Origin: Bacilli bacterium
GTDB lineage: Bacteria; Bacillota_I; Bacilli_A; RF39; UBA660
Length of the DNA stretch: 64,000 nt
Direction of reading: 5' to 3'
Assembly: GCA_900768345.1 (NCBI GenBank)
Contig: CAAGCO010000009.1
Span: forward strand, 11,080-75,079
Shown: positions 1-64,000 of the stretch, piece by piece
Layout: every line of letters starts with the position of its first letter
How positions within the stretch are numbered: position 1 is the stretch's first letter
Notes under the pieces: model-generated
Databases searched by the model: none
What the model saw: the letters and a program-made list of their open reading frames with translations, nothing else
What the model was told of the DNA's origin: nothing
Made by a program: the position numbers and the translations under genes

Positions 1-2
1 AT

Positions 3-1898
3 AATGAAAAATCAATTAAAATATTAGAAGGTCTTGAAGCTGTACGTAAAAGACCTGGTATGTATATAGGAAGTACTGATAAGAGAGGACTTCATCATTT
101 AGTATGGGAGATTGTTGATAACTCAATAGATGAAGCTATCAATGGTTATGGTAAAAAAATAATAGTAACACTTACTAAAGCAGGTAGTGTTAGAGTTAGC
201 GATGAAGGACGTGGAGTACCAATTGGAAAACACTCATCAGGTAAATCAACTCCAGAAGTAATCTATACTGTATTACACGCAGGTGGTAAATTTGAAACAG
301 ATGGTTACAAAGTATCTGGTGGTCTTCATGGTGTAGGTTCATCAGTAGTTAATGCACTATCTAAATGGATGAAAGTAACTATATGTAGAGAAGGAAAGAT
401 ATGTGAAATATCATTTAAAAATGGTGGCCACGTAGACAAAGAATTAAAACAAATAGGTACAACTAAACAAACTGGTACTACAGTTGAGTTCTTCCCAGAT
501 GAAGAAATATTTGGTAATGCTAGATTCAGTTACACAACTATATGTGAAAGAATGCAAGAAAGTGCTTTCCTTATAAATGGATTAACTATGGAAGTTATCG
601 ATGAAGAAGATGATAAACATAGTGTGTTTAGTTATGATAATGGACTTGTATCATTCGTAGAATATGTAAATGAAGGAAAAGAACCACTACATAAAACAAT
701 AAGTTTCAGTGGCGAAAAGTATGGTATTGAAGTAGATATCGCTATGCAGTACACAAACACATATAATGAAAACATAATGTCATTTGTTAATAATGTTAAA
801 ACTGTAGATGGTGGTAGTCATGAAGTAGGATATAAAACGGCACTTACTAAAGTATTTAATGAATATATTAAAAGTAATAATTTATTAAAGAGCAAAGATG
901 GACTAGATGGTACTGATACTCGTGAAGGTTTAACAGCAATAATAAGTTTAAAAATACCAGAAAATCTATTACAATTTGAAGGACAAACTAAAGGTAAGCT
1001 AGGAACTCCTCAAGCAAGAACAGTAGTAGAAAGTATAGTATATGAAAAACTATCTTATTATTTAGAAGAAAATAAAGAAGCAGCTACTGCTATAATGGAT
1101 AAAGCTTTAAAGAGCAAATTAGCTCGTGAAGCGGCAAGAAAAGCAAGAGCAGAAGCAAGAGCTGGAAAAGGTAAGAGTGGTCGTGAGAAAGTACTACTTG
1201 GTAAACTAACACCTGCTCAAAGTAAAGAGTATAACAAAAATGAACTATTCATTGTTGAAGGAAACAGTGCTGGTGGTACAGCAAAAAGTGGTCGTGACAA
1301 ACGTCATCAAGCAATACTACCACTAAGAGGTAAAATAATTAACTGTGAAAAATCAACAGTAGCAGACCTTTTCAAAAATGAAGAAATTAATACAATAGTT
1401 CATGCTATAGGAGCTGGAGTAGGAGCAGAATTTGATTATACCGAATCAAACTATGGAAAAGTCATAATAATGACCGATGCCGATGATGATGGAGCTCACA
1501 TTCAAACATTACTTCTAACATTCTTCTATAGATGGATGAGAGACTTAATAGAACATGGAATGCTTTATATAGCGGTGCCACCTCTATACTTAGTTAAATA
1601 TGGTAAAGATAAAAAATATATAAATACAAACGAAGAATTAAATGAATTCAAAGATACATTTAAAGGAAAATATACTATTCAAAGATACAAAGGACTTGGT
1701 GAAATGAACGCAGACCAATTATGGGAAACAACAATGGATCCAGCTACTCGTACACTAGTTAAAATCAAAATAGATGATAAAGCACTTGCTGAAAAAAGAG
1801 TAGGAGTTCTTATGGGAGATGACTCAGAAGTGCGTAAAGAATGGATAGAAGAAAATGTAGAATTCACACTAGAAGATGATTATAAAGGGGGTAAATAA
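3..1898 (+). CDS. parE: DNA topoisomerase IV subunit B (5' end lies outside the window)
   Basis: The frame is open from nt 3 (NEKSIKILEGLEAVRKRPGMYIGST). It has a GHKL ATPase region and TOPRIM motifs (EGNSAGG, IMTDADDDGAHI). Called ParE rather than GyrB because the coupled downstream subunit has a ParC-type N-terminus. Confidence 0.85.
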   Translation, partial: NEKSIKILEGLEAVRKRPGMYIGSTDKRGLHHLVWEIVDNSIDEAINGYGKKIIVTLTKAGSVRVSDEGRGVPIGKHSSGKSTPEVIYTVLHAGGKFETDGYKVSGGLHGVGSSVVNALSKWMKVTICREGKICEISFKNGGHVDKELKQIGTTKQTGTTVEFFPDEEIFGNARFSYTTICERMQESAFLINGLTMEVIDEEDDKHSVFSYDNGLVSFVEYVNEGKEPLHKTISFSGEKYGIEVDIAMQYTNTYNENIMSFVNNVKTVDGGSHEVGYKTALTKVFNEYIKSNNLLKSKDGLDGTDTREGLTAIISLKIPENLLQFEGQTKGKLGTPQARTVVESIVYEKLSYYLEENKEAATAIMDKALKSKLAREAARKARAEARAGKGKSGREKVLLGKLTPAQSKEYNKNELFIVEGNSAGGTAKSGRDKRHQAILPLRGKIINCEKSTVADLFKNEEINTIVHAIGAGVGAEFDYTESNYGKVIIMTDADDDGAHIQTLLLTFFYRWMRDLIEHGMLYIAVPPLYLVKYGKDKKYINTNEELNEFKDTFKGKYTIQRYKGLGEMNADQLWETTMDPATRTLVKIKIDDKALAEKRVGVLMGDDSEVRKEWIEENVEFTLEDDYKGGK

Positions 1899-4456
1899 TG
1901 GCTAAAGAAAAAGAAACAACAATTATAGAAAAAATAAATGACTTTGCCCTTGAAGAAATAATGGGAGAACGTTTTGGTAGATATGCTAAATACATAATCC
2001 AAGATAGAGCTCTTCCAGATGTTCGTGATGGACTAAAACCAGTACAAAGAAGAATTCTTTATTCAATGTACAAAGACAAAAATACTTATGACAAAGAAAC
2101 AAGAAAATCAGCAAAGACTGTAGGTAATGTTATAGGTAACTACCATCCACATGGTGATACATCAGTATATGATGCGATGGTAAGACTTAGTCAAAAATGG
2201 AAACAAAGAGTAATACTTGTAGATATGCAAGGAAATAATGGTTCAATAGATGGTGATGGACCAGCCGCAATGCGTTATACTGAAGCGAGACTAGCTAAAA
2301 TAAGTAATATACTTTTAGAAGATATAGAAAAAGATTCAGTTGAAATGGCTCTTACATTTGATGATTATAGTTATGAACCAACAGTACTTCCTGCATACTT
2401 TCCAAACCTTTTGGTAAATGGTTCAACTGGTATTAGTGCAGGTTATGCAACTAATATCCCACCACATAACTTAGGTGAAGTAATAGATGCTACTATTAAA
2501 AGAATAGATAGTCCAAACTGTAGACTAGATACTATAATGGATATCGTAAAAGGTCCAGACTTCCCAACTGGAGGTATAGTTGAAGGAAAAGATGCTCTTA
2601 TAAAAGCATACTCTACAGGAAAAGGAAAAGTAGTAGTAAAAGCAAGATACTCATTTGAATCAGTAAAAGGTAAAGACCAAATCGTAATAACAGAAATACC
2701 ATATGATACATTAAAATGTAATATAATTCGTAAGATTGAAGAAATAAGACTTGATAAAAAAATAGATGGTATAGTTGAAGTACGTGATGAATCTGATAAA
2801 AATGATGAGTTAAGAATAGTAATAGATCTAAAGAAAGATGCCAATAAAGATTTAATAATAAACTACTTACTAAAAAATACAGACTTACAAACAAATTATG
2901 CATTTAATATGGTAGCTATAGTTAATAGAACACCAAAAACACTAGGTATTCTAGAAATGCTAGATGCATTCATTGCTCATAATAAAGAAGTAGTAACTAA
3001 AAGAACTAAATTTGACTTAGATGTAGACTTAAAGAAAATACATATTATTGAAGGTTTCATTAAAGCATTAGATATTCTAGATGAAGTAATTAAAACTATT
3101 CGTAAAAGTAAAAACAAAACAGACGCAATAGAAAACTTAATGCATGAATATGAATTCACTAAAGCACAAGCAGAAGCTATCGTAATGATGCAACTATATA
3201 AATTAACTAACACTGATGTTACTGAACTTAAAAATGAATTTGATGCTCTTACAAAAGAAATAGCTTACTTTAGAGAAATACTTGCTAGTGAAGAAAAACT
3301 AATGGGTGTTATTAAAGATAAACTAAGAAGCATTAAGAAAGAATTTGCTGATCCTAGACGTACAACTATTAAAGATGAAGTAAGTGAAATCAAAATAGAT
3401 ACACTAGATATGATTAGTAAAGAAGACTTTATAGTTTGTATTTCAAATAATGGATATGTTAAGAAAGTATCATTAAAATCATATAACATGACTAATAATG
3501 AGTATCCAGGTGTAAGAGAAAATGATTACATTGAAGGTTTCTATAAGATTAATAACATAGATACTGTATTATTATTTACAAACTTAGGTAACTACCTATT
3601 CTTACCAGTAAGAGAAATACAAGAAGCTAAATATAAAGATGTTGGTAGTCATATTTCGAATTACATTAAAGTAAGTGATGGAGAAAAGATAGTTAAATCT
3701 ATCGGAGTGGCTAAGTTTGATGATACAGTTATTACAGCATTCACTAAACTTGGTATGGTAAAAAGAATGTTACTTAAAGACTTTGAAGTATCAAGATACA
3801 CTAAACCTATCACAATGTTTAAATTAAAAGATGGAGACGAACTAATATCTGTTAATAAAAATGATGGTGAAGAAACACTAGTTATAACTAAAGAAGGTAA
3901 TGCTTTAAAATATAACACAAGCGAAATACCAGTAGTTGGTCTTAGAACTAGTGGAGTTAAATCTATTAATTTAAATGATAAAGATGAAGTAATTAGTGCA
4001 TTCGTAGTAAGTAATTCAAAAGAATATGTAACATTATTTACAGATAGAAATACTGCTAAGAGAGTGAAAATAGATGAAATACCAAAAACAACAAGAGCTA
4101 AAAAAGGTTCATCTATCATAAAGAGTCCAAAAACTAAAACATATAACTTATTTAAAGGATTCAATACAAGTTCTAAAACTATATTTGGAATACTTGATGG
4201 AGACATAGGCTACATGAAATCAAGTGATATAAATATAATGGACAAACAAAGTGTAGGAAGCACAATAACTAAAAAGAATATAGAAGATATATTCATAGTT
4301 ACTAAACTAAAAGAAATAAAAATAAATAACGAAGAAATCAATGAACCAAAAGAAGAAAAACATGAAGAAAAAAAGACTGAAGAAGTAAAAAAAGAAAAGA
4401 AAGAAACTAAAAGTCAATTAACAATGAGTGATTTTTTCGAAGAGTTTAAAATATAG
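1898..4456 (+). CDS. parC: DNA topoisomerase IV subunit A
   Basis: 852 aa with the ParC signature FGRYAKYIIQDRALPDVRDGLKPVQRRILY and the catalytic Tyr region AAMRYTEARL. It overlaps parE as TAATG and has a Lys/Glu-rich C-terminal tail. Confidence 0.9.
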   Translation: MAKEKETTIIEKINDFALEEIMGERFGRYAKYIIQDRALPDVRDGLKPVQRRILYSMYKDKNTYDKETRKSAKTVGNVIGNYHPHGDTSVYDAMVRLSQKWKQRVILVDMQGNNGSIDGDGPAAMRYTEARLAKISNILLEDIEKDSVEMALTFDDYSYEPTVLPAYFPNLLVNGSTGISAGYATNIPPHNLGEVIDATIKRIDSPNCRLDTIMDIVKGPDFPTGGIVEGKDALIKAYSTGKGKVVVKARYSFESVKGKDQIVITEIPYDTLKCNIIRKIEEIRLDKKIDGIVEVRDESDKNDELRIVIDLKKDANKDLIINYLLKNTDLQTNYAFNMVAIVNRTPKTLGILEMLDAFIAHNKEVVTKRTKFDLDVDLKKIHIIEGFIKALDILDEVIKTIRKSKNKTDAIENLMHEYEFTKAQAEAIVMMQLYKLTNTDVTELKNEFDALTKEIAYFREILASEEKLMGVIKDKLRSIKKEFADPRRTTIKDEVSEIKIDTLDMISKEDFIVCISNNGYVKKVSLKSYNMTNNEYPGVRENDYIEGFYKINNIDTVLLFTNLGNYLFLPVREIQEAKYKDVGSHISNYIKVSDGEKIVKSIGVAKFDDTVITAFTKLGMVKRMLLKDFEVSRYTKPITMFKLKDGDELISVNKNDGEETLVITKEGNALKYNTSEIPVVGLRTSGVKSINLNDKDEVISAFVVSNSKEYVTLFTDRNTAKRVKIDEIPKTTRAKKGSSIIKSPKTKTYNLFKGFNTSSKTIFGILDGDIGYMKSSDINIMDKQSVGSTITKKNIEDIFIVTKLKEIKINNEEINEPKEEKHEEKKTEEVKKEKKETKSQLTMSDFFEEFKI

Positions 4457-4479
4457 AATTCCTTTTTGGAATTCTTTTT
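4456..4479 (+). terminator. Rho-independent terminator after parC
   Basis: Hairpin gaattcc-ttttt-ggaattc followed by TTTTT. Confidence 0.7.
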
Positions 4480-4504
4480 GATATAATTTATAATAGGTGA
4501 TGAT

Positions 4505-5008
4505 ATGAAAAGAAATATAAGTATTTTATTAATAATGATTTTACTTTTATCAGGATGCAATAACAAAAACACAAATAACAATAACGGTAATAATGGTAAT
4601 AATGACAAAAACAAAACTTATCTAAAAGAAGATACATATTATATGTATCAAAATGGAAATATAAAGAAAGAACTATTATTAAGAAAAGATGGAACTTTAT
4701 TCTTTGCTAAATGCGATTATTCATGTGAAGTTTCTAGTGGTACATACTCAGTAAATAATAATTCAATAGAAGTTATTATTGATAAAGCTTATGATGAAAA
4801 TATGTGTAAAAAAGATTCAACTAAAACAACAAATAATTATGTAGTTGAAAATGATGCTTTAAAACTAAATAGTGAAACTTATAATATTGTTGATAAAACT
4901 ACAGCAAACGATGTTGATTATTACAAAGATATTAAGTGTGATAAATCTAACAATAGAGAGGAAAGAGAAAATAGAACGGAAACTCCTGAAGTTGCACCAA
5001 TGCCATAA
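4505..5008 (+). CDS. Putative lipoprotein with Asn-rich linker
   Basis: Signal peptide with lipobox LLSGC, then the low-complexity tract NNKNTNNNNGNNGNND. No recognisable domain. Confidence 0.6.
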   Translation: MKRNISILLIMILLLSGCNNKNTNNNNGNNGNNDKNKTYLKEDTYYMYQNGNIKKELLLRKDGTLFFAKCDYSCEVSSGTYSVNNNSIEVIIDKAYDENMCKKDSTKTTNNYVVENDALKLNSETYNIVDKTTANDVDYYKDIKCDKSNNREERENRTETPEVAPMP

Positions 5009-5038
5009 AAGATATAGATATACTTCTATATCTTTTTT
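5009..5038 (+). terminator. Rho-independent terminator
   Basis: aagatatag / ctatatctt stem followed by a T-run. Confidence 0.6.
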
Positions 5039-5076
5039 ACTTATTATGATATAATTAACTAGAATAGAGGTTAAAT

Positions 5077-6855
5077 ATGAATACAATATATATAATAACA
5101 GGTATAATGTTTACATTACTTTTAATATTAGTTTTTAAAATAAAAAAACAAAATAACTTACTATCTAATAGTACATATTTTATATTAACATTAAGTTTAT
5201 TAGTGGGTTATATCTTAGAACTCGTAATGTACTTTTTAAGTACAACAGCTATAAATAATATAATATTAGAAATATATACCAAATTATATTTAATATTCAT
5301 TATATGTTGGTCATCAATCTTTAGTGTTTATACATTTTTATTAAGTAAAAAAGATGATGAATATAATAAAAAAATAATGATATTGTATGCTCTTTTAACA
5401 GTAACATCTTCAGTAGCAATAATAATGCTACCACTAAATATCACATATACAAATAGAATAATTTTAACTGGAAATGCTATTAACTTTTTAAAAATTTTAA
5501 TTACATGTATGCTTTCTATTTTATATATAAGAACAGTATTAAGTAATAAAATAATTAATACAATAAAAGCAAATTATATTTATGTAGCACTTATCATTTT
5601 AACAATAGTATCATTTTTAGAAATTAAATATCAATTAAATATAGTAACAACAACACTATTATTTGTAACTTATCTAATTTTCTTAACAATAGAAAATCCA
5701 GCATTAAAAGAATATGAAATAATAAATAATTTAAGATTAAGAGCATTAAAAGCAAATACAAATAAAACAAATTTCTTAAGCAATATGAGTCATGAATTAA
5801 GAACACCACTTACTTCAATAATTTCTTCAATAGATGAAATTAAATCATATAATTTACCACAAGAAATAAAAGATAATTTAAATGATATTATAGATTCATC
5901 AAATTCATTACTTGATATAGTAGGTAATGTTATTGAAATAAATAAAATTGAAAATAAAGTATATGACTTAAAAGAAAAAAATTATGATATTAGAGATGTA
6001 GTAGAAAAACTAATAAAACTGAATACTAAAAAATATAGCAAAGAAAATGTAGTATTTAAGTATTCAGTTTCTGATAACACACCATCTAATTTATTTGGTG
6101 ATAAAACTAAAATAAAAGAAATAATAAATAATATTTTAGATAACTCATTTAAATACACTAATAAGGGTAGTATTTCTTTAACTATAAATAGTGTTTTAGA
6201 TAATGATATTTGTAATTTAATCATAGAAATAAAGGATACAGGTATTGGTATAAAATCAGAAGATCTAAATAAGATATTTAACGGTAATGATATAGACAAT
6301 GATATCAATAGTAATGTTAATAGGGATGGACTAGGTTTATTAGTTTCAAAAGACTTAGTTAATTTATTAAATGGAACAATAACTGTAAGTAGTTATTATG
6401 GAAGTGGAAGCGTATTTACCATAAATATACCTCAAAAATTAAAAAATGAACTAGAAATAGTAGAACAAACAAATACAACTAAATTTAATAATAAAAAAGT
6501 ATTACTAGTAGATGATGATAGACTAAATAATAAAATTTTAAAAAGATTATTAAAGATTTATAACATAGAATTAGATGCTTGTGAAAGAGGAATAGAATGC
6601 ATTGATAAAATTAATAATGGTGAACAATATGATCTTATACTTATGGATATAATGTTGCCAGATATAAATGGAGTGGATACATTAAGGAAATTAAAATCTA
6701 ATAAGAATTTTAATACTAAAGTAATAGCTCTTACTGCAGATGCTTTATCAACTTCAAGAAACAAATATTTAAAAGCTGGATTTACAGACTATTTAGCAAA
6801 ACCATTTAAGAAAGAAGAATTAGAGGAAAAATTAAAGAATTTACTAGGAGAATAA
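5077..6855 (+). CDS. Hybrid sensor histidine kinase with C-terminal receiver domain
   Basis: About 6-7 N-terminal TM helices, H-box SHELRTPL, HATPase motifs DTGIGI and GLGLLVS, and a receiver domain (VLLVDDD, DLILMDIMLP). Confidence 0.8.
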   Translation: MNTIYIITGIMFTLLLILVFKIKKQNNLLSNSTYFILTLSLLVGYILELVMYFLSTTAINNIILEIYTKLYLIFIICWSSIFSVYTFLLSKKDDEYNKKIMILYALLTVTSSVAIIMLPLNITYTNRIILTGNAINFLKILITCMLSILYIRTVLSNKIINTIKANYIYVALIILTIVSFLEIKYQLNIVTTTLLFVTYLIFLTIENPALKEYEIINNLRLRALKANTNKTNFLSNMSHELRTPLTSIISSIDEIKSYNLPQEIKDNLNDIIDSSNSLLDIVGNVIEINKIENKVYDLKEKNYDIRDVVEKLIKLNTKKYSKENVVFKYSVSDNTPSNLFGDKTKIKEIINNILDNSFKYTNKGSISLTINSVLDNDICNLIIEIKDTGIGIKSEDLNKIFNGNDIDNDINSNVNRDGLGLLVSKDLVNLLNGTITVSSYYGSGSVFTINIPQKLKNELEIVEQTNTTKFNNKKVLLVDDDRLNNKILKRLLKIYNIELDACERGIECIDKINNGEQYDLILMDIMLPDINGVDTLRKLKSNKNFNTKVIALTADALSTSRNKYLKAGFTDYLAKPFKKEELEEKLKNLLGE

Positions 6856-6856
6856 T

Positions 6857-7546
6857 ATGAAAGTAACTATTATTATTCCATCATATAATCCAACTAAAAA
6901 GTTAATAAAACTTGTAAGTGCTCTTCAAAAAGATTTTAATGATATTTTAATAGTTGATGATGGAAGTACAAATGAAACAAAAAAGATATATGAAGAACTT
7001 TCTAATGTGAAAATCATTTATCATGATGTTAACAAAGGAAAAGGTGAAGCATTAAAAACAGCAATAAAAAGTTTAAAAGATACAGATGCATTCATAACAG
7101 TAGATGCAGATCTTCAACATAGCCCAAAAGATGTTTCAAAAGTTAAAGAAGAATTATTAAATAATGATATCGTATTAGGCACAAGAAACTTTAATAAAAA
7201 GAATGTACCATTTACTAGTAAGTTTGGAAATAAATTTTCATCACTTGTTTTTAAAATTAAAACTGGTATTACATTAAAAGATACTCAAACTGGTTTAAGA
7301 GGAATAAATATAAAATATAAAGATCTTTGTTTAAATACAAGTGGAAGTAGATATGAGTATGAAATGAACTTTCTTTATAACTTAGCAAAAAATAAAATAA
7401 ATTTTAAATGTATAGATATAGCTACTATATATGAAGGCAATAACTCTGGTTCACACTTCCATGCTATAAGAGATTCAATACTAATTCATAAATGGATTAT
7501 ACCTTTATTAATCCTATTAATAGTGTTAATTATAATAATTATATGA
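6857..7546 (+). CDS. Family 2 glycosyltransferase with C-terminal membrane anchor
   Basis: GT-A motifs IIIPSYN, IVDDGS and VDADLQH, with one C-terminal TM helix. Starts 2 nt after the kinase stop. Confidence 0.75.
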   Translation: MKVTIIIPSYNPTKKLIKLVSALQKDFNDILIVDDGSTNETKKIYEELSNVKIIYHDVNKGKGEALKTAIKSLKDTDAFITVDADLQHSPKDVSKVKEELLNNDIVLGTRNFNKKNVPFTSKFGNKFSSLVFKIKTGITLKDTQTGLRGINIKYKDLCLNTSGSRYEYEMNFLYNLAKNKINFKCIDIATIYEGNNSGSHFHAIRDSILIHKWIIPLLILLIVLIIIII

Positions 7547-7554
7547 GGTATACT

Positions 7555-8457
7555 ATGAAGAAAAATATAATTGTTTATTTTGTAATATTATTTTTGATAC
7601 TTCTACTAAGTATAGGAAGCATTAAAAGCAATAGGATAATAAAAAACTATGTGAATAAAGATATAGAATCTAATAGTGAAATATGTAAAAATAATAATAT
7701 AGATGATTTAACAGAAGAAGATAAATATTACTGCGAAGCATTAGATAAGAATATAAAACAAGGAAGTTTCTTTTACTATTATAGATATTTACTAGGAACA
7801 GGTATAAACAAAATAATAATATTTTATCTGTTACCACTAGTAATTTTATATCCAATATTATATTCTCTGCATTTAGAATATAATGATGACTATATTAAAA
7901 AGTATTTAGAAAATCATAAATATAAAAGTTATGTTAAAAGAGTATTATTAAAGTCATATAAATATATATTTCTAGTAATATTTATTCTAGTAATATATGG
8001 TTTAATTTCACTTAAAATGTCTAACTTTAATTATAATCCACTAATGGATATAGGATTGAGCCAACTAGGAAGTAATATGTTATCTTTTTATACTAATTCT
8101 AAAATGTATATTTATTATTTCTTAATTATTATTTTTAACACTGCAGCAATAATAAACATAGGCTTGGTTTTACTAAAAAACATAAAAAGCTATAAAAAAT
8201 GTATATTAATAAGTTGTATCATAAACTATCTACTTAATTATTTCATAACTATATTTGGTGGTATGACACTTTCAAAACAATTTAATGTTGTATTTGAAAA
8301 CTGTACTATGCAAGACATATATATATGGCAAATAATACAAGATGGTAGCATACTTCTAATCATAAATATAATTTTATTCACTATTACTTTTATGTATTTT
8401 ATCTATAGTTACAAAAGTAGAGAAAGTTTTATACTTAGATGTCAAATGTTAGACTAA
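7555..8457 (+). CDS. Multi-pass membrane protein, unknown function
   Basis: Start moved from the track's 7492 to MKKN at 7555, just after the GT2 TGA stop. Hydrophobic N-terminus, a long first loop and several TM helices. Confidence 0.55.
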   Translation: MKKNIIVYFVILFLILLLSIGSIKSNRIIKNYVNKDIESNSEICKNNNIDDLTEEDKYYCEALDKNIKQGSFFYYYRYLLGTGINKIIIFYLLPLVILYPILYSLHLEYNDDYIKKYLENHKYKSYVKRVLLKSYKYIFLVIFILVIYGLISLKMSNFNYNPLMDIGLSQLGSNMLSFYTNSKMYIYYFLIIIFNTAAIINIGLVLLKNIKSYKKCILISCIINYLLNYFITIFGGMTLSKQFNVVFENCTMQDIYIWQIIQDGSILLIINIILFTITFMYFIYSYKSRESFILRCQMLD

Positions 8458-8496
8458 GAAGTAGAAAGGAGTATTAAAACTATTGCATTTGCTTAT

Positions 8497-8520
8497 AAGA
8501 AGTACTCACTACTTCTTTTT
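8497..8520 (+). terminator. Rho-independent terminator
   Basis: aagaagta-ctcac-tacttctt hairpin followed by a T-run. Confidence 0.6.
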
Positions 8521-8526
8521 AAATAT

Positions 8527-8555
8527 TTGACAAAAAAATTAATGAGTAGTATAAT
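8527..8555 (+). promoter_or_regulatory. Sigma-A-type promoter of the asnS leader
   Basis: TTGACA (8527-8532), a 17-nt spacer, then TATAAT (8550-8555). Confidence 0.6.
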
Positions 8556-8561
8556 TGACCC

Positions 8562-8775
8562 ATAAATCTTTGATGTGGAGAAGTAATATGTAAATGTTTT
8601 AAAGAGAGTTAGTGGAGGGTGTGAACTAATAAAACTATATATATGAATAACACCACTGAGTGGAACATTGAAGTAATAGTAAGTGTTCTCGGTTAATCCG
8701 TTATAAAAATAAAGTTAATAAGAGGGATGGTACCGTCTATTTTTTAGACTCCTTGTACCATCTCTCTTTTTTTAG
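8562..8775 (+). promoter_or_regulatory. T-box leader, probable Asn specifier
   Basis: Stem I elements (agagagttagtggagggtgtgaa). Candidate specifier AAC followed by a purine at 8649-8652. T-box/antiterminator sequence agagggatggtaccg competes with a terminator stem (8721-8733 pairing 8755-8767) plus a U-run. Confidence 0.8.
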
Positions 8776-8793
8776 AAAGGAAAGTGAAAATAT

Positions 8794-10173
8794 ATGGACG
8801 TAAAAGATTTATTTAAAGACATTCTAAAGTACGAAAATAAAGACGTTACTTTAGAAGGATGGGTTCGCAATAATAGAAATCAATCAAACTTTGGATTCAT
8901 TGATTTTAATGATGGAACTTATTTTCAAAATTTACAATTAGTATATGAAAAAGAATTAAAAGACTTTGATAGTATCAGTAAAATTAGAGTAGGAAGTGCT
9001 ATAAGAGTAAATGGTACTATTGTTAAATCTGAAGGTAGTGGTCAAAGCCATGAAATGAAAGTTAAAAGTGTAGAAGTACTTGGAGACTCACCTGAAGATT
9101 ATCCAATTCAACCAAAAAGACACACAAGAGAATTCTTAAGAGAAGTAGCATACTTAAGACCAAGAACTAATTTATTTAATGCAGTATTTAGGGTAAGAAG
9201 TGTAGCTGCTCAAGCAATACACGAATACTTTCAAAGTCATAACTATGTATATTTTCATAGTCCAATCATAACAGGAGCAGATTGTGAAGGTTCAGGACAA
9301 ATGTTTAAAATAACTACTCTTGATATGAATAATCTTCCTTTAGGGGAAGATAAGAAAGTTGATTTTAAGAAAGATTTGTTTGGTAAACAAACATATATAA
9401 CAGGTTCTGGTCAACTTCATGGAGAAACTTTCGCTTTAGCGTACAAAAAGATATATACATTTGGTCCAACTATGAGAACAGAAAACTCAAATACTAAAAC
9501 ACATGCTAATGAATTCTGGATGATTGAACCAGAAGTAGCATTCTGTGACCTAAATGGAATAATGGATATTGAAGAAGAAATGTTAAAATTTATAGTTAAA
9601 TATGTTATGGACAAATGTCCTTTAGAAATAGACTTCTTCGATAAATTTGTAGAAAAAGGATTAAAAGAAAAACTTACTAAAGTATTAAATACAAAGTTTG
9701 TACGTATTACTCATAAAGAAGCAATTACTTTATTAAAAGAAGCTAAAGTTGACTTTGAATTCAAACCAGAATATGGCGAAGATATCGCTAAAGAACATGA
9801 AAAATATATTACAGAACACTTTAATGGACCAGTATTTATTACAGATTGGCCAAAAGACATTAAAGCATTCTATATGAAATTAAACGATGATAATGAAACA
9901 GTAGCAGCAGTAGACTTAGAAGTACCAGGTTCTGGAGAACTAATGGGTGGAAGTCAAAGAGAAGATGATTACGACAAATTAATTAATAGAATGAAAGAAA
10001 TGAATATACCAAGAGAAAACTTAGAATGGTATACAAATTTAAGAAGATTTGGAGGTTGTTATCACTCAGGATTCGGTCTTGGATTTGAAAGACTTATTAT
10101 GTACCTAACAGGTATTGAAAATATAAGAGATGTAATTCCATATCCAAGAACACCTAATAACTGCGACTACTAG
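8794..10173 (+). CDS. asnS: Asparagine--tRNA ligase
   Basis: 459 aa class IIb aaRS with an N-terminal OB fold (GWVRNNRNQSNFGFIDFNDG) and C-terminal GFGLGFERL...IPYPRTP. Confidence 0.93.
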   Translation: MDVKDLFKDILKYENKDVTLEGWVRNNRNQSNFGFIDFNDGTYFQNLQLVYEKELKDFDSISKIRVGSAIRVNGTIVKSEGSGQSHEMKVKSVEVLGDSPEDYPIQPKRHTREFLREVAYLRPRTNLFNAVFRVRSVAAQAIHEYFQSHNYVYFHSPIITGADCEGSGQMFKITTLDMNNLPLGEDKKVDFKKDLFGKQTYITGSGQLHGETFALAYKKIYTFGPTMRTENSNTKTHANEFWMIEPEVAFCDLNGIMDIEEEMLKFIVKYVMDKCPLEIDFFDKFVEKGLKEKLTKVLNTKFVRITHKEAITLLKEAKVDFEFKPEYGEDIAKEHEKYITEHFNGPVFITDWPKDIKAFYMKLNDDNETVAAVDLEVPGSGELMGGSQREDDYDKLINRMKEMNIPRENLEWYTNLRRFGGCYHSGFGLGFERLIMYLTGIENIRDVIPYPRTPNNCDY

Positions 10174-10185
10174 AAGGAGGAAAAA

Positions 10186-11937
10186 ATGAAAGTAAATAAA
10201 TATCGTACAATTATGATTAGTGACATAACAAACGATATGGTAGGCAAAACTATAGTAGTTAGTGGATGGGTTCAAAACATAAGAGATCACGGAGGAGTAT
10301 TATTTTTAGACCTAAGAGATACAAGTGGAGTGTTACAAACTGTATCAAACGATGACTCAATGTTTAAAAGACTAGCTAAAGAATCAGTTATAAGATTAGA
10401 AGGAACACTTAGAAAAAGAAGTGAAGACACAATAAATGAAAAATTAAAAAGTGGAGAAGTAGAACTATTAGTAAGTAAGTTAGATATGCTAGGTGAGTCA
10501 CTACATGAACTACCATTTGAAATAAGAGAAAGTAAAAGTGTAAGTGAAGACATAAGACTTAAATATAGATACTTAGATATGAGAAATGAAAAAGTAAAAG
10601 ATAATATTTTACTTAGAAGTGAAATACTTCATTATTTAAGAAACAAAATGTATGATTTAAGTTTTACCGAAGTACAAACACCAATCTTAACAGCATCTAG
10701 TCCAGAGGGAGCAAGAGACTTTGTAGTACCAAGTAGAAACTTCAAAGGCAAATTCTATGCTCTTCCTCAAGCTCCACAAATATATAAAGAACTATTAATG
10801 GTTGGAGGATTAGATAAATATTTTCAAGTAGCTCCATGCTTTAGAGATGAAGATGCAAGAAGTGATAGAACACTTGAATTCTACCAACTAGATTTAGAAA
10901 TGAGTTATGTAGAGGAAGAAGAAATATTAGAACTAGGAGAAACACTATTCTATGATGTATTCTCTAAGTACTCTAATAAAAAAGTTTCACCAAAACCATT
11001 TCGAAGAATCAGTTACATGGATTCAATGGAAATGTATGGAACAGATAAACCAGACTTAAGAAACCCACTTATTATTAAAGATATAAGTGATATATTAAAA
11101 GATACTACATTTGGACCATTTAAAAATTCAACAATAAAAGCTATAGTAGTAGATGGTATTGGAGATAAATCAAACTCATGGTTTAATGAAGTAGTTGATT
11201 ATGCTAGTAGTATAGGTATGCCAGGAATAGGTTACTTAACACTAACAAAAGAAGGAACATTCAAAGGACCAATTGATAAATTCTTAACAGATACTGAAAG
11301 AGAAGACTTAATAAAATACTTAGATATGAAAGAAAACAGCGTTGTATTCTTCATAGCTAACAAAGTATTAAAAGTAGCACAAAAATTCGCAGGACTTATA
11401 AGAATAGAACTAGGAAGAAAATTAGATTTAATAGATAAAGATAGAATAGAATTATGTATTATTAATGACTTCCCAATGTTTGAATATGATGATAAAACAA
11501 GAAAATATGAGTTCTGTCACAACCCATTTAGTCTTCCTCATGAAACAAATATAGAGTATAATAAAAATAATGTTGATAAAGTTTTAGCTTATCAATATGA
11601 CTTCGTTTGTAATGGTAACGAAATGGCTAGTGGAGCTATTAGAAATAGTAATTTAGATTCATTAGTAAAAGGATTTGAAGTAGTAGGATACACTAAAGAA
11701 GAAGTAGAAAAACGTTTTAGTAGTTTGTTTACTGCATTTAAATATGGTTGTCCACCTCATGGAGGAATGGCACTTGGAATAGATAGAATACTAATGATTA
11801 TTAAAGATGAAACTAACCTAAGAGAGGTACAAGCATTCCCAGCAAGTACAAGTGGCCAAGACTTAATGATGGGAAGTCCAAGCACTTTAGAACCAAAGCA
11901 ATTAGAAGAATTAGGTATTAAAATAAAGGAGGAATAG
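10186..11937 (+). CDS. aspS: Aspartate--tRNA ligase (bacterial type)
   Basis: 583 aa with motifs LPQAPQIYKELLMVGG, FYQLDLEMS and GIDRILMII, plus the bacterial insertion domain. Confidence 0.93.
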   Translation: MKVNKYRTIMISDITNDMVGKTIVVSGWVQNIRDHGGVLFLDLRDTSGVLQTVSNDDSMFKRLAKESVIRLEGTLRKRSEDTINEKLKSGEVELLVSKLDMLGESLHELPFEIRESKSVSEDIRLKYRYLDMRNEKVKDNILLRSEILHYLRNKMYDLSFTEVQTPILTASSPEGARDFVVPSRNFKGKFYALPQAPQIYKELLMVGGLDKYFQVAPCFRDEDARSDRTLEFYQLDLEMSYVEEEEILELGETLFYDVFSKYSNKKVSPKPFRRISYMDSMEMYGTDKPDLRNPLIIKDISDILKDTTFGPFKNSTIKAIVVDGIGDKSNSWFNEVVDYASSIGMPGIGYLTLTKEGTFKGPIDKFLTDTEREDLIKYLDMKENSVVFFIANKVLKVAQKFAGLIRIELGRKLDLIDKDRIELCIINDFPMFEYDDKTRKYEFCHNPFSLPHETNIEYNKNNVDKVLAYQYDFVCNGNEMASGAIRNSNLDSLVKGFEVVGYTKEEVEKRFSSLFTAFKYGCPPHGGMALGIDRILMIIKDETNLREVQAFPASTSGQDLMMGSPSTLEPKQLEELGIKIKEE

Positions 11938-11939
11938 TA

Positions 11940-12239
11940 ATGAGTAATTTCACAAAAGAAATGATAGATGACTACGCAGATAAATTACTTATTGGTTTAA
12001 CTGAAGAAGAAAGAACTAATATACAAGAAGAATTTGATGAAATAGAAAAAAACATGGATTTAATTAATAAAATACCAAATATTAAAGATACTGAACCTCT
12101 TAGTTACCCATTTGAAATGGTTTTAGATGATTTGAGAAGTGATGATGAAGTAGGAGAAGAAATTCCAATCGAAGAACTTCTTAAAAACTGTGATCAATAT
12201 GAAGGTAGAGAAGTAGAAGTACCAAAGGTGGTGGGATAA
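11940..12239 (+). CDS. gatC: Asp/Glu-tRNA amidotransferase subunit C
   Basis: 99 aa and acidic, positioned directly before gatA with overlapping stop/start. Confidence 0.85.
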   Translation: MSNFTKEMIDDYADKLLIGLTEEERTNIQEEFDEIEKNMDLINKIPNIKDTEPLSYPFEMVLDDLRSDDEVGEEIPIEELLKNCDQYEGREVEVPKVVG

Positions 12240-13690
12240 TGATAACTAAAAGTATAAAAGAATTACATGAAGATTTATTAAATAAAAAAGTTACTTCAAA
12301 AGAGCTTATAGATGAATCATTAGAAAAATGTCATAGTATACAAGATAAAACTAATGCCTTTGTTACTATTATAGATGATATTAAAGAGACTGAAGTAACA
12401 AATGAACTAGTAAGTGGTATTCCATATGGTATTAAAGATAACTTTTCTACTAAAGATATCTTATCAACTGGAAGTTCTAATACATTAAAAGATTATGTTC
12501 CATTCTTTGATGCAACTGCTGTAGCTAACTTAAAGAAAAAAGGTGCGGTAGGTGTTACTAAGACAGTTATGGATGAACTTGGTATGGGTGGTACTGGTAC
12601 AACAGGACACACAGGAATAGTTCATAATCCTTGGGACCTAGATAGAATGACCGCAGGTTCTTCAGCAGGTAGTGCAGCATCAGTTGCATGTGGATGTTAT
12701 CCATTTGCTCTAGGTAGTGATACTGGAGACTCGATTCGTAAACCAGCAGCATACTGTGGAATAGTTGGATACAAACCAACATATGGTATGATTTCAAGAT
12801 ATGGACTTTTCCCATTCGCGTGTTCACTTGATACAGTAGGAGTACTATCAAGAAGTGTTGAAGATGCTGCAATCGCAGTAGATGCCATGAAAGGTATAGA
12901 TCCTAAAGATATGACATCTTGGGATTCAAGTGATATTGAACTTTATAAAAATTTAAATAAAGACGTTAAAGGTAAAAAACTATTTTATATTAAAGAAATC
13001 TTAGATTTAACTAATTATGAAAATCCAAGTGAAGAATTAAAAAGCCATATGGAAAACTTTAATAAAACAATTGAACTTTGTAAGTCTTTAGGCATAGAAG
13101 TAGATGAAGTATCAATAGATAAAGCATTATTAAATGCAATACCAAGTGTATACGTAGTTATCTCTTGTGCAGAAGCAACAAGTAACATGTCAAACTTAAC
13201 AGGTATTATATTTGGACCAAGAGGTGAAGGAGATAATCCAATGACTATGATGAAAGATCATAGAACAAAAGGATTCTCACCATTAATTAAAAGAAGATTT
13301 GTAATTGGTTCATACGTGCTACAAAAAGAAAACCAAGAAAAATACTTTATAAATGCTAAAAGAGTAAGAAGATTAATAGTAGATAAAATGAATGAATTAT
13401 TTGAAAACTATGATGGTTTAATTCTTCCCGTTGGAAGTGGACCTGCTAAATTCATTGAAGGAAGCAAAAATGCTCTTTCAAGTTCAAATAATGTTTTAGA
13501 AGATCACTTACAAATAGGTAACTTCGGTGGTTTTCCATCAATTACCATACCAAATGGATTTATAAATAACTTACCAGTAGGTGTAAATATAACTGGAAAA
13601 GTAAAAGATGATATAAATGTTTTAAATATTGCATATGCTCTTGAAAGTAATATGGAATATAAAAATCAAACAGCAAAGGAGGTACTATAA
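12239..13690 (+). CDS. gatA: Asp/Glu-tRNA amidotransferase subunit A
   Basis: Amidase signature (TAGSSAGSAASVA, GSDTGDSIRKPA). Confidence 0.93.
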   Translation: MITKSIKELHEDLLNKKVTSKELIDESLEKCHSIQDKTNAFVTIIDDIKETEVTNELVSGIPYGIKDNFSTKDILSTGSSNTLKDYVPFFDATAVANLKKKGAVGVTKTVMDELGMGGTGTTGHTGIVHNPWDLDRMTAGSSAGSAASVACGCYPFALGSDTGDSIRKPAAYCGIVGYKPTYGMISRYGLFPFACSLDTVGVLSRSVEDAAIAVDAMKGIDPKDMTSWDSSDIELYKNLNKDVKGKKLFYIKEILDLTNYENPSEELKSHMENFNKTIELCKSLGIEVDEVSIDKALLNAIPSVYVVISCAEATSNMSNLTGIIFGPRGEGDNPMTMMKDHRTKGFSPLIKRRFVIGSYVLQKENQEKYFINAKRVRRLIVDKMNELFENYDGLILPVGSGPAKFIEGSKNALSSSNNVLEDHLQIGNFGGFPSITIPNGFINNLPVGVNITGKVKDDINVLNIAYALESNMEYKNQTAKEVL

Positions 13691-15120
13691 TGGCATATAA
13701 AGCAGTAATAGGTTTAGAATTTCACTGCGAAATGAAATCTAATACAAAAGTATTCTCAAATGCAAGAAATAGTTTCTCAAAAGTAGCTAATGAAAATGTT
13801 GCTCCTGTAGATATGGCTTTTCCAGGAACATTACCAGTAGTAAACAAAACATGTGTTAAAAAGGCATTAATGATGTCAATGATACTTAATTGTAAACAAC
13901 CAGAATACATGGAATTTGATAGAAAAAATTACTACTATCCAGATCTACCTAAAGGATATCAATTAACACAATTCTTTAATCCAGTAGGTGTAGATGGAAA
14001 AATAGAAATAGATGTAAATGGTACTAAGAAAGAAGTACTAATTCATGATATACATTTAGAAGAAGATGCAGCATCACTTGATCACTATTACAATACTTCA
14101 ACAATTGACTATAATAGAGCAGGTGTACCTCTTCTAGAATTAGTAACAGAGCCATGCCTTCATTCAGCAGATGAAGCTCTAGCATTCCTAGAACATGTAA
14201 AAAGTATTTATGAATATACTGATATTTCAGAATGCGATACTAAAAAAGGACAAATAAGAGCAGATGTAAACGTATCAATAATGGATGAAGATTCTACTGA
14301 ATTTGGAACAAAAGTAGAAGTTAAAAATGTAAATAGTTTTGATGCTATTAGAAAAACTATTAACTATGAAATTAAAAGACAGTCAGAACTTAAAGATGCT
14401 GGACGCTATGATGAAGTAGTACAAGAAACAAGAAGATGGGATGATGAATCAGGAACTACTATTCATATGAGAAGTAAAGCTGATGCAATAGATTATAAAT
14501 ACTTCACAGAACCAAACATTCCAAAATTTAGAATTACTAAAGAATTACTAGATGAAGTAAGAAGTAAAATACCAGTACTAGCTCATGAAAGAAAAGAAAA
14601 ATATATAAATGAATATGGACTTTCTGAATATGATGCCGGAGTACTTACTAAAGATAAAAAAATATCTGACTATTTTGAAGAATGTGTATCATTAAAATGT
14701 GATCCAAAAAGTGCATGTAACTGGATTACAACTAGAGTACTAGGAGAACTAAATAAGAGCGAAGAAAATAATATAGATGATTTATATATAAGACCAAACA
14801 TGATAGTAGAACTAGTTACACTTGTTAATGATAAAAAAATATCATCGGACCAAGCTAAAAAAGTATTTACTAAAATGTTAGAAGAAAGCTTAACTCCAAA
14901 AGAAATAGTTAAAAAATATGATATGGAAGTTATAGAAGATGCAGGTCTTATAGAATCATTAGTAAATGAAGTAATAAGTGAAAACGCAAAAGCTATAGAA
15001 GACTACCATAACGGAAGAACTAATATGTTAGATTATCTAGTTGGACAAGTAATGAAAAAATCAAAAGGAAAAGCTAATCCAGTAGAAGCAAAAGCTAAAA
15101 TGTTAGAAAAGATAAACTAA
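13690..15120 (+). CDS. gatB: Asp/Glu-tRNA amidotransferase subunit B
   Basis: VIGLEFHCEM N-terminus and a C-terminal YqeY-like tail. Overlaps the gatA stop. Confidence 0.93.
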   Translation: MAYKAVIGLEFHCEMKSNTKVFSNARNSFSKVANENVAPVDMAFPGTLPVVNKTCVKKALMMSMILNCKQPEYMEFDRKNYYYPDLPKGYQLTQFFNPVGVDGKIEIDVNGTKKEVLIHDIHLEEDAASLDHYYNTSTIDYNRAGVPLLELVTEPCLHSADEALAFLEHVKSIYEYTDISECDTKKGQIRADVNVSIMDEDSTEFGTKVEVKNVNSFDAIRKTINYEIKRQSELKDAGRYDEVVQETRRWDDESGTTIHMRSKADAIDYKYFTEPNIPKFRITKELLDEVRSKIPVLAHERKEKYINEYGLSEYDAGVLTKDKKISDYFEECVSLKCDPKSACNWITTRVLGELNKSEENNIDDLYIRPNMIVELVTLVNDKKISSDQAKKVFTKMLEESLTPKEIVKKYDMEVIEDAGLIESLVNEVISENAKAIEDYHNGRTNMLDYLVGQVMKKSKGKANPVEAKAKMLEKIN

Positions 15121-15147
15121 AAGTACTTATATTAAGTACTTTTTTTG
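15121..15147 (+). terminator. Rho-independent terminator after gatB
   Basis: aagtactta-tat-taagtactt palindrome followed by TTTTTT. Confidence 0.75.
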
Positions 15148-15213
15148 TAAATAAAATTATAAAGTATAATAAATTATTTTAAAGCGTGATATAATTATTT
15201 TGGAGAATGATAT

Positions 15214-16251
15214 ATGAAAAAGTTTATAAGAAGTATTATTTGTTTTATAGTTGTTGGTACTATTTTAGGATTACTAACGTATTTTCTTTCTTTAAATGAA
15301 AAACTATATAAGTTAATTAATAAATCTAGTGTTAATATTGGAAATATTTATGTTGAAAAATTTAAAGTTAAAATAATAGATGAAACTAGTAAAAGTAGAC
15401 CTTATGCAGTATCAATTAATAATAATCATGCAGCTTGGCCACATGCAGGTTTACAAGATGCTTATTTAGGTTATGAATTAATAGCAGAGGGTGGAATAAC
15501 TAGATTAATAGCACTATTTAAAGATCAAAATACTGCTAAAATAGGTTCAGTTAGAAGTGCAAGACATTATTTCTTAGATTATGTTATGGAAAATGATGCA
15601 ATTTTTGTACACTATGGACAGTCACCTCAAGCAAAAAAAGATTTAGCATCTCTTAGTATTAATAATGTTAACGGAATGTATAATGCAAAAGGATTCTTTA
15701 GAGATAAAACTCTAAATAGAGCATGGGAACATACAGCATTTACTTCAATAGAAAGAATAAATACAGTTGTAAAATCTAAAAAATATAGAACTACTACAGA
15801 AGAACAATTATTAAAATATAGTCCAATAAAAGTAGATCATTCAAGCGATAGTTCCCTAAAGACTGCAAATAAAGTAACAATAAAATATTCTGATTATCAA
15901 ACAACTTCATATGAATATGATAAAGAAAATATGAATTATAAAATGTTTATGTCAGGAAAATCACATGATGATTTAATTACTAAAAAACAATATACAGTTA
16001 AAAATATAATTACATATCAGGTAAAGAATGCTTCTTTAGGTGATAAAAAAGGAAGACAAGATTTAGAAAACATTGGTAGTGGAGAAGGATATTATATATC
16101 TAATGGGGAAGCTATTAAAATTAAATGGAGTAAATCTTCAAGAAGTTCAAAAACAAAATACACTTTAATGAGTGGGGAAGAATTAGTAGTTAATGATGGC
16201 AACACATGGATACATATTCAACCAAAAGGACAAACATTAAAAATAGAATAA
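15214..16251 (+). CDS. DUF3048 (YerB-like) membrane-anchored protein
   Basis: N-terminal TM helix. The core RPYAVSINNNHAAWPHAGLQDAYLGYELIAEGGITRLIALF resembles the YerB/DUF3048 family as I recall it. Confidence 0.65.
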   Translation: MKKFIRSIICFIVVGTILGLLTYFLSLNEKLYKLINKSSVNIGNIYVEKFKVKIIDETSKSRPYAVSINNNHAAWPHAGLQDAYLGYELIAEGGITRLIALFKDQNTAKIGSVRSARHYFLDYVMENDAIFVHYGQSPQAKKDLASLSINNVNGMYNAKGFFRDKTLNRAWEHTAFTSIERINTVVKSKKYRTTTEEQLLKYSPIKVDHSSDSSLKTANKVTIKYSDYQTTSYEYDKENMNYKMFMSGKSHDDLITKKQYTVKNIITYQVKNASLGDKKGRQDLENIGSGEGYYISNGEAIKIKWSKSSRSSKTKYTLMSGEELVVNDGNTWIHIQPKGQTLKIE

Positions 16252-16343
16252 AAAAAATTTCATAGAATATAATTTAATAAAAAATGTTGAAATATTATTT
16301 TATTAATGTTAGAATAATATTGATAAGAATAAGGAGGAAACCC

Positions 16344-16973
16344 ATGGATAGTATATTAAGCTTTTTAGCAGACAATTATAAATATTTTATGATAGCAGCA
16401 GTAGTTTTATTATTTGCGCTAATCGGTTTCATAGTAGACGGTAAAAAGAAAAAGAAAAATGAGGAGGTAGTTCCAGTACCTAATGTTGATGCTCAAGCTC
16501 AAGCTGCACAAGGAATGGCACCAATGCAGCCAGCTCAAGTACAACCAGCTACACCAGCTCCAGCAGTAGAACAAACAGCTGTAGAACCTGGATTAGTTAT
16601 TGAAGAACCTTCACTAAATAATGTCGAACCTGCAAGTCAAGAATTAAATCTTGATGCATCTGTTCAAGAAGAACAAGGAAGCATATTTGGTACTCCTGAA
16701 ATGCAAGCACCTGCTGCAGTAGAAACAACTGCACCTGATCCTGCAACAGTTGAAGGACCAACATTGGTTATAGAAGATAAAGAGGAAACTCCTGCTCCTG
16801 AAATGGCTGCCCCTACACTAGAACCTGTAGCACCAGCCCCAGTTGAAACAACAGCACCAGTTGCTGAACCAGTTGCTGAACCAACAGTTCAAGAAGTTGC
16901 TCCAACAATGACTGCTCCAGAAATGCCAGCAGCTCCAGCAGCAACTACACCTGAGACACCAATTCAACAATAA
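16344..16973 (+). CDS. Membrane-anchored Pro/Ala/Glu/Val-rich low-complexity protein
   Basis: Start placed at the ATG 6 nt after AGGAGG, not the track's 16284. One TM helix followed by KKKKK, then about 170 aa of PA-rich sequence. Confidence 0.55.
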   Translation: MDSILSFLADNYKYFMIAAVVLLFALIGFIVDGKKKKKNEEVVPVPNVDAQAQAAQGMAPMQPAQVQPATPAPAVEQTAVEPGLVIEEPSLNNVEPASQELNLDASVQEEQGSIFGTPEMQAPAAVETTAPDPATVEGPTLVIEDKEETPAPEMAAPTLEPVAPAPVETTAPVAEPVAEPTVQEVAPTMTAPEMPAAPAATTPETPIQQ

Positions 16974-16980
16974 AAGCATA

Positions 16981-17011
16981 AACTGAAAATAATAATTTTC
17001 AGTTTTATTTT
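16981..17011 (+). terminator. Rho-independent terminator
   Basis: aactgaaaat / attttcagtt stem followed by a T-rich tail. Confidence 0.7.
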
Positions 17012-17048
17012 GCATTAAAAAATGTTATCATTAGTATAGGTGAAAAAT

Positions 17049-18956
17049 ATGAAAAGAGATAATATAATAAAAATACTTTTAATATCCTTTAGTACATTAG
17101 TTTTGTTAAGTATTTTAGGGTATGCATATGCATACTTTAGTCTTCAGATAGAAGGAACGCCTAAAGATGTAATAGTAAGTACAGGAGCTTTAAGACTTGA
17201 ATATAAAGATGAAGCAGAGCTAAAACTAGATGGAGCATTCCCGGGAGATTCAGTTTCAAAAGTAGTTACAGTAAAAAATGTTGGTACAGAAAATGTGGCG
17301 TATTCTTTATACTGGGGCGACTTAATAAATACAATAGAAAACTTTGAACTTCATATAACGCTCGACTGTAAGAGTTATACTAATTATGGTGAAACAACAC
17401 AAGCAGAAAGTGGAACATGCGATAATATCTATAGAGCAGTACCAATGAGCGATACAGTTACTACTGATACAATAAAGGGTAACATATCAATAGGCCCAAA
17501 AATAACACATGAATACTCTATAACAATAACATTTGATGATAAAAACTATGACCAAAGTTATAACAAAAACAAATCATTTAAAGGTAAAATTGGTATACAA
17601 GAATATACAGCTCCAGCAGTAACTAATTGTACATTTGATGGAGAACTTACTCAAGGAGCAGAGTATGTTAATGGTCAATATACTTATAGATATATGCAAG
17701 AAGGCGTATATTCTAATGATTCTTCTTTAGCCTGGGTAGATATAAAAGACAAAGGTTGGGGAGTACAACTTACAGATAAAGACAGTACTGCAGTAGCGAT
17801 AGGAAATGTTTGCACATATATAAATAACGAGCCAGTAATATCTATGTCATACATGTATTCCGACAGTGCAGCTGAATCGATAAACTTATCAAGTTTTAAT
17901 ACCAGCAAAGTAAAAAATATGAAAGCAATGTTTTACAAAGTAACTACAACTACATTAGACACAAGTAGCTTTGACACATCTAGCGTAACTGATATGAGCT
18001 ATATGTTTTATTCACAAGCAACTAAAATAGATGCAAGTGGATTTGATACAAGCAATGTAACTGACATGAGCTATATGTTTAGTTATACGCAAGCAACAAC
18101 ACTGGATTTAAGTTCTTTTAATACAAGCAAAGTTAATAATATGAATAGTATGTTTAGCAGTACAAATGCAACAACAATAGATGTAAGTGGATTTGATACA
18201 AGCAACGTAATAAATATGTCAAATATGTTTTCTGGTTCGAATGTTGTAACGTTAGATTTGAATAATTTTGATACAAGCAATGTAACTGATATGTCAAATA
18301 TGTTTTCTGATGCCGAAGCAACAACTTTAAATGTTAGCAACTTTAATACAAGCAAGGTTAACAATATGAGTAGGATGTTTACTTTTACAAGGGCAACAAC
18401 AATAGATGTAAGTGGATTTGATACAAGTAATGTAACTGATATGTCAAATATGTTTTATAATACCCAAGCAACAACTTTAAATGTTAGCAACTTTAATACA
18501 AGCAAGGTTAACAATATGAATAGTATGTTTAGCAGTACAAATGCAACAACACTAGATTTATCAAATTTTGATACAAGTAAAGTAACAAATATGGGTTCTA
18601 TGTTCTTTGGTTCAAAAGTAAATAATCTGGATTTAAGCAATTTTGATACAAGTAATGTAACTGATATGTCAAATATGTTTTGGTTTTCTTCAGCGAGTGT
18701 AATAGATGTTAGCGGTTTTGATACAAGTAAAGTAACGAACATGGATTATATGTTTTATGATTCAAAAGCTAAAACTATATATGTAAGTGATAAATTTGTT
18801 ACAAATAAAATTACTGTTGCTAATTCAGCCAATATGTTTACAGGAGCAACTAATTTAGTTGGTGGAAATGGAACTAAATACAATAGTTCACATGTAGATA
18901 AAACCTATGCTAGAATAGATACAGCATCTACTCCAGGATATTTCACATCAAAATAA
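17049..18956 (+). CDS. Surface protein: TasA/camelysin-like N-domain fused to DUF285 (BspA-type) repeats
   Basis: ATG at 17049 follows AGGTGA. SipW-cognate-type signal (LGYAYAYFS). The TasA-like pattern is GALRLEY...FPGDSVSKVVTVKNVG. Twelve repeats of about 25 aa follow, of the type xxSxFDTSNVTxMSxMF. Confidence 0.7.
   Translation: MKRDNIIKILLISFSTLVLLSILGYAYAYFSLQIEGTPKDVIVSTGALRLEYKDEAELKLDGAFPGDSVSKVVTVKNVGTENVAYSLYWGDLINTIENFELHITLDCKSYTNYGETTQAESGTCDNIYRAVPMSDTVTTDTIKGNISIGPKITHEYSITITFDDKNYDQSYNKNKSFKGKIGIQEYTAPAVTNCTFDGELTQGAEYVNGQYTYRYMQEGVYSNDSSLAWVDIKDKGWGVQLTDKDSTAVAIGNVCTYINNEPVISMSYMYSDSAAESINLSSFNTSKVKNMKAMFYKVTTTTLDTSSFDTSSVTDMSYMFYSQATKIDASGFDTSNVTDMSYMFSYTQATTLDLSSFNTSKVNNMNSMFSSTNATTIDVSGFDTSNVINMSNMFSGSNVVTLDLNNFDTSNVTDMSNMFSDAEATTLNVSNFNTSKVNNMSRMFTFTRATTIDVSGFDTSNVTDMSNMFYNTQATTLNVSNFNTSKVNNMNSMFSSTNATTLDLSNFDTSKVTNMGSMFFGSKVNNLDLSNFDTSNVTDMSNMFWFSSASVIDVSGFDTSKVTNMDYMFYDSKAKTIYVSDKFVTNKITVANSANMFTGATNLVGGNGTKYNSSHVDKTYARIDTASTPGYFTSK
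17880..18776 (+). repeat. 12 tandem ~75-nt coding repeats (DUF285 / surface-protein repeat)
   Basis: The 24-25-aa periodicity is visible in the translation. Several units share long identical DNA stretches, e.g. caacaactttaaatgttagcaactttaatacaagcaaggttaacaatatga occurs twice. Confidence 0.85.
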
Positions 18957-18974
18957 TAAAAATACTTAAAACTA

Positions 18975-19003
18975 TTGAAATTTATTAATAATTTTGATAG
19001 AAT
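18975..19003 (+). promoter_or_regulatory. Sigma-A-type promoter of the alaS leader
   Basis: TTGAAA, a 17-nt spacer, then TAGAAT. Confidence 0.5.
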
Positions 19004-19009
19004 CTAATA

Positions 19010-19197
19010 CATTGAAAGACGAGTAGAATAAAAATACTTTATAGAGAGTTAGTGGCTGGTGTAAACTAATAAGTACTATATTTGAAGCTACTTTCACTTA
19101 TGAGTTAATAGCTCACGTGGAAATACGTTATATTAATTAAGTTAATTAAAGGATGGTACCGTCTATATGACTCCTTGTGTACTATCCTTTTTTATTT
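19010..19197 (+). promoter_or_regulatory. T-box leader, Ala specifier
   Basis: Stem I agagagttagtggctggtgtaaa. GAA-GCT-A specifier context at 19084-19090. T-box aaaggatggtaccg competes with the terminator arm gtactatccttt plus a U-run. Confidence 0.8.
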
Positions 19198-19210
19198 TAG
19201 GGAGGAAATT

Positions 19211-20956
19211 ATGAATATTAAAGATTTGTACATTGATTTTTTTGTTAGTAAAGGACACAAACAAATACCAAGTGCGCCAGTAGTACCTGAAAATGATCCA
19301 AGCGTATTATTTAATACAGCTGGTATGCAACCACTAATACCATATTTAATGGGACAAACTCATCCATATGGTACTAGACTTTGTGATTATCAAAAATGTA
19401 TTAGAACAAATGATTTAGATAATATAGGAGACACTTATCACCATACATTCTTTGAAATGTTAGGTAATTGGTCACTAGGAGACTATTTTAAAGATGAAGC
19501 AATAGAATGGAGCTTTGAATTTTTAACAAAGGTATTAAATATACCAGTTGAAAGACTTGCTGTAACTGTATATGCAGGAAGTGATAACATACCATTTGAT
19601 GAAGTTTCATATAACAAATGGTTAAGTTTAGGAATTAAGAAAGAAAGAATTGCTAAAACAGTAGATGATAATTTCTGGATAGCAGGAGAATCAGGACCTT
19701 GTGGACCAGATTCAGAAATGTTCTTTTGGAGAAGTAATGATCCTATTCCTGAAGTATTTGATACAGAAGATGAAAGATGGGTTGAAATCTGGAACGATGT
19801 ATTTATGCAATACAATAAAAGTACTAATGGAACTATAACAGAACTACCTAAAAAGAATGTTGATACAGGTATGGGAGTAGAAAGAGTAACAGCAATCCTA
19901 GAAGGTGTTAATGATAACTATGAATCAAGCATCTGGAAAGATGTTATAGAATTAATTAGTAAGATTAGTAATTTACCATACAAAGGTAATGAACAAAGTA
20001 TGAGAATAATAGCTGATCACTTAAGAACAAGTGTATTTATTAGTGCTGACTATGCTGGAGTAAAACCAAGTAATGTAGGTCAAGGATACATCTTAAGAAG
20101 ATTAATTAGACGTGCTATTAGACATGCTAAAAAACTAGGAATAGATGTTTCAAGTAATTGGGAACAAGAAATTGCTAAACTTATTATTTCTAAATATGAA
20201 AAATATTATAGTGAATTAACTGATAATGAAAATACTGTATTAGAAGTATTAAAGAACGAAAAAGAAAAATTCAATAGAACTTTAGAAAAAGGATTAAGAG
20301 AATTTGAAAAAGTTACTAGAGATAACAAAGATATAGATGCAACTACTGCATTTAGATTATATGATACTTATGGATTCCCAATTGAATTAACAGTTGAACT
20401 TGCTAAAGAAAGAAATTTAAATGTTGATGAAGAAGGATTTAAAGAAAAATTCAAAGCTCATCAAGAACTATCAAGAACTGCATCTGCTGGTCAATTCAAG
20501 GGTGGACTTAGTGGTAACAATGAAATAGAAACTAAATATCATACAGCAACACATTTATTAAATGCAGCATTAAAAGTAGTTGTTAATAAAGATGTTCATC
20601 AAAAGGGTAGTAATATCACTGATGAAAGAATGAGATTTGACTTTAGTTGTGACCATAAACTAAGTGCTGAAGAAAAACAAAAAACTGAAGATTTAGTTAA
20701 TGAATGGATTAAAGAATGTCTTCCAGTAACTGTAGAAGAAATGAGTAAAGAAGATGCTATTAAATCAGGAGCAGAATGTATGTTCATTGAAAAATATCCT
20801 GATATCGTTACAGTTTATACTATCGGAGATAATATTTCTAAAGAACTTTGTGGTGGCCCACACGTTAAAAATACTAAGGAACTTGGACACTTCAAAATAG
20901 TAAAAGAAGAAGCATCATCTGCAGGAGTAAGAAGAATAAAAGCAATATTAGAATAA
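19211..20956 (+). CDS. alaS: Alanine--tRNA ligase, short form lacking the C-Ala domain
   Basis: Start at the ATG after GGGAGG. Catalytic motifs FNTAGMQP and HHTFFEMLGNWS. Editing-domain motifs HTATHLL and CGGPHV. Ends right after GVRRIKAILE at 581 aa. Confidence 0.8.
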   Translation: MNIKDLYIDFFVSKGHKQIPSAPVVPENDPSVLFNTAGMQPLIPYLMGQTHPYGTRLCDYQKCIRTNDLDNIGDTYHHTFFEMLGNWSLGDYFKDEAIEWSFEFLTKVLNIPVERLAVTVYAGSDNIPFDEVSYNKWLSLGIKKERIAKTVDDNFWIAGESGPCGPDSEMFFWRSNDPIPEVFDTEDERWVEIWNDVFMQYNKSTNGTITELPKKNVDTGMGVERVTAILEGVNDNYESSIWKDVIELISKISNLPYKGNEQSMRIIADHLRTSVFISADYAGVKPSNVGQGYILRRLIRRAIRHAKKLGIDVSSNWEQEIAKLIISKYEKYYSELTDNENTVLEVLKNEKEKFNRTLEKGLREFEKVTRDNKDIDATTAFRLYDTYGFPIELTVELAKERNLNVDEEGFKEKFKAHQELSRTASAGQFKGGLSGNNEIETKYHTATHLLNAALKVVVNKDVHQKGSNITDERMRFDFSCDHKLSAEEKQKTEDLVNEWIKECLPVTVEEMSKEDAIKSGAECMFIEKYPDIVTVYTIGDNISKELCGGPHVKNTKELGHFKIVKEEASSAGVRRIKAILE

Positions 20957-20980
20957 GTACTTAGGTACTTTTTCTTTTTT
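20955..20980 (+). terminator. Rho-independent terminator
   Basis: aagtac-ttag-gtactt hairpin followed by a T-run. Confidence 0.7.
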
Positions 20981-21015
20981 ATAAAAATTGTTATAATACA
21001 ACCAAGGAGCAATAG

Positions 21016-22056
21016 ATGATTAAAGATTTATGTTTTGAAATAATTCAAAAATGTCCTAACGAATGTATATTTTGTTCATCACTAGCAAGTATAAATAAAG
21101 TAACAATTATAAAATTTGATACATTTAAAAAAACTTTGGATTATATATTATCAAAAAGTGGAGTGGAAGAATTATCATTTTCAGGTGGAGAACCATTTTT
21201 AAATCCTGATTTATTCAAAATGATAGAATACACAAAAAGCAAAGGCATTAGAGTTGTTTTATTTACTAGCGGAGTCAAATGTGCGCATAAATTAACTGAA
21301 GAAGAATTAAAATTAATGATGGAAAGCGATATAAAAAGATTTGATCCAAGTGAAGAAGATAAAGAAAATATTAAAAGAAAATTACAAAAAATATATAAAA
21401 TGGTATACAAAAGAGAATATACAAGTATATCAAAGAGCGAATTAGAAGCATTGAAAAACTTAGGTTTAGATAAAATAGTATTTGATTATCAAGGCTCAAA
21501 TAGAGAAGAATATAATTTATTGATGGGTAAAGATAATTTTTGTGAAGTATCAACATCAATAATAAGGGCTTGCGAAGTAGGTATAGAAACAGATATACAC
21601 TTTGTACCCATGAAATGTAACTATAAATCTTTACTCGATATAGTGGAATTATTAAATATAGCAGGGGTTAAAAACCTAAGTTTATTAAACTTTGTACCTC
21701 AAGGAAGAGGAAAAGTTAATGAATCTAAACTTAAGATGAGCAAAGAAGAGTATGAAGAATTTAGAAAGATAGTTAAGGAAGCAAATGAAAGATTCAATGG
21801 TAAAATTAGAATAGGAATACCTCTTGATAGCAGCAATTCTCATAAATGTACAGCAGGTTTAAGCAAACTAGTTATTAAATATGATGGAACTATACTGCCA
21901 TGCCCAGCCTTCAAAGAGTATGATAGTGAAATACTAAGAAAAAATGGGTTTAGAGTATTAAATATTTATGAAAATTTAGAAGAACTTGAAATTCATGAGG
22001 GAACGAGAAACTATCCTTTATGTAAAAAACTATATAATTTTATTGGCAATATATAA
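21016..22056 (+). CDS. Radical SAM protein with C-terminal Cys-containing (SPASM/twitch-like) extension
   Basis: CPNECIFC (CxxxCxxC) near the N-terminus, GGEPFL, and C-terminal HKCTAG...LPCPAF. Confidence 0.75.
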   Translation: MIKDLCFEIIQKCPNECIFCSSLASINKVTIIKFDTFKKTLDYILSKSGVEELSFSGGEPFLNPDLFKMIEYTKSKGIRVVLFTSGVKCAHKLTEEELKLMMESDIKRFDPSEEDKENIKRKLQKIYKMVYKREYTSISKSELEALKNLGLDKIVFDYQGSNREEYNLLMGKDNFCEVSTSIIRACEVGIETDIHFVPMKCNYKSLLDIVELLNIAGVKNLSLLNFVPQGRGKVNESKLKMSKEEYEEFRKIVKEANERFNGKIRIGIPLDSSNSHKCTAGLSKLVIKYDGTILPCPAFKEYDSEILRKNGFRVLNIYENLEELEIHEGTRNYPLCKKLYNFIGNI

Positions 22057-22095
22057 AAATAATGATACAATTTTTTTTAAGAATAGGGAGAATTT

Positions 22096-22557
22096 ATGAA
22101 AAAGAAAATATTTTTAGTAATTGTACTGATGACTTCACTTTTGTTACTAACAGGTTGTGGTAAGAAAGCACTAACTATAGAAGGATTCACATCATCATTT
22201 GATACTAACAAATATACAGTTGGTGAATATCAAAATGGTCAAATAGACACAATTATAGATGGCTTAGAAAGAGGAGCATATGTAACAAATGGAGCATATA
22301 CTATAGACTTCTATATTCTAGAAAATACCACTAAAGCAGAAGAGTTATTTAAAGATGAAAAAGAAACATACAAGGCGAATAAGGATGGAAAAACATTAGA
22401 AAACTCAATAAAGTCAGGTAACTTCGAAACATATGAACTAACTACTAATCTTATGTATATGTATACTTGTAGAGTAGATAACACACTTTTATATGTCAGT
22501 GCTAACGTAGAAGATAAAGATGAAATAAAAGAATTAGTTAAAAATCTTGGATACTAA
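22096..22557 (+). CDS. Putative lipoprotein
   Basis: Signal peptide with lipobox LLTGC. No recognisable domain. Confidence 0.6.
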   Translation: MKKKIFLVIVLMTSLLLLTGCGKKALTIEGFTSSFDTNKYTVGEYQNGQIDTIIDGLERGAYVTNGAYTIDFYILENTTKAEELFKDEKETYKANKDGKTLENSIKSGNFETYELTTNLMYMYTCRVDNTLLYVSANVEDKDEIKELVKNLGY

Positions 22558-22561
22558 AAAT

Positions 22562-22589
22562 AACCATATTCATAAGAATATGGTTTTAA
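22562..22589 (+). terminator. Hairpin, probable terminator
   Basis: aaccatattc-ataa-gaatatggtt with a weak T tail. Confidence 0.5.
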
Positions 22590-22624
22590 TATGAAAATAT
22601 GTTATAATTTAAGAGGTGAAGAAA

Positions 22625-23644
22625 ATGAATATATATGATTTTACTTTAGAAGAACTTGAAACCTTTTTGGTAGAAAATGGTTTTAAAAAATATAATGCTA
22701 CTCAAGTTTTTGAAGGAATATATAAAAAAAGAGTTACTTCTTTTGATGAGATAACTAATATAAGTAAAGATTTAAAGACTTTTTTAAATAATAATTTTGA
22801 AATAAAATATTTAAAAGTATTAGATGAATTAAAAAGTGAAGATACTAACAAATATCTACTTGAAGTAAAAGATTCTAGTATTGAAGTAGTCTTAATGAAA
22901 CACAATTATGGAAATAGTATATGTATAAGTACACAAATTGGATGTAATATGGGTTGTGCTTTTTGTGAAAGTGGTAAACTAAAGAAATTTAGAAATTTAA
23001 CTACAGCTGAGATTATATTAGAAGTTTTAACTATAGAAAAACTAGAAAATATTAAAGTAGATAATATAGTTGTAATGGGAATAGGCGAACCATTTGATAA
23101 TTTTACAAATCTAGTAAAAGCTATTAAGATATTAAATTGTCCAAAAGGAATAGATTTAGGTTCTAGAAGAATCACAGTAAGTACTTGTGGAATAGTACCA
23201 AAAATAAAAGAATTTGCAGACTTAGATACACAAGTAAATTTAGCAATAAGTCTTCATGCACCAAATCAAGCAATACGAGAAACATTAATGCCTATTAGTA
23301 AAGCATACAAAATGGATGAATTAATGTCTGCAGTAGACTACTATATTTCTAAGACTAATAGAAAAGTAACTATGGAATATATTTTATTAGAAGGAATTAA
23401 TGATAGCATAGAAAATGCTAAAGAATTAGCTAATCTCTTAAAAGGTAAACTTGTTTATGTAAATCTAATACCATATAACAGTACAAGTAGTAATTTTAAG
23501 AGAAGTTCTAAAGATAGAATAAATGCATTCTATGATGAACTAGTAAAACATAAAATTAATGTTCAAATGAGAAGAGAAATGGGAAAAGGTATTAAAGGAG
23601 CTTGTGGTCAATTAAAAGCAAGCCATGAAAGCAATAATATATAA
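22625..23644 (+). CDS. rlmN: 23S rRNA/tRNA adenine-C2 methyltransferase (RlmN/Cfr family)
   Basis: GCNMGCAFCESG radical SAM motif and C-terminal GACGQL. It has the same position upstream of prpC-prkC as B. subtilis yloN. The ATG at 22625 follows AGAGGTGA. Confidence 0.85.
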   Translation: MNIYDFTLEELETFLVENGFKKYNATQVFEGIYKKRVTSFDEITNISKDLKTFLNNNFEIKYLKVLDELKSEDTNKYLLEVKDSSIEVVLMKHNYGNSICISTQIGCNMGCAFCESGKLKKFRNLTTAEIILEVLTIEKLENIKVDNIVVMGIGEPFDNFTNLVKAIKILNCPKGIDLGSRRITVSTCGIVPKIKEFADLDTQVNLAISLHAPNQAIRETLMPISKAYKMDELMSAVDYYISKTNRKVTMEYILLEGINDSIENAKELANLLKGKLVYVNLIPYNSTSSNFKRSSKDRINAFYDELVKHKINVQMRREMGKGIKGACGQLKASHESNNI

Positions 23645-23659
23645 GAGAGGAATTATAAA

Positions 23660-23851
23660 GTGTTTAAAGAAACTAAAAAAATTAGTGTTGATTCAAATCA
23701 AATAAAAAATCAAATAGAACTGGCAAGAATAGCTAGAAATAGTAAAATTGATAGATCAGAAACATGCTTTGCTGGAAGCAGTAGACAAACAGTCGAAGAA
23801 TATTTAAAAGGTAAAGAAAGAGCAAAAGTACTTTCAAAAAAATGGTTTTAA
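23660..23851 (+). CDS. Small hypothetical ORF (63 codons, GTG start)
   Basis: GAGAGGAA lies upstream and there is an HTH-like stretch, SSRQTVEEYLKG. It sits between rlmN and its vestigial 3' copy and may not be expressed. Confidence 0.25.
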   Translation: MFKETKKISVDSNQIKNQIELARIARNSKIDRSETCFAGSSRQTVEEYLKGKERAKVLSKKWF

Positions 23852-23892
23852 AGTAAACTGATTTTACAGAGAGATAAAGTAATATCTTTAAA

Positions 23893-24021
23893 ATGAAAAT
23901 ATTTTATGATATACTTAAATCAAATAATGTAAATGTAACAATAAGGAAGGAAATGGGCGGTAATTTATCAGCTGCCTGTGGCCAATTAAGAGCTAACGAA
24001 ATGGAACGTGAAAGTAAATAA
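23893..24021 (+). pseudogene. Vestigial 3' end of an RlmN/Cfr-family gene
   Basis: In-frame FYDILKSNNVNVTIRKEMGGNLSAACGQLRANEMERESK* aligns with the last 38 aa of the intact rlmN (FYDELVKHKINVQMRREMGKGIKGACGQLKASHESNNI*). Confidence 0.6.
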
Positions 24022-24048
24022 TTTACATTAATAAAAAGAAGGTGAAAT

Positions 24049-24786
24049 ATGAAGACTTGTTATCAAACTGACCCAGGAAAAGTTAGAAGTCATAATGAAG
24101 ACTCAGTAACAATTATTAAAAATATGAGTGATGAGTACTTATTAGTAGTAGCTGATGGAATGGGTGGACATAAAGCTGGAGAAGTTGCTAGTTCTTTAGT
24201 AGTAACTGAACTTGGTAAAAGATTTGCTGAACTATCAAGTATAGGTACTAAAGAAGAAGCAGTAATCTGGTTAAAAGAAATAATAGATGAAGTAAATATT
24301 AAAATATTAAAATATTCTGAAGAACATATAGATGCAAGTGGTCTTGGAACAACTTGTGTTTGCTCAATACTAACTAATGATTTCTTACTATTTGGAAACG
24401 TTGGTGATTCAAGCGGTTTCGTATACAAAAAAGACAAACTATACAAAGTTACTAAAGATCACACATTAGTAAATATATTACTAGAAAATGGAGAACTAAC
24501 TGAAAGTGCAGCAAAGAATCATCCACAAAAGAATGTACTTATGAAAGCATTAGGTGCAGCTGAAACTATAGAAATGGATATTTTTGATGTAGAACGTACA
24601 GTAGATGGAATTTTCCTATGTAGTGATGGACTTACTAATATGTTAACGGTAGAACAAATAGAAAAAGTATTAAATGATAATGAATTAGATATAGAAGAGC
24701 AAGTAGATAAATTAATTATGAAAGCTAATACTCGTGGGGGAAACGATAATATTACAATTGCTTATGCAAGAATGAGTGGTGAATAG
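24049..24786 (+). CDS. prpC: PP2C-family Ser/Thr phosphatase
   Basis: VADGMGGH and CSDGLTN motifs, adjacent to prkC. Confidence 0.9.
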   Translation: MKTCYQTDPGKVRSHNEDSVTIIKNMSDEYLLVVADGMGGHKAGEVASSLVVTELGKRFAELSSIGTKEEAVIWLKEIIDEVNIKILKYSEEHIDASGLGTTCVCSILTNDFLLFGNVGDSSGFVYKKDKLYKVTKDHTLVNILLENGELTESAAKNHPQKNVLMKALGAAETIEMDIFDVERTVDGIFLCSDGLTNMLTVEQIEKVLNDNELDIEEQVDKLIMKANTRGGNDNITIAYARMSGE

Positions 24787-24787
24787 T

Positions 24788-26533
24788 GTGATAGTTAAAG
24801 GTTCTAAAATAAACGATAGATATCAAATTATTAAGACACTTGGAGAAGGTGGAATGGCAAATGTATATTTAGCTCATGACACTATCCTTGATAGAAATGT
24901 TGCTGTTAAAGTACTAAGAGGAGACCTTGCAAACGATGAAAAATTCGTTCGTCGATTTCAAAGAGAAGCACTTTCAGCATCAAGTTTAAGTCATCCAAAT
25001 ATTGTAGAAATGTATGATGTTGGAGAAGATGATGGCCAATATTATATAGTAATGGAATATGTAGATGGAATGACTCTAAAACAAGTATTAAAGAAAAGAG
25101 GACATTTATCAGTTACAGAAGTAGTTGATATTATGCTACAAGTAACAGATGGTATGGCACATGCACATGATGCTTATATTATCCATAGAGATATAAAACC
25201 TCAAAATATAATGATACTTTCAAATGGTATGATAAAAATAACTGACTTTGGAGTAGCAACAGCATTAAACTCAACTCAACTTACTCAAACAAACTCAGTT
25301 ATGGGAACAGTACATTATCTACCACCAGAACAAGCTAATGGAAAAGGTTCAACTATAAGAAGTGATATTTATTCAATGGGAATAATGATGTATGAACTTC
25401 TAACTGGACTAGTTCCATATAAAGGAGATAACGCTGTTGAAATAGCTTTAAAACATCTAAAAGAACCACTTCCAAGTGTTAGAAAATTTAATAGTAGCAT
25501 ACCTCAATCAATAGAAAATGTTATTATTAAAGCAACAGCTAAAAATCCAAAGAATAGATATACTGATGCAAGAGCTATGCATGAAGATTTAAAAACTGCA
25601 TTAGATGAATCAAGACAAAATGAAAAAAGATATGTTTATCCATATCCAGAAAATGATTTAGAAGAAACAAAAGTTCTTGATAAAGAATTAGAAACATTAA
25701 AGAAAGATGAACCAGCTAAGAAGAAAAAAGTAAAAGCATCTGAAGACGATGACTTCTTAGATGAAAATAAAAAAGGTAATAAAACATTAATTGTTATTGC
25801 AAGTATATTTACTGCATTAGTATTAACAGTAACAATAGGTATGACTATTTACTTCGAAAAAACAAAGGTTAAAAATGTGGAAATACCAAATGTAGTTAAT
25901 AAAGAGCCAACTGAAGCAGCTAATGAATTAACTGATTTAGGATTCGATGTAGAGCCTGAATATAAATATACACCAAGTGATACAGTAGAAAAAGGAAAAG
26001 TAGTTAAGACTAGTCCTGAAATAGGTTCTAAAAGAAAATCAGGAACAAGAGTAATAATTTATATCTCTTCAGGAGTAGCTGCTTACATTGTAGAAGATTT
26101 TACTGGAAAGAATTATCTAGAAGCTAAAGGTAAAATAGAAGCACAATGTGAATGCAATGTAACAGTTGAAGAAGAAATAGTAAGTGAAGATAAAAAAGTA
26201 ACAGAAGATACAGTTTTAAGAACTGAACCAGCAGCTGGAGAATCAAGTAAACTAGGAAGTCAAATAAAAATATTCATTCCTAAGGTAGAATATAAATATC
26301 CAGATTTCACTAGTGGTTATACACTTGAACAAATAGAAGAATTTGCAAGTAAACATGAATTAAAACTAGAATATAAATATCAAGAAAGTGCAACAGTTAC
26401 AGAAGGAACAATTATTAAACAAAGTAGGGCTGCTAAATCAGTAGTAACACCTGGAGCAACATTAGTAATAACTATCGCAAAAGCACCAGAATCAATTACT
26501 GAAGGAGATCCTAACGACGAAACAGGGGACTAA
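24788..26533 (+). CDS. prkC: Ser/Thr protein kinase with extracellular PASTA repeats
   Basis: GEGGMANVY, HRDIKPQNIM and DFG motifs, one TM helix and repeated PASTA-like modules. The start is ambiguous: GTG at 24776, 24779 or 24788. 24788 is chosen for its spacing from GGTGA. Confidence 0.9.
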   Translation: MIVKGSKINDRYQIIKTLGEGGMANVYLAHDTILDRNVAVKVLRGDLANDEKFVRRFQREALSASSLSHPNIVEMYDVGEDDGQYYIVMEYVDGMTLKQVLKKRGHLSVTEVVDIMLQVTDGMAHAHDAYIIHRDIKPQNIMILSNGMIKITDFGVATALNSTQLTQTNSVMGTVHYLPPEQANGKGSTIRSDIYSMGIMMYELLTGLVPYKGDNAVEIALKHLKEPLPSVRKFNSSIPQSIENVIIKATAKNPKNRYTDARAMHEDLKTALDESRQNEKRYVYPYPENDLEETKVLDKELETLKKDEPAKKKKVKASEDDDFLDENKKGNKTLIVIASIFTALVLTVTIGMTIYFEKTKVKNVEIPNVVNKEPTEAANELTDLGFDVEPEYKYTPSDTVEKGKVVKTSPEIGSKRKSGTRVIIYISSGVAAYIVEDFTGKNYLEAKGKIEAQCECNVTVEEEIVSEDKKVTEDTVLRTEPAAGESSKLGSQIKIFIPKVEYKYPDFTSGYTLEQIEEFASKHELKLEYKYQESATVTEGTIIKQSRAAKSVVTPGATLVITIAKAPESITEGDPNDETGD

Positions 26534-26534
26534 T

Positions 26535-27392
26535 ATGAAAGGTAAAATAATATGTATTAATAAATACATACACAGAGTTTTATTAGAAAATAATACAATA
26601 ATCGATACTAGAACTAGAGGGAAACTACGTAATCAAAAAGTTTCCCCAGTTGTAGGTGATAATGTAATAGTAGATGTAACTAATAAAACAATAGAAAAAG
26701 TTGAACCTAGAAAAAACTATCTGGAAAGACCACTTATAGCAAATATAGATAAACTTCTTATTGTTATGAGTACATCTATTCCAGTTTTTTCTGATTATTT
26801 AATAGATAAATTTTTACTTATAGCTAACTATAATAATATAGAACCAATCATAATAATAACTAAAACAGATATGATTACTATAAAAGAAAAAGCTGAAGTA
26901 CGAAAATATATGAATTATTATAGAAAAATAGGTATAAAAGTATATATTAATACAAGTATAGCCAAAATAAAAAAAGAATTTAAAAATTCAACTGTTGCTT
27001 TATGCGGCCAAACTGGTAGTGGGAAATCCTCTTTATTAAATAGAGTAGATGCTTCGTTAAAATTAAAAACTGGAGAAGTTTCTTTGTCCTTAGGAAGAGG
27101 TAAACACACTACAAGATTAGTAGAACTTCTAGAGGTAAATGATGGGCTTATCGCAGATACTCCTGGATTTAGTTCGCTTGAAATAAACATTCCAGCAAAA
27201 GAAATAAAAAAATACTACAGTGATTTTAGTAAACCATGTAAATATAGAACATGTACTCATGTAAAAGAAGATGGTTGTGAAATAATTAAAATGGTAGAAA
27301 ATGGTAAGATACCAAAATGGAGATACGAAAACTATTTAAAATTCATGGAGGAAACAAAATATGAAAGTAAGCGTTTCAATACTATCAAGTAG
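26535..27392 (+). CDS. rsgA: Ribosome small-subunit-dependent GTPase A
   Basis: OB fold, CGQTGSGKSSLLN, and a C-terminal Cys/His zinc motif. Confidence 0.9.
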   Translation: MKGKIICINKYIHRVLLENNTIIDTRTRGKLRNQKVSPVVGDNVIVDVTNKTIEKVEPRKNYLERPLIANIDKLLIVMSTSIPVFSDYLIDKFLLIANYNNIEPIIIITKTDMITIKEKAEVRKYMNYYRKIGIKVYINTSIAKIKKEFKNSTVALCGQTGSGKSSLLNRVDASLKLKTGEVSLSLGRGKHTTRLVELLEVNDGLIADTPGFSSLEINIPAKEIKKYYSDFSKPCKYRTCTHVKEDGCEIIKMVENGKIPKWRYENYLKFMEETKYESKRFNTIK

Positions 27393-27999
27393 TATAAAAC
27401 CAGCAGATATTGTAAAAATATTAGATAATACAAAAGCTGACTATATACATATTGATATAATGGATGGAAAATTCGTTGAAAATAAAACTTGGACAATAAG
27501 TGAAATTAAAAAGATAACTAGTTATTCAAAGTTACCTTTAGATGTTCACTTAATGGTAGAAAATCCTTCTAAATATATAGAAGACTATGCATTATTAAAT
27601 ACAAGTTACATAGCATTTCATTATGAAGCAGTAAAAGATATTGATAAAATGATTAATGAAATAAAAAACTATGGATTAAAAGTAGGAATTGCTATAAATC
27701 CAGAAACAAGTGAAGAAGTAGTATTTCCATACTTATCTAAAATAGATGAAGTATTAATAATGAGCGTACATCCAGGTAAAAGTGGACAATCATTTATAGA
27801 AAGTACACTAGATAAAATAGAAAGATTAAAAGAAGAAATATTAAGACAAAATGTAAAAACAATTATATCTGTAGATGGTGGAATAAATGATGAAACTGGA
27901 AATTTATGTGTTCAAAAAGGAGTAGATATACTGGTATCGGCTTCTTATATTCATAAAGATATAGTAAACAACATAAATACATTAAAGAAACTAGCATAA
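27361..27999 (+). CDS. rpe: Ribulose-phosphate 3-epimerase
   Basis: DIMDGKFV and IMSVHPG motifs, with synteny after rsgA. Confidence 0.9.
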   Translation: MKVSVSILSSSIKPADIVKILDNTKADYIHIDIMDGKFVENKTWTISEIKKITSYSKLPLDVHLMVENPSKYIEDYALLNTSYIAFHYEAVKDIDKMINEIKNYGLKVGIAINPETSEEVVFPYLSKIDEVLIMSVHPGKSGQSFIESTLDKIERLKEEILRQNVKTIISVDGGINDETGNLCVQKGVDILVSASYIHKDIVNNINTLKKLA

Positions 28000-28013
28000 G
28001 CTAGTTTTTATTT

Positions 28014-28050
28014 ATAAAAAAATCATTCATTACTGAATGATTAATTATTT
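28014..28050. terminator. Bidirectional hairpin between convergent genes
   Basis: An A-run, then aatcattca-ttac-tgaatgatt, then a T-rich tail. Confidence 0.55.
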
Positions 28051-28619
28051 CTAGGACTAGTAAGTTCTAGTCTTCTAGAATTATTTAATATTTGATTTAA
28101 ATTATTAATAACTTCTATATAATGTAATTGCATATCGTCAATTCTTTTAGCTTCAACAAAAGAACTTACACTAATTTGAACATATCTGTTAGCTTCAGCT
28201 TCATCTCCACTTAGTTTAGCTTCAGTACTTTTAATAATAGCCCAATTTCTTCTTTTAACTAATTTTTCTTTTCTTTTTTCGTTAGTAAGAAATTTTTCTT
28301 GTAAAGCCTGAGTTAGATTTCTAACTTCATCATCACTCATATCACTAGAAGCATTTATATAAGTTCTTCTAGTTTGATCTTGTATTCTAGCTACATCATT
28401 TAATTCTCTATATGCTTGTTTTTTTGTATCATTATATGATGCTAAAGTTTCATCTAAAGAATCCATTGTTCTAACTTGACCATTACTATAAGCAATATTT
28501 CTTCTAATAGTACTTCTAACTATTTGTCTTTCCGTATCTACTATTAAGTCTTCAAGTTCATTAATTTTAATTGATGTCATTATATATTTGTCTATTGTTG
28601 GCAGTAAATTCATTTCCAA
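28041..28619 (-). CDS. Hypothetical coiled-coil protein
   Basis: 192 aa, charged and helical, with a GGGGGA-type RBS upstream on the minus strand. No recognised motif. One of only three minus-strand genes. Confidence 0.5.
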   Translation of the reverse strand: MEMNLLPTIDKYIMTSIKINELEDLIVDTERQIVRSTIRRNIAYSNGQVRTMDSLDETLASYNDTKKQAYRELNDVARIQDQTRRTYINASSDMSDDEVRNLTQALQEKFLTNEKRKEKLVKRRNWAIIKSTEAKLSGDEAEANRYVQISVSSFVEAKRIDDMQLHYIEVINNLNQILNNSRRLELTSPRNN

Positions 28620-28730
28620 TATCCCCCTTTTTAAGACGATGCATATTATACCACATTTAAATTAATTTGTCACGTATTTTATTTAAAATAGATATATGTT
28701 ATACTTAACATAATAATAGGAGTTGAAATA

Positions 28731-29199
28731 ATGAAAAAGAAAGGTTTTACATTAGTTGAGTTATTAGCAGTTATAGCAATTTTAGCAATACTAGTAATAA
28801 TAGCTTTACCTAATGTAATAAATATGTATAATAACGCTAAAAAACAAGTTTTCTTAACAGAAGCACAAACGGTCGCATCAACATCAGAAAAGAAGTTTTT
28901 ATCTAATAGTATATCTGGTGCTACAAAAGAATCAGTTTATTGTAAAAGCAAAACTGACGAAAAAAATCCATTAGAGATGACAGGAGCTAAAAAATATTAT
29001 TATGTTGAATTAGGTAATGATGGTAAAAAAAAATTTAATTATTTGGAACGACCAAAAATATATTAAATATGTAGCAGATGGTTCAAAAGAAGTAAGTAAT
29101 CTAACAGTAGATGAGATAGTAGAAAGAGATAATAATAACTTCACGTGTGGAAATGTACTAACAGAAATAGGAGTAAAAGATGAAACAACACACCACTAG
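28731..29199 (+). pseudogene. Type IV pilin-like (prepilin-type N-terminus) gene interrupted at an A9 tract
   Basis: MKKKGFTLVELLAVIAILAIL is a class III signal with Gly-Phe cleavage and Glu at +5. The frame breaks at A9 (29025-29033). The +1 frame continues as NLIIWNDQKYIKYVADGS... to TAG at 29199. Confidence 0.7.
29025..29033 (+). repeat. Poly(A)9 homopolymer at the pilin frameshift site
   Basis: Read directly from the sequence. Removing one A joins the two frames into a 155-aa ORF. Confidence 0.95.
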
Positions 29200-29675
29200 A
29201 TAAAAATGTAAATAATTTAAAAAACACAACTTGGGTACTAGATGATAATTACACATTCTCTTTAACATCAGTTATTCTTGAAGATGGCACAACATCTTCT
29301 GCTAACAAATTAGTTGATTTAAAAGAAGCAAATATAAATTTTACTTCTAATGGTAGAAAATTTGTGGGAATAACATCACTATATCTACCATTTGATGAAC
29401 CAGGCGTAAATCTTGAAATATCATGTTTCGGATTTAAAGTATCTTTCTCAGATACATTTAATAAAATAGACTTTCCATTCGGAGAAAAATTAAAAAGTCA
29501 AAACGGTGTTATAATGTATGGTATATCAGAAAGCAAAGGAGTATATGTACCATATTATCAAAAAAGTGGATGGTATAGTGATAATTATAAAACTATAGAA
29601 ATAACAGGTGGAACTGATACTACAAAAACAGAAGTTATAAATTGGTTTAAGAAACATGGAACAAGAATTAAATAG
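29184..29675 (+). CDS. Hypothetical protein; ORF open for 60 codons upstream of its first usable start
   Basis: The frame is open from 29184, but the first ATG/GTG/TTG is GTG at 29364. An ATG with an AGGAG RBS at 29180 lies in a different frame. This may be a second frameshift. Confidence 0.4.
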   Translation, partial: NNTPLDKNVNNLKNTTWVLDDNYTFSLTSVILEDGTTSSANKLVDLKEANINFTSNGRKFVGITSLYLPFDEPGVNLEISCFGFKVSFSDTFNKIDFPFGEKLKSQNGVIMYGISESKGVYVPYYQKSGWYSDNYKTIEITGGTDTTKTEVINWFKKHGTRIK

Positions 29676-29769
29676 ATTAATTAATTGATCTATTTTTTTT
29701 TTGAAAAAAATTTTAAAAAAAGAAGTGATTTGATATTTTATATCCAACTATAATAATAGGAGGGTTAAA

Positions 29770-31830
29770 ATGTTAAACAAAAAGTTAATAGTTAAACAAA
29801 ATGGTTTTAAAGATTGTGGCCCTTCATGTTTATTATCTATAATGAAATATTATGGATTTGAGGCCTCACATGAAGAAGTTACTTTCACTCTTAAAACCAC
29901 AGTAGATGGAACTAATGCATATAACATAATAAATGGAAGTAGATTATATGGATTTGATGGTTATGGAATACATTATACATACGAAGAAATAATAAATTCA
30001 GAAATATCTTTCCCTATAATATGTCATGTTATTAAAAATAATATGTACCATTTCATAGTAGTATACAAAGTAAATAAGAATTCTTTAACTATAATGGATC
30101 CAGGAAGTAATATAACTAAAATATCATTTGATGAATTTAAAAAAATATATCAAGAAACTTCTTTAGTTATATATCCAGTAAAGAAAGCAAATAATTTGAT
30201 TAATAAAGATAAGTTATTAGATGTAATAAAAGATTATTTAGGAATCGAAAAAAAGAATTTAATAATTATTATATCCACCTCTATATTACTTATAATATTT
30301 AGCATATTAATTAATTATTTTACGCTTATATTAATAGATTATATATTACCAAATTATAATTATAATCTATTGATAAAAATAACTATTTCATTTTTGATAA
30401 CATCTATAATAAAAAATATTATTAATTATATAAGGGGTAAATTAATAATAAATGTAAATTCTAGATTTACTATTAACTTAAATAATAATATTATTAGAAA
30501 ACTTTTTAATCTTCCTTATCAATTCTTCAAAAACAAATCTACTCCTGAAGTAATATCTAGAATAAATGATTTAAAAGAATTTAAAGATAGTTTTTCTGAA
30601 ATAATAATAAATATATCTACTAATATATTATTAGTATTTATAAGCTTTATATTACTTTTAAAAATAAATATAAAACTGTTTATAATTTATATTATTGAAA
30701 TAATTATTTACATATTGTTAACTTTGATATATAAGAATAAAAATAATAAATATATAGATGAAATACTAATAAATGAATCTAACTATAATAAGACATTAAA
30801 TGATAGTATATATAGTTATGAAATAAATAAAAACCTCAACCTAAACAACAGTACATTAAAGAATATAGAAATATCTTATATTAAAAATGACTTTTCTCAT
30901 AAAAAATATGACCATTTAATAAATTTTCAAGTTTTATTAAAAGAGTTGGTAAGTAATTTAACTTATATAACTTCTTTATTTATAAGTACTATTTTAATAC
31001 ATAAAAATATTATAACACTTGGAAATTTCTTATTATTTAATTCACTTATATATTATTTTACTGAACCATTAAAAAGTATATTAGAGTTAGAACCAAATAT
31101 TAATTATTTAAAAAATATATATAGAAGAATTAATGATTTGTTATTAGTATCAACTGAAGAATCAATAAAGACTGATAAAATTATATCAGGCGATATAATC
31201 TTTAAGAATTTATCATATATGATTAATGATAAAGAACTTTTTAATAACGTATCTTTCAAAATTAAATATGGAAGTAAGTTTTTAATACATGGTAACAGTG
31301 GAAATGGAAAAAGTACAATTATAAAAATACTATTAAAATATTTAAATGATTATAAAGGTAATATTTATATTGATAATAAAAATATAAAAGATATTGATTC
31401 TAATATTATATCTAATAGTATGACTTATGTATCGCAAAATAATTTTATATTGAATGATACTCTTAAAAACAACATTATTTATGGAAGAAAAGTAAATGAT
31501 GAAGAATATGAGAGAGTAATTCATATTTGTAATTTAGATACTTTAAGAAATAATAATAAATTAAGAAATAATATGATTATAGAAGAAGATGGTTTTAATA
31601 TATCAGGTGGAGAGAGACAAAAAATTATTTTAGCAAGAAGTATTTTAAAGGATAGTGAATTTATAATTCTAGATGAAGCACTAAGTGAAGTAGGTATAGA
31701 AGAAGAAAAAGAAATAATTAAAAAACTATTTAAATATTTTAAAGAAAAAACAATTATTTATATTTCTCATAAACAAGAAATTATTAATTTGTTTAATGAA
31801 AAATATAAATTAGAAAGGAGTAAGGCTTAA
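29770..31830 (+). CDS. Peptidase C39-domain ABC exporter (bacteriocin-processing PCAT)
   Basis: N-terminal QNGFKDCGPSCL (catalytic Cys) with His and Asp downstream, 6 TM helices, Walker A GNSGNGKST and signature SGGERQK. Confidence 0.9.
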   Translation: MLNKKLIVKQNGFKDCGPSCLLSIMKYYGFEASHEEVTFTLKTTVDGTNAYNIINGSRLYGFDGYGIHYTYEEIINSEISFPIICHVIKNNMYHFIVVYKVNKNSLTIMDPGSNITKISFDEFKKIYQETSLVIYPVKKANNLINKDKLLDVIKDYLGIEKKNLIIIISTSILLIIFSILINYFTLILIDYILPNYNYNLLIKITISFLITSIIKNIINYIRGKLIINVNSRFTINLNNNIIRKLFNLPYQFFKNKSTPEVISRINDLKEFKDSFSEIIINISTNILLVFISFILLLKINIKLFIIYIIEIIIYILLTLIYKNKNNKYIDEILINESNYNKTLNDSIYSYEINKNLNLNNSTLKNIEISYIKNDFSHKKYDHLINFQVLLKELVSNLTYITSLFISTILIHKNIITLGNFLLFNSLIYYFTEPLKSILELEPNINYLKNIYRRINDLLLVSTEESIKTDKIISGDIIFKNLSYMINDKELFNNVSFKIKYGSKFLIHGNSGNGKSTIIKILLKYLNDYKGNIYIDNKNIKDIDSNIISNSMTYVSQNNFILNDTLKNNIIYGRKVNDEEYERVIHICNLDTLRNNNKLRNNMIIEEDGFNISGGERQKIILARSILKDSEFIILDEALSEVGIEEEKEIIKKLFKYFKEKTIIYISHKQEIINLFNEKYKLERSKA

Positions 31831-31967
31831 TGCAAAAAGAAGAACTAATTAATATTAAAGGAGGTGCAAATTGGGTAGCTTTAGGAATTGGATCAACATT
31901 AGTGTCATTTCTAATTGGTTTAGTAGATGGTTATTTAAGACCTTTAAAATGTAACAAATGGAAATAA
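31830..31967 (+). CDS. Double-glycine-leader peptide A (candidate class II bacteriocin subunit)
   Basis: MQKEELINIKGG|ANWVALGIGSTLVSFLIGLVDGYLRPLKCNKWK. The ATG overlaps the exporter stop as TAATG, with AAAGGAG upstream. Confidence 0.7.
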   Translation: MQKEELINIKGGANWVALGIGSTLVSFLIGLVDGYLRPLKCNKWK

Positions 31968-32116
31968 ATGAATTAAAAGAAATAAAAGGAGGTGCCATAT
32001 CTGGTACTATCATAAATGCTATAGTAAGATCAGTTACTTTAGCATTAGAATTAGGACGTAGTCTTGGTTCAGCACTAAGAAGAGCAAAAGATAAGAAAAA
32101 ATGTAAATATAGTTAG
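31958..32116 (+). CDS. Double-glycine-leader peptide B (candidate class II bacteriocin subunit)
   Basis: MEINELKEIKGG|AISGTIINAIVRSVTLALELGRSLGSALRRAKDKKKCKYS. It overlaps peptide A by 10 nt and has no obvious SD, so translation is probably coupled. Confidence 0.65.
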   Translation: MEINELKEIKGGAISGTIINAIVRSVTLALELGRSLGSALRRAKDKKKCKYS

Positions 32117-32136
32117 CGAGAGCTAACTATATTTTT
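32109..32136 (+). terminator. Rho-independent terminator after the peptide genes
   Basis: atagttagc-gaga-gctaactat followed by ATTTTTG. Confidence 0.7.
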
Positions 32137-32215
32137 GATAAAAAAAGAAGTGTATTTATAATTTACCTCTAATGATAATAATAGAGAAATATAAACTCTA
32201 GAAATGAGTTATTAA

Positions 32216-32368
32216 ATGAAACGATATAATGGTATGAATGATGTTATTTTCAAAAATACATTTTACATTGAAAAAAATAAAGATTTACTTAAGTGGTTAA
32301 TTGAAAGTTGCTTAGATATGAATATAGATGAAATAGAATTAAAACTTAAAGAACTAAATAGTAAATAG
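32216..32368 (+). pseudogene. 50-codon remnant resembling the N-terminus of Rpn / PD-(D/E)XK-type putative transposase-nucleases
   Basis: MKRYNGMNDVIFKNTFYIEKNKDLLKWLIESCL fits the NDxxFKxxF...NKxxLxxxL N-terminal pattern of that family as I recall it. The nuclease core is missing. Confidence 0.4.
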
Positions 32369-32397
32369 AAATATCTCAGCTACGAGATATTTTCTTA
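32369..32397 (+). terminator. Rho-independent terminator
   Basis: aaatatctc-agctac-gagatattt followed by a T-rich tail. Confidence 0.65.
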
Positions 32398-32431
32398 TTG
32401 TGAAAAATTTGTAAAAATACAAAAAGCCTTA

Positions 32432-32459
32432 TTGACATATAATAATAAATGGTTATAAT
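32432..32459 (+). promoter_or_regulatory. Sigma-A-type promoter of the marR-ABC operon
   Basis: TTGACA, a 16-nt spacer, then TATAAT. Confidence 0.55.
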
Positions 32460-32465
32460 TATTTT

Positions 32466-32479
32466 GTTAGTTACCTAAC
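32466..32479 (+). promoter_or_regulatory. Inverted repeat, candidate MarR operator
   Basis: GTTAG-ttac-CTAAC lies immediately downstream of the -10. Confidence 0.3.
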
Positions 32480-32494
32480 CAAAGGAAAGATATT

Positions 32495-32938
32495 ATGAAA
32501 GATAAAAGTATTAGTTTAGAAATTAAAAAAATTGATAGTTTAATTGTAAGAAAAATAATGGCATATAATAAAGATGCAATTTATCATCTTACTCCAGTAC
32601 AAATAGTTGTAATAAAGTATTTGATAAAGAATAAGGATAGTGTAGTGTATCAAAAAGATATAGAAAAGAAACTAGGCCTTAGAAAGTCAACAGTATCAGG
32701 AATTCTTGGTACAATGATAAAAAACGGTATTATCACAAGAACTGACTCTACAAATGATTTAAGAAGTAAAGAAATTAGATTAACTGAAACCGGATATAAG
32801 CTTGATAAGGCAATGAGAAAAAAAGCATTTGAATTTGAAAAACTATTACAAAGTAATATAAGTAAAGAAGATTTAGAAGTTTTCTATAAAGTAACTAAAC
32901 AAATACAAGAAAATTTAGAAGGAGAAAAGATATGTTAA
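32495..32938 (+). CDS. MarR-family transcriptional regulator
   Basis: 147 aa with a winged-HTH pattern (LTPVQIVVIKYL...RKSTVSGILGTMIKNGIITR). Confidence 0.85.
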   Translation: MKDKSISLEIKKIDSLIVRKIMAYNKDAIYHLTPVQIVVIKYLIKNKDSVVYQKDIEKKLGLRKSTVSGILGTMIKNGIITRTDSTNDLRSKEIRLTETGYKLDKAMRKKAFEFEKLLQSNISKEDLEVFYKVTKQIQENLEGEKIC

Positions 32939-34686
32939 AATTATTTAAAAACTTAGAAAAAAAAGACTGGATATATGTATTTATAAGTATTATATTTATA
33001 GTTTTACAAGTTTGGCTAGAACTTAAAATACCAGATTATATGAGTAAAATTACTGAGCTTGTACAATTAAATGGAACTGTAAAAGAAATATTAGTGCAAG
33101 GTGGATTTATGCTTGGATGTGCATTACTTAGTTTTGCGTCATCTGTAGTAGTAGGTTATATTATTGCAAATCTAGCATCTAACTTTTCAAAGAATATTCG
33201 TGAAAAGTTGTTCAACAAAGTTCAAAGTTTCAGTATGGAAGAAATTAAAAAATTCCAAACTAGTAGTCTTATCACAAGAACAACAAATGATATAGGAAAT
33301 GTTGAAATGATGCTTACATTTGGACTTCAAATGATAATTAAAGCACCAATAACAGCAGTATGGGCAATTGGTAAGATTTTAGGAAAGAGTTTTGAATGGA
33401 CTGCAATAACAGGAGGAGCAGTACTTGTGTTACTTGTAATGGTAATAACACTTATGATTATAGTTTTACCAAGATTCAAAATTGTACAAAAATTAATTGA
33501 TAGTGTAAATGGTTTAACTAGAGAAAACCTAAAAGGCATTAGAGTAGTAAGAGCATTTAATGCTGAAAAATATCAAGAAGATAAGTTTGAAAAAACTAAT
33601 AAAAAACTTACTAATACTCAACTATTTAATCAAAAAGTTATGAGTTTAATGTCACCAATGATGTATTTAATAATGAATGGTGTATCACTTAGTATATATT
33701 TTGTAGGAGCATCACTAATTAATGAAGCACTACTTGCAGATAAAATAACATTATTTAGTAATATGGTAGTATTTAGTAGTTATGCTATGCAAGTAATAAT
33801 GTCATTCTTGATGTTAGCAATGATATTTATAATGTATCCAAGAGCATCTATATCAGCGGATAGAATTAACGAAGTATTACATACTAAAACTAAAATAAGA
33901 GATGGAAAAGAAACTAGATCATCAGAAATTGGAACAATAGAATTCAAAAATGTTTCTTTCAAATATCCTGATTCAGATGAATATGTTTTAGAAGATATTT
34001 CATTTAAAGTATCAAAAGGTGAAACTATCGCAATAATAGGTTCAACTGGTAGTGGTAAAAGTACATTAATCAATTTAATTCCAAGATTCTATGATGTAAC
34101 AGAAGGAAAAGTATTAGTTGATGGAATAGATGTAAGAAACTATACTTTAGATGCTTTACACGATAGACTTGGATATGTACCTCAAAGAGCAGTAATGTTC
34201 AGTGGAAGTGTAAACTATAATGTAGGATATGGCTCTAAAACTAACTATGAAGTAACAAAAGACAAAATAAAAGAAGCAATAAAAGTTGCTCAAGCAGAAG
34301 AATTTGTAGAAAAAATGCCACAAAAATGTGAATCAGCAATAGCACAAGGTGGGACAAACGTATCAGGTGGGCAAAAACAAAGATTAAGTATAGCAAGAGC
34401 TATTGCAAGAGACCCTGAAATATATATATTTGATGATTCATTTAGTGCTCTAGATTATAAAACAGATTATATACTTAGGAAAGAATTAAAAAGTTACACT
34501 AAAGATGCAACAAGTGTAATCGTAGCGCAAAGAATAGGTACTATAAAAAATGCTGATAAAATAATAGTTCTTGAGAAAGGTAAATGTGTAGGAATGGGAA
34601 CACATAAAGAATTATTAAAAAATTGTGAAGTATACAAAGAAATAGCATATTCACAATTATCAAAGGAGGAACTTGAAAATGAATAA
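32932..34686 (+). CDS. ABC exporter half-transporter (permease + ATPase)
   Basis: 6 TM helices, Walker A GSTGSGKST and signature SGGQKQR. Overlaps the marR stop. Confidence 0.9.
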   Translation: MLKLFKNLEKKDWIYVFISIIFIVLQVWLELKIPDYMSKITELVQLNGTVKEILVQGGFMLGCALLSFASSVVVGYIIANLASNFSKNIREKLFNKVQSFSMEEIKKFQTSSLITRTTNDIGNVEMMLTFGLQMIIKAPITAVWAIGKILGKSFEWTAITGGAVLVLLVMVITLMIIVLPRFKIVQKLIDSVNGLTRENLKGIRVVRAFNAEKYQEDKFEKTNKKLTNTQLFNQKVMSLMSPMMYLIMNGVSLSIYFVGASLINEALLADKITLFSNMVVFSSYAMQVIMSFLMLAMIFIMYPRASISADRINEVLHTKTKIRDGKETRSSEIGTIEFKNVSFKYPDSDEYVLEDISFKVSKGETIAIIGSTGSGKSTLINLIPRFYDVTEGKVLVDGIDVRNYTLDALHDRLGYVPQRAVMFSGSVNYNVGYGSKTNYEVTKDKIKEAIKVAQAEEFVEKMPQKCESAIAQGGTNVSGGQKQRLSIARAIARDPEIYIFDDSFSALDYKTDYILRKELKSYTKDATSVIVAQRIGTIKNADKIIVLEKGKCVGMGTHKELLKNCEVYKEIAYSQLSKEELENE

Positions 34687-36850
34687 CAAAAAAGAAAATA
34701 AAACTCCAAGAAGAATGCATGGTCCAGGAGGAAGAGGTCCAGGCGAAAAACCAAAAGACTTTAAAAAAGCACTAACAAAGTTGAATAAATATTTAAAACC
34801 ATATAGAAATTTAATTGTTATTGCAGTAATACTTTCTGCATTAAGTAGTGTTTTATCAATCATAGGTCCAAATAAAATAAAAGATTTAACAAATGAAATT
34901 CAACAAGGATTAATAGTTAATAAATCTAATATAGAATTATTAGTACAAGATATACAAAATGATATAAAACAAAATATAGTTTTAAATGAAACTGATTTAG
35001 AATCACTAACAAATGAAGATAAAACAAGATATTATGAAGTTTTATCTAAAATGAACACTAGTAAAAATAAAGAAAATCTTATAACACAATTACCTGAAAG
35101 TGTAAAATTATTAATATTTAAAGATACAACTATCGAAGGAACAATAATAACAAATAAAGACAAAGTACAGTTCGTTAATATAATGAGTAATGCTGACATG
35201 AATGAACCAACAAAAATGTATAAAGATTTTGATAAATTATCAAAGAATGTTAATGAATTAATTAAACCAAAAATGAATTTAGATAAAATAAAAGATATTA
35301 CTATATTCTTAGTATGTATTTATTTGATAAGTGCAATATTTAGTTATTTTGAAAGTGTTTTAATGGTAGTAGCAGCAAACAATTTTGCTAAAAGTCTAAG
35401 AACAAAAATATCTAAAAAGATAAATAAGTTACCACTTAAATATTTTGATAAAAATAGTTATGGAGATATATTATCAAGAGTAACAAATGATGTCGATACT
35501 ATAAATATGTCACTTCAAAATAGTTTAAGTACTTTAGTAGGTGCTGTATCATTATTTATAGGATGCATCATAATGATGTTTGTAACTAATTATATAATGG
35601 CTATTACTTGTATATTATCATCATTATTTGGTTTTGCATTTATGGGAATAATTCTTAGTAAATCTCAAAAATATTTTAATCAAAGACAAGTAGAATTAGG
35701 TAATCTAAACGGACATATAGAAGAAATATATAGTTCACATAATGTAGTTAAAGCATATAATGGAGAAAAAGAATCATTAGAAAAATTCAATAGTTTAAAT
35801 AAAAAAGTTTATGATTGTAATAGAAAGAGTCAATTCTTATCCGGATTAATGCCACCAATGATGGGATTCATTGGAAACTTTAGTTATGTGGCTGTATGTA
35901 TAGTTGGTGCTGTTCTTACATTAAAAGGAAATACAACATTTGGTACAATAGTAGCATTTATGATATATGTAAGATTATTTACAAGTCCACTTTCACAAAT
36001 AGCTCAAAGTATGACACAACTTCAAACGGCAAGTGCTGCTTCAGAAAGAGTGTTTGAATTCATTGAAGAAGCTGAAATGAAAGATGAAAGTAATCTAACA
36101 GGAGTTTTAGATCCTAAAAAAGTAAAAGGTAATATTGACTTTGAACATGTTAAATTTGGTTATGATAACGATAAAATTATAATCAAAGACTTTAATTGTA
36201 ATGTTAAACCTGGCCAAAAAGTAGCAATAGTAGGTCCTACAGGTGCTGGAAAAACTACTATCGTAAATCTTCTTATGAAATTCTATGAAATAAATAATGG
36301 AGACATTAAAATAGACGGAATGAGTATTAATAATCTTACAAGAGAAAATATTCATGACTTATTTATAATGGTTCTTCAAGATACTTGGCTATTTGAAGGA
36401 ACAATAAGAGATAACATTAAATTTAATAAAGATGATGTTAGTGATAAAGAAATATGGGAAGCATTAAAAGTAGTAGGCGTAGATCATTTTGTAAAATCAC
36501 TTCCTAAAACATTAGATTATAAAATGGAAGATAACGAGTCAATTTCAGCAGGACAAAAACAACTATTGACAATAGCTCGTGGTATGATAGAAGATGCTCC
36601 ATTCTTAATACTAGATGAAGCTACTTCATCAGTAGATACTAGAACAGAAGAACTAGTGCAAAAAGCAATGGATAAACTTACCGAAGGAAGAACATCATTC
36701 ATAATCGCACATAGACTTTCAACAATCAAAAATGCAGACATTATACTAGTTATGAAAGATGGTAATATTATAGAAACAGGTTCACATGATGAATTAATGA
36801 AGAAAAATGGTTTCTATGCAGAACTTTACAATTCACAATTTCAAAATTAA
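34679..36850 (+). CDS. ABC exporter half-transporter with large TM1-TM2 extracytoplasmic insertion
   Basis: The ATG lies 9 nt after AGGAGG; the track's TTG at 34673 is less likely. N-terminal HGPGGRGPGEKPKDF, Walker A GPTGAGKTT and signature SAGQKQL. Probable heterodimer partner of the upstream gene. Confidence 0.9.
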   Translation: MNNKKENKTPRRMHGPGGRGPGEKPKDFKKALTKLNKYLKPYRNLIVIAVILSALSSVLSIIGPNKIKDLTNEIQQGLIVNKSNIELLVQDIQNDIKQNIVLNETDLESLTNEDKTRYYEVLSKMNTSKNKENLITQLPESVKLLIFKDTTIEGTIITNKDKVQFVNIMSNADMNEPTKMYKDFDKLSKNVNELIKPKMNLDKIKDITIFLVCIYLISAIFSYFESVLMVVAANNFAKSLRTKISKKINKLPLKYFDKNSYGDILSRVTNDVDTINMSLQNSLSTLVGAVSLFIGCIIMMFVTNYIMAITCILSSLFGFAFMGIILSKSQKYFNQRQVELGNLNGHIEEIYSSHNVVKAYNGEKESLEKFNSLNKKVYDCNRKSQFLSGLMPPMMGFIGNFSYVAVCIVGAVLTLKGNTTFGTIVAFMIYVRLFTSPLSQIAQSMTQLQTASAASERVFEFIEEAEMKDESNLTGVLDPKKVKGNIDFEHVKFGYDNDKIIIKDFNCNVKPGQKVAIVGPTGAGKTTIVNLLMKFYEINNGDIKIDGMSINNLTRENIHDLFIMVLQDTWLFEGTIRDNIKFNKDDVSDKEIWEALKVVGVDHFVKSLPKTLDYKMEDNESISAGQKQLLTIARGMIEDAPFLILDEATSSVDTRTEELVQKAMDKLTEGRTSFIIAHRLSTIKNADIILVMKDGNIIETGSHDELMKKNGFYAELYNSQFQN

Positions 36851-36872
36851 TCAAGGCTAGTCCTTGATTTTT
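36851..36872 (+). terminator. Rho-independent terminator
   Basis: tcaagg-ctagt-ccttga followed by TTTTT. Confidence 0.7.
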
Positions 36873-36908
36873 ACTTATAAAAACAATCATCTAATCATAA
36901 GATTAACT

Positions 36909-37142
36909 ATGATAAAAGAATTTATAAAAGATAATAAATATAAAATTCTAATAGAAGAAAATACTTTATGTATAAGAAACTACATAAGAATAGAAGATAT
37001 ATCACCATTAAATATTATAATAAAATTTAATGATATGAAATTGCTTATAAGAGGTAAGAACTTAATAATAAATAAACTAGATAGTTCAGATTTAAGAATA
37101 ATAGGAAATATCAAAGGAATAGAATTTATTAATGAACAATAA
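36909..37142 (+). CDS. yqfC: YabP/YqfC-family sporulation protein
   Basis: 77 aa immediately before a yqfD homologue, with a small beta-rich pattern (LLIRGKNLIINKLDSSDLRIIGNIKGIEF). The track start at 36864 lies inside the upstream terminator. Confidence 0.65.
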   Translation: MIKEFIKDNKYKILIEENTLCIRNYIRIEDISPLNIIIKFNDMKLLIRGKNLIINKLDSSDLRIIGNIKGIEFINEQ

Positions 37143-38292
37143 TAAAGTTAAAATAATTGTATATGAAAGCAGTAATAAATTCTTAAATTATCTAGTTTAT
37201 CACTCTATCTATTACGAAGACTTAACCTTAAATGAAAATTATATTTTAGTAGTAGACTATGAAGACTATAAAAAAATAAGTATAAGATATAAAACAAGGG
37301 TAATTAAATACTATGGTAAAAGATTTATTATTAATTATATAAATACAAATAAATATATGTTAGCATCTTTATTTATTTCTTTTTTAGTGTTACTTCTTCT
37401 TACAAATACTATATTTAAAATAAATATTAATACTAATGATGAAAAACTTTATAATTTAATTAGTGATAGTTTAAAAAAAAATAATATATCTTTATATAAA
37501 AGAAAAAAATCTTTTACAGAATTAAAAAGAATAAAAGATAAAATATTAAAAGAAAATGAAGATAATTTAGAATGGATTGAAATTAAAGAAAAGGGATGTG
37601 TTTATAATATAGAAGTAACAGCTAGAGTAAAAAATAAAGATAATATTAGTGATAATACTCCAAAAGATATAGTTGCTTCTAAAGATGGATTAATTAAATA
37701 TATTGCATCCTCTTCTGGTGTTAAACTAAAAGATGTAAATGATTATGTTAAAAAAGGAGATGTGTTAATTACTGGTAATATTATTAAAGGAGAAGACACT
37801 TTAATAACGCAAGTAGAAGCAAAAGGAAAAGTATATGCTGAAGTTTGGTATACGGTGAATATAACAGTACCATTTAATTATGTAGAATATGTTGAAACAG
37901 GAAAAACTATAAATCATTATTATTTAGATATTGCTGGTAAAAAAATGACACTTACTGGAAAATACGATAGTACTAGAACTATGAATACAAAGAAATTGAT
38001 ATTAGATAAACCATATTTATTTTTTAAACTTTATAAAGAAACAAAGAGAGAATATAAATATAAAGAGTTTAATATAAATGAAAATGAAGCATACGAAGAA
38101 GCACTTAAAAGAAGTGAAAGTAAAATCAAAAGTAAACTTAATGATAATGAGTATATTATTTCTAAAAAAGTTTTGAAAAAAGAGGTATTTCGTAGTAAAA
38201 TGAATATAGAAGTATTTTTCAAGGTTTATGAGAATATAGGGGTTACTTCTAATATAGTAGAAAAGGATGATTTAAATGGAGTCAGCAATTAG
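37132..38292 (+). CDS. yqfD: Sporulation protein YqfD
   Basis: 386 aa with a single TM helix near residue 80. Size, order and context match B. subtilis yqfC-yqfD. Confidence 0.75.
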   Translation: MNNNKVKIIVYESSNKFLNYLVYHSIYYEDLTLNENYILVVDYEDYKKISIRYKTRVIKYYGKRFIINYINTNKYMLASLFISFLVLLLLTNTIFKININTNDEKLYNLISDSLKKNNISLYKRKKSFTELKRIKDKILKENEDNLEWIEIKEKGCVYNIEVTARVKNKDNISDNTPKDIVASKDGLIKYIASSSGVKLKDVNDYVKKGDVLITGNIIKGEDTLITQVEAKGKVYAEVWYTVNITVPFNYVEYVETGKTINHYYLDIAGKKMTLTGKYDSTRTMNTKKLILDKPYLFFKLYKETKREYKYKEFNINENEAYEEALKRSESKIKSKLNDNEYIISKKVLKKEVFRSKMNIEVFFKVYENIGVTSNIVEKDDLNGVSN

Positions 38293-38875
38293 AAGTGTTA
38301 TTAAAATGTCTTGGCCAACATTAGTTATAGTCTTAACTATTGTTGTTATATTAAGAGTAACTTATATAATGACTAGTGATAAAAGAAAATTTTGTCTTTA
38401 TGAAGAAATATTTGAAATATTATTTCTAGCTTATCTAGTTTTATTATTCCAATTAGTAACTAGTCAAGATTTACCTGGTGGTGGTACTAACTTAATGCCA
38501 TTTAGAGAAATACTTAGATATGATGTAGGTACTAAAGCATTTTATAAACAAGTATTTGGAAACATACTTTTATTTATACCACTTGGTTACTTTGCAACTA
38601 GCTATTGTAAGATAAAAGGACTTGGAACTATTACATTAGTTTCATTATTATCAAGTTTAACAATAGAAGTAACACAACATTATATTGGTAGAACATTTGA
38701 CATAGATGATATAATATTAAATGTTGTTGGTGGAATCGTAGGATTCTTAATTTATACAGCACTTAATGCTATTAGAAATCATATGCCAAAATTCTTACAA
38801 AGAGATTGGTTTTACAATTTACTTAGTGTATTGCTTTTAATAGCATTAGTATTATATGTATATAAAATTATTTAG
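38276..38875 (+). CDS. VanZ-like family membrane protein
   Basis: Pattern LMPFREI...NILLFIPLGYF...EVTQ...FDIDDIILNVVGGIVGF. Confidence 0.75.
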   Translation: MESAIRSVIKMSWPTLVIVLTIVVILRVTYIMTSDKRKFCLYEEIFEILFLAYLVLLFQLVTSQDLPGGGTNLMPFREILRYDVGTKAFYKQVFGNILLFIPLGYFATSYCKIKGLGTITLVSLLSSLTIEVTQHYIGRTFDIDDIILNVVGGIVGFLIYTALNAIRNHMPKFLQRDWFYNLLSVLLLIALVLYVYKII

Positions 38876-38882
38876 GAGGGTT

Positions 38883-39326
38883 ATGGAAGATTATATAATA
38901 AACACAACAGACCATGAAGACATTGATTTTAATGAATTAGATAGAGTAATTAAATTTGCTTGTAAACATTTAAAAGTTAATAATCCAATGTTAAATATAG
39001 TAATAGTAGATAAAGAAAGAATACAAGAAATCAATAGAAAATATAGAAATAAAGATGCTGTTACTGATGTTATTTCATTTGCATTTGAAGAAGTAGATGA
39101 TGTAAAATATGACAATATTAGATTTTTAGGAGAAATATATATTTGCTACGATAGATGCGTAGAACAAGCTAGTGAATATGGACATAGTATAAAACGTGAA
39201 TTTTGTTATTTAGCAGTACATGGATTATTACATCTACTTGGATACGATCACATGACAGAAGAAGATAAAAAAGTTATGAGAGCTGAAGAGGAGAGTATTT
39301 TAAATGAATATGATATCACGAGATGA
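38883..39326 (+). CDS. ybeY: rRNA maturation endoribonuclease YbeY
   Basis: HGLLHLLGYDH zinc motif. The ATG follows AGGAGG. Confidence 0.9.
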   Translation: MEDYIINTTDHEDIDFNELDRVIKFACKHLKVNNPMLNIVIVDKERIQEINRKYRNKDAVTDVISFAFEEVDDVKYDNIRFLGEIYICYDRCVEQASEYGHSIKREFCYLAVHGLLHLLGYDHMTEEDKKVMRAEEESILNEYDITR

Positions 39327-39702
39327 GAGAAAGAGTCAAAAAGGAATTAAAAAGTTTCTTTTAAGCTTCACTTATCCAATTAAAGGACTTAAATATGCAT
39401 ATAGAAATGAACAAAATTTAACAGTAGATGTAGGTGTTGCATTAATAGTAATTATAGCTGGATTTATATTTAAACTAAATTCTATAGAATGGGCAATGCT
39501 TGCACTTACAATTGGACTTGTAATTTCATGTGAACTAATCAATACAGCCATAGAAGCAGTAGTAGATTTAGTAACTGAGGATTACCATCCACTTGCTAAA
39601 GTAGCGAAAGACACAGCAGCAGCCGCAGTATTCGTATTTGCAATAGTAGCAGTTATAGTAGGATTAATAATATTCTTACCAAAAGTAGTAGCATTATTTT
39701 AA
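39304..39702 (+). CDS. dgkA: Undecaprenol/diacylglycerol kinase (DgkA family)
   Basis: 132 aa with 3 TM helices (NTAIEAVVD), with synteny after ybeY. Confidence 0.85.
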   Translation: MNMISRDERKSQKGIKKFLLSFTYPIKGLKYAYRNEQNLTVDVGVALIVIIAGFIFKLNSIEWAMLALTIGLVISCELINTAIEAVVDLVTEDYHPLAKVAKDTAAAAVFVFAIVAVIVGLIIFLPKVVALF

Positions 39703-39714
39703 TAAAGGAGTAGT

Positions 39715-40095
39715 ATGAGAGAAAAATTAGAAAAATTATTAGAAAACAGTTATGCACCATATTCAAATATGCATTTTGCATGTATAGTGGAAACTAAAAA
39801 AGGAAACTTCTATGAAGGTGTTAATATAGAAAACGCATCATTCGGAGGAACTATATGTGCAGAGAGAAATGCAATAAATAATGCAGTAACTCATGGAGAA
39901 AGAGAGTTTAAAGCTTTATATTTAATGACAAGTAGTGATGAAATCTGTTATCCATGTAACATATGCAAACAAACATTTTTAGAATTCTTTGATAAAGATG
40001 TAATATTTAATATAATGACTAAAAGTGGAAAAATGGAAGTAATGACATTTGAAAAAGTAATGAATACTACATTTACTAAGGAGGACTTAGTATGA
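39715..40095 (+). CDS. cdd: Cytidine deaminase
   Basis: CAERNAI and PCNICKQ zinc-binding motifs. Confidence 0.9.
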   Translation: MREKLEKLLENSYAPYSNMHFACIVETKKGNFYEGVNIENASFGGTICAERNAINNAVTHGEREFKALYLMTSSDEICYPCNICKQTFLEFFDKDVIFNIMTKSGKMEVMTFEKVMNTTFTKEDLV

Positions 40096-40979
40096 AAAGT
40101 GGTTTTGTAAGTATAATAGGTAGACCTAACACTGGAAAAAGTACACTATTAAATCAAATCATAAAAGAAAAAGTTGCTATTATTTCACCAAAACCACAAA
40201 CTACAAGAAACTTAATCGAAGGAATTTATAATGAACCAGATACACAAATAGTTTTTGTAGATACTCCTGGTATACATAAACCAATTGATAAACTTGGTAA
40301 TGCACTAAATAGTCAAGCATATTACTCAATTAATGATGTTGATATACTACTTTTAGTAGTTGATGCTAGTACAAATAAAGGAAAAGGCGATGAGTTTATA
40401 ATAAGTAAACTTCAAAATGTTAATAAACCAGTATTCCTTATTCTAAATAAAATAGATAAACTAAGTGACAATGATATATTATTAAAAATAAATGAATATA
40501 AAGATTTGTATGAATTCGCAGAAATAATACCAGTATCAGCACTTAATAATGATAATGTTGATAGATTAATAAAAGTATTAAAAGAATACTTGCCAGATAA
40601 TGTTAAATACTTCCCAGGCAATGAAACAACAACAGCAGAAATGGATTTTAGATTATCTGAAATAGTTCGTGAAAAAATATTCATTCATACAAACGAAGAA
40701 GTACCACATTCAATATCTTGCAAACTTACTGGTTATGAAGAAAAAAATAATATAGCATACATCTATATAGATATAATTGTAGATAGAGATTCACTTCGTA
40801 AAATAATAGTAGGTTCTAATGGAAATATGATTAAAACAATAGGACACGAAGCAAGACTTGATATGGAAAAAATACTTGGCAAAAAAGTATACTTAGAACT
40901 TTATTGCAAAACAATAAAAAAATGGAGAGAAAAAGATAAATATATAAAAGATTTAGGATATTTATTAAAAGATGAATAA
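40092..40979 (+). CDS. era: GTPase Era
   Basis: GRPNTGKSTL, DTPGIH, NKID and a C-terminal KH domain. Confidence 0.93.
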   Translation: MKSGFVSIIGRPNTGKSTLLNQIIKEKVAIISPKPQTTRNLIEGIYNEPDTQIVFVDTPGIHKPIDKLGNALNSQAYYSINDVDILLLVVDASTNKGKGDEFIISKLQNVNKPVFLILNKIDKLSDNDILLKINEYKDLYEFAEIIPVSALNNDNVDRLIKVLKEYLPDNVKYFPGNETTTAEMDFRLSEIVREKIFIHTNEEVPHSISCKLTGYEEKNNIAYIYIDIIVDRDSLRKIIVGSNGNMIKTIGHEARLDMEKILGKKVYLELYCKTIKKWREKDKYIKDLGYLLKDE

Positions 40980-41023
40980 ATAATTTATTTTTCCTGCAAT
41001 ATAATATTGTAAGGAGAGAATAA

Positions 41024-41104
41024 ATGACAAAAAAAGAAGCATGGAAAAAATTTAAAGAAACAGGTAAGATAGAATATTACTTAGAATATAAGAAAGGAAA
41101 CTAG
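41024..41104 (+). CDS. yqzL: YqzL-like small protein (26 aa, below the ORF-track cut-off)
   Basis: MTKKEAWKKFKETGKIEYYLEYKKGN with an AAGGAG RBS. It occupies the era-recO gap where B. subtilis carries yqzL and has the WKxFxxTGxIxxYL pattern. Confidence 0.55.
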   Translation: MTKKEAWKKFKETGKIEYYLEYKKGN

Positions 41105-41138
41105 CATAAAGAAATAATCTTTATGCTTTTATGAAGGT

Positions 41139-41864
41139 ATGAAGATTATAAGCGTTAAAGGCATAGTAGTTAGTACTACACCATTTAAAGAAACAAGTAA
41201 AATTATTAATATTTTTACAGAGAACATGGGTGTAATCGGATGTGTATCAAAAGGATGTAAAAATCTAAAAAGTAAACTAAGACTACCAAGTGAGAAATTT
41301 GCTTATGGTATGTTTCATCTTTATTATAATGAAAATGGTCTTTCTACACTTATAGAAGGCGATATAGAAAATTATTTTCTAAATATCAAAAGTGATATTC
41401 TAAGAATTAGTTACTTATCTTATATATGTGAACTAGCAGTACATGTTTATAAAGAGTCAGAAAGTAACGAAGTGTATAAACTTATGCAGAACGCTATTCT
41501 AAAAATAGAAGAAGGATTTAATCCAATGGTAATAACTAATATATTAGAACTTCAATATTTAAACTACATTGGTATAAACTTAAATTTAGACGAATGCGTT
41601 AAATGTGGTAGTTCTAAAGTAGTTACTTTATCTATGACAAGAGGTGGATATATTTGTTCAAATTGTAGAGAAAATGAACCTATTATAGATGAAAAAGTAC
41701 TTAAACTATTAAGACTTTATTATTACGTAGATATATCCAAAATATCCAATCTAGATATAGACGAGGGAACATCAAAAACAATAAATCATATACTTTGTGA
41801 ATATTATGATGAATACTCAGGGGTGAAATTAAAAAGTAAAAAATTCTTACGCGAATTAGAGTAG
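41139..41864 (+). CDS. recO: DNA repair protein RecO
   Basis: N-terminal OB fold and zinc-finger Cys pairs (CVKCGS, CSNC), with synteny after era. Confidence 0.85.
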   Translation: MKIISVKGIVVSTTPFKETSKIINIFTENMGVIGCVSKGCKNLKSKLRLPSEKFAYGMFHLYYNENGLSTLIEGDIENYFLNIKSDILRISYLSYICELAVHVYKESESNEVYKLMQNAILKIEEGFNPMVITNILELQYLNYIGINLNLDECVKCGSSKVVTLSMTRGGYICSNCRENEPIIDEKVLKLLRLYYYVDISKISNLDIDEGTSKTINHILCEYYDEYSGVKLKSKKFLRELE

Positions 41865-41883
41865 TTAAAAACTACTTTTTTTT
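41860..41883 (+). terminator. Rho-independent terminator
   Basis: agtagtt-aaa-aactact followed by T8. Confidence 0.7.
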
Positions 41884-41934
41884 AATTTACATAAAGAAAT
41901 AAATAATATATACTTATGGTAGAGGTAAGTATAA

Positions 41935-42534
41935 ATGAAAGATTTTGATAGTAAAATAGAAAAATTAAGAGAATTATATAATGAAAAGCCAACAGAAACA
42001 ATAAATGAAATAAATAATGCAATTCTTAATATAAAAAATGAAAGAAGTAAAAAGGAAACTCAAGAAACAAAAAATTCAAGAAAAGCACTAATAAGTGGAA
42101 TATTCGCAGTATGCATATTTTTAATAAGTATTACTAATATAAAATATGGCACAGACCAGTTTATGATGTATTTCTTCGGAACAGTGTTTTTCTTAGCTGG
42201 ATTATTTATTGGATTAAATGTTCCAGTATTTGGAATAATATTCTTATTTAGTCATGGTGTTACAGGATTAGGTGTTATGTGTGCTAGTAAAATTAAGAGT
42301 ATTTTAGAAAGTCCACTTATGACAGATAGCCCAACTAATTTACAATATTTATTAGTATTAGGAGCCGGATTAATAGTAGCAGGAATCATTTCTGCAATAT
42401 TTTATAACGTAAGTAATAAAATAAAAGAACAAAAATATAGTCTAATAATAATACTAGCAATGTTTGCAGTAGGAATTGCAATAATTCAAATCTTACCAAT
42501 TATATTTAATATAAACATTATATCAATGGAGTAA
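41935..42534 (+). CDS. Hypothetical membrane protein
   Basis: Charged N-terminal helix followed by about 5 TM helices. No recognisable domain. Confidence 0.5.
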   Translation: MKDFDSKIEKLRELYNEKPTETINEINNAILNIKNERSKKETQETKNSRKALISGIFAVCIFLISITNIKYGTDQFMMYFFGTVFFLAGLFIGLNVPVFGIIFLFSHGVTGLGVMCASKIKSILESPLMTDSPTNLQYLLVLGAGLIVAGIISAIFYNVSNKIKEQKYSLIIILAMFAVGIAIIQILPIIFNINIISME

Positions 42535-42588
42535 AAAATTAAGAACTTTAAAAGCTCTTTTTTATTACACAAAAATTTCAAAAAAAAA

Positions 42589-42615
42589 TTAGCACTATGG
42601 TATTGACATTGCTAA
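42589..42615 (+). promoter_or_regulatory. Degenerate second CIRCE-like inverted repeat overlapping the -35
   Basis: TTAGCACTA, 9 nt, then CATTGCTAA. The right arm matches GAGTGCTAA at 7 of 9 positions. Confidence 0.4.
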
Positions 42616-42631
42616 AAATGCATACTATAAT
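42603..42631 (+). promoter_or_regulatory. Sigma-A-type promoter of the hrcA operon
   Basis: TTGACA, a 17-nt spacer, then TATAAT. Confidence 0.7.
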
Positions 42632-42635
42632 AGTG

Positions 42636-42662
42636 TTAGCACTAAAAGGAAAAGAGTGCTAA
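42636..42662 (+). promoter_or_regulatory. CIRCE operator (HrcA binding site)
   Basis: TTAGCACTA, 9 nt, then GAGTGCTAA. This is a near-perfect match to the CIRCE consensus and lies between the -10 and the hrcA RBS. Confidence 0.9.
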
Positions 42663-42674
42663 AGGAGGTATAAT

Positions 42675-43682
42675 GTGATAGGAAGTAGACAAAGAGAACT
42701 ATTAAGAGCAATAGTTGAAGAATATGTAAAAACTGCGAGACCTGTTGGTAGTAAATCATTATGTAAAAAGTTTAAATGTTCTAGTGCTACTATCAGAAAT
42801 GATATGGCTGCTCTTGAAGATTTAGGCTACTTAGAAAAGACACATATATCTTCAGGAAGAGTTCCATCTGAAAATGGATATAGATATTATGTCGATAACT
42901 TGATGGAACCAAGAAAAATAAGTGGAGAAGATATGCTTAAACTTCAAACTATATTTAACAACAATGAACTTGCTTTAAGTGACGCGATAAGTAAAAGTTT
43001 AGAAATTATAAGCGATATGACAAACTACACTTCAGTAATTCTTGGTAAAGAATCAAGTGATAACAAATTACAAAGAGTAGAAGTTGTTCCACTAACAAGT
43101 AGACAACTAATAGCTATAGTAATAACTGATAAAGGACATGTTGAAAACAAAAATATAAATCTTGAAGAAAACATTCCAGTAGAAGAAATATCTAAAACCA
43201 CAGAATTGTTAAACAAAATGTTATTTGGGACGCCTATAGATGAAGTTCCGAGTAAGTTAGAATTTGAAATAAAACCAATAATTGGTAATTATGTTCAAAA
43301 TTATGAAGTTGTATATAATGCATTCTATAATGCACTTACAAACTTTGCTAACGAAAGGGATGTTAGATTTACAGGTAAAGCTAATATATTAAAACAGCCA
43401 GAATTCGGAACAATTGATGATGTTAAAAACATTATAAGTAAGTTTGAAAGCAAAGATATGGTGAGTAAAATTGAAGAAAGTGACGATGAGGTTAAGGTAT
43501 ATATTGGTAGCGAATCTGAAATAGATGACAATGTAACAGTTGTTAAAACAAAATACAATGCTGGTGGTAGGGAAGGTACTATCGCTGTAATAGGTCCAAA
43601 AAGAATGGAATATGAAAGAGTAGTAAATATGCTTGAATATCTAAAAGAAAATATAGAGAAAAAGTATAATAACGATAAATGA
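42675..43682 (+). CDS. hrcA: Heat-inducible transcription repressor HrcA
   Basis: GTG start after AAAGGAGG. N-terminal wHTH (SSATIRNDMAALEDLGYLEKTH). Confidence 0.92.
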   Translation: MIGSRQRELLRAIVEEYVKTARPVGSKSLCKKFKCSSATIRNDMAALEDLGYLEKTHISSGRVPSENGYRYYVDNLMEPRKISGEDMLKLQTIFNNNELALSDAISKSLEIISDMTNYTSVILGKESSDNKLQRVEVVPLTSRQLIAIVITDKGHVENKNINLEENIPVEEISKTTELLNKMLFGTPIDEVPSKLEFEIKPIIGNYVQNYEVVYNAFYNALTNFANERDVRFTGKANILKQPEFGTIDDVKNIISKFESKDMVSKIEESDDEVKVYIGSESEIDDNVTVVKTKYNAGGREGTIAVIGPKRMEYERVVNMLEYLKENIEKKYNNDK

Positions 43683-43699
43683 TTTAAAGGAGAAAGCAA

Positions 43700-46191
<2,492 letters not shown>

Positions 46192-46210
46192 TTAGATAAT
46201 TAACTGAGTT

Positions 46211-46240
46211 AGGGGCTCAAACACTTGAGCCCTTAATTTA
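46211..46240 (+). terminator. GC-rich hairpin after dnaK (attenuator or partial terminator)
   Basis: aggggctcaa-acac-ttgagccctt with a poor U tail. Confidence 0.45.
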
Positions 46241-46256
46241 TATAAAAGGAGAAATA

Positions 46257-48023
46257 ATGGATAAAAACAAATGGGACTTAACTAAATTATTTAAAAGTGA
46301 CGAAGATTTTAATGAAACAATAAATAAAGTAACAAAACTATTAGATGAAATAGTTAAATACAAAGGAAGAATATTTGAAAGTGAAGAAACTTTATTAGAT
46401 TTCTTAAAACTTGATACAGAGATAGATATATTAACAGAAAGAATATATATCTATGCATATCTTGGATACTATGACAACATGAGTAATGAAGAATTCTTAG
46501 TAAAGAAAGAAAAAGCTAATAATATAATGAATACTTCTTCAAGTGTTAGAACATTTGTAACTCCAGAAATTTTGAGTAAAGATTATAAAGAAGTACAAGA
46601 ATTATTATCTAAAAATAAAGAATTAGAAAAATATAAATTTGCATTTGAAAAAATATTTAGAAGAAAAGAACATATACTTAGTGAACCTGAAGAATTATTG
46701 CTATCAAATGTAAGTGAAACGTTCACAACTGCAAGAGATGCATTTAATGCATTAGATAATGTAGATATAGATTTGGGTTATATTAAAGATGAAGAAGGAA
46801 AGAAAGTAGAGTTAACTTCTTCAAACTATGTAAGATACATTACATCAAAGAATAGAAATGTAAGAAAAAATGCATTCAAAAAAGATAATAAATATTATGA
46901 AAAACATATAAATACTTTAAGTGCTTTATATGCAGGAAAAGTTAAAACAAATGCATTTATTTCAAAGACTAGAAAATATAATAGTATCCTAGAAATGTAT
47001 TTATTTAGTGATAAAATAAGTACAAAACTATATGAAAACTTAATAAAAATCACTAATAAAAATACTAAATATTTAAAAGAATATTATAAATTAAAAGGAA
47101 AAGAACTTGGATATAAATTACATCTATATGATACATATGTAAATACATCTTCTATACCTAAAAAGGATATTCCATATGAAGAGGGAATTAAAATAGTTAA
47201 TAAAGCATTATCTCCACTTGGAGAAGAATATTTAAAAGAGTTTAACAGACTTTTAAATAGTAATGTAGTAGATGTATATCCTAAAAAAGCTAAAAGAAGT
47301 GGCGCATTCGAATGGTGTACATATGGAGTTGATCCCTATGTATCAATAAATTACGAAAATGATATTGATTCAGTAAGTACACTTGCTCATGAAATGGGGC
47401 ATGCAATGCATAGCTATTACAGTAATGCAAATCAAGATTACATAAATGCAGACTATCCTATCTTTTTAGCAGAGATTGCATCAACAGTAAATGAAGCATT
47501 ATTATCAAATTATTTGATTAAAAATAGTAGTGATAAAGATGAAAAAATATATTATCTTGTAGAATTTTTAGATAAATTCAAAGGAACTGTTTATAGACAA
47601 ATGATGTTTGCTGAATTTGAATATATTATTCATAAAAAGTATGAAAAAGGTGAAGCAATTACAAAAGATTTACTTTGCAAAACTTATTATGAACTAAATA
47701 AAAAACAATTCAGTGGGTCTGTAGTTGTAGATAAAGACATTCAATATGAATGGTCAAAGATTCCACATTTCTATACATCATTTTATGTTTATAAATATGC
47801 AACAGGTTTCATAAGTGCACTTTTAATCGCAGATAAATTAGAAAAAGATAAAAACTTTAAAGATAAATATATAGAATTCTTAAGTAGTGGTTGTAGTGAT
47901 TATCCACAAGAATTACTAAGTAAACTTGGAATTGATTTAAGTGATGAAAATACATTAAACGAAGCATTCCAATTATTTGCTGAAAAAGTAAAATTACTAA
48001 ATGAATATATGAATGGAGAGTAG
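46257..48023 (+). CDS. pepF: Oligoendopeptidase F (M3B family)
   Basis: 588 aa with the HEMGH zinc motif and a typical PepF N-terminus ([13 protein letters not shown]). Confidence 0.88.
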
Positions 48024-48025
48024 TT

Positions 48026-49168
48026 ATGGCAAAAAGAGATTATTATGAAGTTTTAGGTGTATCTAAAGATGCAACTGAAGCAGAAATAAAAAGTGCTTTT
48101 AGAAAAAAAGCAAAAGAATTTCACCCAGATTTAAATAAGAGTCCAGACGCACCAGAAAAGTTCAAAGAAGCACAAGAAGCTTACGCTTGTCTTTCTGATA
48201 AAGAAAATCGTGCTAAATATGACCAATATGGCTTTGCAGCATTCGAAAATCCATACGGAAATGCAGGTGGAGGAGCAAGCTATGGAGGCGGTGCAAATCC
48301 ATTCGGTAACTTCGACTTTGGAGACATCTTTGATGATCTTTTTGGTGGATCAGGATTTAGTTCATTTAGTGGATTTGGTGGTGGAAGTAAATCATCATCA
48401 AAAGCTCGTAAAGGAAGCGATTCACTTTATGGAATGAAAATAGACTTTATGGAAGCTGTTTATGGATGTAAAAAGGACATTGACCTTGAATACTATGAAA
48501 ACTGTGAAGATTGCGATGGAAAAGGTGGTCATGGTGAAACAACATGTTCAGAATGTAATGGTTCCGGCTATGTAGTAAGACAAACTAATACAATCTTTGG
48601 AGCAATGCAAAGTAGAACAGTATGTCCAGAATGTAATGGAAAAGGCAAAACATACAAAACAAGATGTAATACTTGTAAAGGAAACGGAAAAATAAAAGTA
48701 CATAAAACAATTACAATTGATGTTCCAGCAGGAATAGATAATGGAGAACAACTAAGATTAAGTGGTAAAGGCGAGCCAGGAATAAATGGTGGACCTAATG
48801 GAGACTTATATATCGAAATAAGAATAACACCAGATGATAATTATAAAAGAGAAGGAAACGATATATATTTAGAAGTACCAGTTACAATAACAGATTTGTG
48901 TCTTGGAACAACTAAAACAATCAAAACAATTGATGGATATGTAGATTTAAAAATAAAAGATGGAAGTCAACCAGGAGATATCTTAAGAATAAAAGGAAAA
49001 GGTATCAATAATCCAGACTCATGGAAAAAAGGAGACTTCTATTGCGTACTTAAACTAATAATTCCAACAAGTCTATCAAGAAAACAAAAACAAATATTAG
49101 AAGAACTTGAAGAAACCGATTTAGAAGATTCAAGTGAATTTAAAAAATTTTCAAAGTTAAATAAATAG
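48026..49168 (+). CDS. dnaJ: Co-chaperone DnaJ
   Basis: J domain ([11 protein letters not shown]), a G/F region and four CxxCxGxG zinc-finger repeats. Confidence 0.95.
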
Positions 49169-49190
49169 TCAGGTAAAACTGACTTTTTTT
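49167..49190 (+). terminator. Rho-independent terminator
   Basis: agtcag-gtaaaa-ctgact followed by T7. Confidence 0.75.
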
Positions 49191-49210
49191 ATGGAAAAAA
49201 CCAATATAAA

Positions 49211-49239
49211 TTGAATTTTATGCTAAAAAATGATATAAT
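49211..49239 (+). promoter_or_regulatory. Sigma-A-type promoter upstream of dnaG
   Basis: TTGAAT, a 17-nt spacer, then TATAAT with a TG extension. Confidence 0.6.
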
Positions 49240-49318
49240 ATGAACGTTTTTTAAAGAAATTGCAAAAAAAAGAAGTGTTTTTAAACTTTTCTTCGTATAT
49301 ATATTATTAGGAGGGAAA

Positions 49319-51070
49319 ATGGCATATATTAGTCCTAAAATCATTGCTGAAATTAAATCTAGAAATAGACTAGAAGATGTTTTAAGAAGCTATGGCGTAG
49401 AACTTGATAGTAGAAATAAAGCATTATGCCCATTTCATAAAGAGAAAACACCTTCATTTAGTGTTAAACCAGAAGAACAAATATTTACCTGTTTTGGTAA
49501 ATGTAATTTCACTGGAGATGTATTCACATTTGTTGAAAGAAAAGAAGGAGTATCAAGATTAGAAGCAATAAAGATTTTGGCTGATAGAGTGGGAATTAAA
49601 TTAGACAATACTGAAGTCAAAAAAGTAAACACAAAATTTCAAACCTATTATGAAATCAATGATACAGTAAATAAATATTTTAAAAATACACTTCTATCTA
49701 AAGAAGGAACTGAAGCATTAAAATATTTAGCTGACAGAAATATGTCAAAAGAACTGATTAATGAGTTTAATATAGGTCTTGCAAGTTCAAATAAACTATA
49801 TAGTATCTTATCAAAAAAATATAAAACAGAAGATTTATATGATTTAGGACTTATTAAACAAATAAATGGTAACTTTTATGACACATTTCAAAGTAGAATA
49901 ATATTTCCAATAATAGATGAAAATAATAATATAGTAGCATTCTCTGGAAGAAAATATCTAAGTGATGATTTAAAAGACGATCACTTACCAAAATATCTTC
50001 ATTCAAAAGAAAGTGAAATATTTAAAAAAAGTGGTATTTTATATAATATCAATAATGCAGATTCATTTATTAGACAAAGTAAAGAAATAGTACTTACTGA
50101 AGGATTCATGGATACTATTAGAATGTCATCTATAGGATATAAAAATGTAGTAGCTCTAATGGGAACAGCATTCACAAAAGAACATCTAGATAAAATACTT
50201 AAATATAAATGTAAAGTAATCTTAAATCTAGACCAAGATGAAGCTGGAGTAACGAATACAATTAAGATAGGGGACGAACTTCTAAAAAATAATATAGATT
50301 CAACAGTAATAGTATTTGAAGACTACAAAGATAGTGATGAATTCATAAGTAAAAAAGGAAAAGAAGAATTTGATATTGCTTATAATAATAGACTTTCATT
50401 TATAGATTTTAAACTTAAATACTTAAAATCAAGTAAGAATATGAAAGACTCAGTAGAAATAAGTAAATATATAAATGAAGCAATAGATTCTCTAGAACAA
50501 ATAGATGATGATATATTAAGAGAGTTAAAAATAGCAGAGATTTCAAAAGAGTTTGATATAGATGACTCAGTAATAAGAAATAAAATAAAAGTAAAAGAAG
50601 TAAAAAAGAAAAAAGAAGAACCCCAAAAACAAGAAGAGAAAACAAAAGAATACAATAAGTATGATATAAGTGAATTAAGAATATTATATTTAATGTTAAA
50701 TTATGATGATGTTATATTGTATTTTGAAAATTCACTTGGATACTTAATAGATTCTAAAAGATCAAAACTGGCATATAAAATACTTGAATTTAAAAACGCT
50801 AATGGATACTTCAATTTATTTGATTTTCAAGATTCTGTACTAGAGTATAGAGAATTAAATGATACACTTAACGAAGTATTAAATTATCATAATAATAAAG
50901 AATACACAAACGAAGAATTAGAAGATTATATAAATACTATAAAAGAGTATTCAGTAAAAAAACAAATAGAAAAGTTAAAACAAGAAATGAAAGACACATT
51001 AGACATAAATAAAAAAATAGAAATTGCAAAAAAAATAGAGAATATAAATAAGGAAGTGTTAAAATGGTAA
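49319..51070 (+). CDS. dnaG: DNA primase
   Basis: Zinc finger [11 protein letters not shown], a TOPRIM domain (LTEGFMD) and a C-terminal helicase-interaction region. Confidence 0.93.
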
Positions 51071-52155
51071 ATAATATTAAAACATTTGAAGAAAGATTAA
51101 AAGAATTAGTAAGTGATGGTAAAAAACAAGGATACTTAACTTATGAACAAATAGCAAAAAAGACTATTGATTTAGATTTAGATGCTAATGCATTAGATCA
51201 ACTATATAATACATTAAGTGAAAATCAAATCGAAGTAAGAGCTGAAGATGAAGAAGATGGTTCTCCAATAGATTTAAAAGACGATATTATAATTGATGAT
51301 GTACCTGATGAAAGTAAAGACATGAGCGTTAATGACAACGTAAGAATGTACTTAAAAGAAATAGGTAAAATAAGCTTACTTAGTCAAGAAGAAGAACAAG
51401 AATTATCTAAAAGAGTAGCTGCAGGTGATGAAAAAGCTAAAAATATTTTAGCAGAATCTAACCTTCGTTTAGTTGTATCAATTGCTAAACGTTATGTAGG
51501 ACGTGGACTTTTATTCTTAGATTTAATCCAAGAAGGAAATATTGGTCTTATGAAAGCAGTTGAAAAGTTTGACTATGACAAAGGATATAAGTTTAGTACT
51601 TATGCTACATGGTGGATTCGTCAAGCTATAACTCGTGCACTTGCAGATCAAGCAAGAACAATTCGTGTACCAGTTCATATGGTAGAAACAATTAACAAAA
51701 TGGCACGTATTGAAAGACAAATGACTCTAGAATTAAATAGAGAACCAACTGATCAAGAATTATCTAAGAAAATGGGACTTTCAGTAGATAAAATCGCAGA
51801 AATCAGAAAAATAAGTCAAGACCCAGTATCACTAGAAACACCAATAGGTGAAGAAGACGATTCACATCTAGGAGATTTCCTTGCTGATGAGAGAACTATG
51901 TCACCAGAAGAATTCGCAACATACGAAATACTAAAAGATGAACTACGTGAAGTATTAGATACTTTAACTGTTCGTGAAAAAGAAGTATTAGAATTAAGAT
52001 TTGGATTATTTGATGGTTCAAGTCATACATTAGAAGAAGTAGGAAAACAATTCAAAGTAACTCGTGAAAGAATTAGACAAATAGAAGCTAAAGCTCTTAG
52101 AAAATTAAGACACCCATCAAGAGCTAAAAAATTAAAAGATTTCTTAATTGAATAG
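51064..52155 (+). CDS. sigA: Primary sigma factor (sigma-70/SigA)
   Basis: Regions 2-4 are nearly identical to B. subtilis SigA ([34 protein letters not shown]). The dnaG-sigA order is conserved. Confidence 0.97.
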
Positions 52156-52771
52156 AATAGAAGCAATATATTCATTCATAGACTTAAAAGATAGAGTAGT
52201 AGATGTGGGGTGTGATCAAGCAAAACTAGGAATACTACTAGCAAAAAGAAATCAAAAATCTATCGCAAGTGATATTAGCCCTAAAGTAATAGAAAGAGCA
52301 TCACTCGATATAAGAAAGCTTGGACTAGATAACCTAATAGACTTAAGAGTATCAAATGGTCTTCAAAATATTAAAGAAGCAGAAGCAGATACACTAGTCT
52401 TGTCTGGTATGGGGACACATACAATATTAGAAATACTAAATAACACAAAATTAAAATTTAACAAAATAATAACCATTTCTAATAATTATCATGACATTTT
52501 AAGAGATAAAATGAATGAATTAAATTATAAAGTAGATAAAGAATTAATAATAAAAGAAAATAATAAATATTATAACTTAATACTATTTACCAAAGGAACA
52601 AAAAAATATTCACAAAAAGAAATATTACTTGGTCTAAATCAAGTTGATAGCAAACAATATAATGAATATTTAAATCATTTATTAAAAAAATATAAAACAA
52701 TAAAAGAAAGTTCTAAAGATAAAAATATAAAAATTGATGAAATGATAACACTTATAGAAAGTACTATTTAA
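52148..52771 (+). CDS. trmK: tRNA (adenine22-N1)-methyltransferase TrmK-like
   Basis: TTG start overlapping the sigA stop. SAM-binding [12 protein letters not shown]. About 207 aa, positioned near sigA as in Bacillus. Confidence 0.75.
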
Positions 52772-52788
52772 TTAGTACTTTTTATTTT
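52759..52788 (+). terminator. Rho-independent terminator
   Basis: aagtacta-tttaat-tagtactt followed by a T-run. Confidence 0.65.
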
Positions 52789-52828
52789 AAAATATATATG
52801 CTAAAATTTTAAATGGAAGGTGATTAAA

Positions 52829-53500
52829 GTGAGAAAGTATTTAAAATATGTATTATGTTTATGCTTATTATTTATGCTTTGTGGATGTAGTGAGGAGGAA
52901 GTAAAAATGAATTATACTACCGAAGAAGTAAATGGAAAAACAATATATAATATTGAAAATAAAAAGTATGTAGAAAGCGAAGAAGCAACAAATTTTGTAA
53001 AAATTGATGTAAATAATTATGGTATTATGATTGCTGAACTTTATCCTGATGCTGCTCCAATAACAGTAGAAAACTTTAAAGAATTAGTTAAAGAAAAATT
53101 CTATGATGGAATTATATTCCATAGAGTTATAAGTGATTTCATGATTCAAACTGGAGATCCAACCGGTACAGGAATGGGTGGAAGTGAAAAAGAAATCAAA
53201 GGTGAATTTAAAATTAATGGAGTTGAAAATAACTTATCACATGTAAGAGGGGTTCTTTCAATGGCAAGACGTGGAGGCAATCCTGAAACAGAAGAAACAA
53301 TGAATTCAGCATCTAGTCAATTCTTTATTGTTCACAAAGATTCAGATTTCTTAGATGGAAATTATGCAGCATTCGGAAAATTATTAAATGGTTACGATAT
53401 TCTTGATAAAATAGCTACAACAACTACCAATCAAAATGATAAACCACTTGATGATATTAAAATGAATGGAATAAGATTTGTTACTTTATACGAGGAATAA
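52829..53500 (+). CDS. Cyclophilin-type peptidyl-prolyl isomerase, lipoprotein
   Basis: Lipobox LCGCS and FHRVISDFMIQTGDPTGTGMGG. The start may be GTG at 52820 or 52829; 52829 has better spacing from GGAAGGTGA. Confidence 0.88.
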   Translation: MRKYLKYVLCLCLLFMLCGCSEEEVKMNYTTEEVNGKTIYNIENKKYVESEEATNFVKIDVNNYGIMIAELYPDAAPITVENFKELVKEKFYDGIIFHRVISDFMIQTGDPTGTGMGGSEKEIKGEFKINGVENNLSHVRGVLSMARRGGNPETEETMNSASSQFFIVHKDSDFLDGNYAAFGKLLNGYDILDKIATTTTNQNDKPLDDIKMNGIRFVTLYEE

Positions 53501-53501
53501 A

Positions 53502-54359
53502 ATGAAAATATTAGATGGAAAAAGTTTAAGTGCGAAAGTAAAAGATGAATTAAAAGGAAATGTAAATTCATACTTTCAAACACCAATACTAGCTGTTGTT
53601 ACTATTGGGGATGATGCAGCTAGTGAAGTATATGTTAAAAACAAAAAGAAAGCTTGCGAATATGTAGGAATGAGTTTTTTACATTTAGATTATGCAAGCT
53701 GTGTAAAAGAAGAAGTTGTTATTAAGAAAATAAAACAACTAAATAAAGATAAAAGCATTAATGGTATTATAGTACAATTACCAATACCAGATAACTTCAA
53801 TGTATCAAAAATTATTAATACTATAGATCCATCAAAAGATGTAGATGGACTTACAAATACGCAAGCAGGAAAACTAATTCAAAATGAAAAATGTTTAATA
53901 CCATGTACACCTAAAGGAATAATGGAAATATTTAAAGAATATAAAATTGATTTAGAAGGAAAACACGTAGTAATAGTAGGAAGAAGCAATTTAGTAGGTA
54001 AACCATTGATGTTAGAATGTCTAAATAAAAATGCAACAGTAACTATGTGTCATAGTAAAACAAAAGATTTAAAGAAATATACTAAAGATGCAGATATTCT
54101 AGTAGTAGCTGTAGGCAAGAAATATCTTATAGATAAAACTATGGTAAAAAATGATTCTGTTATTATTGATGTAGGAATAAATAGAATAGATGGAAAACTA
54201 TATGGAGATGTTAATCCAAATGTTGAAGAAGTATGTGGATATGTAACACCAGTTCCAGGAGGAGTTGGACCAATGACTGTATCAATGCTTTTAAAAAATA
54301 CATTTGAAGCTTATAAAAATCAAAATGGAATAGTTGATATGTTTGATTTAAACCAATAA
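53502..54359 (+). CDS. folD: Bifunctional methylene-THF dehydrogenase/cyclohydrolase
   Basis: The ATG follows GAGGAA. MKILDGKSLS, VGRSNLVGKP and PGGVGPMT motifs. Confidence 0.93.
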   Translation: MKILDGKSLSAKVKDELKGNVNSYFQTPILAVVTIGDDAASEVYVKNKKKACEYVGMSFLHLDYASCVKEEVVIKKIKQLNKDKSINGIIVQLPIPDNFNVSKIINTIDPSKDVDGLTNTQAGKLIQNEKCLIPCTPKGIMEIFKEYKIDLEGKHVVIVGRSNLVGKPLMLECLNKNATVTMCHSKTKDLKKYTKDADILVVAVGKKYLIDKTMVKNDSVIIDVGINRIDGKLYGDVNPNVEEVCGYVTPVPGGVGPMTVSMLLKNTFEAYKNQNGIVDMFDLNQ

Positions 54360-54388
54360 AAAAGACTTGATTTAATCAAGTCTTTTAG
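54357..54388. terminator. Bidirectional terminator between folD and rpsD
   Basis: A-run, then aaagacttga-tttaa-tcaagtcttt, then a T-run. Confidence 0.7.
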
Positions 54389-54392
54389 TTTA

Positions 54393-54992
54393 CTATCTAT
54401 TATAGAATTCAACGATTAATGCATCATTAACTTCAGAATTTAATTCTTCACGTTCTGGATATCTTACATAAGTACCACATTTCTTAGTTTTATCAACTGA
54501 TACATAAGCAGGAATATTAATATCCATATTAACACATTCATTAATTACTGGATGATCAAGTGAATTTTCTTTAACAGAAATAACACTACCAACTTTAACT
54601 CTGAATGATGGAATATCAACTTTCTTACCATCAACTAAGATATGTCCGTGATTAACAATTTGTCTTGCAGCTCTTCTAGTTTTAGCAAATCCCATTCTAT
54701 ATACTAAGTTATCTAATCTACTTTCTAAAAGTATTAATAAGTTAGTACCATGAATTCCTTGCATCTTACCAGCAGCATCAAATGTTTTTCTGAATTGTTT
54801 TTCAGATAGTCCATACATAAATCTAACTTTTTGTTTTTCTTGTAATTGAACACCATATTCACTAAGTTTTCTTCTACTAGTTCCGTGAATTCCAGGAGCA
54901 GTAGGTTTCTTTCTTAATTCTTTACCAGTTTCAAGTGTTGAAAAACCATATCTTCTAGATTTTTTGAATGCAGGTCCGATATATCTTGACAT
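54393..54992 (-). CDS. rpsD: 30S ribosomal protein S4
   Basis: [18 protein letters not shown], 199 aa. GGAGG RBS on the minus strand. Confidence 0.95.
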
Positions 54993-55236
54993 AGTATTTG
55001 TTCCTCCTTCTACAAATATTTGTATTAAAGGCCACCATATAAATTATAGGGAGTTTCTTAATTACTTTCGCCTTGGCAGAAGTTACTTATATTTTTTCAA
55101 AGAAACACATTACAATTTATTTAGGCACTGCCAAATAAATACTTAGTAAATTATATAATATTTTTTACTAAAAATCAACAAATTATTAGTACATTTCCCG
55201 TAAATATGCTATAATTTTAGTACGGAGAGTGATAAA

Positions 55237-55767
55237 ATGGCAAAAAATAATATGGGTATCAAGTATAAAAGACCAAAAAGAGAAAGAAATAAAGTAAATT
55301 ATAATATGAATGAAACTGATGGATTTAAGAAATTCTTTATAGTTTTAGCTTCAGTATTAGTATTTATCGGACTTGTTTATTTAGGAGTATTAGGATTAGA
55401 AAAATTAGGTGCATTTGAAGCAGGGTATACTAAACCTTCAAAAGAAGCAACAAAAATAAGTACAGAATATATAATGGTAGGTACAGTATTCAATAGACCT
55501 GAAAAAGATTATATAGTAATTTTTGATGATTATTCAAAAAATAGAAATCCTTATGTAAATACTTTAGCTGAAAATTATAAATTAAGAGCATATAAAGTTG
55601 ATATGAGTAAAGCAGAAAACTCAAAATATAAATCAGATAAAGCAAACACTAATGTAAAAAAAGATAGTGATTTAAAAATAAATGATGTAACAATGATTAG
55701 AATAACTAATGGAAGGGTTTCAAAATACATCGTTGGTGCTGACAAAATAGAAGAATATTTAAAATAA
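55237..55767 (+). CDS. Hypothetical single-pass membrane protein
   Basis: Basic N-terminus, one TM helix and an extracytoplasmic domain of about 110 aa. No recognised motif. Confidence 0.5.
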   Translation: MAKNNMGIKYKRPKRERNKVNYNMNETDGFKKFFIVLASVLVFIGLVYLGVLGLEKLGAFEAGYTKPSKEATKISTEYIMVGTVFNRPEKDYIVIFDDYSKNRNPYVNTLAENYKLRAYKVDMSKAENSKYKSDKANTNVKKDSDLKINDVTMIRITNGRVSKYIVGADKIEEYLK

Positions 55768-56645
55768 TGATAGAAGAACTAAGCAAAATTTGTAAAATAA
55801 TAGAAAGTGAAAATTTAAAAAAATATAATACTTATAAGTTAGATTGTTCATGCAAAGTAATTATATTTCCAAGTACTATAGAAGAATTAAAAGACTCATT
55901 AAATATAATAAAAAAGAACAAATCTAAGTGGTTTATTCTTGGAAATGGATCAAACATTATATTACCAAAGTATTATGATGGAGTAATAATTAAATTAGAT
56001 AATCTTAATAAATGTACTATTAACGATAATAATATTTATGTTGAAAGTGGATATATGCTAAATAAGTTAGCAAATGAATTATCAAATAAAGGTTATACCG
56101 GAATAGAATGGGCAACAGGTATACCTGGAACTATAGGCGGTGCCATCTATGGAAATGCAGGAGCATACAAGTCATCAATGAGTGAAATTCTAGTAGACGT
56201 AACATTACTTGATAATGAAAACATAATAACATTAAAGAATGAAGAATTAGAATTTAGCTATAGAGACTCACTATTAAAACATAGAAAAAATTTAATAGTT
56301 CTATCTTGTAATATTAAACTTGAAAAAGGAAATACAGAAGAAATAAAAAGAACTATAGAAGAAAGAACATTAAAAAGAATAGAAACTCAACCACTAGAAT
56401 ATCCAAACTGTGGAAGTGTATTTAGAAATCCTGAAGGAATGGCTGCTGGAAAATTAATTGATGATTCAGGACTAAAAGGTTACACAGAAGGTGGTGCAAA
56501 GATAAGCGAAAAACATGCCAACTTCATAATAAACTATGATAATGCTACTAGTGAAGATATAATTAAATTAATAGAATTAATTAAAGACAAAATAAAAAAG
56601 AACTACAATATAGACTTAGTTCTAGAACAAGAAATAATAAAATGA
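55767..56645 (+). CDS. murB: UDP-N-acetylenolpyruvoylglucosamine reductase
   Basis: FAD-binding GNGSNI and C-terminal CGSVFRNPEG. Confidence 0.92.
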   Translation: MIEELSKICKIIESENLKKYNTYKLDCSCKVIIFPSTIEELKDSLNIIKKNKSKWFILGNGSNIILPKYYDGVIIKLDNLNKCTINDNNIYVESGYMLNKLANELSNKGYTGIEWATGIPGTIGGAIYGNAGAYKSSMSEILVDVTLLDNENIITLKNEELEFSYRDSLLKHRKNLIVLSCNIKLEKGNTEEIKRTIEERTLKRIETQPLEYPNCGSVFRNPEGMAAGKLIDDSGLKGYTEGGAKISEKHANFIINYDNATSEDIIKLIELIKDKIKKNYNIDLVLEQEIIK

Positions 56646-56647
56646 TA

Positions 56648-56680
56648 CAAAAAAATGATTGAATTGTTCAATCATTTTTT
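56648..56680. terminator. Bidirectional terminator between murB and rpmB
   Basis: aaaaatgattgaa-ttg-ttcaatcattttt. Confidence 0.7.
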
Positions 56681-56682
56681 AA

Positions 56683-56844
56683 TTACTTATTTAAAGATTT
56701 AATTTCTTTAGTTGACATTCTAACTTTTTTTCCATCAACTACAACTGTTTGTAAATTAACTTTTTGAGTTTTTTTAGTTGCCTTTAATGAAAAAGGTCTA
56801 TTTTGAGCACTCATATTTTTTCTATTTGATACATTTTTTGCCAT
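56683..56844 (-). CDS. rpmB: 50S ribosomal protein L28 (divergent, 53 aa; below the ORF-track cut-off)
   Basis: MAKNVSNRKNMSAQNRPFSLKATKKTQKVNLQTVVVDGKKVRMSTKEIKSLNK. It has the L28 core pattern NRxxSxxxTKKxxxxNLQ...V.VS and a strong GAGGAGG RBS. Confidence 0.6.
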   Translation of the reverse strand: MAKNVSNRKNMSAQNRPFSLKATKKTQKVNLQTVVVDGKKVRMSTKEIKSLNK

Positions 56845-56913
56845 TTTAAACTTGCCTCCTCTTTTTAAGTCACATATAATTTAACATACTTTTCCATTTT
56901 AGTAAAGTAAAAA

Positions 56914-56942
56914 TTGACTTTTTATATTCTTTTTAGTAGAAT
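56914..56942 (+). promoter_or_regulatory. Sigma-A-type promoter
   Basis: TTGACT, a 17-nt spacer, then TAGAAT. Confidence 0.5.
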
Positions 56943-56966
56943 AATCAGTAAAGTTGGGGGTAGGGT

Positions 56967-57821
56967 ATGGAAAAGAAAGAGACAAAAAGATATACAATAG
57001 TAGAATATTTAGGAGTAACAAGAAGAGAGTATAGTACACTTGATGAATTTAAAGAAACACTTAATATAATTGAAAAAAATAATAGAAAGAAAACAACTAA
57101 ATACTATTTTGGAAATGTAACTTGTGAAAAAGATGGTAATGGTAAATATATAGTTATAGTTCATGTTTATAATAGATTAACACCTAAAATGACAATATCT
57201 GAACTAGACAATTTTACTGAAAGTTTTGATGAAGATGATTTAATAGAATATTTTAGAAATCAAGCAAAAACAAAAGAGGGTTTTAAACCAGATATAAATA
57301 TATGTTATTTTGAAAATAAAAATAGTGTAGATGAAAAACCAGGAGATATACACTATGAAAGAAGAATAAAATATGTACCTATATTATATAGAGAAGACAA
57401 AAAATACTTAGACAAAGCTTTTATAAAGAATTGTTTGGTGTCACATGCAAAAACATCTGATTATGATTTCTTCAAAGCCTTAGCAAATGAATTTTGCATG
57501 TATAGAGTAGTAACTGAAAATATAGAAGATTTATTTGGAATAGTAGATAAATGTAGATATCAAGGATACGATCCTATGTATATGGCAGAATATGCATACA
57601 GACTATTTAATAATTTAATAGTAGAAAGAGATGCTGATGGAAGAATTATTAGATTATCAAATGGAGAATATCAAATAAGTAGAAGAAGATTAAGAGACTT
57701 TGGTTTCTTCATAAGAGACTATAATATGCCTGACTCAAAAAGAGTATTACCAACAAGATATAACAAACCACAAACTCCATCAAACGAAATGAAATTAAAA
57801 AAATCAAATAAGGAGCAATAA
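56967..57821 (+). CDS. Hypothetical soluble protein, no recognisable domain
   Basis: 284 aa, GGGGGTAGGG-type RBS, basic C-terminal tail. Lies directly upstream of spoIIGA. Confidence 0.5.
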   Translation: MEKKETKRYTIVEYLGVTRREYSTLDEFKETLNIIEKNNRKKTTKYYFGNVTCEKDGNGKYIVIVHVYNRLTPKMTISELDNFTESFDEDDLIEYFRNQAKTKEGFKPDINICYFENKNSVDEKPGDIHYERRIKYVPILYREDKKYLDKAFIKNCLVSHAKTSDYDFFKALANEFCMYRVVTENIEDLFGIVDKCRYQGYDPMYMAEYAYRLFNNLIVERDADGRIIRLSNGEYQISRRRLRDFGFFIRDYNMPDSKRVLPTRYNKPQTPSNEMKLKKSNKEQ

Positions 57822-57871
57822 TTCGACAAAAAAATTGCTTCTTTTTTTATATACTTATCTTGGTGAAGAAA

Positions 57872-58594
57872 ATGATATATATAGATGAACTAATAATGTT
57901 AAACTTTATAATAGACTTTTTAATACTCAAAACAACAAGTTCAATATTAAAGTTAAACACAAAAACCTCAAGATTAATTATTTCTTCAATAGTAGGAGAA
58001 ATATCACTTTTATATTTATTTGTAAGTTTTAATAATATAGAATTAACTCTATTTAAATTATTAATTGGAATTATTATGAATCTTATATCTTTTGGATATA
58101 TAAATCTAAAAGACTTTATAAAGAATTTATTATATTTTTATATGTTCTCATTTTTCTTAGGAGGAACACTTTACTATTTAAAAATAGAATCATTAGTAAA
58201 ATATAAATATTATATATTATTAATACCTATAATTATGAATATATTAAAAAAATTAACATATAATCTAAAGAATATAATAAAGTTAAGACATAAGGTAACA
58301 ATATATCTTAAAAATGGAAATGTTTTATATCTAAATGGTTACATGGATACAGGCAATACATTAGTAGACCCCTATACTAATAAAAATGTAATAATCATAA
58401 ATAAAGATATAAAAGAAAAATTCTTTTTAGTACCATTTAAAACAATAGAAAACTCATCTTTATTAAAATGTTTTAAACCTAAAAAGGTATATATAGATGG
58501 TATAGGAGAGAGAAATGACATTGTAGTAGGAGTAACAAATAAAAAGTTTAATGGATTTAATTGCTTATTAAACTATAATCTTATGGAGGAATAA
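57872..58594 (+). CDS. spoIIGA: Sigma-E processing peptidase SpoIIGA
   Basis: MIYIDELIMLNFIIDFLIL, 5 TM helices, and the aspartic protease motif GYMDTGNTLVDP. Confidence 0.85.
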   Translation: MIYIDELIMLNFIIDFLILKTTSSILKLNTKTSRLIISSIVGEISLLYLFVSFNNIELTLFKLLIGIIMNLISFGYINLKDFIKNLLYFYMFSFFLGGTLYYLKIESLVKYKYYILLIPIIMNILKKLTYNLKNIIKLRHKVTIYLKNGNVLYLNGYMDTGNTLVDPYTNKNVIIINKDIKEKFFLVPFKTIENSSLLKCFKPKKVYIDGIGERNDIVVGVTNKKFNGFNCLLNYNLMEE

Positions 58595-59274
58595 TGTTAG
58601 AAAAAATATTAAAAAAATTTTTTAAGAAAGAAGAAGTATTTTTTGTAGGTAGTACAGATATATTGCCACCACCATTAAAGAAAGAAATAGAAGAAGATTT
58701 AGTAAGGCGAAGTAATACCGGAGACATTGAAGCAAGAAACAAACTAATCGAACACAATCTTAGACTAGTAGTTTTTCTAGCAAAAAAGTATGATAACACA
58801 ATATATGATTTAGAAGACTTAGTATCAATTGGCACGATTGGATTAATAAAAGGAATAAAAACATATAAATTAGATAAAAATATTAAATTAGCAACATACG
58901 CTTCAAGATGTATTGATAATGAAATACTAATGTTTTTAAGAAAGAATAAAAAGAGAATAAGTGAAGTAAGCTTTGAAGACTCAGTAAACTTAGATAGTGA
59001 AGGCAATGAACTTCATATAGAAGATATATTTGGTACAGAAGAGGATCTAGTAGAAAAGTCAATAGAGTGTAAAGATGATAAAGCCTTGTTACAAGAAGAA
59101 GTTAAAAAGCTTGATGACAGAGACAAAGAAATAATAGAATTAAGGTATGGATTATCAGGAAAAAAGGAATTAACACAAAAAGAATTAGCAGAAAAATTAA
59201 AAATATCTCAATCGTATATATCTAGAATAGAAAAGAAAGTAATAAAAAAATTAAAAAGTATAATGAAAATATAA
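58594..59274 (+). CDS. sigE: Sporulation sigma factor SigE (pro-sigma-E)
   Basis: Pro-sequence followed by FVGSTDILPPPL; regions 2 and 4 are conserved. Overlaps the spoIIGA stop. Confidence 0.92.
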   Translation: MLEKILKKFFKKEEVFFVGSTDILPPPLKKEIEEDLVRRSNTGDIEARNKLIEHNLRLVVFLAKKYDNTIYDLEDLVSIGTIGLIKGIKTYKLDKNIKLATYASRCIDNEILMFLRKNKKRISEVSFEDSVNLDSEGNELHIEDIFGTEEDLVEKSIECKDDKALLQEEVKKLDDRDKEIIELRYGLSGKKELTQKELAEKLKISQSYISRIEKKVIKKLKSIMKI

Positions 59275-59376
59275 AGAAATTCCTTTATATTTTTTTATTT
59301 ATCTCTTGTTTTTAAATAGTTAGTTGTGCTAAAATAACTATAGTATATGACATAAAAGGAATTGGAGGAATAAGAA

Positions 59377-61083
59377 ATGTCAAATAATTATGATGATTAT
59401 GGCTACGAAGATAAAGAATATGATGATGGCAGTGCAGTAAAGAAAAGAATACTAATTGGTTTTTTAATTGTTGCAGCAATCATTATTGTAGTACTTCTAA
59501 TATTAAAGGGTTGTGCTAAGAACGATAAACCTATAAACCCAACTGAACCAACATTTGATTACGAAAAAACATTATTAGAAGCAGGTAAGAAATATTATGA
59601 AAATAATACTTACTTACTACCAATAGCAAATGGTGAATGTGGAGTTGTTGAATTAAGCACATTAAAATCACTAGGATTAGTAAATCCGGAAAATTTTAGT
59701 ACATGTGATGAATCAAGAACATACGTTAAAGTTTGCGTACTACCAAATGGTACTAAACAATACACACCTTGGTTAAGTTGTACAGATAAGAATTCTGATA
59801 CAGAATACGCTGATGAAAAAGAAGGAACTATATCTGATATTGTACCTGATGAAAGCTTAGTAAGATTTACATTCTTACCAAAAAGATTAAAAGCAGGAGC
59901 ACAAAATTTAGGACCTGTAGAAGAAATGTGGAAAGATGAAATAAAATATACATCTTATAAAACAATTGCAACTACAAAGTACTATAGATATAGAGATAAA
60001 TTATATACTTGGAAGATATCAGATAAAACATACTACACATCAACTGGTGAAAAGAAAAAAGCAAGTGATGTAAAAGAGTATTACACAGTATCACCAAATA
60101 ATAAATATAATTTATCAAGTGATAAAACAACTGAAGCATATAAATGGTTTACAACAACAGGTGGAACTAAAACTTATGCATTAAACTCAAAAGGTGAAAA
60201 GATTTACAGCCAAACAAATATTAAAGACTATGTATATGCAGATGATGGAGTAAAGGTTGAATATCAAACAAGAAAACAAACTGGTAGTGGAAGAGATCCA
60301 TATCATTTCTATATTTGTGGAAAATATTCAACATCAACAGTTAAGAAATATCAATTAGGAGTTAAATGTGGTGAAGATCCAGAAGATCCACAATTAGCAT
60401 ATACGTTTGAAGAATTCTACTCATGTAGTAAGGGTGATCGTAATTCAATCGAATCAGATAGAGTTAAAAAAGGCGACAAATGCTATACATATGGAGAATG
60501 GAAATTAAGCATGGACAGTTGTGATGTAAGCAAACCAACATGTAGAAAGATTAATCCATTATATTATTACCACTGGTATAAATTAACAGGCGGAACTAAG
60601 AGTTATTATCCATCAGGAAGTTCTAGTGCAAGTGGTGAAAAAGTTTACTATACATCTGCACCTATAGATGGAGCTACTAAAGATTCATCTACAAAAGCAA
60701 CAGCATATAAATGGTATAAAGCAACTGAAAAAGAAACAACTGAATATACAGCAGTTGCACCAAAAGGATATTCTGATGCAACTAGAACAAGCAAATCTAA
60801 ATGGGGAAATTGGACTGAATATAGTGCAAAAAATCCAAAAGTATCTGATGGAAGAAACAGACAAATCGAAACAAAAACAAAAATTAAATTACAAGAAATT
60901 AAAGGAACAAATGATTCAAGTTGGGAAGATTTAAGTACAACATATGTAACTGAAGAAGAAATGATAAATATTTATAAACAAAATAAATATAATGTTAACT
61001 CACTTCAAGATATTAATAACAACGGTGAATTAAAATATGACATTAAAATGATTATTAGAAACAAAAAGGAGGCTAGTCAATAA
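59377..61083 (+). CDS. Hypothetical type II membrane protein with Cys-, Tyr- and Lys-rich ectodomain
   Basis: Acidic N-terminus, one TM helix (ILIGFLIVAAIIIVVLLIL), and an ectodomain of about 510 aa with recurring TKxYYxSxG / AYKWY-type motifs. Confidence 0.55.
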   Translation: MSNNYDDYGYEDKEYDDGSAVKKRILIGFLIVAAIIIVVLLILKGCAKNDKPINPTEPTFDYEKTLLEAGKKYYENNTYLLPIANGECGVVELSTLKSLGLVNPENFSTCDESRTYVKVCVLPNGTKQYTPWLSCTDKNSDTEYADEKEGTISDIVPDESLVRFTFLPKRLKAGAQNLGPVEEMWKDEIKYTSYKTIATTKYYRYRDKLYTWKISDKTYYTSTGEKKKASDVKEYYTVSPNNKYNLSSDKTTEAYKWFTTTGGTKTYALNSKGEKIYSQTNIKDYVYADDGVKVEYQTRKQTGSGRDPYHFYICGKYSTSTVKKYQLGVKCGEDPEDPQLAYTFEEFYSCSKGDRNSIESDRVKKGDKCYTYGEWKLSMDSCDVSKPTCRKINPLYYYHWYKLTGGTKSYYPSGSSSASGEKVYYTSAPIDGATKDSSTKATAYKWYKATEKETTEYTAVAPKGYSDATRTSKSKWGNWTEYSAKNPKVSDGRNRQIETKTKIKLQEIKGTNDSSWEDLSTTYVTEEEMINIYKQNKYNVNSLQDINNNGELKYDIKMIIRNKKEASQ

Positions 61084-63131
61084 TGGATAAAGTTAGAGAA
61101 CTAGAAGCTAGATTAGAAGAAATTTTAAAAAATGATACACCTTTAGAAGAAATAGGAGCATTAGAACTAGGAAACACATGGAGAATTTTAGATGGCATCA
61201 AAAATGAGGCCAATGAAATAATGTTAGATATGCTTGTTGGTGCAACAAGAGATGAAAAAGGAAGAATGGTATCAAAAGACAAAACAACATTTGATCTTAA
61301 AGAAATTTCACAAATCTCAACTGGATTAGATATAATTACTGATAAAGCATACGATAAAATGCATGAGTTATTAATGGAAAAAAATAGAAAATTTGATCTA
61401 ATAGCTCAAAAACGTGATATGAAAAAAATACTAATTCATGCACGTTATCAAAATAATTCATTAATTAAAACTACAGAAATTGAAATAGAATCAATTAAAA
61501 GAGATAAACAAGTTATAGCCGATATAATGAAAGCTGATGAAGAAAAAGGAGAATTATCTTCAGAAAAGAAAGCACTTTATGAAAGAGAATTAGAGAATAA
61601 AGACGCTATAATAAATGCTAAAATGGATTCTATCAACATGTTAAAAGAAAGAAATGAAGAATGCAATAATGATTTAGATAAAATTCAAAACGACATTAAT
61701 ATTTTAATGAATGGTGGTAAATTAGAAGAACCAAGTTTAGAACAAGCACCAGCAGAGCCAGAAAGAACTGAGGAAGAGCCAACAGTTGAGCCTATTACTC
61801 CAGAGGAACCAGAAAGAACTGAAGGCGAACCTGAAGTAACACCAGTTCCATTCCCAGTTGGACCTGAAACACCAACAGAACCAGAAAGAACTGAGGGCGA
61901 ACCAGTAGTAACACCAGTTCCATTCCCAGTTGGACCTGAAACTCCAACAGAACCAGAAAGAACTGAGGGCGAACCAGTAGTAACACCAGTTCCATTCCCA
62001 GTTGGACCTGAAACTCCAGCAGAACCAGAAAGAACTGGAGAAGAACCTGAGGTAACACCAGTTCCATTCCCAGGTGGTGGCGAAGAACTTCCAGTAGAAC
62101 CTGAAGAAGAAGAACCAACAGTTGAAGAAACACCTGAACCAGAGCAAGAAGAAGAGGAAGAAGAATACGAACCAACACCAGCACCACTTCCATTATGGAA
62201 GAAAGTAACACTAGGATTAATGACAGCAGCAACTGTGTTCCTAGGAGCAATTGGTGTTCATACAGGAATTATTGCTCACAATCAAAATAGAATGGCTGAT
62301 AGTTTAGAACATATAGCAATGGTTGATGTAGATAATCAAGAACCAGATCAAGATGAAGATCCTAAAAATGAACCAGATGATGATAAAGATAAAGACCAAG
62401 ATCAAGGAAAAAATCCCAGTCCTGGGGATAAGGATGTAAATCCAGGATCCCCTAGTACTGAACCAACAAATCCGGAACCAACAAATCCGGAGCCAACAAA
62501 TCCAGAGCCATCAAATCCGGAGCCATCAAATCCGGAGCCATCAAATCCAGAGCCATCAAATCCGGAGCCATCAAATCCGGAGCCATCAAATCCGGAGCCA
62601 TCAAATCCAGAACCATCAAATCCTGACCCAGGACAAAGTGATTATGAAAAGGAAAACGGATTACCTGCACATTTAGATGAAGGTGAAGTAATCTATGATG
62701 AAAGCACTGGAATTTCAGTAAATGATAAAGGTGAAACTTATCAAGAAAATAAAGATGGATCATTAAGTTATCTTGGAGATCAAAATTTGGATAAATCAAA
62801 TTCAGGTTCATCAATAGTAGGTGAAGATGAATTAAATCCATCTATTCCTCAAAATCCACCAATTACTGGCGAAGAAAAAACTGCAGAGGAAGCAGGATTA
62901 ACAGAAGGAGAACGTGATTCATTACAAGATGCACTTGATGGAGTAAGTGGTGAAGATGCTTTAGACGAAAAAGTATCTAATGCACATTCAACTCCTGCAA
63001 CTGGAGAAGATTATACGCAAGCACAAAACCAAGCAGAATTAGATAAACAAACTGATGCTGATATTGCTAATTTCTTCTCAAACAATGGAATATTCGATGC
63101 ATTAAATGATGGACAAGCGCTTATGCGTTAA
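61083..63131 (+). CDS. Hypothetical bitopic protein: coiled-coil N-domain, Pro-rich repeats, TM helix, EPSNP repeats, acidic C-domain
   Basis: ATG overlaps the upstream stop as TAATG. TM helix VTLGLMTAATVFLGAIGVHTGII sits at about residue 375. Two tandem repeat families. Confidence 0.6.
   Translation: MDKVRELEARLEEILKNDTPLEEIGALELGNTWRILDGIKNEANEIMLDMLVGATRDEKGRMVSKDKTTFDLKEISQISTGLDIITDKAYDKMHELLMEKNRKFDLIAQKRDMKKILIHARYQNNSLIKTTEIEIESIKRDKQVIADIMKADEEKGELSSEKKALYERELENKDAIINAKMDSINMLKERNEECNNDLDKIQNDINILMNGGKLEEPSLEQAPAEPERTEEEPTVEPITPEEPERTEGEPEVTPVPFPVGPETPTEPERTEGEPVVTPVPFPVGPETPTEPERTEGEPVVTPVPFPVGPETPAEPERTGEEPEVTPVPFPGGGEELPVEPEEEEPTVEETPEPEQEEEEEEYEPTPAPLPLWKKVTLGLMTAATVFLGAIGVHTGIIAHNQNRMADSLEHIAMVDVDNQEPDQDEDPKNEPDDDKDKDQDQGKNPSPGDKDVNPGSPSTEPTNPEPTNPEPTNPEPSNPEPSNPEPSNPEPSNPEPSNPEPSNPEPSNPEPSNPDPGQSDYEKENGLPAHLDEGEVIYDESTGISVNDKGETYQENKDGSLSYLGDQNLDKSNSGSSIVGEDELNPSIPQNPPITGEEKTAEEAGLTEGERDSLQDALDGVSGEDALDEKVSNAHSTPATGEDYTQAQNQAELDKQTDADIANFFSNNGIFDALNDGQALMR
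61806..62093 (+). repeat. Four tandem 72-nt coding repeats (EPERTEGEPVVTPVPFPVGPETPT)
   Basis: Unit starts at 61806, 61878, 61950 and 62022, all in frame. The middle two are near-identical and the last diverges in its 3' half. Confidence 0.9.
62460..62624 (+). repeat. Eleven tandem 15-nt coding repeats (EPTNP x3, EPSNP x8)
   Basis: gagccatcaaatccg units read directly from the sequence, in frame. Confidence 0.95.
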
Positions 63132-63152
63132 TGTATAAAGGAGGAAAAGAGA

Positions 63153-63395
63153 ATGGAAAATTTAACAAATCAAGTTTTAAACCTAAAAAGTGGTAAAAAG
63201 TATTTTGTACTTAGACAAGCATCATATAAAGGCGTAACATACTTCTTAGGTGCTGAAATCACTCCTGATGGTGAGGACTTTACAAATCAATTCGTATTTT
63301 TTGAAGATATTAAAAGGGATGGCAAATCTTTAGTAAAAGAAGTTAAAGATCCTGCAATACTTCAAGTATTAGCAAAAAATATTAAATTAGATTAA
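63153..63395 (+). CDS. Small hypothetical protein (80 aa)
   Basis: AAGGAGG RBS, soluble and acidic. Last gene of the sigE-sigG insert. Confidence 0.45.
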   Translation: MENLTNQVLNLKSGKKYFVLRQASYKGVTYFLGAEITPDGEDFTNQFVFFEDIKRDGKSLVKEVKDPAILQVLAKNIKLD

Positions 63396-63411
63396 TGAAT
63401 AAAAAAATAAA

Positions 63412-63445
63412 AATTCTTTCAATATATAATTGAAAGGATTTTTTT
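63412..63445 (+). terminator. Hairpin plus U-run abutting the sigG start; its 3' arm contains the sigG Shine-Dalgarno
   Basis: aattctttcaat-atata-attgaaaggatt (12 bp, one G-U pair) followed by TTTTT and then ATG at 63446. Confidence 0.6.
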
Positions 63446-64000
63446 ATGGCAAAGAATAAAGTAGAAATAACAGGAATTAATACAAGCACTCTAAAAACGT
63501 TAAACACTGATGAGATGAATAATTTATTTATTGAACTTCAAAAAGGCAACAAAAGTGCTAAAAACACCCTTATAGAAGGGAATTTGAAATTAGTATTAAG
63601 TATATTAAAGAAATATCAAAATAGATGTGATAATTTAGATGATTTATTTCAAATAGGAACAATTGGTTTAATAAAAGCAATTGATAATTTTGATCTATCT
63701 TTTGGAGTAAAATTTAGTACTTATGCAGTTCTAATGATAGAAGGTGAAATTAAAAGATACATAAGAGATAATAATCAAATAAGAATATCAAGAACTATAA
63801 AAGAACTCTCTTATCAAATAATAAACTATAAAGAAACATATCTTAAAGATAATGGAATATATCCATCAAATGAAGAAATATGCGAATACTTTAATATTAC
63901 ACCATATGAACTATATAATGCATTATCTTCTCTAACAGAACCAATGAGTATATTTGAACCCATATATAATGACGGAGGAGATACAATATATTTATTAGAT
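63446..64000 (+). CDS. sigG: Sporulation sigma factor SigG (3' end lies outside the window)
   Basis: My own translation gives MAKNKVEITGINTSTLKTL...GNLKLVLSILKKY...FSTYAVLMIEGEIKRYIRDNNQIRISRT. This closely parallels B. subtilis SigG (NKVEICGVDTSKL, RYLRDNNPIRVSRS). It is missing from the ORF track because there is no stop within the window. Confidence 0.85.
   Translation, partial: MAKNKVEITGINTSTLKTLNTDEMNNLFIELQKGNKSAKNTLIEGNLKLVLSILKKYQNRCDNLDDLFQIGTIGLIKAIDNFDLSFGVKFSTYAVLMIEGEIKRYIRDNNQIRISRTIKELSYQIINYKETYLKDNGIYPSNEEICEYFNITPYELYNALSSLTEPMSIFEPIYNDGGDTIYLLD

Follow-up and report, generated by a model that had tools for sequence, protein, structure and literature searches.

Three consecutive, overlapping genes on the + strand encode a C39-peptidase ABC exporter and two short peptides, here called A and B, within the 64,000-nucleotide stretch of DNA that was analysed (the window; 27.4% G+C). 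The features, as read from the DNA, are the following.

29770..31830, + strand: exporter gene, C39-peptidase ABC exporter of the PCAT/AMS type, 686 aa
31816..31820, + strand: Shine-Dalgarno sequence AGGAG, 9 nt 5′ of the ATG of A
31830-31967, + strand: ORF A, 45-aa precursor, MQKEELINIKGG followed by ANWVALGIGSTLVSFLIGLVDGYLRPLKCNKWK
31830..31865, + strand: leader of A, MQKEELINIKGG, 12 aa
31866..31967, + strand: mature A with stop codon, 33 aa, ANWVALGIGSTLVSFLIGLVDGYLRPLKCNKWK; predicted hydrophobic helix, G18xxxG22, then YLRP-LK-C29
31958-32116, + strand: ORF B, 52-aa precursor, MEINELKEIKGG followed by AISGTIINAIVRSVTLALELGRSLGSALRRAKDKKKCKYS
31958..31993, + strand: leader of B, MEINELKEIKGG, 12 aa
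31994..32116, + strand: mature B with stop codon, 40 aa, AISGTIINAIVRSVTLALELGRSLGSALRRAKDKKKCKYS; predicted cationic amphipathic helix, G21xxxG25, RR, basic tail, C37
32105-32134, no strand assigned: hairpin with a 13-bp stem and a 4-nt loop; it overlaps the stop codon of B, and a T run comes after it

The two double-glycine-leader ORFs behind the exporter had been picked out in an earlier, sequence-only reading of this DNA, and they have the positions and sequences that it gave, including the 10-nt overlap between the 3′ end of A and the 5′ leader of B. The same reading took the ORFs to be unannotated, but both are already present as hypothetical proteins in public gene calls and in NCBI MAG records. 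It also recognised the terminator, whose hairpin and T run are indeed present, although at 32105-32134 and not at 32109-32136.

The stop codon of the exporter and the ATG of A share 1 nt (TAATG). No Shine-Dalgarno sequence is obvious in front of B, whose start is placed for coupling to A. Since the exporter, A and B genes overlap, translational coupling is suggested; overlap, or adjacency of stop and start, is found in the window and in most of its relatives. The region has two terminator-like sites against 0.3 expected from shuffles, the hairpin likely marks the end of the operon, and no ORF lies between B and this hairpin. Further on, B is followed in the window by a MarR-ABC-ABC group of genes (32495-36850). 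When all six frames of the 64-kb window are searched with a strict double-glycine-leader pattern, A and B are the sole matches. A promoter scan of the AT-rich region is uninformative (49 sites against 46 expected). A block of about 60 nt upstream of the exporter is conserved, but contains no promoter that could be assigned.

The exporter and the leaders

The exporter has the three elements by which the PCAT/AMS type is defined: an N-terminal C39 domain with the catalytic Cys, a six-helix ABC membrane domain and a nucleotide-binding domain. The corresponding Pfam domains are all above threshold (Peptidase_C39, 1e-27; ABC_membrane, 1e-25; ABC_tran, 2e-24), and the Walker A, signature and Walker B motifs are readable. 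Scores against NCBIfam TIGR01193 (339.7 bits, cut-off 523.85) and the mycoplasma family NF045998 (287.3 bits, cut-off 500) fall under the cut-offs. The closest PDB matches are ComA (8hf4) and PCAT1 (4ry2), at 1e-75. The full-length architecture is the same as in ComA of Streptococcus pneumoniae and PCAT1 of Clostridium thermocellum and the Cys, His and Asp residues are aligned, with C16, H94 and D110 corresponding to the DCG, HYYVV and ADP motifs of ComA. Unlike ComA, the window exporter has no ComB/HlyD-type partner gene adjacent to it.

Both leaders carry M at -12, E at -8, L at -7, I at -4 and GG at -2/-1, which bears out the consensus and the 12-residue length proposed from the sequence for each peptide. 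The substrates of ComA and PCAT1 have this pattern in common with A and B (L/M at -12, E at -8, L at -7, I/V at -4, GG), and the leader of A fits the recognition pattern described for ComA and LahT150 (PMC6363468). The E, L and GG of the A leader are invariant in 21 orthologues, while leader length across 145 representatives of the B family is mostly 12-15 aa. Judged by their residues, the 12-aa leaders contain the minimal recognition element (PMC6363468), and the exporter is predicted to cleave the leaders and to export A and B.

Peptides A and B and their relatives

Although the mature parts of both peptides had been described as cationic and amphipathic, the description is fully apt for B alone, which has a net charge of +7 and a hydrophobic moment of 0.46-0.61. 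A is cationic (net charge +3) but hydrophobic and not amphipathic, with a transmembrane-like Kyte-Doolittle hydropathy of 1.79 across 19 residues. AlphaFold2 predicts a helix over residues 3-42 of A (mean pLDDT 73.5) and over residues 3-48 of B (mean pLDDT 84.3). The calculated average masses of the reduced mature peptides are 3633.3 Da for A and 4289.1 Da for B. As noted earlier, each mature peptide has one GxxxG motif (GLVDG in A, GRSLG in B) and a single Cys (codons 31950-31952 in A and 32102-32104 in B). Among the mature positions, the GxxxG glycines and the Cys are invariant in A as well as in B, and in each the Cys stands at a fixed register from GxxxG.

In the precursor of A, residues F27, G30, D33, G34, P38 and C41 are invariant among 21 orthologues, and the motif of A is F-x2-G-x2-DG-Y-x-R-P-x2-C; the invariant precursor positions of B are G33, G37, R42 and C49. 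The B family comprises 327 clusters at 50% identity with the core motif G-x3-G-x3-RR-x6-C, and has no name in any library searched; its distant homologues are all metagenomic. The Cys lies exactly 16 residues past the first Gly of GxxxG in 137 of the 143 B-family representatives having that motif. CaaX-like prenylation and a lipobox (lipoprotein) reading of the Cys were rejected, since this Cys can be the last residue or stand up to 3 residues from the C-terminus (range 0 to 3), and since the cassette has no linked modification enzyme. Database entries that look like natural A-B fusions (P0197, P0062, P0028) are frameshifts, read-through calls or assembly chimeras.

A search of 185,579 species genomes was seeded with the exporter, so that the peptides were not presupposed. 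Wherever the sequence after the exporter is readable, A and then B are found (25 of 25 species-level loci), at exporter identities as low as 33%; loss of the two frames in syntenic relatives, one of the outcomes that had been named as refuting the pair, is seen in none of them. The mature cores of A and B are conserved at least as strongly as the leaders, and pN/pS against close relatives (0.17-0.24 for A, 0.28-0.34 for B) indicates purifying selection. It might be supposed that A and B are chance, unexpressed frames in AT-rich DNA, since short ORFs are frequent at 27.4% G+C and B has no obvious Shine-Dalgarno sequence. This is barely credible, since both frames are conserved in 25 species-level genomes and in metagenomic clusters numbering in the hundreds, and since their pN/pS at low divergence is 0.17-0.34. 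Besides, the leader motif is unique to A and B in the window, an AGGAG precedes A by 9 nt, and the start of B suits coupling to A.

The site of the cassette, rpe / rpsU–yqfC–yqfD, is conserved in the chromosomes of uncultured gut Bacilli. The same neighbours, rpsU-yqfC(yabP)-yqfD-ybeY-dgkA-era-recO, accompany it even between lineages that share only about 33-60% identity in the exporter, and exporter identity drops in parallel with that of the flanking RsgA and Rpe. These comparisons show vertical inheritance of the cassette at a housekeeping locus. In the plasmid, phage and IMG/VR viral contig collections nothing matches B, and a mobile-element origin of the cassette was rejected on this ground. 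The producing organisms are uncultured Bacilli with small, low-GC genomes, common in the guts of humans and animals. To our knowledge, almost nothing is known of how these Bacilli interact with their neighbours; the cassette, present in dozens of species and hundreds of clusters, appears to be one of their few recognisable secreted-effector systems.

Loci in which several unrelated double-glycine peptides lie behind one exporter are common, and A and B could likewise be two independent one-peptide bacteriocins (class IId-like) that have an exporter in common and form no obligate pair. In some relatives a third double-glycine peptide is indeed encoded between the two, and two loci (L070, L071) have B with no A detectable nearby. 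Independence is nevertheless quite improbable. The strict order of A and B extends from the 25 exporter-seeded loci to five reached via distant B homologues (L072, L074-L077), and the gene overlap suggests coupled translation. The charges of the A and B tails co-vary across lineages (Spearman 0.86, n=33), and the Cys-GxxxG register is fixed in each peptide.

Comparison with known bacteriocins and pheromones

Precursors, mature parts alone and a leader-only fragment were scanned against Pfam and NCBIfam. The A of the window scores under the cut-off of TIGR03949 (lactobin A/cerein 7B, class IIb; 15.5 bits, cut-off 21.5) and of the lactococcin G-beta / enterocin 1071B models NF038034 (20.8 bits, cut-off 37) and PF11632 (15.8 bits, cut-off 29.4). 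Against Bacteriocin_IIc (PF10439), the type of Pfam model that had been proposed as a check, A reaches 15.2 bits for a gathering threshold of 27.1 and B has no match. Neither peptide of the window is placed in a known class IIb sequence family by these scores. B matches no bacteriocin model, and the mature parts of A and B alone match none in Pfam or NCBIfam (nothing at E<=10 for mature A).

The wider A family behaves similarly. TIGR03949 is matched by 17 of 21 members at E<=1, with 1.1e-5 as the best value. For NF038034 the count is 15 of 21, with 2.1e-6 as the best value and every score under the cut-off; the best A orthologue reaches 27.8 bits against the lactococcin G-beta / enterocin 1071B models. 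Two of ten orthologues scanned singly are just over the TIGR03949 cut-off (22.8 and 21.8 bits), in matches that are largely leader. About 14 bits of the class IIb matches of the window A come from the leader and the first 10 mature residues, and the alignments stop short of the Cys, at about precursor residue 34-38. With the proteins of TIGR03949 and NF038034/PF11632, A shares a double-glycine leader and then a Gly-rich hydrophobic stretch, while its DGY-x-R-P-x-x-C end has no counterpart in the matches. Since these matches, apart from the two orthologues just over the TIGR03949 cut-off, are sub-threshold, and since they are driven mainly by the leader, the peptides are not assigned to the lactococcin G or cerein 7B families. 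A profile of A run against PDB sequences finds neither a lactococcin G chain nor anything else, and the hits of a B profile there (designed repeat proteins and FANCI fragments only) were dismissed as chance matches.

A full-text literature search with the core sequence strings of A and B found no paper. The IIBacFinder study of gut bacteriocins (PMC12648112) mined C39-adjacent ORFs in about 280,000 gut genomes, so A and B may be among its bulk lists; the core strings and the lineage are absent from its main text, to which the search was confined.

Class IIb bacteriocins such as lactococcin G, enterocin 1071 and plantaricin EF/JK have as their hallmarks genes that lie next to each other, double-glycine leaders, a dedicated ABC transporter and GxxxG motifs (PMC2850506). 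All of them are seen at the sequence level in the window cassette, where two different small peptides lie side by side in one operon with a dedicated C39 ABC transporter, and where the mature parts (33 and 40 aa) are cationic and predicted to be helical, with one GxxxG each. The numbering of G18xxxG22 in A is identical to that in lactococcin G-beta (PMC2850506). There are also several differences. Class IIb operons always contain an immunity gene (PMC2850506), whereas the window cassette has neither an immunity nor an accessory gene. Class IIb leaders are 15-30 aa long in the same review, compared with 12 aa here and 12-15 aa family-wide, and the review nowhere mentions a cysteine, of which A and B have one each, invariant and C-terminal. 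Also unlike class IIb, the mature sequences match no class IIb model, and the locus is chromosomal, syntenic and vertically transmitted across many species of uncultured gut Bacilli.

The pheromones ComC and BlpC are likewise short double-glycine-leader peptides for a C39 ABC transporter, and sporadic, weak matches of ComC models to the A and B leaders are found. These pheromones, however, are short and hypervariable, while mature A and B, at 33-40 aa, have membrane-type helices and are highly conserved between species. ComC and BlpC systems have a linked two-component sensor (histidine kinase plus response regulator). Neither of these genes, nor any other receptor gene, accompanies the cassette in the window or at the related loci examined.

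Possible roles of the putatively exported pair

A and B make up an uncharacterised pair of putatively secreted, membrane-active peptides with a wide distribution among uncultured gut bacteria. The sequence-only reading had called them a candidate two-peptide bacteriocin. Of that proposal, the conserved, paired genes and the intact exporter stand, while a link of the window peptides to the existing class IIb families fails at the cut-offs and in matches that are mostly leader. The leading reading, somewhat more likely than not, is that A and B form a two-peptide bacteriocin that resembles class IIb but represents a new sequence family. All three genes would then belong to one operon, which would yield the two precursors in roughly equal amounts. 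The N-terminal C39 cysteine peptidase would recognise the 12-residue leaders and cut after GG, and the ABC part would expel the mature peptides. Outside the cell, the hydrophobic helix of A and the amphipathic helix of B would pack side by side in the target membrane via GxxxG. This would bring the C-terminal Cys residues into register, possibly for an inter-peptide disulfide (predicted heterodimer, 7920.4 Da), and the pair would act on competing Gram-positive cells by permeabilising or poisoning them, in the manner of a class IIb two-peptide bacteriocin. Leader cleavage, transport out of the cell, 1:1 association, disulfide formation and killing are all inferred steps.

Several observations favour a bacteriocin. 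The exporter domains and catalytic residues are intact, and the only double-glycine-leader ORFs lie directly behind them. The pairing in 25 of 25 loci, the purifying selection, the gene overlap and the invariant GxxxG and Cys point the same way, as do the predicted long helices, the weak class IIb matches of the A family and the co-variation of tail charges. Bacteriocin loci are mostly patchy and mobile, and the vertical inheritance at a housekeeping locus, together with the absence of B from the plasmid, phage and viral collections, counts against this role. So do the mature peptides, which match no bacteriocin model, and the lack in the operon of the immunity gene that class IIb operons always have (PMC2850506). 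An extracellular disulfide may, in addition, be unstable in gut producers. Should A and B be a bacteriocin, class IIb would gain a new sequence family, and the rule that an immunity gene is obligatory would be put to the test. As far as we could establish, no two-peptide class II bacteriocin has earlier been a candidate for linkage by a disulfide, and the pair would then be the first. Since A and B are short enough for synthesis, the question is directly testable.

That no immunity, accessory or two-component gene is visible, as had been claimed, is true of the window cassette and its close relatives. The minimal loci, rpe-exporter-A-B-yabP (L017) and exporter-A-B-rpsU (L074, L076), have no room for an immunity gene. 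No such gene would be needed if A and B were a conserved exported pair with a physiological role in the producer and not a weapon; they could act as a cell-cell signal or modulate the membrane or envelope of the producer itself, perhaps in connection with development or sporulation. Bacteriocins do not typically show such deep vertical conservation at a housekeeping locus, nor do they typically lack an immunity gene, which leaves room for a non-antagonistic role of this kind. The three-gene cassettes, the constant chromosomal site despite exporters only about 33-60% identical, the purifying selection on mature cores with near-invariant motifs and the absence of B from the searched mobile-element collections all fit it. 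It is still somewhat unlikely, because no sensor kinase, response regulator or receptor gene is linked at any locus examined, and because a 33-aa transmembrane-type helix with a 40-aa, +7 amphipathic helix resembles a membrane-active agent and not a typical pheromone. The sporulation-gene neighbourhood may, moreover, be just an ancient insertion site. If A and B are not a weapon, a major uncultured lineage of the gut would have a conserved exported peptide pair with an undescribed physiology.

A further reading, which we consider unlikely, is that of an ancient, vertically inherited, exporter-dependent two-peptide system of uncultured gut Bacilli that works through its invariant, register-fixed C-terminal Cys residues (a covalent A-S-S-B heterodimer or a thiol-dependent target interaction) and has a conserved function without a dedicated immunity protein. 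Its mode of action or self-protection would be one not described for class II bacteriocins.

The claim about missing genes does not extend to the more distant cassettes of the same family, which have two additional small membrane-protein genes. In the larger, five-gene cassettes (L036, L072, L075) these genes encode products of 145-151 aa and 54-57 aa. The 54-57 aa product is a membrane peptide encoded immediately after B, and an immunity candidate of this kind is present in the distant cassettes only. Immunity genes are usually found in the slot directly after a bacteriocin peptide gene, and the occupation of this slot argues against a purely physiological role. On the unlikely Cys-based reading, the larger cassette would be the ancestral one, and in it a B-like peptide with a membrane anchor and a terminal Cys could serve as a decoy-type immunity factor.

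Layout of the cassette and its exporter

The gene for a C39-peptidase ABC exporter is followed directly by two small double-glycine-leader peptide genes, A and B, to form a three-gene cassette with the following features.

29770-31830, + strand: exporter gene, 686 aa, stop TAA
31830-31967, + strand: ORF A, product MQKEELINIKGG-ANWVALGIGSTLVSFLIGLVDGYLRPLKCNKWK (leader-mature)
31958-32116, + strand: ORF B, product MEINELKEIKGG-AISGTIINAIVRSVTLALELGRSLGSALRRAKDKKKCKYS (leader-mature)
32105-32134: hairpin with a 13-bp stem, overlapping the stop codon of B and followed by a T run

The last base of the exporter TAA is the first base of the ATG of A, AGGAG lies 9 nt 5′ of A, and the A and B genes overlap by 10 nt. 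Since the sequence holds no Shine-Dalgarno of B's own, B is probably translated by coupling to A. In a six-frame scan of the 64-kb window (G+C 27.4%) with the strict leader pattern M-x2-14-[ED][LM]-x2-[IVL]-x-GG, A and B are the only matches. The description of this region in the sequence-only reading, which took A and B for a candidate two-peptide bacteriocin, agrees exactly with the sequence.

The exporter has Peptidase_C39, ABC_membrane and ABC_tran domains, each well over threshold, and can be aligned over its full length with ComA of S. pneumoniae and with PCAT1 (E about 1e-75). Because its Cys16, His94 and Asp110 align with the DCG, HYYVV and ADP motifs of ComA, it is of the active peptidase type and does not have a C39-like dummy domain. 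Its scores lie under the curated cut-offs of the named exporter subfamilies (339.7 against 523.85 for TIGR01193, and 287.3 against 500 for the mycoplasma Mbov_0121 family).

Conservation and descent

Public gene calls contain 16 homologues of A and 11 of B. An unbiased test used the exporter alignment, not the peptides, as query against one genome per species (185,579 species). It returned 30 orthologous loci (L010-L039) with exporter identities of 33-97%, all from uncultured gut MAGs labelled “Bacilli”, “Mollicutes”, “Mycoplasmatota” or “Clostridium sp.”. The order exporter, A homologue, B homologue is found in 25 of the 25 loci with sequence beyond the exporter, the remainder being L025, where the contig stops within A, and four loci that stop within the exporter. 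Both frames, whose loss in syntenic relatives was to count against the sequence-only reading, are thus kept in all 25. Among the closest pairs that are informative, A has a pN/pS of 0.17-0.24 and B one of 0.28-0.34, synonymous sites being saturated at larger distances; these low values indicate that both frames are coding and under purifying selection. A chance-ORF origin of A and B is effectively excluded. Several public B homologues (P0017, P0019, P0021 and P0022) are entered as running past a TAG stop, with Q at the stop position, probably because gene callers, given short contigs, adopted a genetic code in which TAG is recoded. The seeming conservation of this extension is that of the terminator hairpin.

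In the window, rlmN-PP2C-PknB-RsgA-Rpe and a variable stretch precede the cassette, which is followed by a PDDEXK remnant, MarR-ABC-ABC and YabP(YqfC)-YqfD-VanZ-YbeY-DgkA-Cdd. Relatives have the same gene frame, with insertions and deletions on both sides of the cassette. The barest locus, L017, reads Rpe-exporter-A-B-YabP-YqfD, and the distant L074 and L076, which were reached via B, read exporter-A-B-rpsU-YabP-YqfD-VanZ-YbeY-DgkA-Era-RecO. As expected under vertical descent, the exporter and the neighbouring RsgA and Rpe lose identity to the window in parallel. Searches of 72,556 plasmids, 50,697 phage genomes and IMG/VR gave no match to B. An upstream hairpin and a conserved block of about 60 nt ahead of the exporter start delimit the cassette in close relatives.

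Among relatives, the segment from rpe to the exporter is hypervariable, with DUF6273 proteins in L005 and L006. The closest relative, L010, has four large pilin-like genes 5′ of the exporter, and its 684-aa gene adjoining the exporter is absent from the window. Three short ORFs at 28731-29675 (111, 60 and 103 aa), the first with a prepilin N-terminal methylation motif, jointly match a single intact 318-aa pilin-like gene of L010 (92.8% over 970 nt), and so represent either a frameshifted pseudogene or a gene with sequencing errors. On the other side, a 50-aa ORF at 32216-32368 is what remains, at the N-terminal end, of a PD-(D/E)XK_2 (Rpn/transposase-like) gene that is intact in L005, L007, L010 and L013 (281-309 aa ORFs); the window has a deletion of about 700 bp. 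L070 and L071 (5001-6300) have a B homologue with no detectable A or exporter, located between rpsU and prophage-like genes (DUF859, M23 peptidase and a 159-aa Cys-rich protein on the opposite strand). The cassette may have been split there by prophage insertion.

Peptide sequences, leaders and families

Across 21 species-level sequences, the invariant positions of A are E5, G11, G12, F27, G30, D33, G34, P38 and C41, with the core motif F-x2-G-x2-D-G-Y-x-R-P-x2-C. In B, G12, G33, G37, R42 and C49 are invariant, and ELGR-x2-G-x3-RR is nearly so. B belongs to a family of 327 clusters at 50% identity (E<=0.001), as found by searching 1.84 billion representative proteins with its profile, and a second search gave 656 clusters at 90% identity. 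Among the best 149 representatives examined, 145 have a recognisable leader, mostly of 12-15 aa, with mature parts of 37-41 aa. Cys is present in 145/145, exactly once in 127, and lies exactly 16 residues past the first Gly of GxxxG in 137 of the 143 with that motif. Net charge is usually +3 to +5. No Pfam domain is found on B family proteins. The few names are “hypothetical protein” or, once, “bacteriocin-like protein”, and the only organism with a name of its own is Candidatus Aphodocola (Bacilli incertae sedis).

The window's A scores below the cut-offs of PF11632 (LcnG-beta; 15.8 bits against 29.4), PF10439 (Bacteriocin_IIc; 15.2 against 27.1), NF038034 (lactococcin G-beta / enterocin 1071B; 20.8 against 37) and TIGR03949 (lactobin A / cerein 7B; 15.5 against 21.5). 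At E<=1, TIGR03949 matches 17 of 21 A orthologues and NF038034 matches 15 of 21; when ten orthologues were scanned one by one, two narrowly exceeded the TIGR03949 cut-off (22.8 and 21.8 bits). Since mature A alone has no family-model match at E<=10 and the leader with ten residues gives about 14 bits, most of this signal is the leader. B matches no family in any library searched. PDB sequence-profile searches with A and B gave nothing relevant, and the core sequence strings occur in no paper of the full-text library. The kind of system, double-glycine peptides behind a C39 exporter with a two-peptide architecture, is known. The sequence family appears to be new: the B clusters, which number in the hundreds, are an orphan family, and A is at most a marginal member of TIGR03949. 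Bulk genome-mining catalogues, e.g. IIBacFinder, may already contain these ORFs without comment.

The leaders of A and B have 12 residues, with Met at -12, Glu at -8, Leu at -7, Ile at -4 and GG at -2/-1, and are minimal relative to the 15-30 residues of class IIb (two-peptide bacteriocin) leaders (PMC2850506). The recognition element of ComA is Leu(-12)-x3-Glu(-8)-Leu(-7), residues -4, -7 and -12 fill a hydrophobic groove in the LahT150 co-crystal, and the last 13-14 leader residues alone still make a good substrate (PMC6363468). Given these data, the leaders are essentially the minimal recognition element, and their shortness is plausible.

In A, a 19-residue stretch has a mean Kyte-Doolittle hydropathy of 1.79 and a low hydrophobic moment, so that its helix is predicted to be transmembrane-type, not amphipathic; the net charge is +3. 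B has hydrophobic moments of 0.46-0.61 and a net charge of +7. AlphaFold2, run on small family alignments, gives one long helix for each, residues 3-42 in A (mean pLDDT 73.5) and 3-48 in B (84.3).

Partnership, function and self-protection

In all evaluable loci A and B occur together and in the same order, with their genes overlapping or adjoining. Each peptide has a single invariant Cys in fixed register to its own GxxxG. This pairing fits poorly with two independent single-peptide bacteriocins, an improbable reading. With moderate confidence, we favour a class IIb-like two-peptide bacteriocin, in which the exporter would cleave and secrete both peptides and their helices would pair via GxxxG in a target membrane, the two Cys being in register and possibly joined by a disulfide. 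The invariant cysteines set A and B apart from class IIb as reviewed in PMC2850506, which is silent on cysteine, and within the limited literature library searched a two-peptide class II bacteriocin with a disulfide link is nowhere described. A and B also run parallel in the net charge of the tail around Cys (Spearman 0.86, n=33 pairs from 33 loci among the window and L001-L077, ignoring phylogeny), a correlation that probably goes back to no more than a few independent changes. The two tails are basic in most lineages, including the window's group, and acidic in L021, L024, L026 and L028. Such same-sign co-variation suggests a shared environment or partner rather than mutual attraction.

Neither the window nor the other three-gene cassettes contain immunity or accessory genes, and in lacking an immunity gene the window's cassette differs from class IIb (PMC2850506). 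Together with deep vertical conservation at a site of housekeeping and sporulation genes, this would suit the main rival, that A and B are exported and conserved as a pair for a physiological function. However, no receptor gene is linked and both peptides look membrane-active; we consider this rival the less likely of the two. A MarR regulator gene and two ABC_membrane/ABC_tran half-transporter genes 3′ of the cassette (32495-36850) are an alternative candidate for self-protection. They are present in about half of the relatives and absent from L017, L031, L074 and L076, where yabP or rpsU directly follows B.

More distant lineages (L036, L072, L073, L075 and partly L077) have a second cassette type, in which the gene of a 138-151 aa protein, which has a single membrane helix at its N-terminus, lies between the exporter and A, ahead of B. 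Spans with extra genes are:

L036: 8054-8959
L072: 5400-6323
L075: 4409-5323
L077: 4419-4835

In L036, L072, L073 and L075, not L077, a 54-57 aa peptide with a membrane helix and no double-glycine leader is encoded 3′ of B. In the two that were read (L036 and L072), its C-terminal half is B-like (G-x-Y-x-G-x-F-x-R ... C) and ends in Cys. Pfam has no family for either protein. By position, the two genes, both absent from the window's lineage, are candidate accessory and immunity genes.

One species group (L001-L004 and L020) has a third double-glycine-leader peptide between A and B. It is 55 aa long, MIKEKELISILGG-TFSIYNIADNVIRIIKPLGNIIGFNDIVIRKNKGKSGRKLLY (e.g. L001 8168-8335), has no Cys and matches the B profile weakly, at 7-24 bits.
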